DNA from: a virus
Lineage: Duplodnaviria > Heunggongvirae > Uroviricota > Caudoviricetes
DNA length: 7,677 nt
Virus record (IMG/VR): IMGVR_UViG_2681813234_000009
Location: 1 to 7,677 of that record
Direction: 5' to 3' (one strand)
Shown here: positions 1 through 7,677 of the stretch, piece after piece
How the letters are laid out: the number at the start of each line of letters is the position of its first letter
Numbering within the stretch: position 1 is the first letter of the stretch
Translations under genes and position numbers: made by a program
Notes under the pieces: generated by a model
What the model was told of the DNA's origin: nothing
The model's input: the letters and a program-made list of their open reading frames with translations, nothing else
The model's database searches: none

Positions 1-426
1 TCAATGTACTGCCACAGCATTTCCTGCCGGGCCACCACGGTTCATCTGATTGAAACCGGCGATTGCCACTGCGACAAAATCATCAGCGTCTCTCACCAGT
101 CGTTCCCGCGTCTCCACCAACTCCCGAAAATAGACTGAACTGTGGCTGCGCATCCGGGCCACCAGCAGAGGTGGCATTGCTTTTTCGATCGCTGGTAACA
201 ACGCCTGAATTTTTTCAACCGCATCAGTGGTGTCTTTCTCCACCCAGCGGAAAATTTTCTGGGTATTACGAGCCAGGGCTTCTGGATGGCTGTCGTCGTA
301 CAGTTCCGGGGACGTCATTCCCAGTTCGAAATAAGCCCTGGTTATCTTGGCCGCCGGAACTTTTTCACCATCCGGACGCGCCCAGGCATTCATAGCCATG
401 CGGATGTGTTCATGCTTGATTTTCAT
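1..426 (-). CDS. CII-like phage regulatory protein (YdaT / CP76-type), 141 aa
   Basis: Complete ORF on the minus strand; stop codon is revcomp of nt 1-3 (tca). Lies directly downstream of the Cro-like gene with an ATGA start/stop overlap, the classic cro-cII arrangement. The N-terminus MKIKHEHI matches my recollection of YdaT-type proteins; family assignment is from memory, not a search. Confidence 0.55.
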   Translation of the reverse strand: MKIKHEHIRMAMNAWARPDGEKVPAAKITRAYFELGMTSPELYDDSHPEALARNTQKIFRWVEKDTTDAVEKIQALLPAIEKAMPPLLVARMRSHSSVYFRELVETRERLVRDADDFVAVAIAGFNQMNRGGPAGNAVAVH

Positions 427-650
427 GAATCATTCTTTCCTTCGTTCAAGGTGTTATCCTTCTTTTTGTAAAGTTCTGGGTTCAAAGATAATTTTCCCTT
501 GGAGTATGCGGCAGCTTCCGCGGCCCTCCCCTTGGGAACTATTTCACCAGGACGTTTGCGCCACATGTATATAGCTTCACGGGTTATCCCATAAAAATCG
601 GCAACTCTCTGAACAGAGCCAAAAAACTGGACAAGTTCATCAACTCGCAT
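423..650 (-). CDS. Cro-like HTH transcriptional regulator (YdaS/DicC-type), 75 aa
   Basis: Small basic protein with an HTH-like segment (VADFYGITREAIYMWRK). Strong SD AGGAGG 5 nt upstream of the ATG on the minus strand (plus-strand 651-660 ttcaccctcc). Divergent from the CI-like repressor across an operator-rich intergenic region. Confidence 0.7.
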   Translation of the reverse strand: MRVDELVQFFGSVQRVADFYGITREAIYMWRKRPGEIVPKGRAAEAAAYSKGKLSLNPELYKKKDNTLNEGKNDS

Positions 651-742
651 TTCACCCTCCTAAAACTAAGTATTTTTAGATTAAAGGATAATTTTTTTTA
701 GGTCAATGCAATCTAAAATAATTTATATTCAATTCACGGGAG
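651..742. promoter_or_regulatory. Divergent promoter/operator region between cro-like and cI-like genes (OR analog)
   Basis: 92 bp AT-rich intergenic region between divergent regulators. Contains a 20 bp imperfect palindrome CTAAAACTAAGTATTTTTAG (660-679, 16/20 symmetric) and a second inverted pair TTTTAG(695-700)...CTAAAA(713-718). Individual -10/-35 elements were not confidently resolved. Confidence 0.55.
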
Positions 743-1393
743 ATGATGATGGAAAGCCTTGGCATTAGGCTTAAGAGACTCAGAAAAGACAAGGGACTGA
801 CCCAAGTCGAACTGGGCAAGCTTTCTGGCGTAACAGGGGTAACTATAGGGTACTGGGAGAAAGACCTAAACGAACCCGGTAGCAAAGCTCTTAGTAAATT
901 AGCCCAAGCACTAGGAACTACTGAGTCCTATCTCCTATATGGAGTATCGTCTACTGAACCTACCCTTGTGCAGAACAATTCAGGCACCCAAATCCCCTAT
1001 CTTTCATGGGGGGAAGCAATTTCTTTCCTAATTTTAGAAGGAGAGAAAACTATGGGAAATGCCGACAGAATCACCACATTCTTTGACGTCAAGGAGGGGG
1101 ATTTTGCCGTTTCAATGCCTGATGACACTATGCACAACCCATCAGGGTCGCCAAGCATTCCGGTTGGTGCCACAGTGATCATGAGGCCTAGAGAAAAATA
1201 TAAAAATGGTAGTATCGTCGCTGTAATAGTCCCAGATCCGCTTACAAACGAACCATCTATGACTATAAAAAAATTAGTCATCGACGGAAAACTCGTGTAT
1301 TTAAGCCCCCTCAATCCTCGCTATCAATCGTCCTTACTGACACCTGAATGTAAAATTGTTGCTGTAGCAAAAGGTGTGCAGTTCAGCCTATAG
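743..1393 (+). CDS. CI-like prophage repressor, N-terminal HTH (XRE-type) plus C-terminal S24 (LexA/CI-like) peptidase domain, 216 aa
   Basis: N-terminus LKRLRKDKGLTQVELGKLSGVTGVTIGYWE is a typical HTH. C-terminal region aligns by eye to the lambda CI/LexA C-terminal domain (AVSMPDD Ser motif, NGSIVAV, TIKKL Lys motif, LSPLNP). Three consecutive ATGs at 743/746/749; GGGAG at 738-742 gives best spacing for the third ATG (749). Confidence 0.85.
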   Translation: MMMESLGIRLKRLRKDKGLTQVELGKLSGVTGVTIGYWEKDLNEPGSKALSKLAQALGTTESYLLYGVSSTEPTLVQNNSGTQIPYLSWGEAISFLILEGEKTMGNADRITTFFDVKEGDFAVSMPDDTMHNPSGSPSIPVGATVIMRPREKYKNGSIVAVIVPDPLTNEPSMTIKKLVIDGKLVYLSPLNPRYQSSLLTPECKIVAVAKGVQFSL

Positions 1394-1416
1394 CTTCCAC
1401 TTTGTTTTTCAATCAG

Positions 1417-1441
1417 AGGTCGGCTTTGTCGACCTTTTTTA
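1417..1441 (+). terminator. Rho-independent terminator after the cI-like gene
   Basis: Stem AGGTCG(1417-1422) / CGACCT(1430-1435) with a 7-nt loop, followed by TTTTTT (1436-1441), 24 nt after the cI-like stop. Confidence 0.6.
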
Positions 1442-1463
1442 AATATATCTAGATCACACTTGA

Positions 1464-1493
1464 CTATAAAACTAAATAGATTTAGTTTTATAG
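1464..1493. promoter_or_regulatory. 30 bp palindromic operator-like site (possible OL analog) downstream of cI-like gene
   Basis: ctataaaactaaat-ag-atttagttttatag: two perfect 14 bp inverted arms around a 2 bp centre. Shares the 9-mer TAAAACTAA with the OR region (661-669). Preceded by TTGACT (1460-1465). Confidence 0.4.
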
Positions 1494-1669
1494 TATACCA
1501 CCCCACCCCGCCCCACAGAACGCAGGGCAATACTTCGAGTTACCAGGCAGTGGTCAGGGGTTAAGTAGCCAGCCCGAGGCGTAAGAACATGACGGCAGGG
1601 TTCAACTTTAATAACTATGCAGCAGGTTTTTGTTCCGCTACCCCGGCGTTAAGGGGACATGAGGTCAAC

Positions 1670-1822
1670 ATGGATACTATCGATCTTGGCAACAACGAAT
1701 CTCTGGTATACGGCGTGTTTCCCAACCAGGACGGCACATTCACCGCGATGACGTATACCAAAAGCAAAACGTTTAAAACCGAATCTGGCGCGCGTCGCTG
1801 GTTAGCCAGAAATACTGACTGA
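1670..1822 (+). CDS. ydfA: YdfA-like small prophage protein (DUF1391-type), 50 aa
   Basis: Internal ATG at 1670 with GAGG 5 nt upstream. Product MDTIDLGNNESLVYGVFPNQDGTFTAMTYTKSKTFKTESGARRWLARNTD matches my recollection of Qin-prophage YdfA. The longer track ORF from 1589 has no obvious RBS. Confidence 0.6.
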   Translation: MDTIDLGNNESLVYGVFPNQDGTFTAMTYTKSKTFKTESGARRWLARNTD

Positions 1823-1833
1823 TGAGGTTGACT

Positions 1834-2208
1834 ATGGAATTTAAAGATTTACCAATGCAATTCCAGGAAATGGCAGCGAATATAGTTCGTTCCCAACTGG
1901 CGACTCTTGACCTGAGTACCGTAGAAAAAGAAACCATAGATAATATATCCGGTAACGTGCGCCGTGCCTTTATCGGGTTGTACGAAGAGAAGCAGCACTC
2001 TGATAAGCATGATTCCTCTGAAAAATACTTCCTGGAATTAATGGATATCATTAACAAGGGGTTTGGTTTGTTGATGGAAAAGAAAGGGATTCGAATAGAA
2101 CCCCTTAAAAACCATTTTACTGAGTGCAACATTAATTCCTGTGATTTAAAGCATCCCACTTCAGATGGGAAAGTTGAAGCCAACTATAAAATATCAATTA
2201 ATCATTAA
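1834..2208 (+). CDS. Hypothetical protein, 124 aa (start chosen at MEFKDL with GAGG RBS)
   Basis: ORF track 1822-2208; ATG at 1834 is preceded by GAGG (1823-1826). Protein is charged and soluble-looking with no family I recognise. The 3' half is distinctly AT-rich. Confidence 0.5.
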   Translation: MEFKDLPMQFQEMAANIVRSQLATLDLSTVEKETIDNISGNVRRAFIGLYEEKQHSDKHDSSEKYFLELMDIINKGFGLLMEKKGIRIEPLKNHFTECNINSCDLKHPTSDGKVEANYKISINH

Positions 2209-2265
2209 GTTCTCCACGGGTAAGGTGGAGAACATGCGCCGGACACGGATAAATCTCCGGCATGC
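2209..2265. terminator. Putative bidirectional terminator between convergent genes
   Basis: Perfect 9 bp stem GTTCTCCAC(2209-2217) / GTGGAGAAC(2225-2233) with a 7-nt loop, directly after the plus-strand stop. A second imperfect hairpin CATGCGCCGG...CCGGCATG (2233-2265) is followed by CTCTTT. Sits between the plus-strand ORF end (2208) and the minus-strand gene end (2287). Confidence 0.4.
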
Positions 2266-2286
2266 TCTTTAACATTCTGGATATTC

Positions 2287-2733
2287 CTAACTACAAAGAA
2301 ATCGCATCAATTTAGATTTTGTGGGCAGCTTCTCTTGTTGTTCGATGGAAACGCCTATTTTGATCTGTGTTTTTAAGATCGCAATATCTTTAAGTGATGA
2401 CCAAATATGAACATCCGTTTTTTCCAGAATTTTTAACTGCATTTTCAATTCAGAATCAGAATATTTTTCTGCATCATCAAAAAGCTGCAAATATTCTGCG
2501 GATTTTCTCATGGCGTTACCTGACTTTTGTCCGAATCCATAAATCGTTTGGACGGTTGCGATCACAACAATAAAAACGCCAGAAATTTCCGGAATGAATC
2601 CGCCAATGACAGATGAACCGAGGATAATACTCACCACTGAGAGAAGTTTATCGAGACGACCAGTTGCTACCGAAAATAGTTGCTCAAGAAAATAGCCATA
2701 TAAAATTCTGTCAAGAATATCATCCCGGTCCAT
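2287..2733 (-). CDS. Small membrane protein with two predicted transmembrane helices, 148 aa; function unknown (candidate exclusion/abortive-infection effector)
   Basis: Minus-strand ORF with AGGTGA 6 nt upstream of the ATG. Two hydrophobic helices (LLSVVSIILGSSVIGGFI and GVFIVVIATVQTIYGF) separated by a short PEIS turn, then a roughly 80-aa charged helical C-terminus. Strongly AT-rich versus flanking phage genes and opposite in orientation to the surrounding operon. Confidence 0.65.
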   Translation of the reverse strand: MDRDDILDRILYGYFLEQLFSVATGRLDKLLSVVSIILGSSVIGGFIPEISGVFIVVIATVQTIYGFGQKSGNAMRKSAEYLQLFDDAEKYSDSELKMQLKILEKTDVHIWSSLKDIAILKTQIKIGVSIEQQEKLPTKSKLMRFLCS

Positions 2734-3194
2734 ACATCATCACCTGCTTGTTTGGTTGTTGCTGTTCCCCCTCTCCTCCGAAGGAGCTGGAGATGGTTTT
2801 GGTCGAATGTTTTTCTCTGGTATGTGATCCCAGACTGTTTTATGTGTCGAATTGCCACCACCTGCTTGTGCTCTTTGCTCTGTCATATGATTTCCTTGGA
2901 TCGTTGGGGATATCCAGATTATACAGATTTCTTGTCGTTGGGGAATGACAGGAACCACCTCGCCTGACGTGGTTAAAAGCAGGCACACAACACGAAAGCG
3001 CACGGCGAAGTCATTTCTCCCTCTGTTGCGTGTCGCCGGTATCTTCGACCGTGCGCTTCCGGTTGTGGCACTCCGCGAAATGGCGCGGCGGTAAGTATGG
3101 CGGGGTTATCCTTACCCCCACTGGTAGCACCGGGTTGTCAGGTTGACCATACGCCTGAGTGACAACCCCGCCACAACATCTCCATGTTGAGGCT

Positions 3195-3249
3195 TGTGTG
3201 AGACCTTTGGCGGCATCAGTTTAATTGCTGGCTGATGTCCGCCCTTTTT
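3195..3249 (+). ncRNA. dicF: DicF-like small RNA (3' end defined by intrinsic terminator); 5' end approximate
   Basis: Terminator stem GGCGGCATCAG(3209-3219) / CTGATG(T)CCGCC(3232-3243), 11 bp with one bulge, then CTTTTT (3244-3249). Positioned immediately upstream of dicB as in Qin. Sequence and architecture resemble my recollection of E. coli DicF, but the 5' part differs. Confidence 0.5.
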
Positions 3250-3253
3250 AAAG

Positions 3254-3413
3254 TGAATTTTGTGATGCGGTGAATGCGGCTAAGCGCACGCGGAACAGTT
3301 AAAAAGCGATTAGTTCCCCCGTATCGGGGGTTTATGGGTTTCCCTGTATCCGGCGTTAATTGTTAACTGGTTAACGTCACCTGGAGGCACCAGGCACCGC
3401 ATCACAAAATTCA
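3254..3413. repeat. 19 bp perfect inverted repeat pair flanking about 120 nt of the dicB leader
   Basis: tgaattttgtgatgcggtg (3254-3272) is the exact reverse complement of caccgcatcacaaaattca (3395-3413). Enclosed region holds the hairpin CCCCCgtatcGGGGG and GTTAAC-tg-GTTAAC. The right arm ends 17 nt before the dicB ATG. Confidence 0.7.
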
Positions 3414-3430
3414 TTGTTGAGGATGCGATA

Positions 3431-3613
3431 ATGGAAACGTTATTACCAAACGTCAATACGTCTGAAGGTTGTTTTGAAATTGGTGTCAGAATCAGTAACC
3501 CTGTATTTACTGAAGATGCCATTAACAAGAGAAAACACGAACGGGAGCTATTAAATCAAATATGCATTGTTTCAATGCTGGCCCGTTTACGCCTGATGCA
3601 AAAAGGACGCTGA
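3431..3613 (+). CDS. dicB: Cell division inhibitor DicB, 60 aa
   Basis: METLLPNVNTSEGCFEIGVRISNPVFTEDAINKRKHERELLNQICIVSMLARLRLMQKGR closely matches my recollection of E. coli Qin DicB. GAGGA RBS upstream. Preceded by the DicF-like element, the same order as in Qin. Confidence 0.9.
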   Translation: METLLPNVNTSEGCFEIGVRISNPVFTEDAINKRKHERELLNQICIVSMLARLRLMQKGR

Positions 3614-3615
3614 CA

Positions 3616-3819
3616 ATGAATACAGTATTTGCACTCGTTCTGACAGTTTTTCTTAATACAGGCGAGCCAGTCGATCTTGTTATTGGTATACATGACTCAA
3701 TGAAAGAATGCATGGCTGCCGCAGCGGAACAGAAAATTCCCGGCAACTGTTATCCGGTTGATAAAGTTATTCACATGGACAATAACGAAATCCCGGCAGG
3801 ACTTAAAACAGCACCGTAA
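3616..3819 (+). CDS. ydfD: YdfD-like small membrane/lysis protein, 67 aa
   Basis: ATG at 3616, 2 nt after the dicB stop. MNTVFALVLTVFLNTGEPVDLVIGIHDSMKECMAAAAEQKIPGNCYPVDKVIH... has a hydrophobic N-terminal helix and matches my recollection of Qin YdfD. The longer track ORF from 3562 overlaps dicB and is unlikely. Confidence 0.8.
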   Translation: MNTVFALVLTVFLNTGEPVDLVIGIHDSMKECMAAAAEQKIPGNCYPVDKVIHMDNNEIPAGLKTAP

Positions 3820-3899
3820 TTAATATCCGGTTTCATTTTTATATGCCAGCAATGGCAGGGATTTGTTCACCCTTAAATCTGTAATGAGGTTAAAACAAA

Positions 3900-6371
3900 A
3901 TGAGTAAAGTCTTTATTTGCGCCGCCATTCCGGACGAACAGGCAATAAAGGAAGAAGGTGCAGTCGCTGTAGCCACTGCCATTGAAGCCGGCGACGAACG
4001 CCGCGCCCGAGCCAAATTTACCTGGCAATTCCTGGAGCAATATCCGGCTGCTCAGGACTGCGCTTATAAATTTCTTGTTTGCGAGGATAAACCCGGCATG
4101 CCCCGCCCTGCCATCGACTCCTGGGATACCGAATATATGCAGGAAAACTGCTGGGATGAGGAATCCGCTTCCTTTATTCCGGTCGAACCAGAATCCGATC
4201 CGATGAACGTCAATTTTGACAAGCTGTCCCCTGAAGTACAGAACGCGGTCCTGGTTAAGTTCGACACATGTGAAAACATCACCGTTGATATGGTTATTAG
4301 CGCACAGGAATTGTTGCAGGAAGACATGGCAACATTCGACGGACATATCGTTGAAGCGTTGATGAAAATGCCAGAAGTTAACGCCATGTATCCGGAGCTT
4401 AAGTTGCACGCCATTGGGTGGGTTAAGCATAAATGTATTCCTGGTGCTAAATGGCCCGAAATTCAGGCAGAGATGCGCATCTGGAAAAAACGTCGCGAAG
4501 GTGAACGCAAGGAAACCGGAAAATACACGTCTGTTGTTGATCTCGCCCGCGCCAGAGCCAATCAACAGTACACTGACAATTCAACAGGAAAAATCAGCCC
4601 GGTCATTGCTGCCACTCATCGCGAATACAAGCAGACATGGAAAACACTGGATGACGAACTGGCCTACGCTCTCTGGCCTGGTGATGTGGATGCCGGAAAC
4701 ATTGACGGCAGCATCCATCGCTGGGCAAAAAATGAAGTTATCGACAACGACCGCGAAGACTGGAAGCGTATCTCGGCATCAATGCGCAAACAGCCTGATG
4801 CCCTTCGCTACGACCGACAGACTATTTTTGGCCTTGTCCGTGAACGTCCGATCGACATTCACAAAGACCCTGTGGCACTGAACAAATACATTACTGAATA
4901 CCTGACTACAAAGGGCGTGTTTGAAGATGAAGGAACAAATCAGAGCGCAACTGATACTCTCTCGTCGCCAGTACCAGAAACTGATGCAGTGGAAACGGCA
5001 ATTCCGGACAACGAAAAAACCGAATGCAAAGTTGAAGTCGAACCATCTGTAGAGCGTGAGGGGCCGTTCTACTTCCTCTTCACAGATAAGGATGGCGAAA
5101 AATATGGTCGCGCAAACAAACTTTCTGGTCTGAATAAGGCGCTGACTGCAGGGGCTACTGAAATCACGAAAGAAGAATATTTTGCCCGTAAAAACGGTAC
5201 ATACTCAGGTTCACAACAAAATACTGGTGCATCTGACACGACCGCACAACCAGAGCCGGTAAAAGTTACCGCTGACGAAGTAAACAAAATTATGCAGGCA
5301 GCCAATATCAGCCAGCCTGACGCCGATAAGTTGCTTGCTGTATCACGTGGTGAATTTGTTGCAGGGATTAGCGACCCGAATGATCCGAAATGGGTGAAGG
5401 GGATTGAAACCCGCGATTCAGTGAATCAGAACCAGCAAGAAACGGAACAGAACGACCAGAAAGCGGAACAAAACAGCCCAAATGCGTTACAAAACGAGCC
5501 AGAAACGAAACAACCTGAGCCAGTAGCGCAACAGGAAGCGGAAAAAGTCTGCACCGCCTGCGGTCAGACCGGCGGCGGCAACTGCCCTGATTGTGGTGCG
5601 GTGATGGGCGACGCAACATACCAAGAAACATTCGATGACAAGAACCAGGTTGAAGTTCAGGAAGACGATTCGGAGAAAATGGAAGGCGCTGAACATCCAC
5701 ACAAAGAGAATGCTGGCAGCGCTCAGGATCACGCCAGCGATAGTGAAACTGGCGAGACGGCAGATCCCTTAATTACGGTGAACGGTCATCACGTTATCAC
5801 ATCCACCAGCAGGACGTGTGACCATCTAATGATCGACCTTGAAACCATGGGAAAAAATCCTGATGCCCCGATTATCTCAATAGGTGCAATATTTTTCGAT
5901 CCGCAAACCGGAGATATGGGACCGGAATTTAGTAAGACTATCGATCTGGAAACTGCTGGCGGAGTCATTGATCGGGACACCATTAAATGGTGGCTTAAGC
6001 AATCACGCGAAGCGCAATCTGCCATTATGACCGATGAAATCCCGTTAGATGATGCACTGTTACAATTGCGGGAATTTATCGACGAAAACTCCGGTGAATT
6101 TTTTGTTCAGGTCTGGGGAAATGGAGCCAACTTCGACAACACGATTTTGCGCCGTTCATACGAACGGCAGGGGATCCCCTGCCCGTGGCGTTACTACAAC
6201 GATCGCGATGTACGCACAATCGTTGAGCTGGGGAAAGCCATAGACTTCGATGCCAGAACGGCTATTCCATTCGAAGGTGAGCGCCATAATGCACTTGATG
6301 ACGCCCGTTACCAGGCAAAATACGTTTCAGCAATCTGGCAAAAACTGATCCCGAATCCGGTTGATTTTTAA
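3900..6371 (+). CDS. ydfE: Large YdfE-like prophage protein, 823 aa: N-terminal YdfE-homologous region, low-complexity Q/E/N-rich linker, CxxC-x7-CxxC motif, C-terminal DEDDh-type 3'-5' exonuclease domain
   Basis: Uninterrupted 2.47 kb ORF with GAGG upstream. N-terminus MSKVFICAAIPDEQAIKEEGAVAVA... matches my recollection of K-12 YdfE. C-terminus carries DEDDh motifs: D646-x-E648 (MIDLETMG), N-FD (GNGANFDNT) and H796-x4-D801 (HNALDDARY). Cys551/554/562/565 form a CxxC-x7-CxxC motif. Confidence 0.85.
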   Translation: MSKVFICAAIPDEQAIKEEGAVAVATAIEAGDERRARAKFTWQFLEQYPAAQDCAYKFLVCEDKPGMPRPAIDSWDTEYMQENCWDEESASFIPVEPESDPMNVNFDKLSPEVQNAVLVKFDTCENITVDMVISAQELLQEDMATFDGHIVEALMKMPEVNAMYPELKLHAIGWVKHKCIPGAKWPEIQAEMRIWKKRREGERKETGKYTSVVDLARARANQQYTDNSTGKISPVIAATHREYKQTWKTLDDELAYALWPGDVDAGNIDGSIHRWAKNEVIDNDREDWKRISASMRKQPDALRYDRQTIFGLVRERPIDIHKDPVALNKYITEYLTTKGVFEDEGTNQSATDTLSSPVPETDAVETAIPDNEKTECKVEVEPSVEREGPFYFLFTDKDGEKYGRANKLSGLNKALTAGATEITKEEYFARKNGTYSGSQQNTGASDTTAQPEPVKVTADEVNKIMQAANISQPDADKLLAVSRGEFVAGISDPNDPKWVKGIETRDSVNQNQQETEQNDQKAEQNSPNALQNEPETKQPEPVAQQEAEKVCTACGQTGGGNCPDCGAVMGDATYQETFDDKNQVEVQEDDSEKMEGAEHPHKENAGSAQDHASDSETGETADPLITVNGHHVITSTSRTCDHLMIDLETMGKNPDAPIISIGAIFFDPQTGDMGPEFSKTIDLETAGGVIDRDTIKWWLKQSREAQSAIMTDEIPLDDALLQLREFIDENSGEFFVQVWGNGANFDNTILRRSYERQGIPCPWRYYNDRDVRTIVELGKAIDFDARTAIPFEGERHNALDDARYQAKYVSAIWQKLIPNPVDF

Positions 6372-6437
6372 TGTTCAACCCTGATCGCCGTCCCCGAATT
6401 ATATTGGCGGCGGTCATGCTGTAAGGCACGTGACCAC

Positions 6438-6689
6438 ATGTACGAATTAACTCTATCGCCAGCAGAGATTCAAGAGATCACGAAATACGAGCGATACACA
6501 AAACAGCAACACCAGTTAAGGCTGCACGGTATCCCATTTGTAATCGGTCCTAAAAACGAACCAATAGTTCTTCGCAGGGATATTCCACACGGACTGACTA
6601 CGATGCCAAAAGCACCTGAACTGGTTTCCGCTGAACCCGATTTTGAGGCGCTGAACAATGGGAAGACCAAGAAAAAACAAAAAAGATAA
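6438..6689 (+). CDS. xis: Putative excisionase (Xis-like), 83 aa
   Basis: Small ORF immediately upstream of int, overlapping it by 32 nt as lambda xis overlaps int. N-terminus MYELTL resembles lambda Xis MYLTL; basic C-terminal tail NNGKTKKKQKR resembles the lambda Xis tail. Weak RBS. Confidence 0.55.
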   Translation: MYELTLSPAEIQEITKYERYTKQQHQLRLHGIPFVIGPKNEPIVLRRDIPHGLTTMPKAPELVSAEPDFEALNNGKTKKKQKR

Positions 6690-7677
6690 TGCACTACCAC
6701 CGCGTGTTAGATCGAATGGTTACAGTTACGTATGGAAACCCGAAGGAAGCACAAGAACTATAGGGCTCGGAAGAGTGCGGGAAACCAGCGTAGCTAAAGT
6801 CTGGCAAAATTATGAGCTGGAAAAAGCAAAACTCCACAACATAATGACAGTAGCTAAATTATGGCACATGTTTATGGACTCCCCTGCATTTACAGAACTG
6901 GCCCCCCGAACCCAAAAAGATTATCGGCAACATCAAAGGGCATTGTTGGCAGTATTCGGAAAAGTGCTTGCTGATAATGTAAAAATTGAACAGGTAAGAA
7001 TTTTCATGGATAAGCGAGGACTTGAGAGCAAGACCCAGGCAAACCATGAACTGGCAAGTCTGAGCCGTGTATACGGATGGGGATATGAGCGTGGGTATGT
7101 GAAAAATAATCCATGCAAAGGAGTCAGAAAATTCACACTTAAAGCCCGTACTGTTTACATCACCGATGAACAGTATGCTGCAATATATGCGGAAGCAATT
7201 CCACAGTTACGTATTGCAATGGAGATATCCTATCTTTGTGCGGCAAGGCTCGGTGATGTACTCGAGCTGAAATGGCAGGATATTATGGAGAAAGGGATTT
7301 ACATTGAGCAAAACAAGACCGGCACTAAACAAATCAAGGAATGGTCTCCGCGATTACGTACGGCGATCCAGTTAGCCCGAAATGTATCTTCCGGCACATG
7401 CGAGTATGTGATCAACACAACCAAAGGCGGGAAGGTAATAGCCAAGACGCTGAACAACTGGTGGAATCAGGCTAAACGTGCAGCCGAGCAAAAAGCCGGC
7501 GTTCCGTTTGGGTGCAACTTCCATGACATAAAAGCCAAAGGGATTTCAGATTACGAAGGCAGCAGTCGCGACAAACAAATTTTCAGTGGACACAAAACAG
7601 AAAATCAGGTGTTGATTTACGATCGTAAAACCAAAATAACACCAACACTGGATTTGCCGCTTGTGGTCAGTAAGTAG
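6658..7677 (+). CDS. int: Lambda-family tyrosine integrase, 339 aa, apparently intact
   Basis: N-terminus MGRPRKNKKDNALPPRVRSNGYSYVWKPEGSTRTIGLGR parallels the lambda Int arm-binding N-terminus as I recall it (MGRRRSHERRDLPPNLYIRNNGYYCYRDPRTGKEFGLGRD). Catalytic-region motifs AARLGD (Arg), FHDIKAKG, SGHKTENQVLIYD (His...Tyr). Stop TAG at 7675-7677 is the last triplet of the window. Confidence 0.9.
   Translation: MGRPRKNKKDNALPPRVRSNGYSYVWKPEGSTRTIGLGRVRETSVAKVWQNYELEKAKLHNIMTVAKLWHMFMDSPAFTELAPRTQKDYRQHQRALLAVFGKVLADNVKIEQVRIFMDKRGLESKTQANHELASLSRVYGWGYERGYVKNNPCKGVRKFTLKARTVYITDEQYAAIYAEAIPQLRIAMEISYLCAARLGDVLELKWQDIMEKGIYIEQNKTGTKQIKEWSPRLRTAIQLARNVSSGTCEYVINTTKGGKVIAKTLNNWWNQAKRAAEQKAGVPFGCNFHDIKAKGISDYEGSSRDKQIFSGHKTENQVLIYDRKTKITPTLDLPLVVSK

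Follow-up and report, generated by a model that had tools for sequence, protein, structure and literature searches.

Self-cleavage by S24 autopeptidases is defined by three determinants (PMC8565304; PMC9926225), i.e., a scissile Ala-Gly or Cys-Gly bond, a nucleophilic serine, and a general-base lysine, and replacement of the serine in LexA (S119A) completely abolishes self-cleavage (PMC4980697). In the structure of RecA with lambda CI solved by cryo-EM, a hydrophobic pocket comprising F106, F121, F141, L143, and F189 and an acidic patch at D187/E188 were described on the repressor (PMC9926225). Non-cleavable repressors of lambdoid prophages of Salmonella and E. coli have also been described, including Gifsy GfoR/GtgR, DicA, and RacR (PMC3121763; PMC10448788), which are approximately 135–160 amino acids (aa) in length and lack a C-terminal domain; RacR has been grouped with the small Gifsy-type repressors that are predicted to be non-self-cleaving (PMC3121763). 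Known non-cleavable repressors are inactivated by antirepressors, such as Gifsy GfoA/GfhA, N15 AntC, and 186 Tum, which are usually LexA-controlled (PMC3121763), and DicA is antagonized by Rem, the control of which is unknown (PMC10448788). The closest conceptual precedent for the repressor described herein is CB (gene 38) of N15, which was reported to be non-proteolytic (PMC10432266). N15 CB comprises an HTH_3 domain and a Peptidase_S24-like domain that is still detectable by Pfam, and its gene is accompanied by operators on both flanks and a divergent cro gene, although all three determinants are lost, with Thr-Gly at the site, Gln in place of Ser, and Gln in place of Lys. According to the work cited in PMC3121763, induction of N15 requires AntC, an antirepressor under LexA control.

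The locus analyzed here lies in a stretch of 7,677 nucleotides (positions 1 to 7,677 of IMG/VR record IMGVR_UViG_2681813234_000009, Caudoviricetes), hereafter referred to as the window, which belongs to a lambdoid prophage and holds its immunity and early-left region. Its immunity repressor gene of the CI/C2 type (743..1393, + strand; 216 aa from the first ATG in the ORF list) matches PHROG 4 "transcriptional repressor" and encodes two Pfam domains, HTH_3 at residues 10–64 (770..934, +; E 2e-12) and Peptidase_S24 (PF00717) at residues 113–208 (1079..1366, +; E 1e-10, 41.8 bits against a cut-off of 23.3), bearing out the original prediction of a CI-like repressor with an S24-like domain. The ORF opens with three tandem ATG codons (743–751). 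A GGGAG sequence at 738–742 has the best spacing to the third of these (749), the RefSeq protein WP_000444616, annotated "LexA family protein," begins at the same codon, and every homologue in the alignment begins with MES, MET, or MD, matching the third ATG. The true start is probably at 749, which gives a protein of 214 rather than 216 aa; residue numbers herein count from the first ATG, and a start at 749 lowers each of them by 2.

The N-terminal domain is matched by the P22 C2 N-domain (phmmer, E 1.6e-7) and superposes on the P22 c2 DNA-binding domain with a TM score of 0.93–0.95 and an rmsd of 0.8 Å (Foldseek); DicA is its top NCBIfam match, at a score under the cut-off of that model. The AlphaFold2 (AF2) model of the repressor has a mean pLDDT of 86, with disorder confined to the linker at residues 71–79, and its C-terminal domain superposes on the lambda C-terminal domain 1f39 with a TM score of 0.87 and an rmsd of 1.7 Å. 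The Pfam match and the superposition both place the S24 β-fold of the self-cleaving autopeptidases in this protein. Among the Foldseek matches, 1jhf is the crystallized G85D mutant form of LexA.

A divergent Cro-like gene (423..650, −; Pfam P22_Cro, E 1.2e-9; PHROG transcription regulator) is followed downstream by a CII-like gene of the YdaT family (1..426, −; Pfam YdaT_toxin; PHROG 163 "CII-like transcriptional activator," E 5e-45). Repeats and a pattern search revealed candidate operator regions on both sides of the repressor gene. The candidate for the right operator (666..726) lies between cro and the repressor gene and contains two 14-bp sites (666–679 and 713–726), each differing from CTAAATNNATTTAG by 2 mismatches, along with a weaker one at 688–701. 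The candidate for the left operator (1439..1494) lies downstream of the repressor gene and contains the perfect palindrome CTAAATAGATTTAG at 1472–1485, within a 15+15 inverted repeat at 1463–1494, and a second site at 1439–1452. Within the window, the operator-like 14-bp palindrome CTAAAT-NN-ATTTAG is found solely on these two flanks, with 4 matches to the pattern against 0.39 expected, a comparison that is partly circular because the pattern was built from the same sites. A candidate intrinsic terminator (1417..1440, +), consisting of AGGTCG, a loop, CGACCT, and a T run, was recognized by eye and is absent from the consensus-scan output, and an Rfam scan of the window returned no matches. The N-terminal HTH domain, the divergent cro gene, the operator-like palindromes on both sides, and the prophage context are together those of a lambdoid immunity repressor. 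Neither the ORF list nor Pfam revealed a peptidase gene beside the repressor gene, and the idea of an ImmA-type protease partner was rejected on this ground.

The determinants of self-cleavage were located in four alignments (HMMER to the lambda repressor crystal sequence 3bdn and MAFFT A1, A2, and A3), for which the sequences of lambda CI, P22-type c2, 434 cI, and E. coli LexA were taken from database records. The original prediction had noted that the protein contains no AG or CG dipeptide, and indeed none is present in the whole repressor; approximately 0.88 AG is expected from its composition and the probability of finding none is roughly 0.4, such that the absence is by itself statistically unremarkable and the aligned position is what counts. 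The four independent alignments agree in placing the lambda A111-G112 scissile bond on Ala92-Ile93 (codons read from the sequence at 1016–1021, +), within a cleavage-site remnant at residues 84–95 (IPYLSWGEAISF; 992..1027, +). Lambda P104-V-F-S-H-V-Q-A111-G112 aligns with P85-Y-L-S-W-G-E-A92-I93 of the repressor, in agreement with the earlier matching by eye of SWGEAIS to the lambda cleavage region. The P1′ Gly is replaced by Ile and the conserved P3 Val by Gly, and the scissile Ala-Gly or Cys-Gly of S24 autopeptidases is missing. The nucleophilic Ser is missing as well: the column of lambda S149 and LexA S119 holds Thr129 (codon ACT, 1127..1129, +) in the motif DDTM, which is invariant in the subfamily, whereas the canonical motif is G-[DNM]-S-M, reading GDSM or GNSM in LexA, lambda CI, P22-type c2, and 434 cI. 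The serine that had been taken for the catalytic one, in AVSMPDD, is Ser124 (1112..1114, +), which aligns with lambda E144, five residues before the nucleophile column, in the strand equivalent to lambda F141-W-L-E-V145. By contrast, the general-base lysine is retained as Lys176 (1268..1270, +), aligning with lambda K192 and LexA K156 in the TIKKL motif that had been singled out for this role.

Two of the three S24 self-cleavage determinants, the cut site and the Ser, are consequently missing from the repressor, and the Lys is present. The comparison with lambda CI, P22-type c2, and LexA that had been put forward as a check located the cleavage-site position, although it moved the proposed Ser motif out of register. 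The suggestion that the repressor is probably not RecA-cleavable agrees with these alignments, in which Ile stands at P1′, Gly at P3, and Thr at the nucleophile position, and the loss of the site and of the Ser is fixed across a subfamily with a canonical sister clade; since the Ser is found already replaced by Thr, the case for a non-cleavable repressor is stronger than was realized at the time. A search of the literature turned up no work on Ser-to-Thr mutants of S24 proteins.

Lambda CI, P22 C2, and 434 cI share with the repressor the two-domain architecture, the predicted fold, the genetic layout (divergent cro, cII-like gene, and operators), the conserved Lys, and the C-terminal "KKL...PLNP.Y" motif, whereas the repressor differs from them in lacking Ala-Gly and the catalytic Ser and in its altered P3 position, at 24–30% identity. 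Furthermore, its RecA contact surface differs from that of lambda CI. Lambda F106, F141, L143, and F189 align with the hydrophobic residues L87, F121, V123, and M173, and F121 aligns with K102; D187/E188 align with P171/S172, such that the acidic RecA-contact patch is not conserved, and a subfamily-specific loop insertion with basic residues in some members lies beside P171/S172 in the alignment. These differences offer weak additional evidence, at the level of aligned residues, that the RecA interface may no longer be maintained. In comparison with N15 CB, the repressor is less degenerate, with Ala-Ile at the site, Thr in place of Ser, and the Lys kept, i.e., with two of the three determinants lost in an S24-like domain that remains detectable; the two proteins share approximately 20% identity and the BLASTP comparison is not significant. 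The repressor does not have the single HTH domain and the length of approximately 135–160 aa of the Gifsy/DicA/RacR type, as it comprises 214–216 aa with a full S24-like domain, and it resembles DicA in the N-terminal domain only.

Selection on the gene was assessed by dN/dS, for which the allele in the window was compared with that of ON470580 (87% identity), at a dS of approximately 0.5–0.7. The dN/dS ratio is 0.015 in the N-terminal domain and 0.05 in the C-terminal core, and it amounts to 0.24 in the linker together with the former cleavage region; constraint is weakest in this former cleavage region and tight in the C-terminal core. The S24-like domain is functional as a domain and is not decaying. 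A constrained core beside a relaxed former site fits a domain that is kept for dimerization and cooperativity rather than for catalysis, and the domain is predicted to be catalytically dead.

The same changes extend to the relatives of the repressor. A large-database search yielded 29 relatives that fall cleanly into a degenerate and a canonical group. The degenerate group shows 51–92% identity and includes named members from E. coli, Salmonella, Symbiopectobacterium, Yersinia, and Arsenophonus; each of its clusters (12/12) has DDTM, lacks AG at the site, and keeps KK. The site in this group reads A or S followed by I, M, T, V, or K in P1′, and across the subfamily Gly, Asp, or Glu takes the place of Val in P3. 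The canonical sister clade, "LexA family proteins" of Morganella, Serratia, and Pectobacterium (P0015–P0027) with 40–45% full-length identity to the repressor and the same length and architecture, keeps VQAG, GDSM, and KK, whereas the repressor has neither VQAG nor GDSM; the members of this clade are predicted to be cleavable. In the alignment, a Xenorhabdus protein (P0014) has lost AG and kept the Ser, and a quick neighbour-joining tree without support values places it as sister to the DDTM clade, with the canonical clade outside. This position suggests that the cut site may have been lost first and that the change from Ser to Thr followed. No characterized member of the subfamily was found in a literature search that included the two phage records.

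The comparison was extended to 117 relatives of two-domain size by searching 1.8 billion cluster representatives exhaustively with HMMER. AG or CG together with Ser, the canonical combination, is present in 56 of them; 27 lack AG and keep Ser, 17 lack AG and have Thr at the nucleophile position, and 11 lack AG and have Ala, Val, Phe, Gly, or Ile there (two of them poorly aligned), whereas AG is kept and Ser lost in a single protein. Ser-less relatives thus also lack AG in 28 of 29 cases. The general-base Lys is kept in nearly all degenerate relatives, three of which have Arg, and the 5 of 117 relatives with neither Lys nor Arg in this column are mostly not aligned across the domain. Lys is also kept where the nucleophile position holds Ala, Val, Phe, Gly, or Ile, and its retention, as judged from these alignments, therefore says nothing about activity. 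In a sample of the nearest relatives, approximately half of the clusters at 50% identity lack the cut site or the serine, and degenerate S24 domains are common among CI-like repressors. Many of the top HMMER matches (P0030, P0032, P0033, P0035, and others) are proteins of 700–3100 aa with 5–16 tandem HTH copies.

E. coli EC42405 carries a locus that matches the repressor region at 100% identity, with the repressor gene annotated as WP_000444616. This locus belongs to a 47-kb prophage located between tRNA-Ser and yccA that is apparently intact, its modules for head, tail, lysis, Q, and replication all being complete. The host element is a lambdoid prophage with a Rac/Qin-type backbone, situated beside yccA in E. 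coli. At a DNA identity of at least 80%, 474 of 5426 complete E. coli genomes (approximately 9%), STEC lineages among them, carry the repressor. It occurs in just 2 of 50,697 phage records, one of which, ON470580, was examined and carries host flanking DNA. Strain TK3896 carries a prophage that is otherwise 99.5% identical at the same yccA site, with ydaS-racR replacing the cro-repressor pair; the same phage backbone hence also carries a repressor without any peptidase domain. Both the scarcity in isolated phages and the RacR swap are circumstantial evidence that fits a repressor without a direct response to SOS. The exchange is a clean swap of immunity modules, with a short in place of a two-domain repressor, between window 430–1560 and TK3896 locus L016 3438–4334. 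In Yersinia enterocolitica (L013 and L014, approximately 17500–20600), a prophage with a related degenerate repressor ends at most approximately 2 kb from the host lexA-dgkA-plsB locus.

The best reading of these data, which we regard as probable from the alignments, the model, and the pattern of selection, is that the C-terminal domain would be a non-proteolytic pseudo-peptidase domain kept for oligomerization, with no RecA-driven self-cleavage. In the proposed mechanism, the N-terminal P22-C2/DicA-like HTH domain would bind the 14-bp palindromic operators flanking the repressor gene, and the LexA/lambda-CI S24 fold would have turned into a pseudo-peptidase through the changes of Ala-Gly to Ala-Ile, P3 Val to Gly, and Ser to Thr, held by strong purifying selection presumably for dimerization and cooperative operator binding. 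Activated RecA would then be unable to inactivate the repressor by self-cleavage, and the prophage would not be directly SOS-inducible via its repressor. The weak side of this model lies in the hydroxyl of Thr, the retained Lys176, and the invariant DDTM, on account of which residual or altered catalysis may persist. These same features, including the invariance of K176/K177 across the subfamily, speak for a domain that is still an autopeptidase, in which a Thr129-Lys176 dyad would cut Ala92-Ile93 or a different non-canonical bond, whether stimulated by RecA or not, as do the strong purifying selection on the C-terminal domain and the match of lambda CI F106, F141, L143, and F189 with hydrophobic residues. 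However, such an activity is very unlikely in view of the bulky Ile, Met, Thr, Val, Lys, or Leu in place of the P1′ Gly and the Gly, Asp, or Glu in place of the P3 Val across the subfamily, the equal retention of Lys in proteins with no hydroxyl nucleophile at the aligned position, and the loss of the acidic RecA-contact patch; moreover, no alternative X-Gly bond is conserved within the cleavage-site region, and the near-complete coincidence of Ser loss with AG loss is as expected for the joint decay of a lost function. The 933W repressor uses a Leu-Gly cleavage site. Leu-Gly as an alternative cut site is rejected here, as all three LG dipeptides lie within the HTH domain. A gene decaying in a cryptic prophage, with substitutions that represent functionless degradation, would recall the many defective lambdoid prophages of E. 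coli and the Sakai prophages whose repressors have no peptidase motif and which are not mitomycin-inducible (PMC2669165); yet this explanation is highly improbable, having been largely refuted by the dN/dS of 0.015–0.05 in both domains at high dS, and the ORF is intact across five genera, the fold is confidently predicted, the candidate operators flank the gene on both sides, and the EC42405 prophage is complete.

In the absence of self-cleavage, derepression would have to take another route, most likely an antirepressor supplied by another part of the cell, or else switching that is independent of SOS or rare and spontaneous. Indirect SOS induction through a LexA-controlled antirepressor encoded in the same prophage, in the style of Gifsy, N15, or 186, is the known solution for non-cleavable repressors (PMC3121763; for DicA/Rem, PMC10448788), and it is favored by the DicA-like N-terminal domain of the repressor and by a Rha/ANT-domain gene situated approximately 5 kb from the repressor gene in the Yersinia relatives. 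Nevertheless, the Yersinia gene lies within the repressed early-right operon, and no Rha/ANT-domain gene is present within 10 kb in the locus of the Salmonella relative. Whereas gene 30 of the N15 genome is annotated as anti-repressor Ant, neither the EC42405 prophage nor ON470580 has an annotated antirepressor gene or a gene of the ANT, Rha, or KilAC type, and ten unannotated ORFs of the EC42405 prophage match no PHROG antirepressor family; Pfam and PADLOC scans of unannotated prophage ORFs likewise gave no antirepressor. An ORF at the position equivalent to that of Rem, beside DUF968, was rejected as Rem because it has no similarity to K-12 Rem. LexA boxes were sought as CTG-N10-CAG scored against TACTGTATATATATACAGTA in the window, the whole EC42405 prophage, and ON470580, and the scan recovered the host sulA and lexA boxes as controls, sulA at 17/20. 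No box with 3 or fewer mismatches is present in the window, and no promoter-placed box in the EC42405 prophage or ON470580; the sole good LexA-like box, TACTGTAAAAATATCCAGTT (16/20; L002 7964–7983, coding strand), overlaps the opening codons of a DNA methyltransferase gene that lies in the late region, downstream of Q. Such an antirepressor in cis is accordingly unlikely, although small antirepressors are hard to recognize by homology and their absence in the scan is not proof; a trans-acting or novel small antirepressor may exist. The box in the methyltransferase gene may be due to chance or may represent an SOS input into the late region.

A non-proteolytic pseudo-S24 domain would make this repressor, as the best reading of its sequence, a widespread and hitherto uncharacterized case of an already known kind of CI-type repressor. 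Annotation pipelines name it "LexA family protein," and induction predictions often take repressors with an HTH and an S24 domain as SOS-cleavable, whereas this one is most likely not. The response of the prophage to DNA-damaging antibiotics would hinge on a route other than repressor self-cleavage. As a practical lesson, the three catalytic positions are to be checked by alignment and not by "SM" and "KK" motifs. It is further conceivable, although quite unlikely, that Thr129-Lys176 works as a dyad with a non-canonical bond or some other protein as its target, or that the dead cleft is a docking site for an inducer. If true, such a Thr-Lys dyad would give the LexA/signal-peptidase clan its first Thr nucleophile, and a protein or signal docked in the cleft would control prophages in approximately 9% of E. 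coli strains independently of SOS.

Rightward of the repressor gene, the window continues with a DUF1391/YdfA-like gene, a DicB homologue, and a DUF1482 gene, and further with an 823-aa exonuclease, an excisionase-like gene, and a tyrosine integrase. A 148-aa ORF (2287–2733, −) stands in opposite orientation in the early-left operon and has two hydrophobic stretches by eye; its sole match is PHROG 6315 (unknown function), with none in Pfam, NCBIfam, or PADLOC, and it is moron-like. TK3896 also has this ORF, and no such gene is annotated at the equivalent place in EC42405. The DicB homologue is located at 3431–3613 (region 2740–3613), and the non-coding stretch of approximately 700 nt upstream of it contains no DicF sRNA according to Rfam, unlike the dicF-dicB arrangement of K-12 Qin. 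The 823-aa protein annotated as an exonuclease (3900–6371, +) has no Pfam match in its first approximately 640 residues, and its C-terminal 170 residues correspond to an Rv2179c-like 3′-5′ exoribonuclease. Elsewhere in the EC42405 prophage (L002 13862–16367, −), two adjacent large ORFs (332 and 500 aa) that sit between the replication genes and hokD jointly match a single 833-aa PHROG 14719 (unknown function) and have faint restriction-enzyme-like PADLOC matches, and this pair may represent a split or two-part defence gene.

Follow-up and report, generated by a model that had tools for sequence, protein, structure and literature searches.

A perfect palindrome downstream of a P22 c2-like repressor gene probably contains an OL1-type operator that covers the promoter of a dicB operon

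DicB and DicF affect cell division and phage resistance and, in EHEC, virulence regulation. In the Qin prophage of Escherichia coli K-12, the promoter dicBp, which is PL-like by description, is located downstream of the repressor gene dicA and upstream of the ydfA-dicF-dicB-ydfD operon. Deletion of dicA increases the activity of dicBp 22-fold whereas deletion of dicC causes no derepression (PMC10448788). The cro-side operator Oc (TTGTTAGTCATAACTAACAA) is bound by DicA in vivo, and single-base changes in this operator abolish the binding (PMC3441716); the exact DicA site at dicB is rated as low-evidence (PMC7567609), and ChIP-seq of DicC in K-12 detected sites on both sides of dicA (PMC11430063). 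In phage P22, the operators OL1-3 and the promoter PL are located directly downstream of the repressor gene c2 and are followed by gene 24, which encodes an N-like antiterminator. In phage lambda, the repressor occludes the early-left promoter of the kil-type toxic genes as well as exo, xis and int; there are three repressor sites on the cro side and three OL sites, the operators are 17 bp long, the rexAB genes are located between cI and OL, and the cI protein is cleaved at an Ala-Gly bond with the help of RecA.

We analyzed a stretch of 7,677 nucleotides from a virus of the class Caudoviricetes (IMG/VR record IMGVR_UViG_2681813234_000009, positions 1 to 7,677; hereafter, the window), which represents the early-left arm of a Qin/dicB-type lambdoid prophage. 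The window contains the following genes and other features:

1-426, minus strand: YdaT-like gene
423-650, minus strand: Cro-like gene (P22_Cro family, 75 aa)
743-1393, plus strand: repressor gene with HTH_3 and Peptidase_S24 domains, encoding 216 aa when read from the first ATG (NCBI annotators place the start at 749)
about 1415-1440, plus strand: intrinsic terminator, a GGTCGGC/GTCGACC hairpin followed by T6 (-13 kcal/mol, z = -4.8), conserved in relatives
1463-1494: perfect inverted repeat with arms ACTATAAAACTAAAT and ATTTAGTTTTATAGT and a 2-nt centre
1670-1822, plus strand: ydfA (DUF1391, Pfam), the first conserved gene of the operon proposed to be controlled
3195-3244, plus strand: DicF-like small RNA (45.4 bits against an Rfam gathering score of 48, E = 3e-8)
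3431-3613, plus strand: dicB, cell-division inhibitor (Pfam DicB)
3616-3819, plus strand: ydfD-like gene (DUF1482, Pfam)
downstream of the ydfD-like gene, plus strand: gene of the exonuclease family (823 aa), then xis and int

On the plus strand, the order is repressor gene, terminator, palindrome, ydfA, dicF, dicB, exonuclease gene, xis and int, which puts the palindrome where an earlier note, made from the sequence of the window, had placed it, between the terminator of the repressor gene and the ydfA-dicF-dicB operon. No Rfam family matched the window at gathering thresholds, and the DicF-like RNA was missed by this default search because its score is just under the gathering score; a permissive search of 1394-3430 retrieved DicF and a weak STnc100-like match, and neither the palindrome and its vicinity nor the leader upstream of ydfA gave a match. 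Compared with the family consensus, the loop of the DicF-like RNA is shorter and its 5' end is different.

The repressor had been taken for a cI protein, and this identification holds for its C-terminal S24 domain, which is homologous to that of lambda cI and aligns with it at 26% identity (E = 3e-12), but not for its N-terminal domain, which is P22 c2-like. The latter domain, containing the HTH, is homologous to the respective domain of c2 and matches P22 c2 structures (E = 1.6e-7), and the c2 gene also has 216 codons. Moreover, this is not a straightforward SOS-cleavable cI: in the 26%-identity alignment (residues ~90-95, 128 and 176), Thr (DDTM) occupies the position of the lambda Ser nucleophile (GNSM) and Ala-Ile that of the Ala-Gly cleavage bond, with the Lys (KKL) kept. 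These features distinguish the C-terminal domain from that of the P22 repressor as well, and both Thr for Ser and Ala-Ile are found in all close relatives of the repressor; in a homolog that is 46% identical (L057), Ser is present and Ala-Gly is absent. Given the Thr at the nucleophile position and the lack of the Ala-Gly bond, the repressor may escape RecA-aided cleavage, as DicA does. In other respects, the two repressors differ: DicA consists of 135 aa and has no S24 domain, and its size and specificity are unrelated to those of the window repressor.

The inverted repeat at 1463-1494 spans 32 bp, with 15-nt arms (1463-1477 and 1480-1494). It was originally described as a 30-bp palindrome with perfect 14-bp arms, and the sequence of 1464-1493, CTATAAAACTAAAT-AG-ATTTAGTTTTATAG, indeed has fully complementary 14-nt arms that in fact extend by one more pair. 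Among the perfect inverted repeats of the window, it is the longest. Arms of 15 nt did not appear in either of two controls, 200 shuffles of the whole window that preserved dinucleotides (the maximum was 14, seen once) and 5000 shuffles of the AT-rich local stretch 1394-1500 (30% G+C), where the maximum was 11. The 9-mer TAAAACTAA, likewise reported in the earlier note as common to the OR palindrome and both arms, has exactly three copies in the window, at 661-669, 1467-1475 and, on the minus strand, 1482-1490.

The putative regulatory elements in and around the palindrome and on the cro side of the repressor gene are as follows:

663-682 (core 666-679): OR1-like operator AAACTAA-GTATTT-TTAGATT, overlapping the -10 of the cro promoter
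678-706, minus strand: PR-type promoter for cro, TTGACC-17-TAATCT
688-701: OR2-like weak site ATAATTTTTTTTAG
713-726: OR3-like site CTAAAATAATTTAT, overlapping TATATT, the proposed -10 of the promoter of the repressor gene
1439-1452: candidate OL2-like second operator TTAAATATATCTAG, differing from the core at two positions and separated from OL1 by the -35
1460-1465, plus strand: -35 hexamer TTGACT of the PL/dicBp type, with CTTGAC conserved; comparable hexamers are present in other immunity types and in P22
1469-1488: proposed OL1 operator AAACTAA-ATAGAT-TTAGTTT, with 7-bp half-sites AAWCTAA, sharing half-sites and spacing with 663-682; its 14-bp core is CTAAATAGATTTAG (1472-1485)
1483-1488, plus strand: proposed -10 hexamer TAGTTT (3/6 consensus), 17 nt after the -35 and within the right half-site

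The inner part of the palindrome (1469-1488) and the OR1-like site at 663-682 have the identical half-site consensus AAWCTAA and a 6-bp spacer. Five of the six copies of AAWCTAA in the window are in the two regulatory intergenic regions; inverted pairs with 6 nt between them are found at 663/676 and 1469/1482, and there is one further copy at 710. The form CTAA-N6-TTAG, with at most one mismatch, occurs at four sites in 7.7 kb, three on the cro side (666, 688 and 713) and one in the palindrome (1472), and at least four such sites were obtained in 1 of 5000 shuffles restricted to the two intergenic stretches. Over the whole window, counts of short motifs are not above chance; because the motif is AT-rich and lies in an AT-rich stretch, information comes only from where the sites lie, how they pair and how the local shuffles behave. 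The cro-side sites are 22 and 25 bp apart and overlap the cro-facing TTGACC-17-TAATCT and the repressor-facing TATATT -10, an arrangement that is the classical three-operator OR layout. On the OL side, there is one strong site and the two-mismatch candidate located 33 bp upstream of it, centre to centre, and no third site was seen.

The hexamer TTGACT, which the earlier note had reported to precede the palindrome, overlaps its left arm by 3 nt, and the proposed operator covers the spacer and the -10 of TTGACT-17-TAGTTT, a predicted promoter aimed at ydfA-dicF-dicB. The default promoter and terminator scan did not list this promoter because its -10 matches the consensus at only three of the six positions; at the palindrome, the default output was replaced by a laxer promoter scan combined with conservation. 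All plus-strand candidates that the laxer scan yielded between the repressor gene and ydfA are on the palindrome, and among these, TTGACT-17-TAGTTT is the one with a conserved position. Judging from the position of the -35 and -10 hexamers, transcription would start at about 1495 +/- 2.

Taken together, the palindrome most likely holds a promoter-proximal OL1-type operator, from which the repressor would occlude a PL/dicBp-type promoter. A dimer of the 216-aa repressor, through its P22 c2-like HTH, is predicted to bind the 20-bp dyad AAACTAA-N6-TTAGTTT at 1469-1488. Because this operator covers the spacer and the -10, the bound repressor would exclude RNA polymerase, and the ydfA-dicF-dicB-ydfD operon, which probably extends to the exonuclease gene, xis and int, would be kept off in the lysogen. 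These operators are probably shared with the Cro-like protein, and the weaker site at 1439-1452 may help cooperatively. We infer the binding, the repression and the transcription start from the anatomy of the site, its conservation, its co-variation with the repressor type and the parallels in P22 and K-12.

The sole promoter-like site that the default scan detected at this locus is on the minus strand, TTTATA (1470-1465)-17-TATATT (1447-1442), a 9/12 match that faces back into the repressor gene from its 3' end. It appears extremely improbable that this is the relevant promoter, regulated by the palindrome and producing a transcript antisense to that end of the gene, given that the region has fewer scan sites than expected by chance (3 vs 5.8), that these hexamers are not conserved in the sister subtypes and that the conserved CTTGAC faces the opposite way.

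The geometry of the proposed operator and promoter equals that of P22 OL1/PL and of K-12 dicBp, and the logic is the same as in lambda, in line with the analogy to OL/PL control drawn in the earlier note. In P22, the OL region has the same orientation relative to the repressor gene as in the window; PL, TTGACC-17-TAAATT, compares with TTGACT-17-TAGTTT, both with a weak, A/T-rich -10; the OL1 core, TTAAGAAGTCTTAA, begins 13 nt after the start of the -35 (12 nt in the window); and the half-site form xTAAR-N4-YTTAx is common to both. The next site upstream is 35 bp away in P22 and K-12, and the candidate second site of the window is 33 bp away. However, the outermost half-site base is different, CTAA...TTAG in the window compared to TTAA...TTAA in P22, and hence the specificity differs. 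The window also has two recognisable OL sites, one of them strong, as opposed to three in P22, and instead of gene 24, the promoter region is followed by ydfA-dicF-dicB, with no nutL recognised.

The K-12 Qin prophage shares with the window a homologous operon downstream of the repressor gene and a -35 (TTGACC in K-12) with a dyad on each side. The K-12 operators, however, are of the form TGTTAG...CTAACA, unlike AAACTAA...TTAGTTT in the window, and the TGTTAG-type dyad that would be expected under control by DicA is not present there. By its sequence, the proposed promoter is of the same kind as dicBp, with a different immunity specificity. The lambda operators likewise differ in sequence from those of the window, and the position of rexAB between cI and OL is another difference. 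Overall, the arrangement is ordinary for lambda- and P22-like phages and not a new mechanism.

A scan of viral contigs yielded 49 loci with the same repressor, and further loci were collected from E. coli and phage collections; 34 distinct post-repressor regions, representing ~50 loci with repressors 91-100% identical, were aligned. CTTGAC and AAAACTAAAT are invariant across the 34 aligned versions, and free variation is seen between the OL2-like site and the -35 and at the three bases that follow the -35. For the right half, four subtypes have TTTAG and the fifth combines CTTAT with the better -10 TATATT, a trade-off between the right half-site and the -10. At the -10 position, the sister subtypes have TAGATT (as in the L002 type) or TATATT, and they carry a better OL2-like site, TTAAATTAATTTAG, compared to TTAAATATATCTAG in the window. 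At a locus with a repressor that is 52% identical (L058), TTGCAA-17-TATATT with CTAAGTTATTTTAT occupies the equivalent place, and 33 bp upstream there is again a second site; all these repressors, that of L058 included, have nearly identical HTH helices.

The perfect 15-nt arms are restricted to the window's own subtype, which 21 of 5426 complete E. coli genomes carry; E. coli 442/2 (NZ_CP076282) and EC261 (NZ_AP027423) are examples of strains with this subtype. A sister-subtype form of the site is CTAAATACTTTTAG; in the sister subtypes, 11 of the 15 arm positions are paired, and the substitutions are not compensatory. Because the long perfect arms are not conserved, operator function does not itself explain them, and because the outer arms are not kept by the sister subtypes, function probably resides in the inner 14-20 bp of the palindrome; the outer six base pairs of either arm are peculiar to this subtype and probably not required. 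The OL-type operator suggested in the earlier note agrees with the sequence in its half-sites, overlap with a promoter, conservation, co-variation with the repressor type and geometry, with the correction that the full arms probably are not the operator.

The same pattern of conservation bears on the possibility that the palindrome functions as an RNA or DNA hairpin, that is, a back-up terminator that catches read-through from the repressor gene, a cruciform or a stem-loop protecting the operon transcript at its 5' end. The plus-strand RNA is indeed predicted to fold into a stable hairpin (-13.2 kcal/mol, z = -6.3). The stem, however, is nearly all A-U, with a single C-G pair near its outer end, and the 3' neighbour, ACCACCCC, contains no U-tract; hence the palindrome has neither the G+C-rich stem nor the U-tract of an intrinsic terminator, and the terminator scan does not list it, whereas the actual terminator is already in place 25 nt upstream. 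Furthermore, with transcription predicted to start at or after the right arm, the hairpin would be outside the transcript. Together with the lack of compensatory substitutions in relatives with the same repressor, this makes a hairpin function very unlikely.

Prophages that combine the same flanks with an unrelated repressor provide a further comparison. At the same position, these have a -35 of the TTGAC or TTTAC type followed by a dyad of their own that matches their own cro-side sites, with GTAAC-N4-GTTAC, TACC-N6-GGTA, AGTACAT and, in K-12, TGTTAG...CTAAC as the respective forms; altogether, such type-specific pairs of matching dyads are present in five immunity types. In one of these types, the downstream GGTAACTCTTGTTACC corresponds to the cro-side GGTAACAATAGTTAC, and in another, TACCCATGGGTA corresponds to TACCCACAGGTA; in a further type, AGTACAT words are found in both regions; and in K-12 Qin, TGTTAGCTATAGCATACA and TGTTAGTCATGGCTAATC flank TTGACC, with TTGTTAGTCATAACTAACAA as the cro-side counterpart. 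For six immunity types, we also computed a matrix of the longest words that cro-side and OL regions have in common, which is not cleanly diagonal, with T-runs and the shared TTGAC producing cross-matches; it was dropped as a statistic, and the argument for co-variation is based on the dyads themselves.

Homology between immunity types restarts at 1492-1497, which is the right edge of the palindrome, indicating that the site belongs to the exchangeable immunity cassette. The sharp mosaic breakpoints at ~432 and 1492-1497 enclose cro, the OR sites, the repressor gene, the terminator and OL/PL, and the flanks (ydaT on one side, the leader and ydfA on the other) are common to at least five repressor types, with flank matches in 4389 of the 5426 E. 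coli genomes.

These comparisons are difficult to reconcile with the view that the site is a promoter only, to which no repressor binds, and that the dyad and its likeness to the cro side are a by-product of AT-rich DNA or template switching. Such a view would accommodate the whole-window counts of short motifs, the limitation of the perfect arms to one subtype and the fact that, compared with the commonest sister subtype (L009 type), there are four arm differences, all in the right arm, each of which restores complementarity, as template switching would produce. Sigma-70 promoters require no specific spacer sequence, and yet AAAACTAAAT is invariant despite its location in the spacer; identical half-sites with the same 6-nt spacing are present at 663-682; and in this place, each of the other immunity types has a dyad that matches its own cro side. 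A promoter without repressor binding is therefore quite unlikely.

With regard to the protein that binds, Cro and the repressor share operators in lambdoid phages, so a role of the Cro-like protein at this site would add to repression by the cI-like repressor rather than replace it. A site used mainly by the Cro-like protein, or by a different factor (IHF or H-NS, for example), seems highly improbable: the AT-rich DNA is potentially curved, and in K-12, DicC binds on both sides of dicA (PMC11430063), but dicBp is derepressed by deletion of dicA and not of dicC (PMC10448788).

We therefore favor the operator reading, in which the perfection of the arms is a separate matter. The four right-arm differences from the L009 type may have arisen because a perfect ancestor decayed, because symmetry was selected or because template switching corrected a quasi-palindrome. 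A rather unlikely, if possible, extension is that, in the window's subtype, a quasi-palindromic OL1 has been perfected, by template-switch correction or by selection, into an operator that locks the toxic dicB operon off as a domesticated, SOS-unresponsive switch. If so, exact operator symmetry would have been gained at the cost of a weaker -10 (TAGTTT vs TAGATT or TATATT), and the locking would also rely on a repressor that is seemingly unable to cleave itself.

In an IMG/VR contig (L017), the inner operator of the sister type, ACTTTTAGATTT, is joined to an outer right arm of the window type, ATAGTATGCC, with an outer TATAGT. By its sequence, this locus looks like the product of an exchange inside the operator, and the mixture of arm types points to recombination among subtypes.

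The repressor type described here is represented in ~470 of the 5426 complete E. coli genomes, including O157:H7. The proposed control extends the scheme known from lambda, P22 and Qin to another specificity, with no new principle involved, and supplies a concrete candidate operator and promoter for one of the more common non-DicA immunity types guarding dicB/dicF operons in E. coli prophages. Assignment of a repressor and a site to each copy of dicB and dicF should help predict the timing of their expression.

The leader of ~170 nt that separates the predicted transcription start from ydfA (1497-1669) has no Rfam match, is highly conserved across unrelated immunity types and opens with a C-rich, G-poor run, CCACCCCACCCCGCCCCACAGAA; most of it is missing from K-12 Qin, in which respect the two loci differ. 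This leader might serve in Rho loading or antitermination, or it might belong to a 77-codon ORF (1589-1822) that runs into ydfA. Between dicF and dicB, 3256-3408 gives a partial match to the STnc100 sRNA family (35.8 bits against a gathering score of 47, E = 1e-5). Finally, the genes at 1822-2208 (plus strand) and 2287-2733 (minus strand), which occupy the place of ydfB/ydfC in other loci, contain no Pfam domains and match phrog_6937 and phrog_6315, respectively, both of unknown function. The second of these is on the opposite strand inside the operon and encodes a protein of hydrophobic-looking composition, as judged by eye; it may be a moron-type insertion.

Follow-up and report, generated by a model that had tools for sequence, protein, structure and literature searches.

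A reverse-oriented two-gene cassette with a putative two-helix membrane effector in the sieB position of a lambdoid prophage

In the window, the whole stretch of 7,677 nucleotides of phage DNA analysed here, the minus strand of positions 2263–2986 carries a conserved two-gene cassette in which a 48-aa proline-rich micro-ORF precedes a gene for a 148-aa protein with a two-helix membrane hairpin. We consider the chances to be slightly better than even that this cassette is a prophage moron that fills the sieB socket in a lambdoid prophage of the Rac/Qin type and that, by analogy with known exclusion systems, it is expressed in the lysogen and serves membrane exclusion or abortive infection. The cassette is a good candidate for a new phage-against-phage defence because it lies in a lambda-like sieB position and uses the sieB promoter region. 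From its position, its regulation and the fold of its larger product, we infer a function in defence.

An earlier note had described a sharp drop in GC content at 1990–2760, and the drop was confirmed: the segment ranks first of 6907 as the lowest-GC 771-nt stretch in the window (GC 0.379, or 37.9%, against a mean of 0.459, or 45.9%; sd 0.031), with flanking values of 0.47–0.53 at 1501–1900 and 0.53–0.59 at 2901–3300. The same note had taken 1990–2760 for a single insert, which had to be revised, as two separate modules make up the low-GC stretch. One is a plus-strand 128-aa gene (1822–2208, GC 0.380) and the other is the reverse cassette (~2263–2974), whose 148-aa gene at 2287–2733 has a GC of 0.374 and a GC3 of 0.338; hairpins of 50% GC lie between the two genes. 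The modules are unrelated and are gained or lost independently among relatives. SCU-104 has the 148-aa cassette and lacks 1830–2207. Phage Tritos lacks the minus-strand cassette, for which the blastn breakpoints give 2263–2974, and the comparison with mEp460 puts the upper-side break at 2950. The proposal of a discrete AT-rich, reverse-oriented moron was substantiated by comparison with related phages, with the indel at 2263–2974, a promoter recognized by homology, downstream hairpins and a GC of 0.374 against 0.46.

The converging 128-aa and 148-aa genes are separated by a two-hairpin cluster at 2209–2266, consisting of a 9-bp perfect stem at 2209–2233 and a second stem at ~2234–2266, with fold z-scores of −2.9 (plus strand) and −3.6 (minus strand). 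This arrangement suggests a bidirectional terminator-like insulator. The cluster had been described as insulating the 3′ end of the 148-aa gene; the hairpins do exist, but they belong to the phage backbone rather than to the cassette, because Tritos has them without the cassette. They are also retained in a Salmonella locus (L006).

The 148-aa reverse ORF proved to be a real gene, as had been supposed, with a good Shine-Dalgarno sequence (AGGTGA), an orientation opposite to cI, ydfA and dicB and a conserved family of homologues. Its product corresponds to WP_000373332.1, annotated as 'hypothetical', and falls in phrog_6315, a group of unknown function. The 144 cluster representatives found with HMMER are all stand-alone proteins of ~150–180 aa. 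A profile check agreed with the earlier reading, which could assign the protein to no family: neither Pfam nor NCBIfam gave a match and no PDB entry was matched. Hydrophobic segments at residues 30–46 and 52–68 are joined by a 5-residue turn, and the same peaks appear in the family-wide profile. Basic residues stand on both sides of this membrane hairpin and the C-terminal 80 residues are charged and helical, which reproduces in a topology check the two-helix hairpin and charged helical tail proposed before. In the AF2 model (pLDDT 86.6, from a 110-sequence alignment), helices span residues 3–44, 48–65, 67–86, 93–105, 113–126 and 138–147. The predicted topology is an N-in/C-in two-TM hairpin with a periplasmic loop of ~5 residues, and nearly all conserved residues (E17, R26, D28, Y81, D107 and A118) would be cytoplasmic.

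Such an N-in/C-in shape with a charged C-terminus is also that of class II holins, and the cassette of an Elizabethkingia phage (EKP1) has the antiterminator on one side and, next to it on the other, the lysis genes. The protein could accordingly be read as a holin/antiholin-like or other accessory membrane protein with a part in the lytic cycle of its own phage or in host physiology (lysogenic conversion), outside phage-phage conflict. We find this reading highly improbable. No holin family of Pfam was matched by the window protein or by the 110 members, and the gene belongs to the early region and runs counter to the operon around it, which is not the setting of a class II holin. Moreover, the cassette opposes every lytic operon that hosts it, including the lysis genes of EKP1, it has its own sieB-type promoter, and most related phages do without it and yet lyse normally.

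The 148-aa gene had been regarded as a gene on its own; it is in fact the second of a two-gene unit. The 48-aa proline-rich micro-ORF MTEQRAQAGGGNSTHKTVWDHIPEKNIRPKPSPAPSEERGNSNNQTSR (2740–2886, minus strand, RBS AAGGAA) ends 6 nt upstream of the ATG of the 148-aa gene, beside the Shine-Dalgarno sequence of the latter. Related loci were searched with a 12-sequence alignment of the 148-aa family. Among 36 distinct homologues, which range from E. coli to Vibrio, 30 are preceded by a similar small ORF whose stop codon lies 6–19 nt before the ATG of the large gene. The small partner peptides, 22–53 aa long, have a core of D-H-[ILM]-P followed by RPxPxPK or a polyproline run, and it is the peptide sequence, beyond the mere reading frame, that is conserved. 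Several source records already list the micro-ORF among their genes, and its peptide has no PHROG match. In four natural variants (L021, L024, L026 and L049) ~118 nt of the micro-ORF are gone (~2742–2859 in window terms); the large ORF is full-length in three of them and encodes 119 aa in L049. The micro-protein is therefore dispensable for viability, which counts against the preferred reading given below. A scheme in which ribosome pausing on the micro-ORF unmasks a sequestered effector Shine-Dalgarno sequence was rejected, as MFE and partition-function folds of 10 homologous mRNAs revealed no consistent sequestration.

An upstream reading frame ahead of a membrane-protein gene, together with a leader that may be under antisense control, is reminiscent of hok/mok/sok. 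In an addiction or stress toxin of this kind, a coupling ORF and an antisense RNA check would stabilize the prophage rather than exclude phages, and the short gap of 6–19 nt, the membrane effector and the structure conserved on the leader's antisense strand (see below) would all suit it. We nevertheless hold it to be quite unlikely. At 148 aa the effector is far above the size of type I toxins (<~60 aa) and three times larger than that of hok/mok/sok, and the upstream ORF does not overlap it but ends 6 nt before it. Furthermore, the micro-ORF peptide is itself conserved, variants that have lost most of the micro-ORF are maintained, and the leader is common to sieB, a known exclusion gene.

For the fold of the 148-aa protein, the earlier guess had been the SLATT type. 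Proteins of this type are predicted to act in defence as pore-forming effectors (PMC9226505). In favor of the guess, the window protein matches the PADLOC model RTasSLATT over residues 31–144 at E 0.02, and the only PADLOC models matched by more than one of the 110 members are the CBASS 2TM-effector and RT-associated SLATT (PDLC00712, nine members; PDLC03794, four; PDLC03819, three; best E 2.7e-4). A Foldseek search of the BFVD viral models gave 8 SLATT-annotated proteins among the 12 top matches (probability 0.93–1.0, E 8e-3 to 0.1), with TMq of 0.5–0.66 and high rmsd. On the other side, the window protein is unmatched by the Pfam SLATT families (SLATT_1–6), one of the 110 members matches SLATT_4 at E 0.041, no curated defence model was significant, and the fold search of the PDB with the model returned no informative match. 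It should be kept in mind that two-TM helical proteins draw spurious fold and HMM matches. These results point weakly toward a SLATT pore-effector fold.

The likeness to SLATT and other 2TM effectors lies in the two-TM hairpin with flanking cytoplasmic helices and in the weak but repeated HMM matches; the family differs from them in scoring under the curated Pfam thresholds. SLATT systems mostly include a sensor enzyme and reside in defence islands, whereas the partner in the cassette is a 22–53-aa peptide and the location is the prophage immunity or early region. No nucleotide cyclase, SMODS, SLOG, UG/Abi RT, RADAR or other sensor neighbour was found in the window or in the E. coli, Salmonella, Citrobacter, Vibrio, Providencia and Elizabethkingia loci. 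RexB of the lambda RexAB system is comparable in that it is a membrane protein which the prophage expresses from a site close to the repressor and which presumably depolarises superinfected cells; it has four TM helices and needs RexA. Pfam and PADLOC profile searches detected no similarity of the 148-aa protein to RexB, and rexAB lies in the cI operon while the cassette occupies the sieB slot.

The suspicion that this is a site of exclusion morons was found to be accurate, as the location is exactly the sieB slot. The cassette runs antisense inside the early-left operon, behind the sieB promoter, and the 98 nt upstream of it match the P22 sieB promoter and RNA start as well as the region upstream of lambda sieB. 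In the Rac-like phage vB_EcoS-666R9, sieB itself stands in the cassette's slot in the matching orientation. SieB (PF14163; P22, lambda, Rac) and the cassette therefore have in common the socket, the orientation and a homologous promoter and leader. Their products are both small inner-membrane proteins of lambdoid prophages with a cytoplasmic helical tail, yet unrelated in sequence. PF14163 gives no match to the window protein at a cutoff as loose as E ≤ 1, and it is missing from the list of 25 families that the 110 members match at E ≤ 0.1, whereas the SieB proteins of P22, lambda and a Rac-like phage, used as positive controls, score 1e-29 to 1e-31. Together with an hhalign probability of 0.7%, this led us to dismiss the identification of the 148-aa protein as SieB. 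The micro-ORF is a further difference, as sieB has none.

Two related ideas were discarded. An Esc-like internal start in the 148-aa protein would have to use M75, the only Met after the TM hairpin, which is not conserved in close homologues. Insertion of the cassette inside a truncated sieB was suggested by the resemblance of window positions 3003–2975 to the annotated 5′ end of Rac-type sieB; however, the shared bases are the conserved leader flank. The start annotated for Rac-type sieB has been placed too far upstream; the true ATG of SieB comes after this flank, and the Pfam match of SieB begins at residue 62.

The cassette is rare, being found in 72 of 5426 E. coli genomes, always on the chromosome. 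The conserved leader is present in 3046 of the 5426 (56%), ahead of differing reverse-oriented genes, which include, besides sieB and this cassette, unannotated genes of 66 aa (BL21/mEp460), 171 aa (EDL933), 83 aa and 92 aa. By these comparisons, the sieB position of lambdoid prophages is a reusable socket whose leader is conserved and structured. Distant homologues of the 148-aa protein (20–30% identity) occur in lambdoid prophages of Citrobacter, in P2-like prophages of Vibrio and in phage isolates of Providencia and Elizabethkingia. Their placement is constant in that all are oriented against the flanking phage genes, and those of Citrobacter, Vibrio and Providencia lie 1–2 kb or less from the repressor. 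Literature searches on SLATT with SieB and on lambdoid hotspots turned up no description of the cassette.

A sieB-type promoter is predicted at 2887–2923 on the minus strand, with the −10 hexamer TATAAT at 2923–2918, a start near 2911 and a 25-nt 5′ UTR that opens with the second TCCCCAAC repeat (2913–2903). The region aligns column for column with the 'sieB promoter' (29690–29720) and the 'sieB RNA start site' (29727) annotated in P22 (BK000583), and the −10-like hexamer is kept across distant loci. The CCCCAA repeats were also considered as part of a sigma-32 or sigma-E promoter; spacing and hexamers fit poorly by eye, while the sigma-70-type −10 aligns with the mapped P22 promoter.

Upstream of this start the leader is structured. 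Helix P3 (2929–2954, plus strand), a conserved hairpin that overlaps the −35 region, keeps its pairing while the stem sequence varies; it holds the first TCCCCAAC repeat and has a GGGG loop when read on the plus strand. Helices P1 (GCCTG/CAGGC) and P2 (AACCAC/GTGGTT), at 2953–2984, are interleaved and may form either a pseudoknot-like element or alternative hairpins. P1 is paired in 99%, with compensatory changes at two positions (GTCTG/CAGAC and GCCTT/AAGGC), and a third variant, GCCCG/CGGGC, was seen by eye in vB_EcoS-666R9, which is outside the covariation alignment. P2 varies as ACCCTC/GAGGGT, ACTAC/GTAG and CCGC/GCGG. The covariation score is 0.22 against 0.12 for shuffled alignments, and none of 500 shuffles reaches it; no Rfam match was found for the P1/P2 element.

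The idea that P1–P3 fold within a 5′ UTR transcribed from the gene strand was rejected. The mapped P22 sieB RNA start lies downstream of P1–P3, which are therefore absent from the sieB mRNA, and the pairing statistics favor the other strand: in P3, A·C outnumbers G·U on the gene strand by 36 to 7, and the plus-strand hairpin is the more stable one in 19 of 26 sequences (mean −9.9 vs −6.9 kcal/mol). The same P22 start site could mean that the leader acts as DNA, as a promoter-upstream or recombination feature, and that the cassette is constitutive without antisense control. One edge of the indel coincides with the element, and inspection by eye revealed no clear promoter on the plus strand that could give rise to a short antisense RNA; both points suit this possibility. 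We take it seriously but doubt it, as compensatory changes in three helices, two of them interleaved, would be unusual for protein-binding DNA, the strand asymmetry of G·U and A·C speaks for RNA, and the early-left transcript must traverse the region whenever the early-left promoter is on. No sas annotation is present in the phage records.

Our preferred reading of the cassette, as an exclusion or abortive-infection module, may then be put as follows. The sieB-type promoter, on in the lysogen, would yield a bicistronic minus-strand mRNA for the 48-aa micro-protein and then the 148-aa protein. The latter would act as an inner-membrane effector, its two-helix hairpin in the membrane and its helical N- and C-terminal parts in the cytoplasm. 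On sensing a superinfecting phage, it might permeabilise or depolarise the membrane and so abort the infection, in analogy with SieB, RexB and SLATT; alternatively, it might block entry. The micro-ORF could couple or tune translation of the effector, or its product could serve as a small regulatory partner. When the resident phage turns lytic, plus-strand early-left transcription would run antisense through the cassette and the leader hairpins and possibly switch the effector off, a form of self-protection for which P22 offers the precedent, as its sas antisense RNA controls sieB translation (PMC12197685, PMC7067206).

Block of entry deserves separate mention, as superinfection could be excluded at the level of DNA entry or the receptor without killing of the cell, in the manner of SieA, Imm or Sp. 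An inner-membrane protein expressed in a prophage from a lysogenic-type promoter is what this would require, and position and regulation fit exclusion at entry and abortive infection alike. It appears unlikely to us, as the ~5-residue periplasmic loop and the nearly all-cytoplasmic conserved residues are a better fit to a cytoplasm-sensing effector, and the slot-mate SieB, according to the literature, stops the lytic development of the superinfecting phage and not its entry.

A bolder extension of the exclusion-module reading, to which we give little credence, is that the leader is a general antisense-gated lambdoid socket and the micro-ORF a translation-state sensor for a stand-alone SLATT-like pore protein. 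The plus-strand hairpins with GGGG loops, which carry no annotation, would then be a sas-like RNA or RNA domain that silences any exclusion payload when the resident phage turns lytic. The proline-rich, often polyproline, micro-ORF would act via EF-P-dependent or ribosome-pausing effects and set the amount of the SLATT-like pore protein during infection, making this a sensor-less, translation-triggered defence.

Should the cassette exclude phages, it would be a new compact defence module composed of a micro-protein and a stand-alone SLATT-like membrane effector, which Pfam, NCBIfam, PADLOC 2023 and PHROGs do not recognise. With a leader that over 50% of E. coli genomes carry ahead of several unannotated payloads, the sieB socket offers a simple way to search for other exclusion genes encoded by prophages, and it lets the generality of antisense control of the P22 sas type be revisited.

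The window covers the early-left arm, ending at the integrase, of a Rac/Qin-like lambdoid prophage. A cro-like gene (423-650) lies on the minus strand, and the plus strand carries a LexA-type cI (743-1393), DUF1391/ydfA ending at 1822, a 128-aa hypothetical gene (1822-2208, phrog_6937), a DicF-like sRNA (3195-3244), dicB (3431-3613), a DUF1482 gene, a large exonuclease (3900-6371) and then an excisionase-like gene and the integrase. The same DNA was found at 99.9% identity in E. coli strain 0-4, where the integration site adjoins yccA. The DicF-like sRNA scored 45.4 bits (E 2.5e-8) against the Rfam gathering score of 48 and is therefore overlooked by a default Rfam scan; it is followed by an STnc100-like partial match (3256-3408, plus strand, 35.8 vs 47 bits).

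The GC content of 1990-2760 is 0.379, the lowest of all 771-nt stretches in the window (rank 1 of 6907; mean 0.459, sd 0.031), which agrees with the drop near 2000-2750 described in an earlier note on the sequence. Comparison with related prophages, proposed in that note, did reveal a discrete indel, but not the single AT-rich insert at 1990-2760 that it had described. The breakpoints, defined by blastn against relatives, are sharp. Phage Tritos is collinear with the window to 1812, has the hairpins at 2208-2262 in common and aligns again at 2975, and 2263-2974 is therefore the indel. Strain SCU-104 has the cassette, that is, the 148-aa membrane protein gene and its upstream micro-ORF, and lacks 1830-2207. 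The low-GC stretch thus consists of two modules independent of each other, and the hairpins are part of the backbone. These two strong hairpins (2209-2266; fold z-scores -2.9 and -3.6) do lie at the 3′ end of the 148-aa gene, as had been noticed, between it and the converging 128-aa gene. The latter (GC 0.38), missing from SCU-104 and with ydfB/ydfC-type genes in its place in Tritos, is a separate swappable module within the early-left operon; its first 60 residues match several further PHROGs. Among 5426 complete E. coli genomes, the complete arrangement of 1500-3500 occurs in only 14 and the cassette in 72, every copy being chromosomal. A Salmonella prophage (L006) whose integrase region is of the Cox/P2 type has the segment corresponding to window 3043-3177 (L006 5535-5638), located between cassette and DicF in the window, on the opposite side of the cassette, and this sequence comparison suggests a rearrangement around it.

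The predicted reverse-strand gene was confirmed as a 148-aa ORF (2287-2733, minus strand) with the Shine-Dalgarno sequence AGGTGA. Its two-helix membrane hairpin found support in hydropathy, with hydrophobic segments at 30-46 and 52-68, IPEIS between them and basic residues on both cytoplasmic flanks, and in an all-helical AlphaFold2 model (110-sequence alignment, pLDDT 86.6). The gene content, however, was incomplete in the earlier note, which missed a conserved second gene 6 nt upstream. This micro-ORF (48 aa, 2886-2740, minus strand) is preceded by a good RBS, and 6 nt separate its stop from the 148-aa ATG. In a diverged E. coli variant the frame is preserved across a 12-nt indel. A comparable small ORF is found ahead of homologues in Salmonella, Symbiopectobacterium, Sodalis, Xenorhabdus (decaying copies), Citrobacter and Vibrio, in many IMG/VR prophage contigs and in one phage isolate each of Providencia and Elizabethkingia; among the 36 distinct large proteins of the fetched loci, 30 have such an ORF, with its end 6-19 nt ahead of their start. 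All the peptides are hydrophilic with a common core of the type D-H-[ILM]-P, after which comes RPxPxPK or a polyproline run; none matched a PHROG. Four close variants (L021, L024, L026, L049) lack ~118 nt (window-equivalent ~2742-2859) including the conserved part of the micro-ORF. The deletion is bounded by two ACAAGCAGGTG repeats and arose by recombination between them. The 148-aa gene is full-length in three of the four and cut to 119 aa in L049; therefore the micro-protein is conserved yet not indispensable. In the decaying copies, the micro-ORF of a Sodalis MAG (L008) is frameshifted at a C-run, while Xenorhabdus khoisanae (L012) has a frameshifted large gene and a micro-ORF without start codon.

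The 148-aa protein could not be assigned to a family from its sequence, and the searches bear this out: no match was obtained in Pfam or NCBIfam, and the sole family match is phrog_6315, of unknown function. A word-indexed search gave 23 close relatives, and HMMER, run exhaustively with a profile of 7 sequences, gave 144 cluster representatives, nearly all of which are stand-alone proteins 145-180 aa long. In a 5.8-billion-protein set, everything that the profile search retrieved was labelled 'hypothetical protein', and none of the entries has a Pfam domain. The conserved residues are mostly cytoplasmic (Y12, E17, R26, D28, Y81, L84, D107, A118), and the conserved G39 and G52 are located within the hairpin. 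The SLATT fold had been one guess. In PADLOC, the protein matched RTasSLATT weakly (E 0.02, residues 31-144), and the only models matched by more than one of 110 members were CBASS 2TM-effector and RT-associated SLATT models (9, 4, 3 and 2 members; best E 2.7e-4). Pfam SLATT_4 was matched by one of the 110 (E 0.041). Foldseek against BFVD placed SLATT-annotated proteins at 8 of the 12 top matches, with probabilities near 1, modest E-values and high rmsd; the PDB gave no informative match. No SLATT-typical sensor gene adjoins the cassette in any locus examined. Because the HMM and fold matches are weak and no sensor gene is adjacent, we call the protein SLATT-like in its modelled shape, its membership being unproven.

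Homologues are placed near repressors in several prophages. Those of Citrobacter (~28% identity) directly adjoin the S24 repressor in lambdoid prophages, opposite to the early genes. Those of Vibrio (~20% identity) lie in P2-like prophages ~1.1 kb from a CI-type repressor flanked by GmrSD/HEPN or SNIPE genes. Only two isolated phages in INPHARED have a homologue: the Providencia copy is in the early-left region ~2 kb from cI, whereas Elizabethkingia phage EKP1 (OM284015.1, L083) carries the two-gene cassette reversed between a Q-type antiterminator and holin/lysis genes. The EKP1 position favours the unlikely alternative that the 148-aa protein is a lysis accessory protein, but the cassette is oriented against the lysis genes there too. 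The recorded host of EKP1 is a Bacteroidota, yet its Q-antiterminator/holin/lysozyme/Rz region looks lambdoid; either the host range is unusual for this family or the host assignment is questionable.

Upstream of the micro-ORF, nucleotide-level conservation extends over ~100 nt, even where the large proteins are only ~30% identical. On the gene strand, this leader consists of GCCTG ... AACCAC ... CAGGC ... GTGGTT, forming the interleaved helices P1 and P2, then a hairpin P3 with the loop ATTCCCCAAC, a -10-like hexamer (TATAAT in the window) and the repeat TCCCCAAC again, 33 nt past its first copy. Aligned over 23 sequences, the three helices show 75% pairing, and their covariation score is 0.22 vs 0.12 in shuffles (0 of 500 equally high; slid controls <=0.12). 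In P1, pairing reaches 99% and compensatory changes affect two positions; a Rac-like phage outside the alignment adds the variant GCCCG/CGGGC. No Rfam family matched the leader (window 2895-2990, both strands). Its first 45 nt were located 5032 times, in 3046 of 5426 E. coli genomes, and no copy coincides with an annotated feature. In a lambda lysogen (L075 2500-2600), ral and sieB flank the element; it precedes a 66-aa gene in BL21(DE3) and phage mEp460, and a 171-aa gene in EDL933. Its recorded copies include L078 900-1010 (P22), L076, L077 and L005. Second leaders in the same prophages, a few hundred bases from the cassette (L066 4765-5039, L057 4665-4990, L010 7024-7411), precede small unannotated genes of 66, 83 and 92 aa; sockets, the positions where lambda-like phages carry sieB, can therefore be in tandem.

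In the curated P22 genome, the bases matching the leader are annotated 'sieB promoter' (29690-29720), followed by 'sieB RNA start site' (29727). The earlier placement in the exclusion-gene spot is thereby correct, and stronger than claimed. Alignment of P22 with the window predicts a -10 at 2923-2918 and transcription starting near 2911, hence a 25-nt leader to the micro-ORF that opens at the second C-rich repeat. The Rac-like phage vB_EcoS-666R9 (ON470614.1) has sieB in the same slot behind the same element. In this phage (L003 1955-2566), the annotated SieB start is apparently ~41 codons too far upstream, as the leader and a good RBS+ATG (locus 2443) lie inside the annotated N-terminus; the Pfam SieB match starts at residue 62. 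It is the sieB socket itself that the cassette occupies. SieB shares leader and slot, but the proteins are non-homologous: PF14163 matches P22, lambda and Rac-type SieB at 1e-29 to 1e-31, does not match the 148-aa protein even at E<=1, and is absent among families listed for 110 members at E<=0.1, while hhalign of the two family alignments gave a probability of 0.7%. Judged by these comparisons, the cassette is a non-homologous replacement of sieB.

The mapped P22 start follows P1-P3, so the sieB-type mRNA does not contain these helices. A purely DNA-level role of the leader is an alternative here, to be set against the pairing statistics, which favour the strand antisense to the payload, the reverse-oriented gene behind the leader. 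On the gene strand, A.C plus C.A oppositions in P3 outnumber G.U by 36 to 7, the pattern expected with pairing on the opposite strand. On the plus strand, P3 has a stem of 10-11 bp and a GGGG loop, and this is the more stable form in 19 of 26 sequences (mean -9.9 vs -6.9 kcal/mol; paired Wilcoxon p ~0.0015, which overstates independence as the sequences are related). In P22, the 105-nt antisense RNA sas switches sieB translation and underlies self-immunity (PMC12197685, PMC7067206). By analogy, the conserved plus-strand structure may be a sas-like RNA.

The anatomy of the cassette is established by this analysis. The best supported reading is a self-contained module, expressed in lysogens, for exclusion or abortive infection at the membrane; we infer its activity, trigger and regulation. 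Transcription would be driven by the sieB-type promoter, and translation of the effector would be linked to the micro-ORF; a conserved mRNA structure allowing micro-ORF pausing to unmask the effector ribosome-binding site was looked for and none was found. The effector may act as a SLATT-like pore or depolariser, and antisense transcription would silence the cassette during the resident phage's own lytic growth. Less probable alternatives read the small gene and the antisense structure as a type I-like addiction module, or the membrane protein as an entry block. The original finding is real and was read in the right direction, though its boundaries and gene content had to be corrected. Read as a prophage exclusion moron, the cassette represents a known kind of system in a variant not described before. 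Most interesting are its conserved micro-ORF partner and the sieB-type socket, which is widespread, structured and unannotated.

Follow-up and report, generated by a model that had tools for sequence, protein, structure and literature searches.

The nearest counterparts of the locus analysed here are early-left regions of the Qin and Rac prophages of Escherichia coli K-12. In Qin, the small, uncharacterised, and dispensable proteins YdfA, YdfB, and YdfC are encoded on one strand of a single operon, between the repressor gene and dicF-dicB. In Rac, the DUF1391 early-left gene ydaF faces sieB, a lysogeny-type membrane gene transcribed from the opposite strand, and we know of no functional link between the two. 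At the level of protein families, phrog_6937 and four related PHROGs (phrog_1363, phrog_2151, phrog_9419, and phrog_33007) are found in phages and prophages of E. coli and its relatives; none has a known function or structure, so membership gives no mechanism. Type II toxin-antitoxin and effector-immunity pairs are a further point of reference, in which two small genes lie side by side and one codes for a membrane protein that could be toxic.

The 7,677-nt stretch of DNA examined here (the window) is the left arm of a Rac/Qin-type lambdoid prophage, with YdaS/Cro- and YdaT-like genes typical of the immunity region, in which the early-left operon is the counterpart of the lambda pL operon. A YdaT-family gene (1-426, minus strand) lies at the left end and is followed by a P22-Cro-like gene (423-650, minus strand) and a CI/LexA-type repressor gene (743-1393) with HTH_3 and Peptidase_S24 domains. 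Beyond the repressor gene is a perfect palindrome with 15-nt arms and a 2-nt spacer (1463-1494), overlapping a TTGACT hexamer at 1460-1465, and prophages of other immunity types become homologous to the window directly after it, at 1492-1495. The palindrome is likely the operator of this immunity type at the early-left promoter; a consensus promoter scan called none at 1460-1494. Rightward from here lie ydfA, the 124-aa open reading frame (ORF) that is our subject, dicF, dicB (3431-3613, plus strand; NF049927, E=2.6e-37), a DUF1482 gene, a gene for an 823-aa 'exonuclease' (3900-6371, plus strand), an excisionase-like gene, and an integrase gene. The operon reads as a variant of the ydfABC-dicF-dicB operon of K-12 Qin.

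Two small RNA matches lie in this part of the window. A DicF variant at 3195-3244 (plus strand), with a terminator-like hairpin at 3212-3239, scores 45.4 bits (E=2e-8), and default annotation would miss it because this is just under the Rfam gathering score of 48. Between DicF and dicB there is a weaker, STnc100-like match at 3256-3408 on the same strand (35.8 bits, E=8e-6). As a further observation, only residues 642-813 of the 823-aa protein match a known domain, that of Rv2179c-like 3'-5' exoribonucleases, and in its first ~640 residues Pfam gives only a weak zinc-ribbon match.

The 124-aa ORF runs on the plus strand from an ATG at 1834 to a TAA at 2206-2208, with a GAGG ribosome-binding motif, read from the sequence, at 1824-1827, 6 nt 5' of the start codon. 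Upstream in the same operon it is adjoined by ydfA (DUF1391; 1670-1822, Pfam E=1.4e-28), whose TGA stop occupies 1820-1822, leaving a gap of 11 nt. An alternative ATG at 1822 was rejected, as both homology and RefSeq starts are placed at 1834, and in other prophages where ydfC, not ydfA, is upstream, homology begins exactly at that position. On the opposite strand, a gene for a 148-aa two-TM protein (phrog_6315; 2287-2733) converges on the ORF from the position held by sieB in K-12 Rac, with its stop codon at 2287-2289. An earlier note on this DNA had placed the ORF behind ydfA in the operon, with its stop 78 nt from that of the convergent gene and its 3' half in an AT-rich stretch shared with that gene, and all of this is borne out: the stop-to-stop gap is 2209-2286, and G+C is 0.34 in codons 54-124 and 0.37 in the two-TM gene, with 0.43 in codons 1-53 and 0.46 in the whole window.

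The 124-aa ORF is a genuine gene and not a chance reading frame, because dN/dS is 0.2-0.4, phrog_6937 matches along its full length, and the frame is intact among alleles. Specifically, pairwise dN/dS against six other alleles is 0.18-0.41 for pairs with enough substitutions, with purifying selection acting on both halves; the 124-codon frame is open in seven alleles that diverge by up to 15% in DNA sequence; and the phrog_6937 profile matches positions 1-124 of 124 (E=1.5e-73, 245.7 bits). Homologues of the protein form 239 clusters in Escherichia and Salmonella, and RefSeq contains an identical sequence catalogued, like the call made here, as a hypothetical protein. A 136-codon antisense ORF at 1773-2183 was considered and rejected, with extra stops interrupting it in three of the six other alleles (L005, L006, and L013). 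No Rfam family matches inside the gene.

Although the 124-aa protein shares its operon and strand with the Ydf proteins of Qin, it has no sequence similarity to them. A tblastn search with the 124-aa protein against the K-12 Qin region returned nothing significant, with no homology to YdfB or YdfC, and in three other loci (L005, L007, and L008) ydfB and ydfC are separate genes upstream of a family member. Depending on the prophage, the 124-aa ORF follows either ydfA or ydfC. Neither Qin nor Rac of K-12 carries the gene, which is therefore dispensable; in Qin, ydfC is followed directly by a conserved 55-bp element that lies at the 3' end of the ORF in the window, to which we return below.

Family alignments divide the 124-aa protein in two. 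The N-terminal part is a block of ~53 residues (MEFKDLPxxIQxIAAxxL...NVRxAFxxLY; codons 1-53, 1834-1992) that forms the family core, and the remainder (codons 54-124, 1993-2208) is an AT-rich, partly disordered extension that recombination has exchanged many times in related prophages, leaving unrelated C-termini in other members. The four related PHROGs, whose members are 64-212 aa long, match only residues 1 to ~60, sharing the N-terminal block with the 124-aa protein but differing in C-terminal sequence and length. A HMMER scan of 1.84 billion representative proteins recovered 56 clusters at 50% identity, with lengths of 31-208 aa, most of which match only profile positions 1 to ~65. Searching with a profile restricted to the N-terminal block brings in relatives from Salmonella, Klebsiella, Raoultella, Serratia, Hafnia, Yersinia, Citrobacter, and Kluyvera, and most of these are stand-alone proteins of about 60-75 aa; across several enterobacterial genera, conservation of its protein sequence extends down to 22-30% identity. 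The distant family members also lie in early-left operons, where their neighbours are a repressor gene and genes of the YdaS/Cro and YdaT kinds. At three loci (L021, L064, and L065) the family member comes first, ~200 nt beyond the repressor gene, and stand-alone members of 61-75 aa directly follow the repressor gene in Klebsiella and Salmonella, with three genes intervening in Raoultella.

Structure prediction points to the same two-part architecture. From a shallow alignment limited to close homologues, AlphaFold2 produced a model with a mean pLDDT of 55, which is unusably low; with an alignment of diverse relatives, residues 1-50 reach a pLDDT of ~89 and are predicted to form a hairpin of two helices (8-23 and 32-56), the only confident part of the model. 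A third helix is predicted at residues 62-84 with a pLDDT of ~60, and residues 84-124 are below 50. The hairpin (N-terminal 53 residues) is acidic, with a pI of 4.65 and a net charge of -3.5. In a Foldseek search of PDB and BFVD, the sole return was a 52-aa homologue from phage phi191, superposing at 1.2 A. The statement that the protein has no recognisable domain also held up, with profile searches of Pfam, NCBIfam, PADLOC, and PDB sequences giving no consistent match for the 124-aa protein and 43 diverse relatives. A literature search by RefSeq accession and searches at the operon level gave no paper on the gene.

Three further points concern how members of this family might be read or named. 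A candidate zinc site (H94/C97/C103/H107) in the C-terminal extension was rejected, as C97 and H94 vary among alleles. One 149-aa relative (P0162) has a YdfC-like N-terminal part fused to the hairpin (…VEFKDLPQSIQ…), which may be a real fusion or an artefact of readthrough or frameshift between adjacent ydfC and hairpin genes. Four stand-alone hairpin proteins of 63-67 aa from Serratia, Salmonella, and Hafnia (P0204, P0248, P0257, and P0260) are named 'formyltetrahydrofolate deformylase', a name that is implausible for such short proteins and seems to be an annotation error that has been propagated.

The two parts of the gene also differ in their history. Among full-length alleles, dS is 0.03-0.2 in codons 1-53 and 0.4-0.7 in codons 54-124, and recent recombination or nucleotide-level constraint, rather than a greater importance of the protein, could explain the lower value in codons 1-53. 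Homology breaks off in other alleles at codon 46, 53, 60, 78, 93, or 106, and in a further 662 E. coli genomes the match is confined to the gene's 5' part. The earlier note had hinted at a separate history for the 3' half, and this holds across the family, both in the dS values and in the replaced 3' ends. It had also suggested that this is an ordinary phage gene of the early-left region and that the insertion bringing in the two-TM gene had remodelled its 3' end; the first half of this suggestion stands, but the second does not. The two-TM cassette (712 bp, 2263-2974, minus strand) is absent from L005, L006, and L013-L016, and L005 and L006 align with the window without a break over 1834-2262, stop codon included, the match picking up again at 2975. 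As the cassette begins only beyond the conserved 55-bp element, it leaves the 124-aa ORF untouched, and although the 3' half is of separate origin, the two-TM insertion is not the cause. The AT-richness of the 3' half is intrinsic to the gene, since alleles without a two-TM gene are equally AT-rich there (G+C 0.32-0.33). The 124-aa gene itself is a separately exchangeable cassette, spanning about 1830-2207.

We favour, at a probability of roughly 60%, the explanation that the 124-aa ORF is a real, non-essential early-left accessory gene of a Rac/Qin-like lambdoid prophage, with an early binding protein as the working model for its product. The protein is already catalogued (in RefSeq and as phrog_6937) and is uncharacterised, and the gene belongs to a well-known class, the dispensable, mosaic accessory genes found in lambdoid early operons. 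Going by gene order, we predict that it is silent in the lysogen and that, when the CI/LexA-like repressor leaves the palindrome at 1463-1494, its product would be among the earliest to appear after induction. The working part is probably the hairpin, because it stands alone (~60 aa) in other Enterobacterales, usually encoded by the first gene after the repressor gene, and the C-terminal extension would then either modulate its activity or be dispensable for it. The protein most likely binds a host or phage protein, rather than acting in catalysis or binding DNA, because the hairpin is small, acidic, devoid of catalytic or DNA-binding features, and a stand-alone protein in most relatives, and because its neighbours in the operon, DicB, Kil, and YdfD, target host functions. 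The promoter-proximal location of the relatives also raised the possibility of an antiterminator of the lambda N type. Lambda N has a basic, arginine-rich, RNA-binding N-terminus; the N-terminus here is acidic and predicted to fold as a helical hairpin, and we rejected this assignment.

The early binding protein model does not cover the convergent genes. The recurrence of a convergent gene beside family members could reflect a functional link that lies outside it. The 55-bp element (2208-2262) is a piece of conserved backbone with two stable hairpins (z = -2.4 on the plus strand and -4.0 on the minus strand), found by BLAST in every related locus aligned to the window, including K-12 Qin (41/55 bp), and it could be a minus-strand terminator, an RNA processing site, or a recombination joint. 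It divides two insertion sites: the two-TM cassette enters on its far side, and a second, distinct site lies between the gene body and the element. In a survey of L007, L008, L009, L013-L016, L021, L022, L063, and L065, the slot between the 124-aa ORF and dicF holds at least six unrelated families of opposite-strand genes, encoding proteins of 59, 69, 73, 77, 78, 91/145, and 92 aa as well as a SieB-family protein in Raoultella, and the two-TM protein in the window. The 73-, 77-, 91/145-, and 92-aa genes occupy the second site and belong to PHROG families without functional annotation; the 73-aa gene reaches 11 nt into the 3' end of 124-aa alleles that are otherwise full-length, and the other three overlap the replaced 3' ends of other alleles by 23-41 nt. 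Among the distant relatives, a small convergent gene follows the family member in L021, L022, L063, and L065, and none was called in L023 or L064. This slot, the position of sieB in K-12 Rac, looks like a hotspot for accessory genes expressed in lysogeny.

These arrangements are the basis of the main rival explanation, which we regard as unlikely: that the hairpin protein is a general early escape or neutralising factor for a convergent neighbour expressed in lysogeny, or its antisense or transcription-interference partner, and would free the prophage's own induction from the exclusion gene in the sieB-position slot. The frequency with which small convergent genes overlap or abut the 3' ends of family members speaks for such a role, both in E. 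coli (73, 77, 91/145, and 92 aa) and at distant loci (78, 69, and 59 aa), as does the bona fide SieB-family gene faced by the Raoultella relative, the convergence of sieB with ydaF in the same slot of Rac, and a promoter-proximal position that fits very early expression. However, the neighbours are mutually unrelated and often absent, and one conserved hairpin is unlikely to recognise products of six or more unrelated families. Nor could the C-terminus be matched to a particular convergent gene, as residues 54-106 recur with the 73-aa gene, with the 91-aa gene, with the two-TM gene, or with no convergent gene. No convergent gene accompanies the family member in L005, L006, or L064, two-TM loci occur without any family member, and genes that overlap are trivially linked by their physical arrangement. 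A broader version, to which we give little credence, takes the hairpin as the mark of a promoter-proximal early protein of YdaS/YdaT-type enterobacterial prophages, placed beside a hypervariable hotspot that exchanges C-terminal extensions and opposite-strand genes expressed in lysogeny (SieB, two-TM, and at least five other small families); the protein would be an early switch by which the prophage itself neutralises or escapes the exclusion or defence gene filling that slot.

A decaying or non-functional frame, conserved through recent spread or through an RNA-level role in the dicF-dicB precursor transcript, would account for the lack of a recognisable domain, the low prediction confidence of the C-terminal tail, the many truncated or replaced alleles, and the absence of the gene from K-12 Qin and Rac. 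This is very improbable, given that dN/dS is well under 1 at dS values of up to 0.7 in the C-terminal half, that the seven alleles keep all 124 codons, that the hairpin is conserved as protein between genera, and that Rfam finds nothing inside the gene.

The earlier note had further proposed that the 124-aa protein could be the second component of a two-gene module, for example a sensor or antitoxin for the convergent membrane protein. We scored both genes in 5,426 complete E. coli genomes, with presence defined as at least 80% coverage. The 124-aa ORF occurs in 695 of them and the two-TM gene in 72; only 14 have the pair side by side, and these represent one lineage, each with 98% identity or more to the window across 1834-2733; 681 of the 695 genomes with the 124-aa ORF lack an adjacent two-TM gene, and 58 of the 72 with the two-TM gene lack an adjacent 124-aa ORF. 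In IMG/VR, 30 of 39 two-TM loci have no 124-aa family member within 5 kb, and the nine that do all have the arrangement of the window. In L002, ydfA is followed directly by the two-TM gene, with window positions 1830-2207 precisely missing, and in L003 the two-TM gene comes after ydfA, ydfB, and a ydfC-like gene, with no 124-aa family member. The breakpoints of the two cassettes thus differ (1830/2208 for the 124-aa cassette and 2262/2975 for the two-TM cassette), each occurs without the other, and they are not gained or lost as one unit of DNA.

More distant two-TM relatives give the same picture. Those in Salmonella (60% identity), L020 (63%), and Providencia phage PSTNGR2lys (44%) have no 124-aa homologue nearby, and of the 73 phage records that match the 124-aa ORF, none is PSTNGR2lys or Elizabethkingia phage EKP1 (30%), the only complete phage genomes with a two-TM homologue. 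The 124-aa gene is inherited independently of the two-TM cassette, full-length homologues occur whether or not a two-TM gene is present, the two genes do not co-vary, and an obligate module is refuted by these co-occurrence data. The locus also differs from type II toxin-antitoxin and effector-immunity pairs in that its genes are convergent rather than co-transcribed, their co-occurrence is confined to one lineage, and the 124-aa protein lacks both a DNA-binding domain and any known antitoxin domain. A sensor or antitoxin role is hardly credible even though the genes are adjacent, convergent, 78 bp apart, and both AT-rich in an arrangement that recurs in 14 complete genomes and nine IMG/VR contigs, for every co-occurrence is that one arrangement at 98% identity or more, most E. 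coli carriers of either gene lack the other next to it, a conserved backbone element separates their distinct insertion sites, and the two-TM gene has a conserved same-strand upstream ORF of its own.

That upstream ORF is the better candidate for a partner of the two-TM gene, if it has one. It encodes 48 aa (2740-2886, minus strand), has an AAGGA ribosome-binding motif, and stops 6 nt before the two-TM ATG; its C-terminal part is proline-rich (HIPEKNIRPKPSPAPSEE...). Farther upstream on the same strand, a TATAAT within AAATCTGTATAAT (2918-2923) resembles a promoter -10 element and may act as one, and the same -10 motif lies upstream of the two-TM homologue in the Providencia phage. Equivalent ORFs precede the 60% and 63% two-TM relatives, with HIPEKN/D-[IV]R followed by a polyproline run, and in the Providencia phage the corresponding position ahead of the 44% homologue carries an annotated proline-rich ORF of 38 codons; among the relatives at 44-63% identity the proline runs range from PPPP to PPPPPPPP. 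In two E. coli alleles the last 29 codons of the 48-aa ORF are identical in protein sequence, with all four nucleotide differences there synonymous, and the ORF is present in 30 of the 39 IMG/VR two-TM loci. One lineage has lost it through deletion between AGCAGGTG direct repeats. We speculate that its product could be a partner of the two-TM protein or a leader peptide, with the proline run slowing translation.

The two-TM protein occupies the sieB position of K-12 Rac but is not of the SieB family: Pfam, PF14163 included, gives no match at E<=1, and BLASTP against K-12 SieB gives E=0.35. Its only link to SLATT proteins is a weak PADLOC match to RTasSLATT (E=0.02, 12.7 bits, residues 31-144), with no SLATT match in Pfam, and a two-TM alignment scanned against species-representative genomes recovered no relative. 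At the right edge of the cassette, a 36-bp stretch (2950-2985) has a 95-97% identical copy just upstream of ydfC in L004, L009, L011, and L013, and is possibly a mosaic joint used in recombination.

The hairpin proteins constitute a small family that is absent from Pfam, widespread in enterobacterial prophages, and free to swap its C-termini. For the locus in the window, the analysis removes a false lead, as the 124-aa and two-TM genes give no ground to infer a new two-component defence system, and it places two neighbouring insertion sites, where unrelated opposite-strand genes gather, between ydfA/ydfC and dicF. These side findings are useful, if of modest value, for the annotation of prophage accessory regions and for the choice of defence-gene candidates, and the proline-rich ORF and the double insertion hotspot merit follow-up more than the 124-aa ORF itself.

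Follow-up and report, generated by a model that had tools for sequence, protein, structure and literature searches.

The window, that is, the whole 7,677-nt stretch of DNA analyzed here, carries at positions 3194 to 3249 of its plus strand an element that, judged from its sequence, is a true DicF homolog and a member of the family by descent. Its divergence from the K-12 allele is local and falls in both K-12 pairing segments, whereas scaffold and flanks stay ~95% identical. We give a probability of roughly 60% to the reading that it is a divergent natural allele, hereafter class B, which would be processed like K-12 DicF, would have lost the canonical targets, and would present candidate seeds for other targets. 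The change is larger than the preliminary description had proposed, since it is not confined to the 5' region: both pairing regions differ, and what has changed in the loop and 3' strand matters at least as much as what has changed in the 5' arm. DicF is a textbook prophage sRNA, and its repression of ftsZ with filamentation, its metabolic targets, and its control of EHEC virulence were worked out on the K-12-type sequence. If expressed, class B would mean that ~2% of complete E. coli genomes have a DicF-family RNA with different pairing surfaces, in a few strains as the sole copy, and that conclusions drawn for "DicF" are not transferable to class-B strains. Class B is rare and offers a putative case, clean and testable, of seed replacement in a classic prophage sRNA; two seed regions rewritten within a ~95%-identical locus make it a compact natural system for the evolution of sRNA specificity on mobile elements.

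The window forms the early-left part of a prophage of the lambdoid (Qin/Rac-like) type, in which ORFs were named after the RefSeq annotation of near-identical prophages. It contains a cro-like ORF (423 to 650, minus strand), a cI/LexA-type repressor of 216 aa (743 to 1393), a DUF1391/ydfA-like ORF (1589 to 1822), and a hypothetical ORF of 148 aa (2287 to 2733, minus strand), followed by the dicF-dicB region, a DUF1482/ydfD-like ORF listed after dicB, an exonuclease of 823 aa (3900 to 6371), and, listed after the exonuclease, an excisionase-like ORF and then an integrase. The 148-aa ORF, annotated as a hypothetical protein in strain 0-4, sits between the ydfA-like genes and the dicF leader and is antisense to the presumed operon transcript, which would need to extend across it to yield DicF. 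The immunity module is mosaic. When window 423 to 1393 (the cro-like ORF and the 216-aa cI/LexA-family repressor) was compared with positions 1355 to 2251 of locus L001, strains TK3896, UTAK-5, W12-1, and 0-4, whose prophages are elsewhere 99.5% identical, were found to have RacR/YdaS/YdaT at this module, while EC42405 and A35 have the LexA-family version in common with the window (98.2%). Over its full length, the window was matched by none of the complete genomes in the collection. On the minus strand of the AT-rich segment 2410 to 2572, weak Rfam matches to snoR12 (26.9 bits, E = 0.11) and the Rev39 5' UTR (14.4 bits, E = 0.86) fall far under the thresholds and are almost certainly chance matches.

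Upstream of DicF, a conserved leader (3057 to 3170, plus strand) is the equivalent of the main part of the 190-nt DicF precursor that RNase III generates in K-12; the 5' end of the K-12 species would lie ~137 nt upstream of the mature 5' end, which maps to approximately window position 3057. Outside a variable stretch of 20 nt, the tip patch (3109 to 3128; 10/20 identical), the leader has 94 to 95% identity to K-12, and its fold is not significantly more stable than those of shuffled sequences (z = -1.3). Immediately 5' of DicF lies a hypervariable patch (3171 to 3193, plus strand) that matches K-12 at 8 of 23 positions, compared with 95.4% in the flanks (Fisher p = 1e-12), and holds a small hairpin, CAACAU-CUCC-AUGUUG, at 3174 to 3189. 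The mature 5' end is presumed to arise by RNase E cleavage at the 3' edge of this patch, a position placed by homology. The 5' arm that follows (3194 to 3208, plus strand) comprises UUGUGUGAGACC and an invariant UUU, is predicted to be single-stranded (unpaired probability at least 0.8), and is a candidate seed region; the string quoted earlier for the diverged 5' region, ggcttgtgtgagacc, is located at 3191 to 3205. The arm leads into the class-B hairpin (3209 to 3243, plus strand), with 13 bp, one bulged U, and an 8-nt loop: the 5' strand GGCGG-CAUCAGUU occupies 3209 to 3221, the loop UAAUUGCU 3222 to 3229, and the 3' strand GGCUGAUG 3230 to 3237, followed by the bulged U at 3238 and CCGCC at 3239 to 3243. 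An intrinsic terminator tail of C3244 and UUUUU (3245 to 3249), the same in all alleles, completes the element and, by analogy with K-12 DicF (PMC5861419), would also serve as the Hfq-binding 3' end. A 59-nt stretch covering the element folds at -23.2 kcal/mol (z = -3.4), with none of 200 shuffles equally stable, and a terminator scan picks out the DicF site.

Downstream, the dicF-dicB spacer, which is the dicB leader, forms a conserved structured element related to Rfam STnc100 (3253 to 3414, plus strand). The 184-nt segment that holds it (3250 to 3433) folds at -76.5 kcal/mol (z = -5.8) into a multi-branch structure, whose closing helix of ~20 bp (3253 to 3272 with 3395 to 3414) stops just 5' of the dicB Shine-Dalgarno sequence. 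Apart from one spacer patch (3306 to 3340; 9/35 identical), the spacer has 95 to 97% identity to K-12. The cell-division inhibitor gene dicB (3431 to 3613, plus strand; an intact ORF of 60 aa in the same operon) starts 181 nt downstream of the U-tract, at about the same spacing as in K-12, and is 94.3% identical in nucleotides to K-12 dicB, with 52 of 58 third positions identical. DicB is annotated in genomes identical to the window over 3100 to 3450, a segment that includes the start of dicB.

With a search pattern built around the stem bases that do not vary, 120 loci were found in IMG/VR, and these fall into classes: class A, the dominant K-12 type; class B, with the hairpin GGCGGCAUCAGUUU[A/C/U]AUUGCUGGCUGAUG[U/C]CCGCC; and class C, with arms CU[A/G/U]UGUGUAGUC on a canonical-type hairpin. 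The Rfam DicF covariance model (RF00039) matched window 3195 to 3244 on the plus strand over its full length (model positions 1 to 52) with E = 1.3e-7. The Rfam check suggested earlier thus gave a significant E-value and, at 45.4 bits, a score under the curated gathering score of 48. By the same model, K-12 DicF reached 76.7 bits, class C 60.9, and the Salmonella homolog 60.6, with the class-B and other divergent alleles sampled at 34 to 45. The homology claim does not depend on the model alone, because the flanking blocks are identical to the K-12 Qin dicF locus at 272 of 285 positions (95.4%) and because leader, DicF, structured spacer, and dicB follow one another in the same order in both. 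The element occupies the orthologous position in a dicBF-type operon, between the conserved leader and the structured spacer with dicB, and in the predicted fold has the DicF architecture (nucleotides 1 to 15 unpaired, a 13-bp hairpin, and a U5 tail in an RNA of ~53 nt). The placement of a DicF-like hairpin and U-tract upstream of dicB was therefore confirmed by fold, covariance model, and spacing. In the computed duplexes, complementarity to the ftsZ ribosome-binding site through the loop and 3' half was roughly halved, as was that to xylR through the 5' arm and to pykA and manX through the 3' half. The window allele hence falls short of the curated score of the family and, by these calculations, of its defining ftsZ antisense complementarity, and annotation based on the Rfam gathering threshold would miss class-B alleles.

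Compared with DicF of the K-12 Qin prophage (RF00039, b1574), which occupies the same genomic slot with flanks ~95% identical, the window has in common the invariant UUUGGCGG-AUCAG 5' stem strand, the CCGCCC-U5 end, and the overall length. In contrast, the helix of the K-12 hairpin (7 + 4 bp) contains an internal loop and is capped by a loop of 11 nt, where the window has a continuous 13-bp helix and an 8-nt loop. Canonical dicF has no ncRNA feature in the RefSeq/PGAP annotation of the K-12 derivative BW25113 (3299 to 3867 of locus L133, from NZ_CP009273.1), where the locus tags leave a gap from RS08235 to RS08245, and DicF of every class checked was unannotated in the PGAP genomes examined. 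The missing RNA annotation of class B in RefSeq was accordingly withdrawn as informative, since class C, above the cutoff, and canonical BW25113 dicF are equally unannotated.

Alignment to K-12 bore out the earlier view that the 5' region has diverged, and showed that the base-pairing regions are not identical to canonical DicF. The 5' arm (3194 to 3205) is identical to the K-12 arm UUUCUGGUGACG at 6 of 12 positions, so that the other 6 differ. While the 5' strand of the hairpin is 16/17 identical, the loop and 3' strand are identical at only 10/18 positions (8/18 differ), and the middle of the helix closes in a different register; calling the hairpin DicF thus holds for its architecture and not for its sequence. 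Against conserved blocks 94 to 97% identical to K-12, arm plus loop and 3' strand differ at 14 of 30 positions, a divergence well beyond the 4.6% of the flanks (Fisher p = 2e-9) and the ~10% of dicB third positions (binomial p = 5e-7). Among the changes, the anti-SD CUCCG of K-12 has become UUGC and K-12 UGCUCUG has become UGAUGU, replacing the UGC-CUG block for ftsZ pairing. The 56-nt sRNA folds at -21.0 kcal/mol in the window vs. -15.9 kcal/mol in K-12, i.e., 5 kcal/mol more stably. Counting compensatory pairs would say little for this hairpin, since the stem core is invariant and the K-12-type and class-B hairpins use different registers.

In K-12, DicF uses its 3' region to pair with pykA and the ribosome-binding site of ftsZ, and its 5' end to pair with xylR (PMC5069750); the 3' end also pairs inside the manX coding region, with a footprint of G150-C167, equivalent to +35 to +52 given a 115-nt UTR (PMC5861419). 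Our target tests covered these four known targets, with energies taken at homologous sites. As a positive control, duplex and accessibility calculations recovered the published K-12 sites on ftsZ (-28 to -1), xylR (+9 to +20), pykA (-18 to +1), and manX (+35 to +53), the last in agreement with the footprint. Hybridization energies fell from -27.9 kcal/mol for K-12, where the DicF-ftsZ duplex comprises 21 bp, to -15.0 kcal/mol for the window at ftsZ, from -22.3 to -9.9 at pykA, from -35.1 to -16.5 at manX, and from -20.3 to -10.4 at xylR, such that approximately half of the K-12 hybridization energy is left at the four sites. Class C, unlike the window, retains hybridization to ftsZ (-26.6 kcal/mol), pykA (-20.8), and manX (-28.1), and stands at -6.8 for xylR. 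Accessibility-corrected scores of the window were -4.3 to -8.8, within the non-target null of 16 unrelated translation-initiation regions (-6.0 +/- 2.0, minimum -9.3) and comparable to shuffled-seed controls (-4.4 +/- 2.4), whereas K-12 DicF scored -12.5 to -13.9 on xylR, pykA, and manX. The proposal that the divergence alters targeting therefore stands for xylR, whose pairing by the 5' arm is predicted to be lost (-4.3 vs. -12.9 after correction). It does not stand for ftsZ and pykA as targets of the 5' region, because K-12 engages ftsZ, pykA, and manX with the loop and 3' half (PMC5069750, PMC5861419), as our calculations reproduced. For ftsZ, the best corrected score of the window (-4.7) lies in the null, but the validated K-12 pair itself nets only -8.2, not separable from the null, because the hairpin must open. 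Since net energy is thus not decisive for ftsZ, the case for lost ftsZ control consists of the lost base pairs and the stabler hairpin. Taken together, the pairing calculations indicate that the window allele probably no longer silences ftsZ or the other known targets of DicF.

K-12 DicF is released by cleavage of a polycistronic transcript made from the DicA-repressed promoter; RNase III yields a 190-nt and RNase E a 53-nt species, and no internal promoter was found (bioRxiv 10.1101/2023.04.14.536235). We infer the same biogenesis for the window allele from the 94 to 95% conservation of the precursor region (~3057 to 3193) outside its variable patches, the intact UUU, hairpin, and U5, and the lack of a nearby plus-strand promoter, no sigma-70-like promoter having been found on that strand in 2600 to 3700. 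Under our preferred reading of a processed but retargeted class-B RNA, transcription would begin at a repressor-controlled operon promoter, within a polycistronic RNA; an RNase III cut would release a precursor of ~190 nt, RNase E would trim it to an RNA of ~51 to 56 nt, and the 3' end would be set by the RNA's own intrinsic terminator with its U-tail. The product would consist of a very stable stem with a loop of 8 nt and a free 5' arm of 15 nt, with the ftsZ, pykA, and manX pairings of the 3' half and the xylR pairing of the 5' arm predicted to be lost; the 3' strand would also be less available, because the class-B hairpin is more stable. The class-B RNA is thus most likely not an ftsZ antisense inhibitor, division inhibition in this prophage would rest on intact DicB, and the arm UUGUGUGAGACC, perhaps together with the 8-nt loop, may act as a candidate seed for a different target set.

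The class-B hairpin hardly varies, although it is joined to six or more distinct 5' arms and occurs in two downstream contexts, its downstream neighbor being either dicB or the IsrK and C4 RNAs. Of 5,426 complete E. coli genomes, ~100 have the class-B hairpin and 16 have the full window allele; a dicF-dicB region of any form is present in 4,721 genomes, and the complete E. coli genomes gave ~11,000 places from which dicF loci can be drawn. In at least one carrier strain, UTAK-5, the window-type region is the sole dicF-dicB region; strains 0-4, 1303, and TK3896 are further natural carriers. Other class-B alleles (e.g., L116, L118, L033, L088, L113, and the E. coli BS-01 locus L132) share the same or nearly the same hairpin and score 34 to 43 bits with the DicF model, all under the Rfam threshold, but differ in their arms (UGUUGAUUACCU, UUGAUUUGUACC, UUGAUUGGUACC, CUGUGUGUAGUC, and GGCAGUGGUACC), which vary widely and include indels, among them deletions, of 10 to 12 nt. 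The window's arm was found in seven contigs across all of IMG/VR, each with an identical hairpin. One further locus, L140, considered as the same arm in an unrelated context, was rejected as a chance 20-base match, being part of an ORF for a phage portal protein and without an Rfam match. The class-B hairpin was found in none of the 50,697 deposited phage genomes in INPHARED, so class B may sit only in defective prophages, and in none of 185,579 species-representative genomes. Searching with the general pattern gave convincing matches in E. coli and Salmonella only, and the pattern of the Salmonella arm had no match in IMG/VR. The published conservation analysis of DicF took only copies >99% identical (PMC5069750). 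Our full-text search, of incomplete coverage and thus liable to have missed an earlier account, returned no description of natural DicF sequence classes.

The window's arm (UGUGUGAGACC) belongs to a family of related arms that also includes those of class C (UGUGUAGUC) and of the Salmonella enterica homolog L130 (UGUGUGAGAG), and all three have a C at stem position 21. Class C (e.g., L100), which occurs in 92 complete genomes of E. coli, among them some of O157:H7, O55:H7, and O111:H2, and the Salmonella homolog still have the canonical loop and a 3' strand that contains the anti-SD ACUCC, score above threshold (60.6 to 60.9 bits), and have an upstream flank unrelated to those of the window and K-12. 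Nevertheless, the window and Salmonella have the arm core GUGUGAGA in common, and class C has the related UGUGUAG; recurrence of this arm type despite unrelated upstream flanks argues that it is maintained and is not random debris. The wide variation of arms among class-B alleles could equally mean that the arm is unconstrained. The Salmonella homolog is located in strain s1 (CP191473.1; 3644 to 3695 of the locus, minus strand), where a canonical-type hairpin follows the arm UGUUGUGUGAGAGUUGGG, which includes GUGUGAGA, and the flank on the upstream side is like that of class C in E. coli and unlike that of K-12.

A broader and more tentative interpretation, possible but one we hold with less than even confidence, is that DicF is a modular scaffold. 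An invariant UUUGGCGG-AUCAG...CCGCCC-U5 frame would hold the arm and the loop plus 3' strand as two interchangeable seed cassettes, which prophages would shuffle and diversify much faster than the surroundings, and class B would be a regulator retargeted from ftsZ, pykA, manX, and xylR to other host or rival-phage targets. If so, each prophage would reprogram its host in its own way.

The alternative that fares best, though we consider it unlikely, is a decayed DicF that acts in cis only, its hairpin serving to limit read-through into dicB as a processing element and a terminator or attenuator, while the former seeds drift or are scrambled. Loss of all four validated pairings fits such decay, as do the very different class-B 5' arms with their indels of 10 to 12 nt and the absence of class B from deposited viable phage genomes; moreover, with the changes in the 3' strand an internal loop gives way to a continuous helix of 13 bp (-21.0 vs. 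-15.9 kcal/mol), as selection for termination only would favor. However, arm and loop have diverged at several times the near-neutral rate of dicB third positions (~10%), so simple drift is insufficient, and the loop and 3' strand of class B are almost invariant over different arms and contexts. Drift also accounts poorly for the arm core GUGUGAGA in the different background of the Salmonella homolog, and for the retention of the whole module of UUU, hairpin, and U-tail together with the precursor leader.

It is improbable that the window allele is a functional equivalent of K-12 DicF, with ftsZ still repressed through an alternative register or with help from Hfq and the sequence differences silent. 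Some complementarity to the ftsZ leader does persist (CCGCC/GGCG, AGUUU/AAACU, and 6 bp between arm nucleotides 1 to 6 and GCACAA), the arm UUGAUUUGUACC of another class-B allele matches ftsZ -18 to -12 by 7 bp, and net-energy prediction discriminates ftsZ poorly even with K-12 DicF. Yet neither the anti-SD CUCCG nor the UGC-CUG block is left, the drop in ftsZ hybridization from -27.9 to -15.0 kcal/mol is accompanied by a rise of ~5 kcal/mol in the cost of opening the hairpin, and the best window-ftsZ score (-4.7) is weaker than the null mean. In K-12, ftsZ repression is abolished by mutations of the 3' pairing region (DicF9) and weakened by DicF23 (PMC5069750).

P1 and P7 C4 RNAs have allele-specific recognition sequences that set specificity types. 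By this precedent, arm or loop might pair with the RNA's own operon transcript, e.g., the dicB leader, to control dicB translation in cis, the allele classes being specificity types; C4 (RF01695) of the phage P1/P7 immI operon is likewise a small processed RNA, encoded in an operon of a temperate phage ahead of a gene for a cell-division inhibitor. DicF-like hairpins lie directly 5' of IsrK and C4 RNAs in related loci, four discrete variable patches alternate with conserved blocks along the window's locus, and by eye the loop matches AGCGAUUAG in the spacer patch over 9 bp, including 2 G-U. This highly improbable reading was rejected because a swap test of 30 alleles was flat, with cognate flanks no better than non-cognate ones in all four comparisons of arm or loop with upstream or downstream flanks (e.g., -13.48 vs. 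-13.44), and because the 9-bp loop-spacer match is broken in L033 (same spacer, loop C30), while the same hairpin occurs with unrelated spacer patches among alleles. The C4 model had no match in the window, which has no sequence similarity to C4 and gave no evidence of a matched cis target; unlike C4, K-12 DicF acts in trans on host mRNAs.

Beyond DicF itself, the spacer (3256 to 3408, plus strand) gave an STnc100 match of 35.8 bits, under the gathering score of 47. Sub-threshold STnc100 matches (34 to 44 bits) also lie 3' of DicF in K-12 and most other alleles tested, including L002 (2933 to 3142), L100, L088, L116, L118, L033, and L054. The Salmonella sRNA family STnc100 thus appears to correspond to the RNA directly 3' of DicF-type hairpins. 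In three related prophage contigs (L033, 4732 to 5215; L054, 894 to 1359; and L113, 4834 to 5318), the DicF-like hairpin precedes an STnc100-like element, after which IsrK and a C4 antisense RNA (an immI-type region) take the place of dicB; in L113 the STnc100-like element was not detected.

The dicB leader also contains an invariant AACGUCACCUGGA block (window 3373 to 3385, plus strand), present in all aligned alleles, whose motif is that of the validated xylR site. The arms of the window and of other class-B alleles have no complementarity to this block. The K-12-type arm CUGGUGACGUU is complementary to it over 9 perfect bp plus 3 (-15.7 kcal/mol), which in class A could reflect pairing within the precursor or in cis.

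Follow-up and report, generated by a model that had tools for sequence, protein, structure and literature searches.

Between the small RNA DicF and the cell-division inhibitor gene dicB, the prophage DNA analysed here (the window, 7,677 nucleotides in all) carries a perfect inverted repeat with arms of 19 nt. The best explanation, and one we hold to be quite likely, is that the repeat encodes P1, a 21 bp RNA stem that is cleaved by RNase III and closes a module of about 165 nt lying between the DicF terminator and the ribosome-binding site of dicB. RNase III processing at this place is already known, having been published in 1990 for the K-12 copy according to the accounts of that work cited below. 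The reported cut falls in the P1 stem, which explains the inverted repeat without anything new. What seems to go beyond the earlier description is that the stem is P1 of a widespread pseudoknotted phage fold of the STnc100/PasD type. The presence of a long-stemmed, gene-proximal form of this domain before unrelated kil-type genes in several enterobacterial genera also seems to be new, and an inferred cut that leaves a stem of canonical length appears not to have been described before. The result ties RNase III and prophage toxin control to the STnc100/PasD RNA family in a way that can be tested.

Setting of the element

The window comes from a Rac/Qin-like lambdoid prophage of Escherichia coli, of which it represents the early-left region. 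Several complete genomes match about 86% of the window with an identity of 99.5%, and the immunity region differs. On the + strand the gene order is a repressor, a ydfA-like gene, a 690-nt untranslated stretch containing DicF, dicB, a ydfD-like gene, an exonuclease, xis and int. The stretch from 3190 to 3450 is matched in 4642 of 5426 complete E. coli genomes and also in 39 phage records. Its parts, all on the + strand, are as follows.

3195-3244, + strand: DicF small RNA, 53-nt form (full-length match to Rfam RF00039, 45.4 bits, below the gathering score of 48, E 1.3e-7)
3209-3243, + strand: terminator hairpin of DicF, with its U-tract at 3245-3249 (detected as a terminator-like site)
3252-3272, + strand: 5' strand of P1, made up of the left arm 3254-3272 and two further pairs; inferred RNase III cut after U3263
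3273-3275, + strand: linker J1/2, AAU, nearly invariant across the family in two alignments
3276-3291, + strand: hairpin P2, GCGGC / GC.CGC with a bulged A3288 and the loop UAAGC (minimum-free-energy fold)
3296-3302, + strand: 5' strand of the pseudoknot, CAGUUAA, in J2/3; pairs with 3363-3369
3306-3350, + strand: variable region P3, including a predicted hairpin CCCCCG-UAU-CGGGGG at 3316-3330
3352-3378, + strand: hairpin P4, stem 3352-3359 / 3371-3378, loop UUGUUAACUGG at 3360-3370
3363-3369, + strand: 3' strand of the pseudoknot, UUAACUG, in the P4 loop
3380-3394, + strand: hairpin P5, CCUGG-AGGCA-CCAGG, directly abutting the 3' strand of P1
3395-3415, + strand: 3' strand of P1, made up of the right arm 3395-3413 and two further pairs; inferred partner cut between 3405 and 3406
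3419-3423, + strand: dicB Shine-Dalgarno sequence GAGGA, outside the conserved helix (read from the sequence)
3431-3613, + strand: dicB, a 60-aa cell-division inhibitor (open reading frame; Pfam PF05358 DicB, E 1.5e-37; RefSeq annotation of an identical stretch)

The DicF of the window could be aligned to K-12 dicF, and this alignment, together with synteny, supports its being the ortholog of the K-12 gene. The two differ in the 5' single-stranded part and in the hairpin loop. Because these are the target-pairing regions, the target range of the window DicF may differ from that of K-12 DicF. Upstream of DicF lies an irregular hairpin of about 25 bp at 2983-3069 (CACAACACGAAAGCGCACGGCGAAG...CUUCGACCGUGCGCUUCCGGUUGUGG), whose 3' strand holds position ~3060, about 190 nt before the end of the DicF terminator.

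The first part of the window (1-1500) is an immunity region that is not common to the 99.5% identical prophages of strains TK3896, UTAK-5 and 0-4, which have racR/ydaS in its place. It contains a 75-aa Cro-like gene and a 216-aa open reading frame that reads like a putative helix-turn-helix repressor with a LexA-type peptidase domain. The immunity module of the window is best read as a mosaic exchange. Between the repressor gene and the ydfA-like gene, at 1463-1494, there is a perfect 15-nt palindrome with a 2-nt spacer (ACTATAAAACTAAAT..ATTTAGTTTTATAGT). Copies related to it are present in the divergent cro/repressor spacer, and the palindrome and these copies look like the left and right operators of the immunity region; the further sites noted are 661-682, 710-725 and 1469-1490.

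The inverted repeat as an RNA stem

An earlier sequence-only reading had described the arms at 3254-3272 and 3395-3413 as exact reverse complements, far beyond chance expectation. A repeat search bears this out. The arms form a perfect inverted repeat of 19 nt, 100% complementary and 122 nt apart, and this is the longest inverted repeat of the whole window. When the window was shuffled along its full length with dinucleotides preserved (n = 200), the longest perfect inverted repeats had 10-15 nt if the distance of the arms was left free and 9-14 nt if it was limited to 300 nt. For inverted repeats of 19-mers, the numbers expected under these two conditions are 1e-4 and 8e-6.

In RNA two further pairs, G3253-U3414 and A3252-U3415, are added, so that P1 consists of 21 contiguous pairs (3252-3272 / 3395-3415). 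The same reading had predicted a 19 bp duplex closing a domain of roughly 120 nt and ending 17 nt before the dicB start; the enclosed length is indeed 122 nt, the spacing from the end of the right arm (3413) to the dicB ATG (3431) is 17 nt, and with the helix at 21 bp the distance from its end to the AUG becomes 15 nt. At the other side, P1 starts 3 nt past the U-tract of the DicF terminator. The energy of the two-arm duplex is about -33 to -40 kcal/mol, with 24-35 nt taken per side, and the 261-nt region has a folding z of -6.7 (minimum-free-energy fold). The inverted repeat is a real, non-random RNA closing stem of a folded module between DicF and dicB.

Conservation and covariation of P1

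Is the pairing of the two arms conserved in other copies of the element, as the sequence-only reading suggested should be checked? We aligned 28 distinct long-stem elements from E. coli, Shigella, E. albertii, Citrobacter, Klebsiella, Raoultella and viral contigs with MAFFT, which is blind to structure. In these 28 leaders P1 is 97.6% paired and compensatory changes are seen in 13 of its 21 pairs; since the long-stem class was chosen by duplex energy the percentage paired is partly circular, an objection that does not touch the compensatory changes seen between unrelated arm sequences. The observed values were not attained in any of 500 shuffles, and only 31-40% is paired when the register is shifted by 1-3 columns. 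Quite unrelated outer sequences build the same helix (AGUGAAUUUUGU... versus AACAGACCUUGC... versus AGCAGGCUUUAA...), and the mean duplex energy is -31.5 kcal/mol for an element's own arms versus -16.9 kcal/mol for arms taken from unlike variants.

The length of the helix is conserved as well. Among 23 variants, 21 have a pair at position 21 from the junction, 11 still have one at position 22, and only two at position 23. The length of P1 is held at 21-22 bp.

The counts of G·U and A·C cells bear on the strand. There are 29 of the former versus 6 of the latter, so that the folded species is the + strand RNA. In K-12 both of the substitutions in P1 give G·U, and pairing is kept. From these comparisons, P1 is an RNA structure on the + strand that is under selection, and not a DNA site.

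The enclosed domain

Positions 3256-3408 match the Rfam family STnc100 (RF02076) at 35.8 bits (E 4.6e-5, model positions 21-154 of 206), which is below the gathering threshold of 47 bits. The closing helix of the STnc100 model corresponds to the inner 8 bp of the inverted repeat. Relatives were collected by a P5-motif scan of viral contigs and a P2-motif scan of one genome per species, which gave more than 110 distinct elements, and the architecture was drawn from alignments, from RNAalifold on a 70-sequence alignment and from pair counts. The window element aligns continuously with canonical STnc100 members scoring 52-132 bits, and RNAalifold recovers P1, P2 and P5 with covariation; the core architecture of STnc100 is thus present in the window element. 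No terminator was found after the domain in the window, where the Shine-Dalgarno sequence and dicB come next after the stem, and the STnc100 terminator (model positions ~169-206) is missing.

Across the family P1 ends in GGUG...CACC, followed by the linker AAU. P2 has 5 bp with one bulge and a loop UNNGC, and compensatory GCGGC<->CCCCC changes are seen in 27-30 of the 70 sequences by RNAalifold, the window having GCGGC and canonical STnc100 CCCCC. P3 varies among homologues in both length and sequence. Among the 28 leader-type sequences P4 is 92.9% paired, with compensatory changes in 5 of 8 pairs, and the alignments show its loop to be conserved in this type. The consensus of P5 is CCNGG-AGGCA-CCNGG, its middle pair being G-C in 55 and U-A in 15 of the 70 sequences.

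The J2/3 strand CAGUUAA (3296-3302) is complementary to UUAACUG in the P4 loop (3363-3369), and these positions are 99.5% paired in the 28 leader-type sequences. Other subfamilies have different, mutually complementary pairs of J2/3 and P4 loop, such as AUCAGCA/UGCUGAU, AAGGUUG/CAACCUU, AGACUGACA/UGUCAGUCU and GUGAUACCA/UGGUAUCAC. When each J2/3 was compared with its own folded P4 loop the mean was 6.04, versus 4.38 with the loops of other classes, and none of 500 permutations was as high; with wide search windows the same comparison separated poorly (7.6 versus 6.3). Testing the pseudoknot column by column over the whole 70-sequence MAFFT alignment did not succeed and gave at most 64% paired, because the subfamilies are out of register in J2/3 and in the P4 loop. 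That J2/3 and the P4 loop co-vary in complementarity suggests that the enclosed RNA adopts a compact, five-helix pseudoknotted fold.

The sequence-only reading had also drawn attention to GTTAAC-tg-GTTAAC within the domain as a possible protein-binding site. The motif is present (3362-3375), but its first copy belongs to the conserved P4 loop, and the 3' side of the P4 stem is made by the second copy, which is not conserved and shows compensated changes in relatives (CTGGTATC, TTGCAGTC, TTATCG). The motif is accounted for by the fold of P4, and the protein site is not upheld. The P4 loop carries the palindrome GUUAAC, and loop-loop dimers are possible in principle.

Long-stem and short-stem forms of the family

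The arm duplex energies of the family are bimodal. Among distinct elements with a long P1, a Shine-Dalgarno sequence and open reading frame follow within 75 nt in 48 of 50 and a terminator in none of the 50. Behind a short P1 of 6-10 bp there is a terminator in 53 of 89 elements, and a Shine-Dalgarno sequence with an open reading frame in three of the 89. The genes behind long stems include dicB, kilR of the Rac prophage (PHROG 'Kil protein for bacterial septation inhibition', E 1.4e-36), genes for hydrophobic peptides of 36-38 aa and one for a Rha/Ash-type regulator. Several of the small proteins encoded behind long stems have no informative family match. The kilR leader is found in MG1655 at the following position.

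1418248-1418502 of MG1655, - strand: copy of the kilR leader (L164)

Short-stem copies are often in tandem arrays near tRNA genes. In one contig (L013, 2265-3380), four canonical STnc100 units, each a domain with a terminator, lie in tandem within 1.1 kb close to tRNA genes. Another (L101, 4349-5513 and 8357-8555) has at least five canonical units, close to tRNA genes and adjoining an IsrI match. In the P1-like phages P7 and D6 the ban operon contains a copy of the domain with a short stem. The P7 copy (L123, 2501-2616, corresponding to P7 72453-72568) lies between tRNA-Thr and terB, 38 nt before the start of terB, and is unannotated in the record.

The P2 motif is also carried by five contigs (L149, L155, L156, L150 and L129) binned into Veillonella, Nanosynbacter, Collinsella, Mycobacteriales and Chthonomonas MAGs. 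The first of these encodes an E. coli-type DicB behind the same leader. Most likely, all five are enterobacterial contigs that have been mis-binned into those MAGs.

Probable processing by RNase III

The passages on DicF in two secondary accounts (PMC5069750 and PMC9438474, citing Faubladier 1990) give this RNA two 3' ends: a 53-nt form is generated by termination, and a 72-nt form by the action of RNase III on the full-length dicBF mRNA. The RNase III dependence of the +19 end is, in this literature, reported for the K-12 copy only. In MG1655, dicF is at 1649382-1649434 and the left arm at 1649442-1649462. The 72-nt end, 19 nt past that of the 53-nt form, would accordingly be K-12 position 1649453, which is arm position 12 and position 3263 of the window; this mapping assumes that the 53-nt and 72-nt forms share their 5' end, takes its lengths from those two secondary accounts, and belongs to the Qin copy of K-12, which is ~85% identical to the window in this region and whose stem contains two G·U pairs.

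RNase III is a dimer with a cleft that accommodates about 22 bp, and it makes a staggered double cut that follows a 2-nt 3'-overhang rule. In vivo, pairing is the rule at both positions that lie between the staggered cuts, and a G-C pair is usually among them. With 21 contiguous pairs in the window and 21-22 bp in the 23 variants, P1 has the duplex length of an RNase III site (~20-22 bp or more). The pairs between the inferred cuts are U3263-A3404 and G3262-C3405, and the latter is G-C in 20 of 22 variants. Provided that the cut position is correctly placed, P1 therefore agrees with the in vivo rule in having both positions paired and in including a G-C.

Table S1 of Gordon 2017 lists position 1649470, labelled 'dicF-dicB' and marked as known, with 26 reads in the rnc mutant versus 0/0 in the wild type, and position 1418510, labelled 'kilR-sieB', with 41 reads in the rnc mutant versus none in the wild type; the counts are low, the list is long and noisy, and each position is a ratio maximum within 400 bp and not a mapped end. 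The former position is 8 nt inside the domain and the latter ~105 nt upstream of the kilR stem. These entries weakly support RNase III action at the spacer.

Another paper citing Faubladier 1990 mentions RNase III, in its passage on DicF, only as the enzyme that generates the 5' terminus of a DicF precursor of 190 nt. We considered whether the site of that cut could be the same feature and rejected this. The precursor site corresponds to the separate hairpin at 2983-3069, ~190 nt upstream, with the cut near 3060.

How would the element then work? Transcripts that read through the DicF terminator would fold the two-turn duplex P1, and this would be cleaved by host RNase III. The cut of the 5' strand, after ~U3263, would create the 3' end of the 72-nt DicF, and from the staggered geometry the partner cut of the 3' strand would fall between ~3405 and 3406. 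The dicB-ydfD message would thereby be detached, probably with a 5'-monophosphate and a leader of ~25 nt. An STnc100-like RNA of ~142 nt (3264-3405) would be released with a stem of 9 bp, a leftover that would match the 6-10 bp stem of the free-standing family members. DicF, the remaining product, would carry a tail of 19 nt. What we infer are the second cut, what becomes of the dicB mRNA, and any function of the excised RNA.

A wider reading is possible, although we hold it only tentatively and would not expect it to be correct in full. It says that lambdoid phages deploy the domain in two ways, either with a 6-10 bp stem and an end formed by a terminator, or with a 21-22 bp stem through which RNase III cuts it out of early-left transcripts, directly before host-killing genes (dicB, kilR, small hydrophobic peptides), and that the fold is an uncharacterised class of RNA that binds a protein, a ligand or polymerase. 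If this is true, a functional phage RNA would be set free by the RNase III cut, which would at the same time determine how much toxin mRNA there is. The cut would leave the same ~9-bp stem as in the free-standing RNA, and the domain would be more than the scaffold of an Hfq-dependent sRNA.

Alternative explanations

The stem might serve only as a folding insulator or a barrier to nucleases, such as 3' exonucleases or the scanning of RNase E, and RNase III would have no part in it. The helix has a high stability of about -33 to -40 kcal/mol, the domain lies within a 690-nt untranslated stretch, and long stems are found exactly where translation starts nearby, all of which would suit such a function. 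A barrier might be expected to be as long as possible, whereas the length of this stem is conserved at the size of the RNase III cleft. With an RNase III-dependent DicF end reported 19 nt past the terminator in the DicF passages of PMC5069750 and PMC9438474, and the dicF-dicB spacer flagged, at low counts, in the rnc mutant (Gordon 2017 Table S1), we judge a purely protective stem very unlikely. The sequence-only reading had left the choice between an RNase III processing site and a structure that gates dicB translation. The RNase III part is supported by the covariation and, on those same accounts, by the position of the 72-nt DicF end of K-12 within the left arm; direct gating is not. In gating, the stem would act without cleavage as an on/off structure that occludes or positions the ribosome-binding site. 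The end of the stem is only 15 nt from the dicB AUG, and in the dicB type there are, past a one-nucleotide bulge, five weak pairs (U3247-A3251 with U3417-G3421) that touch the GAG of the Shine-Dalgarno sequence. However, these five pairs are A-U and G·U only and are not kept in the leaders of kilR and of L036, L095, L082, L124, L135 and L141, in which the Shine-Dalgarno sequence is found 15-50 nt past the stem and does not pair with it. Conservation of the helix ends at 21-22 bp, the dicB Shine-Dalgarno sequence at 3419-3423 falls outside the conserved helix, and the distance from stem to start codon ranges over ~15-50 nt among the leaders. Gating is very unlikely to be the general mechanism.

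A perfect 19-bp inverted repeat in the window could also be a palindrome that works at the level of DNA, as a protein-binding site, a cruciform or a recombination site. Against this, K-12 and many other copies lack a perfect DNA repeat, and the pairing is kept there as G·U, which is workable only in + strand RNA. Relatives keep the pairing with quite different sequences, whereas a protein site would conserve sequence and not complementarity, and the arms are 122 nt apart. A DNA-level function has next to no probability in our view. Two further candidates were rejected, and a third was considered. A coding explanation would rely on a 30-aa open reading frame at 3274-3366 with its ATG inside GGUGAAUGCGG, and this ATG is missing in the CCCCC subfamily. 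For an antisense RNA from the - strand, the sole promoter-like match is weak, and the G·U versus A·C counts favour the + strand. As for a riboswitch-like cis-regulator in the enclosed domain, the 21-bp P1, at about -33 to -40 kcal/mol, is too stable to be a switch helix. Cleavage of P1 by RNase III is the reading that we prefer over all of these.

Comparison with known systems

The closest system is dicBF of the K-12 Qin prophage (Faubladier, Cam and Bouché 1990, as described in the DicF passages of PMC5069750 and PMC9438474), which has the same element in the same place. There too the DicF terminator is followed by AAAGUGAAUUUUGUGAUG(C/U)GGUG, the same domain, and the same right arm before dicB. 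The two copies differ in that the K-12 stem has two G·U pairs whereas the repeat of the window is perfect over 19 nt, in the P3 insert, which is 12 nt longer in the window, and in the immunity region of the prophage.

The STnc100 (RF02076) and PasD sRNAs of lambdoid and Stx prophages share with the window element the GGUG...CACC helix, the AAU linker, the bulged 5-bp P2 with its loop UNNGC, P4, the P5 hairpin CCNGG-AGGCA-CCNGG and the pairing of J2/3 with the P4 loop. In contrast, P1 is 21 bp in the window and 6-10 bp in STnc100/PasD, P2 has GCGGC in place of CCCCC, and the window element is without the 3' terminator. It is also placed differently, before a gene in the early-left operon, whereas STnc100/PasD are terminator-ended units near tRNAs, stx or lysis genes.

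The kilR leader of the K-12 Rac prophage is built in the same way. The annotated, DicF-like sRNA KilS has the same kind of terminator at its end, directly next to the same left arm, as DicF does here, and this is followed by the same domain, a 22-bp stem with one bulged A, and the division inhibitor gene kilR. It differs from the window element in its downstream gene, in the one-nucleotide bulge of the stem and, in the K-12 Rac copy, in a G-to-A change at the last base of P5. We found no published RNase III mapping for the kilR leader.

Stems cut by RNase III that enclose structured RNA are well known from pre-16S and pre-23S rRNA, and sites in phage mRNA are known from the lambda N leader, lambda sib and the intercistronic regions of T7. 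The likeness to the window element is that of a long duplex which flanks a folded domain or lies between cistrons and which, when cut by RNase III, separates functional RNAs. In the window, unlike in these systems, the enclosed RNA is a phage module of ~120 nt, and there is no sequence relationship between them.

What the first reader, a model, noticed from the sequence alone, without database searches (positions are those of the whole stretch)
3431..3819. Intact dicB-ydfD host-toxic module
DicB (MinC-dependent inhibitor of FtsZ ring formation) and YdfD (reported to cause lysis when expressed) are both full-length and translationally close (2 nt apart). Together with the DicF-like sRNA they form a three-layer cell-division and envelope-targeting cassette under repressor control. 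DicB has also been reported to affect phage receptor/transport functions, so the cassette may contribute to superinfection exclusion.
Basis: established knowledge. Interest (0 to 1): 0.4.

Follow-up and report, generated by a model that had tools for sequence, protein, structure and literature searches.

The report
Ordinary prophage dicB–ydfD gene pair
This stretch holds two well-known small prophage genes of E. coli, the cell-division blocker dicB and the lysis gene ydfD, in uninterrupted, common natural versions, so it is a correct but ordinary observation.

Summary
Confirmed and already known. Window 3431-3613 encodes a 60-aa DicB (Pfam DicB, 127.5 bits; 54/59 identical to K-12). Window 3616-3819 encodes a 67-aa YdfD (DUF1482, 80.8 bits; 46/63 identical). 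Neither has exactly the K-12 length. DicB ends two codons early through a TGG->TGA change. YdfD is four residues longer through a 1-nt indel. Both exact proteins are already named in public databases (about 997 and 81 contigs). Related DNA occurs in 4656 of 5426 complete E. coli genomes and in isolated lambdoid phages such as mEp460 and Tritos. Both genes show purifying selection (pN/pS about 0.3). Published K-12 truncations show that the last 8 residues of DicB are dispensable. YdfD is sensitive at both ends, so lysis by the 67-aa form is untested. The pair lies at the far end of a Qin-type early-left operon: CI-type repressor, PL-like promoter under an operator palindrome, ydfA-like gene, DicF, a structured leader, dicB, ydfD. 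Caveats: K-12 DicB suppresses YdfD lysis, so the layers are not additive. This DicF allele lacks the K-12 loop that faces the ftsZ ribosome-binding site. DicB blocks phage DNA entry, not adsorption.

The parts
3431..3613 (+). dicB coding sequence, 60 aa. The allele ends ...LMQKGR, with the stop TGA at 3611-3613.
   Evidence: ORF list and sequence. Pfam DicB 127.5 bits. 54/59 identical to K-12 DicB. PGAP annotates the same CDS as dicB in a 99.9% identical copy. The exact protein is seen on about 997 contigs. It differs from the sibling allele ...GRWQ by TGG->TGA at codon 61.
3419..3423 (+). Shine-Dalgarno GAGGA of dicB, 7 nt before the ATG.
   Evidence: Read from the sequence. Invariant in 25 of 26 spacer variants. 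Predicted to pair with the U-tract that follows DicF.
3616..3819 (+). ydfD coding sequence (DUF1482), 67 aa, ending ...PAGLKTAP. It has its own AAGGA at 3603-3607 inside the end of dicB.
   Evidence: Pfam DUF1482 80.8 bits. 46/63 identical to K-12 YdfD. phrog_1092 at 1.4e-37. PGAP CDS of the same length in UTAK-5. The exact protein is on 81 contigs. The 67-aa form is found in 65 of 86 related loci.
3614..3615 (+). 2-nt gap between the dicB stop and the ydfD start. Most alleles have an ATGA overlap instead.
   Evidence: Sequence. Junction geometry across loci: 66 with a 4-nt overlap, 20 with a 2-nt gap.
3844..3867 (+). Terminator-like hairpin (TGCCAGCAATGGCA) with a T-rich tail after ydfD. Probable 3' boundary of the dicB-ydfD transcript.
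   Evidence: Terminator scan. Sequence identical in K-12. In K-12 the longest transcript seen ends after ydfD (PMC10448788).
3245..3430 (+). Structured leader between DicF and dicB. Two nearly invariant blocks flank a hypervariable cassette. Distantly STnc100-like.
   Evidence: Fold z-score -5.4. Rfam STnc100 35.8 bits, below the cut-off of 47, and 33-38 bits in K-12 and other alleles. Alignment and consensus fold with a 28-bp outer helix and no compensatory pairs. Blocks differ by 1-2% and the cassette by 30%.
3195..3244 (+). DicF-type small RNA allele, whose intrinsic terminator is stem 3212-3239 plus a U-tract.
   Evidence: Rfam DicF 45.4 bits, E=1.3e-07, below the cut-off of 48. Syntenic and alignable with K-12 dicF. 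Terminator scan. One of at least four allele classes.
2985..3194 (+). Conserved untranslated region upstream of DicF, homologous to the K-12 ydfC-dicF region from which the 190-nt DicF precursor is cut.
   Evidence: Alignment with K-12. Fold z-score -3.4. RNase III and RNase E processing in K-12 (PMC10448788).
1460..1494 (+). Candidate PL-type promoter (TTGACT, 17 nt, TAGTTT at 1460-1488), overlapped by a perfect 15+15 palindromic operator (1463-1494).
   Evidence: Sequence. Inverted repeat I2. Operator core CTAARTNNWTTTAG found only here and at 666-679 and 713-726, with 0.19 expected by chance. The promoter hexamers were read by eye and were not listed by the consensus scan.
743..1393 (+). 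CI-type repressor (HTH_3 plus Peptidase_S24 fold), the presumed repressor of the operon.
   Evidence: Pfam. Alignment with lambda CI.

Best explanation
Window 3431-3819 carries dicB and ydfD. These are the two small protein genes at the distal end of a Qin/mEp460-type 'dicBF' early-left operon of a lambdoid prophage of E. coli. Shown here: both reading frames are uninterrupted and match their family profiles end to end. They sit in the canonical order DicF, structured leader, dicB, ydfD, terminator-like hairpin, exonuclease, xis-like gene, integrase. Both are under purifying selection, and both exact alleles are widespread and already named. Inferred by homology with K-12: the operon is silent in the lysogen because the CI-type repressor (743-1393) occupies an operator palindrome over a PL-like promoter (1460-1494). 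After derepression, transcripts must read through the DicF terminator and a long structured leader to reach dicB. dicB is translated from GAGGA-7nt-ATG. ydfD is translated by ribosomes that terminate 2 nt upstream or that use its own AAGGA. DicB binds MinC and takes it to ZipA at the septal ring, which dissolves the FtsZ ring and causes filamentation. Through the same MinC interaction, DicB disables the ManYZ inner-membrane channel that lambda-type phages use for DNA entry. YdfD inhibits IspG in the isoprenoid (MEP) pathway and lyses dividing cells, and the division block by DicB counteracts this effect. The 2-residue shortening of DicB should not matter. Whether the 67-aa YdfD lyses cells as the 63-aa K-12 form does is not known.
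For: Identity: Pfam DicB 127.5 bits and DUF1482 80.8 bits. 92% and 73% identity to K-12 DicB and YdfD without gaps. DNA colinear with K-12 Qin from upstream of dicF to the exonuclease start. Same annotation by PGAP in a 99.9% identical copy. Commonness: matches in 4656 of 5426 complete E. coli genomes, median 2 places per genome. Present in isolated phages mEp460, Tritos, HannyBb and others. Exact proteins on about 997 and 81 contigs. Function retained: pooled pN/pS is 0.30 for dicB and 0.27 for ydfD across 41 and 52 nucleotide alleles. DicB residues 3-19 are identical to K-12 and L5 is kept. Published K-12 data show that deltaC8 and K2A/G/R stay toxic, while N-terminal deletions and L5A do not (PMC4967827). 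Regulation: CI-type repressor. Operator motif restricted to the cI-cro spacer and the PL region, 0.19 expected by chance. DicF terminator and post-ydfD hairpin. K-12 operon architecture and transcripts (PMC10448788). Activities in K-12: PMC6832061, PMC8835842.
Against: No activity of these particular alleles has been measured. YdfD differs from K-12 at 17 of 63 positions and carries 4 extra C-terminal residues. K-12 YdfD loses lysis when one terminal residue is removed or with L63A. DicB has E2 in place of K2, a charge reversal that was not among the tested substitutions. The promoter hexamers were read by eye and were not picked up by the consensus scan. An intrinsic terminator (DicF) and a predicted helix over the dicB ribosome-binding site lie between the promoter and dicB, so expression may be low.
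Confidence: 0.88

Rival explanations
1. The pair is present but YdfD of this allele is not a lysis protein. On this view the 4-residue C-terminal extension and the 17 substitutions change or abolish the IspG-directed activity described for the 63-aa K-12 protein, and only DicB is host-toxic.
For: K-12 YdfD is extremely sensitive at its ends: deltaC1, L63A and deltaN1 all lose lysis (PMC8835842). The window protein adds KTAP after L63 and differs at 17 of 63 positions, mostly in residues 14-37.
Against: The 67-aa form is the commoner natural form in the sample (65 of 86 loci). It is under purifying selection (pN/pS 0.27). The C-terminal core EQKIPGNCYPVDKVIH and L63 are conserved. The 67-aa stop is still present downstream in 63-aa alleles, which suggests that the K-12 form is the derived one.
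Confidence: 0.2
2. The module is a decaying remnant. On this view the nonsense codon at DicB position 61 is the first step of pseudogenisation, and the genes are no longer expressed or useful.
For: DicB ends at a TGA that is TGG in the sibling allele. This breaks the ATGA overlap with ydfD that 66 of 86 loci keep. In K-12 the same operon lies in a defective prophage.
Against: The exact 60-aa protein is on about 997 contigs. Removing 8 C-terminal residues leaves K-12 DicB fully toxic. pN/pS is about 0.3 for both genes. Both ribosome-binding sites are intact. The neighbouring 823-aa exonuclease, xis-like gene and integrase are all intact here, unlike in K-12.
Confidence: 0.05
3. The genes serve the phage and not the host. 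On this view they are early-left 'kil-type' functions that arrest host division during lytic growth, and any exclusion of other phages is a by-product seen only on artificial expression.
For: The same dicF-dicB-ydfD-exonuclease block is carried by isolated, viable lambdoid phages. Here it lies in a prophage arm with intact recombination and integration genes. The operon is repressed in the lysogen, so DicB would not normally be present to exclude incoming phages (PMC10448788).
Against: In K-12 the promoter switches on spontaneously in a subpopulation and under stress. Transient expression gives about 100-fold resistance to lambda. The module is retained in many defective prophages, at a median of 2 places per genome. 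The two roles do not exclude each other.
Confidence: 0.4

Closest known systems
dicB (b1575) of the Qin cryptic prophage, E. coli K-12 (Pfam PF05358)
   Same: 92% identity over 59 residues. Same position after DicF and the conserved leader, with the same ribosome-binding site. The N-terminal segment shown to be essential in K-12 is identical from residue 3 to 19.
   Different: 60 aa instead of 62, through TGG->TGA at codon 61. E2 in place of K2, plus four internal substitutions (T20R, Q36H, K43Q, P57Q). A 2-nt gap to ydfD instead of the 4-nt overlap.
ydfD (b1576), 'lysis protein' of Qin, E. coli K-12 (Pfam PF07358, DUF1482)
   Same: 73% identity over all 63 residues. Hydrophobic N-terminus and fully conserved C-terminal core EQKIPGNCYPVDKVIH...EIPAGL. 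Immediately downstream of dicB.
   Different: 67 aa, with KTAP added after L63 because of a 1-nt indel. 17 substitutions, concentrated in residues 14-37. Lysis and IspG binding have been shown only for the 63-aa form.
dicBF operon of Qin (ydfABC-dicF-dicB-ydfDE under DicA/DicC)
   Same: Same gene order and orientation relative to a divergent repressor/Cro pair: ydfA-like gene first, long untranslated region with DicF, then dicB-ydfD, then the exonuclease gene.
   Different: The repressor is a 216-aa CI type with an S24 fold, not the 135-aa DicA. The Cro-side genes are P22 Cro-like and YdaT-like. ydfB and ydfC are replaced by a 128-aa ORF and a minus-strand 148-aa ORF. The exonuclease (ydfE in K-12, a pseudogene cut by IS2) and the integrase are intact.
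Early-left region of isolated lambdoid phages mEp460, Tritos and HannyBb
   Same: Contiguous match over 93% of window 3150-3900, annotated there as DicF, DicB, YdfD and exonuclease.
   Different: Only 86-87% nucleotide identity. The closest copies (99.9%) are prophages in E. coli chromosomes such as UTAK-5, integrated next to yccA.

Membership tests
DicB (Pfam PF05358) | Scores above the curated family cut-off over the whole profile | tested here: met
   127.5 bits against a cut-off of 27, covering profile positions 1-59 of 62.
DicB (Pfam PF05358) | Intact N-terminal segment: no residue missing after Met1, and L5 present. K-12 mutagenesis shows this segment is essential. | tested here: met
   METLLPNVNTSEGCFEIGV compared with K-12 MKTLLPNVNTSEGCFEIGV. 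Only residue 2 differs, and K2A, K2G and K2R remain toxic in K-12. K2E itself was not tested in that paper.
DicB (Pfam PF05358) | C-terminal region retained up to the point needed for activity. In K-12 deltaC8 is active and deltaC12 is weakened. | tested here: met
   Only the last 2 of 62 residues are missing (PMC4967827).
DicB (Pfam PF05358) | MinC- and ZipA-dependent inhibition of FtsZ ring formation, and MinC-dependent inhibition of ManYZ | not testable with these tools
   Known for the K-12 protein only (PMC6832061).
YdfD / DUF1482 (Pfam PF07358) | Scores above the curated family cut-off over the whole profile | tested here: met
   80.8 bits against a cut-off of 25, covering profile positions 1-57 of 57. 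phrog_1092 positions 1-63 of 63.
YdfD / DUF1482 (Pfam PF07358) | Located directly downstream of dicB and translationally linked to it | tested here: met
   2-nt gap here. 86 of 89 dicB copies tabulated have ydfD at -4 or +2 nt.
YdfD as a lysis protein (K-12 sense) | Exact N- and C-termini. In K-12, deltaN1, deltaC1 and L63A all lose lysis. | tested here: inconclusive
   The N-terminus and L63 are kept, but four residues (KTAP) follow L63. No data exist for the 67-aa form.
YdfD as a lysis protein (K-12 sense) | Binds and inhibits IspG, with lysis rescued by ispG overexpression | not testable with these tools
   Shown only for the K-12 protein (PMC8835842).
DicF RNA (Rfam RF00039) | Reaches the family's gathering score | tested here: not met
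   45.4 bits against 48. K-12 scores 76.7 and other natural alleles 34-39. Homology is nevertheless clear from synteny and near-identical flanks.
DicF RNA (Rfam RF00039) | 3' part complementary to the ftsZ ribosome-binding site | tested here: inconclusive
   The loop lacks the K-12 ACUCCG. The predicted duplex is -20.5 against -31.8 kcal/mol for K-12. The test does not separate even the validated K-12 pair from shuffles, 40 of 300 being as good.
dicBF-type operon under an immunity repressor | Repressor gene and cognate operators over the operon promoter | tested here: met
   CI-type repressor. Operator motif only at 666-679, 713-726 and 1472-1485, with 0.19 expected and 0 of 200 shuffles reaching the 4 matches observed. 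Binding itself was not tested.

The most novel reading that the evidence does not exclude
The dicF-dicB spacer (3245-3430) may be more than a passive leader. It could be a regulatory RNA of the STnc100/PasD kind. Its near-invariant 28-bp outer helix would hide the dicB ribosome-binding site until it is processed, for example by RNase III. Its hypervariable central cassette would be an allele-specific seed region. That would add a further, unrecognised control or effector layer to the dicB-ydfD module.
Probability: 0.15. Interest if true: 0.4.

Novelty: already known. Interest (0 to 1): 0.1.

Why it matters
It matters little beyond correct annotation. The window carries a typical, probably functional copy of a much-studied prophage module, in alleles that are already catalogued. 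It also shows that the K-12 reference forms (62-aa DicB, 63-aa YdfD, K-12 DicF) are only one of several natural allele sets. In the loci sampled here, the 67-aa YdfD and non-K-12 DicF loops are common yet untested. Conclusions drawn from K-12 about lysis and ftsZ targeting should therefore not be transferred to such copies without a test.

Tried and rejected
1. I first took the hairpin CCCCCGTATCGGGGG (about 3319-3333) for a window-specific extra terminator between dicF and dicB. It is a one-base variant of a cassette shared by other loci (L005, L015, L067), and the terminator scan did not call it. Rejected.

2. I looked for covariation support for the leader structure. None of 56 pairs shows a compensatory change, because the paired blocks are almost invariant. 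The result argues neither for nor against the structure.

3. I used an RNA duplex energy test for DicF-ftsZ pairing with shuffle controls. The validated K-12 pair is not significant (z = -1.17), so the test lacks power. I use only the relative difference, and cautiously.

4. PADLOC defence models give no hit for DicB, YdfD, the 128-aa ORF or the 148-aa ORF. The only hit is a weak DEDDh match for the exonuclease domain.

5. The search of one genome per species found close DicB relatives only in Escherichia and Shigella. One contig labelled Veillonella parvula MAG also matched, and I regard it as mis-binned.

6. I discounted the upstream in-frame ATG at 3562, which would give an 85-aa ORF, as the ydfD start. 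Homology, Pfam coverage and PGAP all point to ATG 3616.

7. The antisense promoter-like hit at 3456..3428 was discounted. The scan found fewer promoter-like sites (7) than shuffles give (11.8).

Full report
**Observation**

The finding names window 3431-3819. The ORF list and the sequence show an ATG at 3431, 7 nt after GAGGA (3419-3423). This ORF runs to TGA at 3611-3613 and encodes 60 aa. A second ATG at 3616, 8 nt after AAGGA (3603-3607), opens a frame that runs to TAA at 3817-3819 and encodes 67 aa. The mechanical ORF list extends the second frame to an upstream ATG at 3562. Homology, Pfam coverage and the PGAP annotation of a 99.9% identical copy in E. coli UTAK-5 (183-bp dicB, 204-bp DUF1482 gene) all place the start at 3616.

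**Identity**

- The first protein matches Pfam DicB at 127.5 bits (cut-off 27).
- The second matches DUF1482, the YdfD family, at 80.8 bits (cut-off 25), over the whole profile.
- Against K-12 MG1655, DicB is 54/59 identical and YdfD 46/63 identical, without gaps.
- The DNA is colinear with K-12 Qin from about 200 nt upstream of dicF to the start of the exonuclease gene.

**How intact the genes are**

Neither protein has the K-12 length.

- **DicB.** It ends two codons early. Sibling alleles read GGA CGC TGG CAA TGA (...GRWQ) and the window reads GGA CGC TGA, a single G-to-A nonsense change at codon 61. This also converts the usual ATGA overlap with ydfD (66 of 86 loci) into the 2-nt gap (20 of 86).
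- **YdfD.** It is four residues longer (…AGL-KTAP). The K-12-type 63-aa alleles carry one extra T that creates TAA. The stop of the 67-aa form is still present downstream in those alleles. In a sample of 87 related loci, which is biased towards window-like DicB, the 67-aa form is the commoner one at 65 of 86.
- **Database status.** Both exact proteins are already in public databases under these names. The 60-aa DicB is on about 997 contigs and the 67-aa YdfD on 81.
- **Selection.** Pooled pN/pS across 41 dicB and 52 ydfD nucleotide alleles is 0.30 and 0.27, which indicates purifying selection on both.

Published mutagenesis of the K-12 proteins settles one point and leaves the other open.

- DicB lacking its last 8 residues is still fully toxic. 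K2 can be replaced by A, G or R. N-terminal deletions and L5A lose toxicity (PMC4967827). The window protein keeps residues 3-19 and L5, so it is expected to be active.
- K-12 YdfD loses lysis with any single terminal deletion or with L63A (PMC8835842). The window protein keeps L63 but extends beyond it. Its lytic activity is therefore plausible but untested.

**Context and likely mode of action**

The window is the early-left arm of a lambdoid prophage. In order it contains:

- a YdaT-like and a P22 Cro-like gene on the minus strand;
- a 216-aa CI-type repressor (743-1393);
- a ydfA-like DUF1391 gene, whose probable true start is ATG 1670;
- a 128-aa ORF;
- a minus-strand 148-aa ORF;
- a conserved untranslated region with a DicF-type RNA (3195-3244);
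- a structured leader, then dicB and ydfD;
- a terminator-like hairpin (3844-3857);
- an intact 823-aa exonuclease, a DUF4224 xis-like gene and an integrase.

A perfect 15+15 palindrome at 1463-1494 overlaps a PL-like promoter (TTGACT, 17 nt, TAGTTT). Its 14-bp core recurs only in the cI-cro spacer, at 666-679 and 713-726. Chance would give 0.19 matches, and none of 200 shuffles reached the 4 observed. This supports control by the repressor, although binding was not tested and I read the promoter by eye.

In K-12 the operon is transcribed from one promoter upstream of ydfA. [quoted passage not shown] The conserved hairpin after ydfD fits that 3' end.

The activities are inferred by homology. 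DicB binds MinC and takes it to ZipA at the septum, which blocks the FtsZ ring. DicB also disables ManYZ-dependent phage DNA entry without affecting adsorption (PMC6832061). YdfD inhibits IspG and lyses dividing cells (PMC8835842).

**Corrections to the 'three-layer cassette' picture**

1. In K-12, co-expressed DicB or SulA prevents YdfD lysis, so the two proteins are partly antagonistic and not additive.
2. The DicF allele here scores 45.4 bits, below Rfam's cut-off of 48. K-12 scores 76.7 and other natural alleles 34-39.
3. The loop of this DicF allele lacks the K-12 ACUCCG that faces the ftsZ Shine-Dalgarno. The predicted duplex with the ftsZ leader is 11 kcal/mol weaker than for K-12. That test has little power, however.
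4. Any exclusion of other phages requires expression of an operon that is normally repressed.

**Commonness**

- Megablast of 3150-3900 finds matches in 4656 of 5426 complete E. coli genomes, with a median of 2 places per genome.
- 38 phage records match, including the isolated phages mEp460, Tritos and HannyBb, with the same DicF-DicB-YdfD-exonuclease annotation.
- Among one genome per species, close DicB relatives occur only in Escherichia and Shigella.
- The whole window is matched at 99.5% identity over 86% of its length. The remaining 14% is the immunity region, where the nearest strains carry RacR instead. This is ordinary lambdoid mosaicism.

**Side observations**

- **Leader.** The dicF-dicB spacer folds far better than shuffles (z = -5.4). 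It consists of two blocks that differ by only 1-2% between alleles, against synonymous divergence of 0.125 in dicB and 0.318 in ydfD. These blocks flank a cassette that differs by 30%. The spacer gives sub-threshold STnc100 hits in every allele, including K-12. The consensus fold has a 28-bp outer helix that pairs the U-tract after DicF with UUGAGGA, the dicB ribosome-binding site. No pair shows compensatory change. A 2026 preprint relates STnc100 to the PasD sRNAs but does not mention dicB.
- **Repressor.** The CI-type repressor aligns with lambda CI, with Thr in place of the nucleophile Ser149 and Ala-Ile in place of the Ala-Gly cleavage site, while Lys192 is kept. It is probably not RecA-cleavable and may need an antirepressor, as DicA does with Rem in K-12.

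**Verdict**

The module is already known, very common and already annotated in identical form, so interest is low.

Noticed in passing
window 3195-3244 (+): The DicF allele is divergent. It scores 45.4 bits against the Rfam cut-off of 48, while K-12 scores 76.7. Its loop is UUUAAUUGCUGG where K-12 has UUUUACUCCGUGA, so the anti-Shine-Dalgarno CUCC facing ftsZ is missing. At least four DicF allele classes exist among related loci.
   Followed up: partly
window 3245-3430 (+): The dicF-dicB spacer is a strongly structured element (z = -5.4) that resembles STnc100 below threshold. Two blocks are nearly invariant (1-2% difference, far below the synonymous divergence of the flanking genes) and enclose a hypervariable cassette (30% difference). 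A predicted 28-bp helix covers the dicB ribosome-binding site. No covariation is available to test the structure.
   Followed up: partly
window 743-1393 (+): The CI-type repressor has Thr (DDTM) where lambda CI has the catalytic Ser149 (GNSM). It has Ala-Ile where lambda has the Ala-Gly cleavage site. Lys192 is kept. It is probably not RecA-autocleavable, so induction may need an antirepressor.
   Followed up: partly
window 2287-2733 (-): A 148-aa ORF on the opposite strand sits inside the operon where K-12 has ydfC. It matches phrog_6315 (unknown function) and has no Pfam or PADLOC hit. It contains a long hydrophobic stretch. The same gene is annotated as hypothetical in E. coli UTAK-5.
   Followed up: partly
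window 420-1500: The immunity region (Cro-like gene, CI-type repressor, operators) is not matched in the closest complete genomes. Those genomes carry YdaS and RacR at this place, while the rest of the window is 99.5% identical to them. This is a module swap.
   Followed up: partly
window 3900-6371 (+): An intact 823-aa exonuclease with a C-terminal Rv2179c-like 3'-5' exonuclease domain (phrog_2082, full length). The K-12 ydfE pseudogene is the IS2-truncated remnant of this gene.
   Followed up: partly
window 1589-1822 (+): The 77-aa ORF matches DUF1391 (YdfA) only from residue 29. The likely true start is ATG 1670, giving 50 aa, as annotated in UTAK-5.
   Followed up: partly
L087 (JAGZPX010000007.1): A 22.9-kb contig labelled as a Veillonella parvula metagenome-assembled genome carries an E. 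coli-type dicB-ydfD pair, with DicB 88% identical to the window's. It is most likely a mis-binned Escherichia prophage contig.
   Followed up: no
L022, L030 and other viral contigs: Some dicB-ydfD copies lack dicF, carry a deleted DicF, or have a mutated terminator stem (CCGTCC). The protein pair therefore also travels without a functional DicF.
   Followed up: no
protein collection, cluster 1: One 90%-identity protein cluster mixes DicB and DUF1482 (YdfD) sequences. This is probably a clustering artefact for these very short, adjacent, overlapping genes.
   Followed up: no

Follow-up and report, generated by a model that had tools for sequence, protein, structure and literature searches.

The window analysed here, a stretch of 7,677 nucleotides from a virus of the class Caudoviricetes (IMG/VR record IMGVR_UViG_2681813234_000009, positions 1 to 7,677), contains on its plus strand a gene (3900..6371) that codes for an 823-aa protein combining a YdfE/RecE scaffold with a DEDDh tail. 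Its open reading frame starts with ATG, with GAGG about 10 nt upstream; the product covers positions 1-823 of the 823 positions of the "exonuclease" profile phrog_2082, and RefSeq contains a 100% identical coding sequence at the same coordinates, named "3'-5' exonuclease". The ORF list and this identical RefSeq entry agreed with the first-pass annotation of this DNA, which had described an intact YdfE homologue of 823 aa at 3900-6371. Directly 3' of the gene lie, on the same strand, an excisionase gene (6438..6689; DUF4224, Pfam and PHROG "excisionase" matches) and a tyrosine integrase gene (6658..7677; Pfam Phage_integrase, identical locus in RefSeq), whose stop codon forms the last bases of the window. 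Upstream, and also on the plus strand, the operon partners are dicB (3431-3613) and a ydfD-like DUF1482 gene (3616-3819 as read by RefSeq), together spanning 3431..3819. The exonuclease gene is the final gene of this repressor-controlled early-left (dicB) operon, preceding xis-int, and no promoter-like site was found directly 5' of it. At the gathering threshold, Rfam detected no RNA in the window; DicF was seen just under threshold in a sensitive Rfam scan.

No gene of the RecT/Bet/Erf type was found between the repressor and int in the window (ORF list, Pfam and PHROG), nor in the corresponding region of strain TK3896 and phage vB_EcoS-813R8, and none was present across the whole genome of phage mEp460. 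Since xis follows the exonuclease gene directly, the arrangement is the one initially described, i.e., an exonuclease gene adjoining xis-int without a neighbouring annealase gene. A Chi octamer, GCTGGTGG, lies within the exonuclease gene at 5803..5810 on the minus strand, which is the "top" strand of the conventional phage map. The genome of mEp460 is Chi-rich, and one of its seven top-strand Chi sites is equivalent to the gene-internal Chi of the window.

The C-terminal part of the protein (aa 642-813; 5823..6338, plus strand) was assigned to the DEDDh 3'-5' exonucleases on the basis of its Pfam profile match, its match to DexA, alignments, and its identity to gp34 of phage epsilon34 (see below). 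The profile search against DEDDh/Rv2179c-like models, which had been proposed as a check, returned PF16473 (Rv2179c-like) with E=1.6e-67 and a score of 227.1 bits (cut-off, 27); the match spanned profile positions 2-177 of 177. The DEDDh pentad is complete and is encoded on the plus strand by the codons for D646 (5835-5837), E648 (5841-5843), D746 (6135-6137), H796 (6285-6287), and D801 (6300-6302). These residues form the motifs Exo I (D646-x-E648), Exo II (N-F-D746), and Exo III (H796-x4-D801), and in alignments with T4 DexA and five other members the catalytic columns were invariant across T4 DexA, EcD-like, phage F1055, and Kluyvera homologues, in accordance with the D-x-E, N-FD, and H-x4-D motifs noted at first. 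The nearest sequence match of the tail in the PDB was T4 DexA (8kel, E=1.5e-6). These results indicated that the tail is a complete DEDDh (DnaQ-like) 3'-5' exonuclease domain of the phage Rec-module/DexA type, with a predicted exonuclease activity.

The AF2 model and the sequence showed that the non-catalytic scaffold, of approximately 630 residues, has four small modules that are folded, together with a GISDPNDPKW motif and a Cys4 ribbon; disordered linkers connect these parts, all of which are encoded on the plus strand. Module 1 (aa 1-100; 3900..4199) is an alpha/beta domain that is part of the YdfE-type head, and module 2 (aa 105-204; 4212..4511) is a helical domain modelled with pLDDT 81-93 and showing a dN/dS of 0.13 versus the mEp460 copy. 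Module 3 (aa 245-340; 4632..4919; pLDDT 84-90), also helical, is common to RecE, with BLASTP similarity to RecE starting at aa 262. Module 4 (aa 388-432; 5061..5195; pLDDT 79-87) is a small beta-hairpin/helix module in which G388, P389, F390, and Y391 were invariant in 59 sequences. Further downstream are a conserved motif, DADKLL..RGEF..GISDPNDPKWVKG (aa 472-500; 5313..5399), nearly the same in Rac RecE by BLASTP; a zinc-ribbon-like Cys4 motif, C551-x2-C554-x7-C562-x2-C565 (5550..5594; sequence and RecE alignment), which is common to RecE and probably binds a metal; and an acidic low-complexity linker (aa 573-640; 5616..5819) with the tail-swap joint at aa 626, as located by alignment with RecE. 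Structure prediction and structure-based searching, both suggested in the first-pass annotation, were run on the scaffold: the former provided models of the modules, and the latter returned no informative structural neighbour. Sequence and profile searches of the PDB with the scaffold family gave no match either.

Rac RecE (exodeoxyribonuclease VIII) and the 823-aa protein are alike in being large early-left-operon proteins adjoining xis-int. By BLASTP, both proteins are 39% identical over aa 262-626, with near identity over 473-626, and by megablast recE DNA is 84-87% identical to bases 1362-1874 of the exonuclease gene. The similarity ends at aa 626, exactly where the PD-(D/E)xK domain of RecE starts. 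The RecE equivalog NF007259 of NCBIfam scored 280.1 bits versus a cut-off of 1269, aligning aa 238-626 to profile positions 261-603 of 877 only. The score below the equivalog cut-off and the end of the similarity at aa 626 bore out the view that this nuclease differs from the PD-(D/E)xK 5'-3' type of RecE. The heads of the two proteins differ as well: that of RecE is PF06630 (Exonuc_VIII), which Pfam did not match in the 823-aa protein but did match in RecE-headed relatives, whereas the 823-aa protein has a head of the YdfE type. As to the tails, that of RecE is a PD-(D/E)xK 5'-3' dsDNA exonuclease and that of the 823-aa protein a predicted DEDDh 3'-5' exonuclease; when the RecE nuclease domain was used as phmmer query, it found other family members, none of them with a DEDDh tail. 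In Rac, recE is followed by recT, whereas in the window the exonuclease gene is followed by xis and there is no recT. Since about 365 central residues, including the Cys4 ribbon, are homologous to the non-catalytic part of RecE, a region for which reviews give no function, the name "RecE" is no pure misnomer. Judged by its sequence, the 823-aa protein is built on a RecE-type scaffold on which the catalytic tail has been exchanged, and we are highly confident in describing its architecture as a scaffold plus a DEDDh tail. Every element of the initial description that could be checked (a YdfE homologue, a DEDDh tail, no RecE nuclease, and no annealase) has held.

In K-12-type genomes, ydfE corresponds to bases 1-767 of the gene with 94.5% identity, followed by IS2 and then by the intQ pseudogene. 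As the match stops at base 767 before IS2, K-12 ydfE is, as the first-pass annotation had stated, a remnant truncated by an insertion element. The IS2 cut maps to bases 4666/4667 of the window (aa 255/256), within module 3, and K-12 YdfE lacks everything past aa 255, so that its module 3 is incomplete and it has no GPFY module, zinc ribbon or exonuclease. The literature on ydfE is essentially empty, with no activity, substrate or phenotype reported for the protein. The domains themselves are already catalogued and not new to databases, as "3'-5' exonuclease" in PGAP and as YdfE_N and YdfE_C in Pfam; precomputed matches to PF27430 (YdfE_N) and PF27432 (YdfE_C) are found on homologues more than 90% identical to the 823-aa protein. 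DnaQ-type nuclease genes adjoining int in lambdoid phages were also remarked on in a 2025 paper. Copies covering at least 80% of the gene were present in 3,532 of the 5,426 complete E. coli genomes (65%), with 90-99% DNA identity, and a single 90%-identity cluster contained 23,183 member sequences. Given this cluster size and genome spread, the 823-aa ORF is not a chance ORF. EHEC prophages are among the carriers of the gene, the full-length gene was also found in the viable phage mEp460, and the same architecture occurred in Kluyvera and other genera with 60-74% tail identity.

The family is small, modular, and restricted to Enterobacterales. Two heads (YdfE-type and RecE-type) are combined with swappable tails, namely DEDDh, PD-(D/E)xK, a Rad52-like annealase fold, and a fourth type. 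The same DEDDh tail, 97% identical, was also found on a RecE-type head, and near-identical linker DNA flanks the tail; the 823-aa protein arose through module shuffling. BLASTP and hhalign detected no similarity between gp36, the annealase of epsilon34, and the Rad52-like tail fused to the scaffold; a relationship between them is suggested by the fold, for which the Rad52-like tail was modelled, and by a sub-threshold Pfam match. Overall dN/dS was 0.27, with values of 0-0.15 in the folded modules and 0.57 in the linker (aa 573-640), the least constrained segment; the values for the DEDDh tail, 0.38 and 0.69, carry little weight because the pairs differ at only 7-12 codon positions.

Among the nucleases compared, gp34 of Salmonella phage epsilon34 was 56% identical to the tail over its whole length (E=3e-72) and matched PF16473 at 246 bits. 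A canonical lambdoid Rec module includes it as its "DnaQ-type" nuclease (PMC12315714). Both gp34 and the 823-aa protein belong to the same Pfam family and are encoded in the early-left operon, but gp34 is a free-standing protein of 182 aa located between Abc2, SSB, and a Rad52-family annealase, whereas the 823-aa protein bears a 630-aa scaffold, is encoded beside xis-int, and lacks a partner of the annealase, SSB or anti-RecBCD kind. The partner genes by which PMC12315714 recognizes a Rec module are absent from the window and from mEp460, and the exonuclease gene is int-proximal; int-proximal DnaQ-type nucleases are explicitly not counted there as Rec-module genes, and such 3'-5' nucleases are stated usually to inhibit recombination (PMC12315714). 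Free-standing proteins 56-61% identical to the tail occupy the same int-proximal slot without a scaffold, and the tail may therefore act without it.

The only biochemically characterised relatives are T4 DexA (PDB 8kel/8ken; 23-25% identical to the tail) and EcD (37-38%). Both are 3'-5' DNA exonucleases with catalytic residues common to the tail and, unlike the scaffold-fused tail, both are free-standing (227 and about 189 aa, respectively). EcD was taken to be a 189-aa protein, MIDTET...TPFLNI, on the strength of matches to both cloning primers (that at the 3' end being near-exact) and of its Ala78; the reverse primer alone led to a chance match to an unrelated methyltransferase. EcD sits in a different small integrative element, in which the neighbours resemble, by eye, a primase, a Dam-type methylase, and an integrase. 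The namesake of PF16473, Rv2179c (RNase AS) of M. tuberculosis, is by profile a member of the same Pfam family as the tail; it is an RNA-specific exoribonuclease that, unlike the 823-aa protein, stands alone and is not carried by a phage. PDB searches with the single sequence or the family profile retrieved DexA and no chain named Rv2179c or RNase AS.

From its last place in a repressor-controlled operon before xis-int, the gene would be expected to be expressed on induction or infection and not in a quiescent lysogen. We tentatively favour, at somewhat less than an even chance, a role for the protein as a 3'-5' DNA exonuclease that is tethered by its scaffold and attacks DNA ends in lytic growth, and the comparisons lean to DNA-end processing or recombination. 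The tail would strip nucleotides from exposed 3' termini of DNA, be they single-stranded tails, flaps or the ends of duplexes, and the scaffold would keep it at DNA ends or at those recombination or replication intermediates on which RecE and the annealase fusions work. Because Chi sites abound in the phage lineage, which has neither an annealase nor Exo/RecE nor Gam, the nuclease would cooperate with RecBCD/RecA of the host; it could, for instance, trim back 3' overhangs and so turn the ends into RecBCD substrates. What we infer in this proposal is that the substrate is DNA, when the gene is expressed, that the scaffold serves for targeting, and that recombination is involved. It is not evident how the protein would promote recombination, because a 3'-5' exonuclease would destroy the 3' tails used by RecA and annealases. 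The annealase, the usual partner, is missing at the exonuclease locus, which also counts against the favoured role.

Rather unlikely, in our view, is that the protein is a superinfection-exclusion or anti-phage nuclease, attacking the 5hmC DNA of rival phages or the 3' ends of RNA phages and sparing its own prophage genome. EcD ("HREX"), the DexA-family homologue of E. coli, is 5hmC-specific and reportedly digests the DNA of T4 and protects E. coli (PMC12153337), and prophage-borne ISG20-like DEDDh exonucleases (TONDO), often with an auxiliary domain, were reported to act against RNA-phage 3' ends. TONDOs, however, come from another DEDDh branch (ISG20/cd06127) and are shorter than 500 aa, and the tail is nearer to the Rec-module nuclease (56%) than to EcD (38%). 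DexA W152 and D169, reported as necessary for 5hmC DNA (PMC12153337), are not kept in the 823-aa protein, where they align with Y766 and K779, the latter a less certain counterpart because its column adjoins an alignment gap; the EcD-like protein keeps W and E. The tetramer-forming D90 of DexA, which is Ala78 in EcD (PMC12153337), is still Asp (D718), and the counterpart of S87 is Pro (P715). PADLOC-DB 2.0 gave just a generic Cas-associated "DEDDh" model at 23-28 bits, with no system context in the window, and a repressor-controlled lytic operon with no promoter-like site directly upstream of the gene is a poor place for a lysogen defence gene.

We give little credence to a host-takeover or nucleotide-salvage nuclease that would finish the breakdown of host or broken DNA to mononucleotides in lytic growth, like the classical role of DexA. 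The gene does lie in an early lytic operon, and T4 DexA, the nearest solved homologue, is annotated for host DNA degradation and has a scavenging role (PMC12153337). Against this, identity to DexA is just 23-25%, the operon has no partner endonuclease (ORF list, Pfam and PHROG), and a 630-aa RecE-type scaffold under purifying selection is not needed for bulk degradation. Lambdoid phages are not known to degrade host DNA. An RNA substrate is conceivable because Rv2179c, from which the Pfam family takes its name, is an RNase, and PGAP also uses the name "3'-5' exoribonuclease"; the protein could be an RNA exonuclease that, like Rv2179c, acts on RNA 3' ends, or else a counter-defence enzyme directed at small nucleic acids made by host immunity, such as retron msDNA, DRT cDNA or linear oligonucleotide signals. 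DEDDh enzymes are described as often indifferent to sugar chemistry (PMC11706625), and a 2026 preprint reports that the host 3'-5' exonuclease SbcB controls a DRT defence system. Nevertheless, the PDB searches led to DexA, the characterised relatives DexA and EcD are DNases, and the other partners of the scaffold are all DNA-recombination activities, which make such a function improbable. Finally, the protein could have no selected function and be a chimeric by-product of recombination between a recE-like and a free-standing DEDDh gene, carried in defective prophages. Many copies do sit in cryptic prophages, truncation is widespread, as in K-12 ydfE and in PHROG families that consist of fragments, and the divergence among copies is mosaic, pointing to frequent recombination. 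This seems very improbable in view of the full-length ORF kept in so many complete genomes and in mEp460, the low dN/dS overall and in the folded modules, the intact catalytic residues, and the same architecture in Kluyvera and other genera.

The early-left operon encodes no DNA-transaction protein other than the 823-aa protein, and phages of this class are proposed to depend on RecBCD and Chi of the host; the 823-aa protein is therefore the obvious candidate for a phage-side factor in such a strategy. A broader and distinctly speculative proposal, which we consider unlikely, is that the YdfE/RecE scaffold is a general platform that brings whichever tail it bears (5'-3' nuclease, 3'-5' nuclease or Rad52-like annealase) to a single shared site or host partner at DNA ends. 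The DEDDh version would then represent a new phage strategy, with a 3'-5' resection enzyme on a scaffold taking the place of the entire Exo/annealase/Gam module and preparing the ends of phage DNA for the RecBCD-Chi pathway of the host. If true, this would give the N-terminal two thirds of RecE a function that can be tested. The binding partner of the scaffold should be common to the 5'-3' nuclease, the 3'-5' nuclease, and the annealase fusions. The exonuclease gene, carried by roughly two thirds of the complete E. coli genomes and by viable lambdoid phages, represents a natural catalytic-domain swap on a RecE scaffold and offers a handle on the 560-residue "domain of unknown function" of RecE, a protein widely used in recombineering whose full-length form behaves unlike the nuclease domain alone. 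Many members of the family carry the label "exodeoxyribonuclease VIII" despite having another nuclease or none.

The gene at window positions 3900-6371 (+) is, in the ORF list of the window, a single unbroken ORF of 823 aa with an ATG start and a GAGG about 10 nt 5' of it. Strain TK3896 carries a 100% identical CDS at the same coordinates, named '3'-5' exonuclease' in RefSeq, in agreement with the first-pass annotation of an intact YdfE-like protein. Pfam analysis assigned aa 642-813 to PF16473 (Rv2179c-like 3'-5' exoribonuclease domain; E=1.6e-67; 227 bits, cut-off 27), and the general RNase_T model scored 21.5 bits, slightly below its cut-off. The three DEDDh motifs previously read in this C-terminal domain (D646-x-E648, N-F-D746 and H796-x4-D801) are all present, so the catalytic centre is intact, and they are invariant columns in alignments that took in T4 exonuclease DexA, an EcD-like protein, a free-standing Salmonella phage protein and homologues of other genera. 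Among 5,426 complete E. coli genomes, 4,781 match the gene, and in 3,532 of them the match extends over at least 80% of its length; a single 90%-identity protein cluster contains 23,183 members. In K-12-type genomes only gene bases 1-767 are found (94.5% identity); an IS2 fragment comes immediately after them and then the intQ pseudogene, which upholds the earlier statement that K-12 ydfE is an IS-truncated remnant.

The rest of the protein is related to RecE. The NCBIfam RecE equivalog model aligned only with aa 238-626 (positions 261-603 of the 877 in the profile), scoring 280 bits where 1269 are required, and by BLASTP the similarity to Rac RecE spans aa 262-626. The two proteins are nearly identical over aa 473-626 (84-87% DNA identity to recE), which hold DADKLL..RGEF..GISDPNDPKWVKG, a C-x2-C-x7-C-x2-C ribbon (C551, C554, C562 and C565) common to Rac RecE, and an acidic linker. 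Since the similarity ends exactly at the start of the RecE PD-(D/E)xK nuclease domain, the sequence comparison argues for a RecE-type scaffold carrying a different catalytic tail; we hold this description of the architecture, with a DEDDh tail, with high confidence, and the contrast with the RecE nuclease drawn earlier stands. The RecE-type scaffold also accounts for the name 'exodeoxyribonuclease VIII' in phage records. According to a 2023 review, the corresponding RecE region is still a domain of unknown function, not needed for nuclease activity, that raises linear-linear recombination.

Using only the scaffold (aa 1-630) as query against 1.84 billion representative proteins (E<=0.001), 253 clusters were matched, and every one that bears organism names comes from Enterobacterales. 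Representatives 450 aa or longer, 51 in all, were sorted by Pfam and by phmmer with single modules as queries. They showed two alternative heads (N-terminal parts), the YdfE type of the window protein and the RecE type (PF06630), and four or more kinds of tail: DEDDh, RecE PD-(D/E)xK, a third that is Rad52-like and a fourth of unknown kind. Almost all pairings were present: the YdfE head with the third (15 representatives), fourth (5), DEDDh (3) and PD-(D/E)xK (3) tails, and the RecE head with the PD-(D/E)xK (8), DEDDh (3), fourth (2) and third (1) tails. The DEDDh tail takes part in this combinatorial exchange with a 5'-3' nuclease tail and an annealase-like tail. In the protein of phage vB_EcoS-813R8, the head and middle are of the RecE type and share only 22-40% identity with the window protein, but over aa 465-823 the two are 93-97% identical (dS ~0.02). 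By this comparison the shuffling is recent, and its joints lie within disordered linkers (~aa 433-465 and ~aa 626). AF2, run on a scaffold alignment of 59 sequences that included relatives 30-46% identical, predicted four confident modules parted by disordered linkers: aa 1-100 (alpha/beta), aa 105-204 and aa 245-340 (both helical), and aa 388-432 (beta-hairpins and a helix, with an invariant GPFY). Databases already record the domain composition (PGAP name, PHROG 2082, Pfam YdfE_N, YdfE_C and PF16473), and the class of int-adjacent DnaQ-type nucleases was mentioned in 2025; an explicit description of the protein as a RecE scaffold whose catalytic tail has been exchanged, a combinatorial head/tail family and a Rad52-like fold of nuclease-less scaffold members were not found in the searchable literature. 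One protein of the representative library (P0202, 703 aa) has a RecE-type head (PF06630) and a zinc-ribbon region joined directly to a RecT domain (PF03837, 146 bits); if not the product of a frameshift at a recE-recT junction, it is a second kind of natural scaffold-annealase fusion.

The window covers the immunity and early-left region of a lambdoid prophage of the Qin/mEp460 type. According to the ORF list, Pfam and PHROG, YdaT-like and P22-Cro-like genes on the - strand precede an HTH and S24-peptidase repressor gene (743-1393); a DUF1391 (ydfA-like) gene, small ORFs and a reverse-oriented 148-aa ORF lie between the repressor and DicF, and DicF, dicB and a DUF1482 (ydfD-like) gene between the 148-aa ORF and the exonuclease gene. 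An excisionase (DUF4224) and a tyrosine integrase gene follow. By position the exonuclease gene is the final gene of the repressor-controlled operon ahead of xis-int; a consensus scan of the + strand found no promoter-like site directly upstream of it, and it is probably co-transcribed with the operon. TK3896 and vB_EcoS-813R8 have the same gene order (dicB, ydfD, exonuclease, xis, int), as does mEp460_ev081, a viable phage whose counterpart is 92.7% identical in protein. No RecT, Bet or Erf gene was found in the operon of any of these three, which upholds the earlier remark that a RecT/Bet-like annealase is missing nearby, whereas in the Rac prophage recT comes after recE.

Annotation of the mEp460 genome lists no annealase, no Exo and no Gam, and the one other recombination-type gene in it is RusA. 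The whole mEp460_ev081 genome contains seven Chi sites on the top strand and two on the bottom strand (~1.2 expected per strand). The window has two, 159-166 (-) and 5803-5810 (-), both on the strand equivalent to that top strand (0.18 expected), the latter inside the exonuclease gene. With this gene content and these Chi sites, the lineage fits the class with no Rec module, rich in Chi and aided by RecBCD, whose prototype LLS has mEp460-like immunity genes (PMC12315714).

The closest informative relative of the tail is epsilon34 gp34 (56% identity, E=3e-72), likewise of the PF16473 family, which sits between Abc2 (anti-RecBCD), SSB and gp36, a clear Rad52-family annealase (88.7 bits). Its gene was singled out as a legitimate 'DnaQ-type' Rec-module nuclease, and int-adjacent genes of this type were described as sporadic and not counted among Rec-module genes (PMC12315714). 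The protein is thus homologous to both a Rec-module nuclease and the RecE scaffold, and we tentatively propose scaffold-guided digestion of DNA 3' ends alongside host RecBCD/RecA. The protein would be produced early in lytic growth, the scaffold would deliver the tail to DNA ends or a partner shared with RecE and the annealase fusions, and the tail would digest 3' ends there; in an annealase-less, Chi-rich phage it might act with RecBCD/RecA, for example by trimming 3' overhangs. Two points temper this proposal: 3'-5' exonucleases usually antagonise recombination (PMC12315714), and the tail also occurs scaffold-free in the same int-proximal slot, as in phages F1055 and SKA5 (56-61% identical to the window tail).

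A rival role is superinfection exclusion, EcD- or TONDO-like. DexA is a 3'-5' DNA exonuclease, and its E. coli homologue EcD digests 5hmC-containing T4 DNA and protects cells (PMC12153337). The published primers, together with the reported Ala78, identify EcD as a 189-aa free-standing protein; the window tail shows 38% identity with EcD and 23-25% with DexA. Recognition of 5hmC in DexA was reported for W152 and D169 (PMC12153337), positions kept as W and E in EcD but occupied by Y766 and K779 in the window protein, and the Asp at the DexA D90 position is lost in EcD but kept as D718. Given these residues, the window protein would not qualify as a 5hmC-specific enzyme as described there. An RNA or counter-defence substrate and host-DNA scavenging are further alternatives; the sole solved structure found by sequence was DexA (8kel, and the S87A/D90A mutant 8ken; E=1.5e-6), and neither sequence nor family-profile searches returned PDB chains named Rv2179c or RNase AS. 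The gene might also have no selected function; dN/dS against the mEp460 copy is 0.27 overall; the folded scaffold modules give 0-0.15 and the acidic linker gives 0.57, with too few differences in the tail for judgement.

Both EcD cloning primers match, and Ala78 is present, at 6401-6982 (-) of comparison locus L029 and also in L008, L013, L023 and L026; the L029 gene is therefore, if not the 'HREX' anti-T4 exonuclease (NAR 2025) itself, an allele nearly identical to it. The longest ORF of this gene begins four codons further upstream (MNHLMIDTET...). By eye, its neighbours are primase-, Dam-type methylase- and integrase-like, which points to a small element of integrative or satellite type, a context unmentioned in PMC12153337. 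In the e14-like Escherichia phage SKA5 (L036, 4998-5571), annotation splits the free-standing DEDDh gene into two overlapping 'exodeoxyribonuclease VIII' CDSs, probably through a frameshift or sequencing error.

The window and TK3896 (L001) have identical exonuclease genes but different immunity regions, a clear mosaic junction upstream of the gene: window 1-1393 encodes the HTH and S24-peptidase repressor and its P22-Cro-like partner, and L001 5107-6451 racR/ydaS. A DicF sRNA copy lies at 3195-3244 (+) (45.4 bits, E=2.8e-8), missed by the default Rfam scan because it scores slightly below the gathering score of 48 bits; its 3' hairpin coincides with a terminator-like site at 3212-3239, and, like its counterpart in K-12 Qin, it precedes dicB (3431-3613). 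The GC-rich non-coding stretch from DicF to dicB contains a sub-threshold match to the STnc100 sRNA family at 3256-3408 (+) (35.8 bits against 47, E=1e-5). The 148-aa ORF at 2287-2733 (-), 'hypothetical' in TK3896 RefSeq, has PHROG 6315 (function unknown) as its sole match and none in Pfam. It opposes the early-left operon, encodes a long run of hydrophobic residues (...LLSVVSIILGSSVIGGFIPEISGVFIVVIATV...) and resembles an accessory ('moron') gene acquired by insertion.
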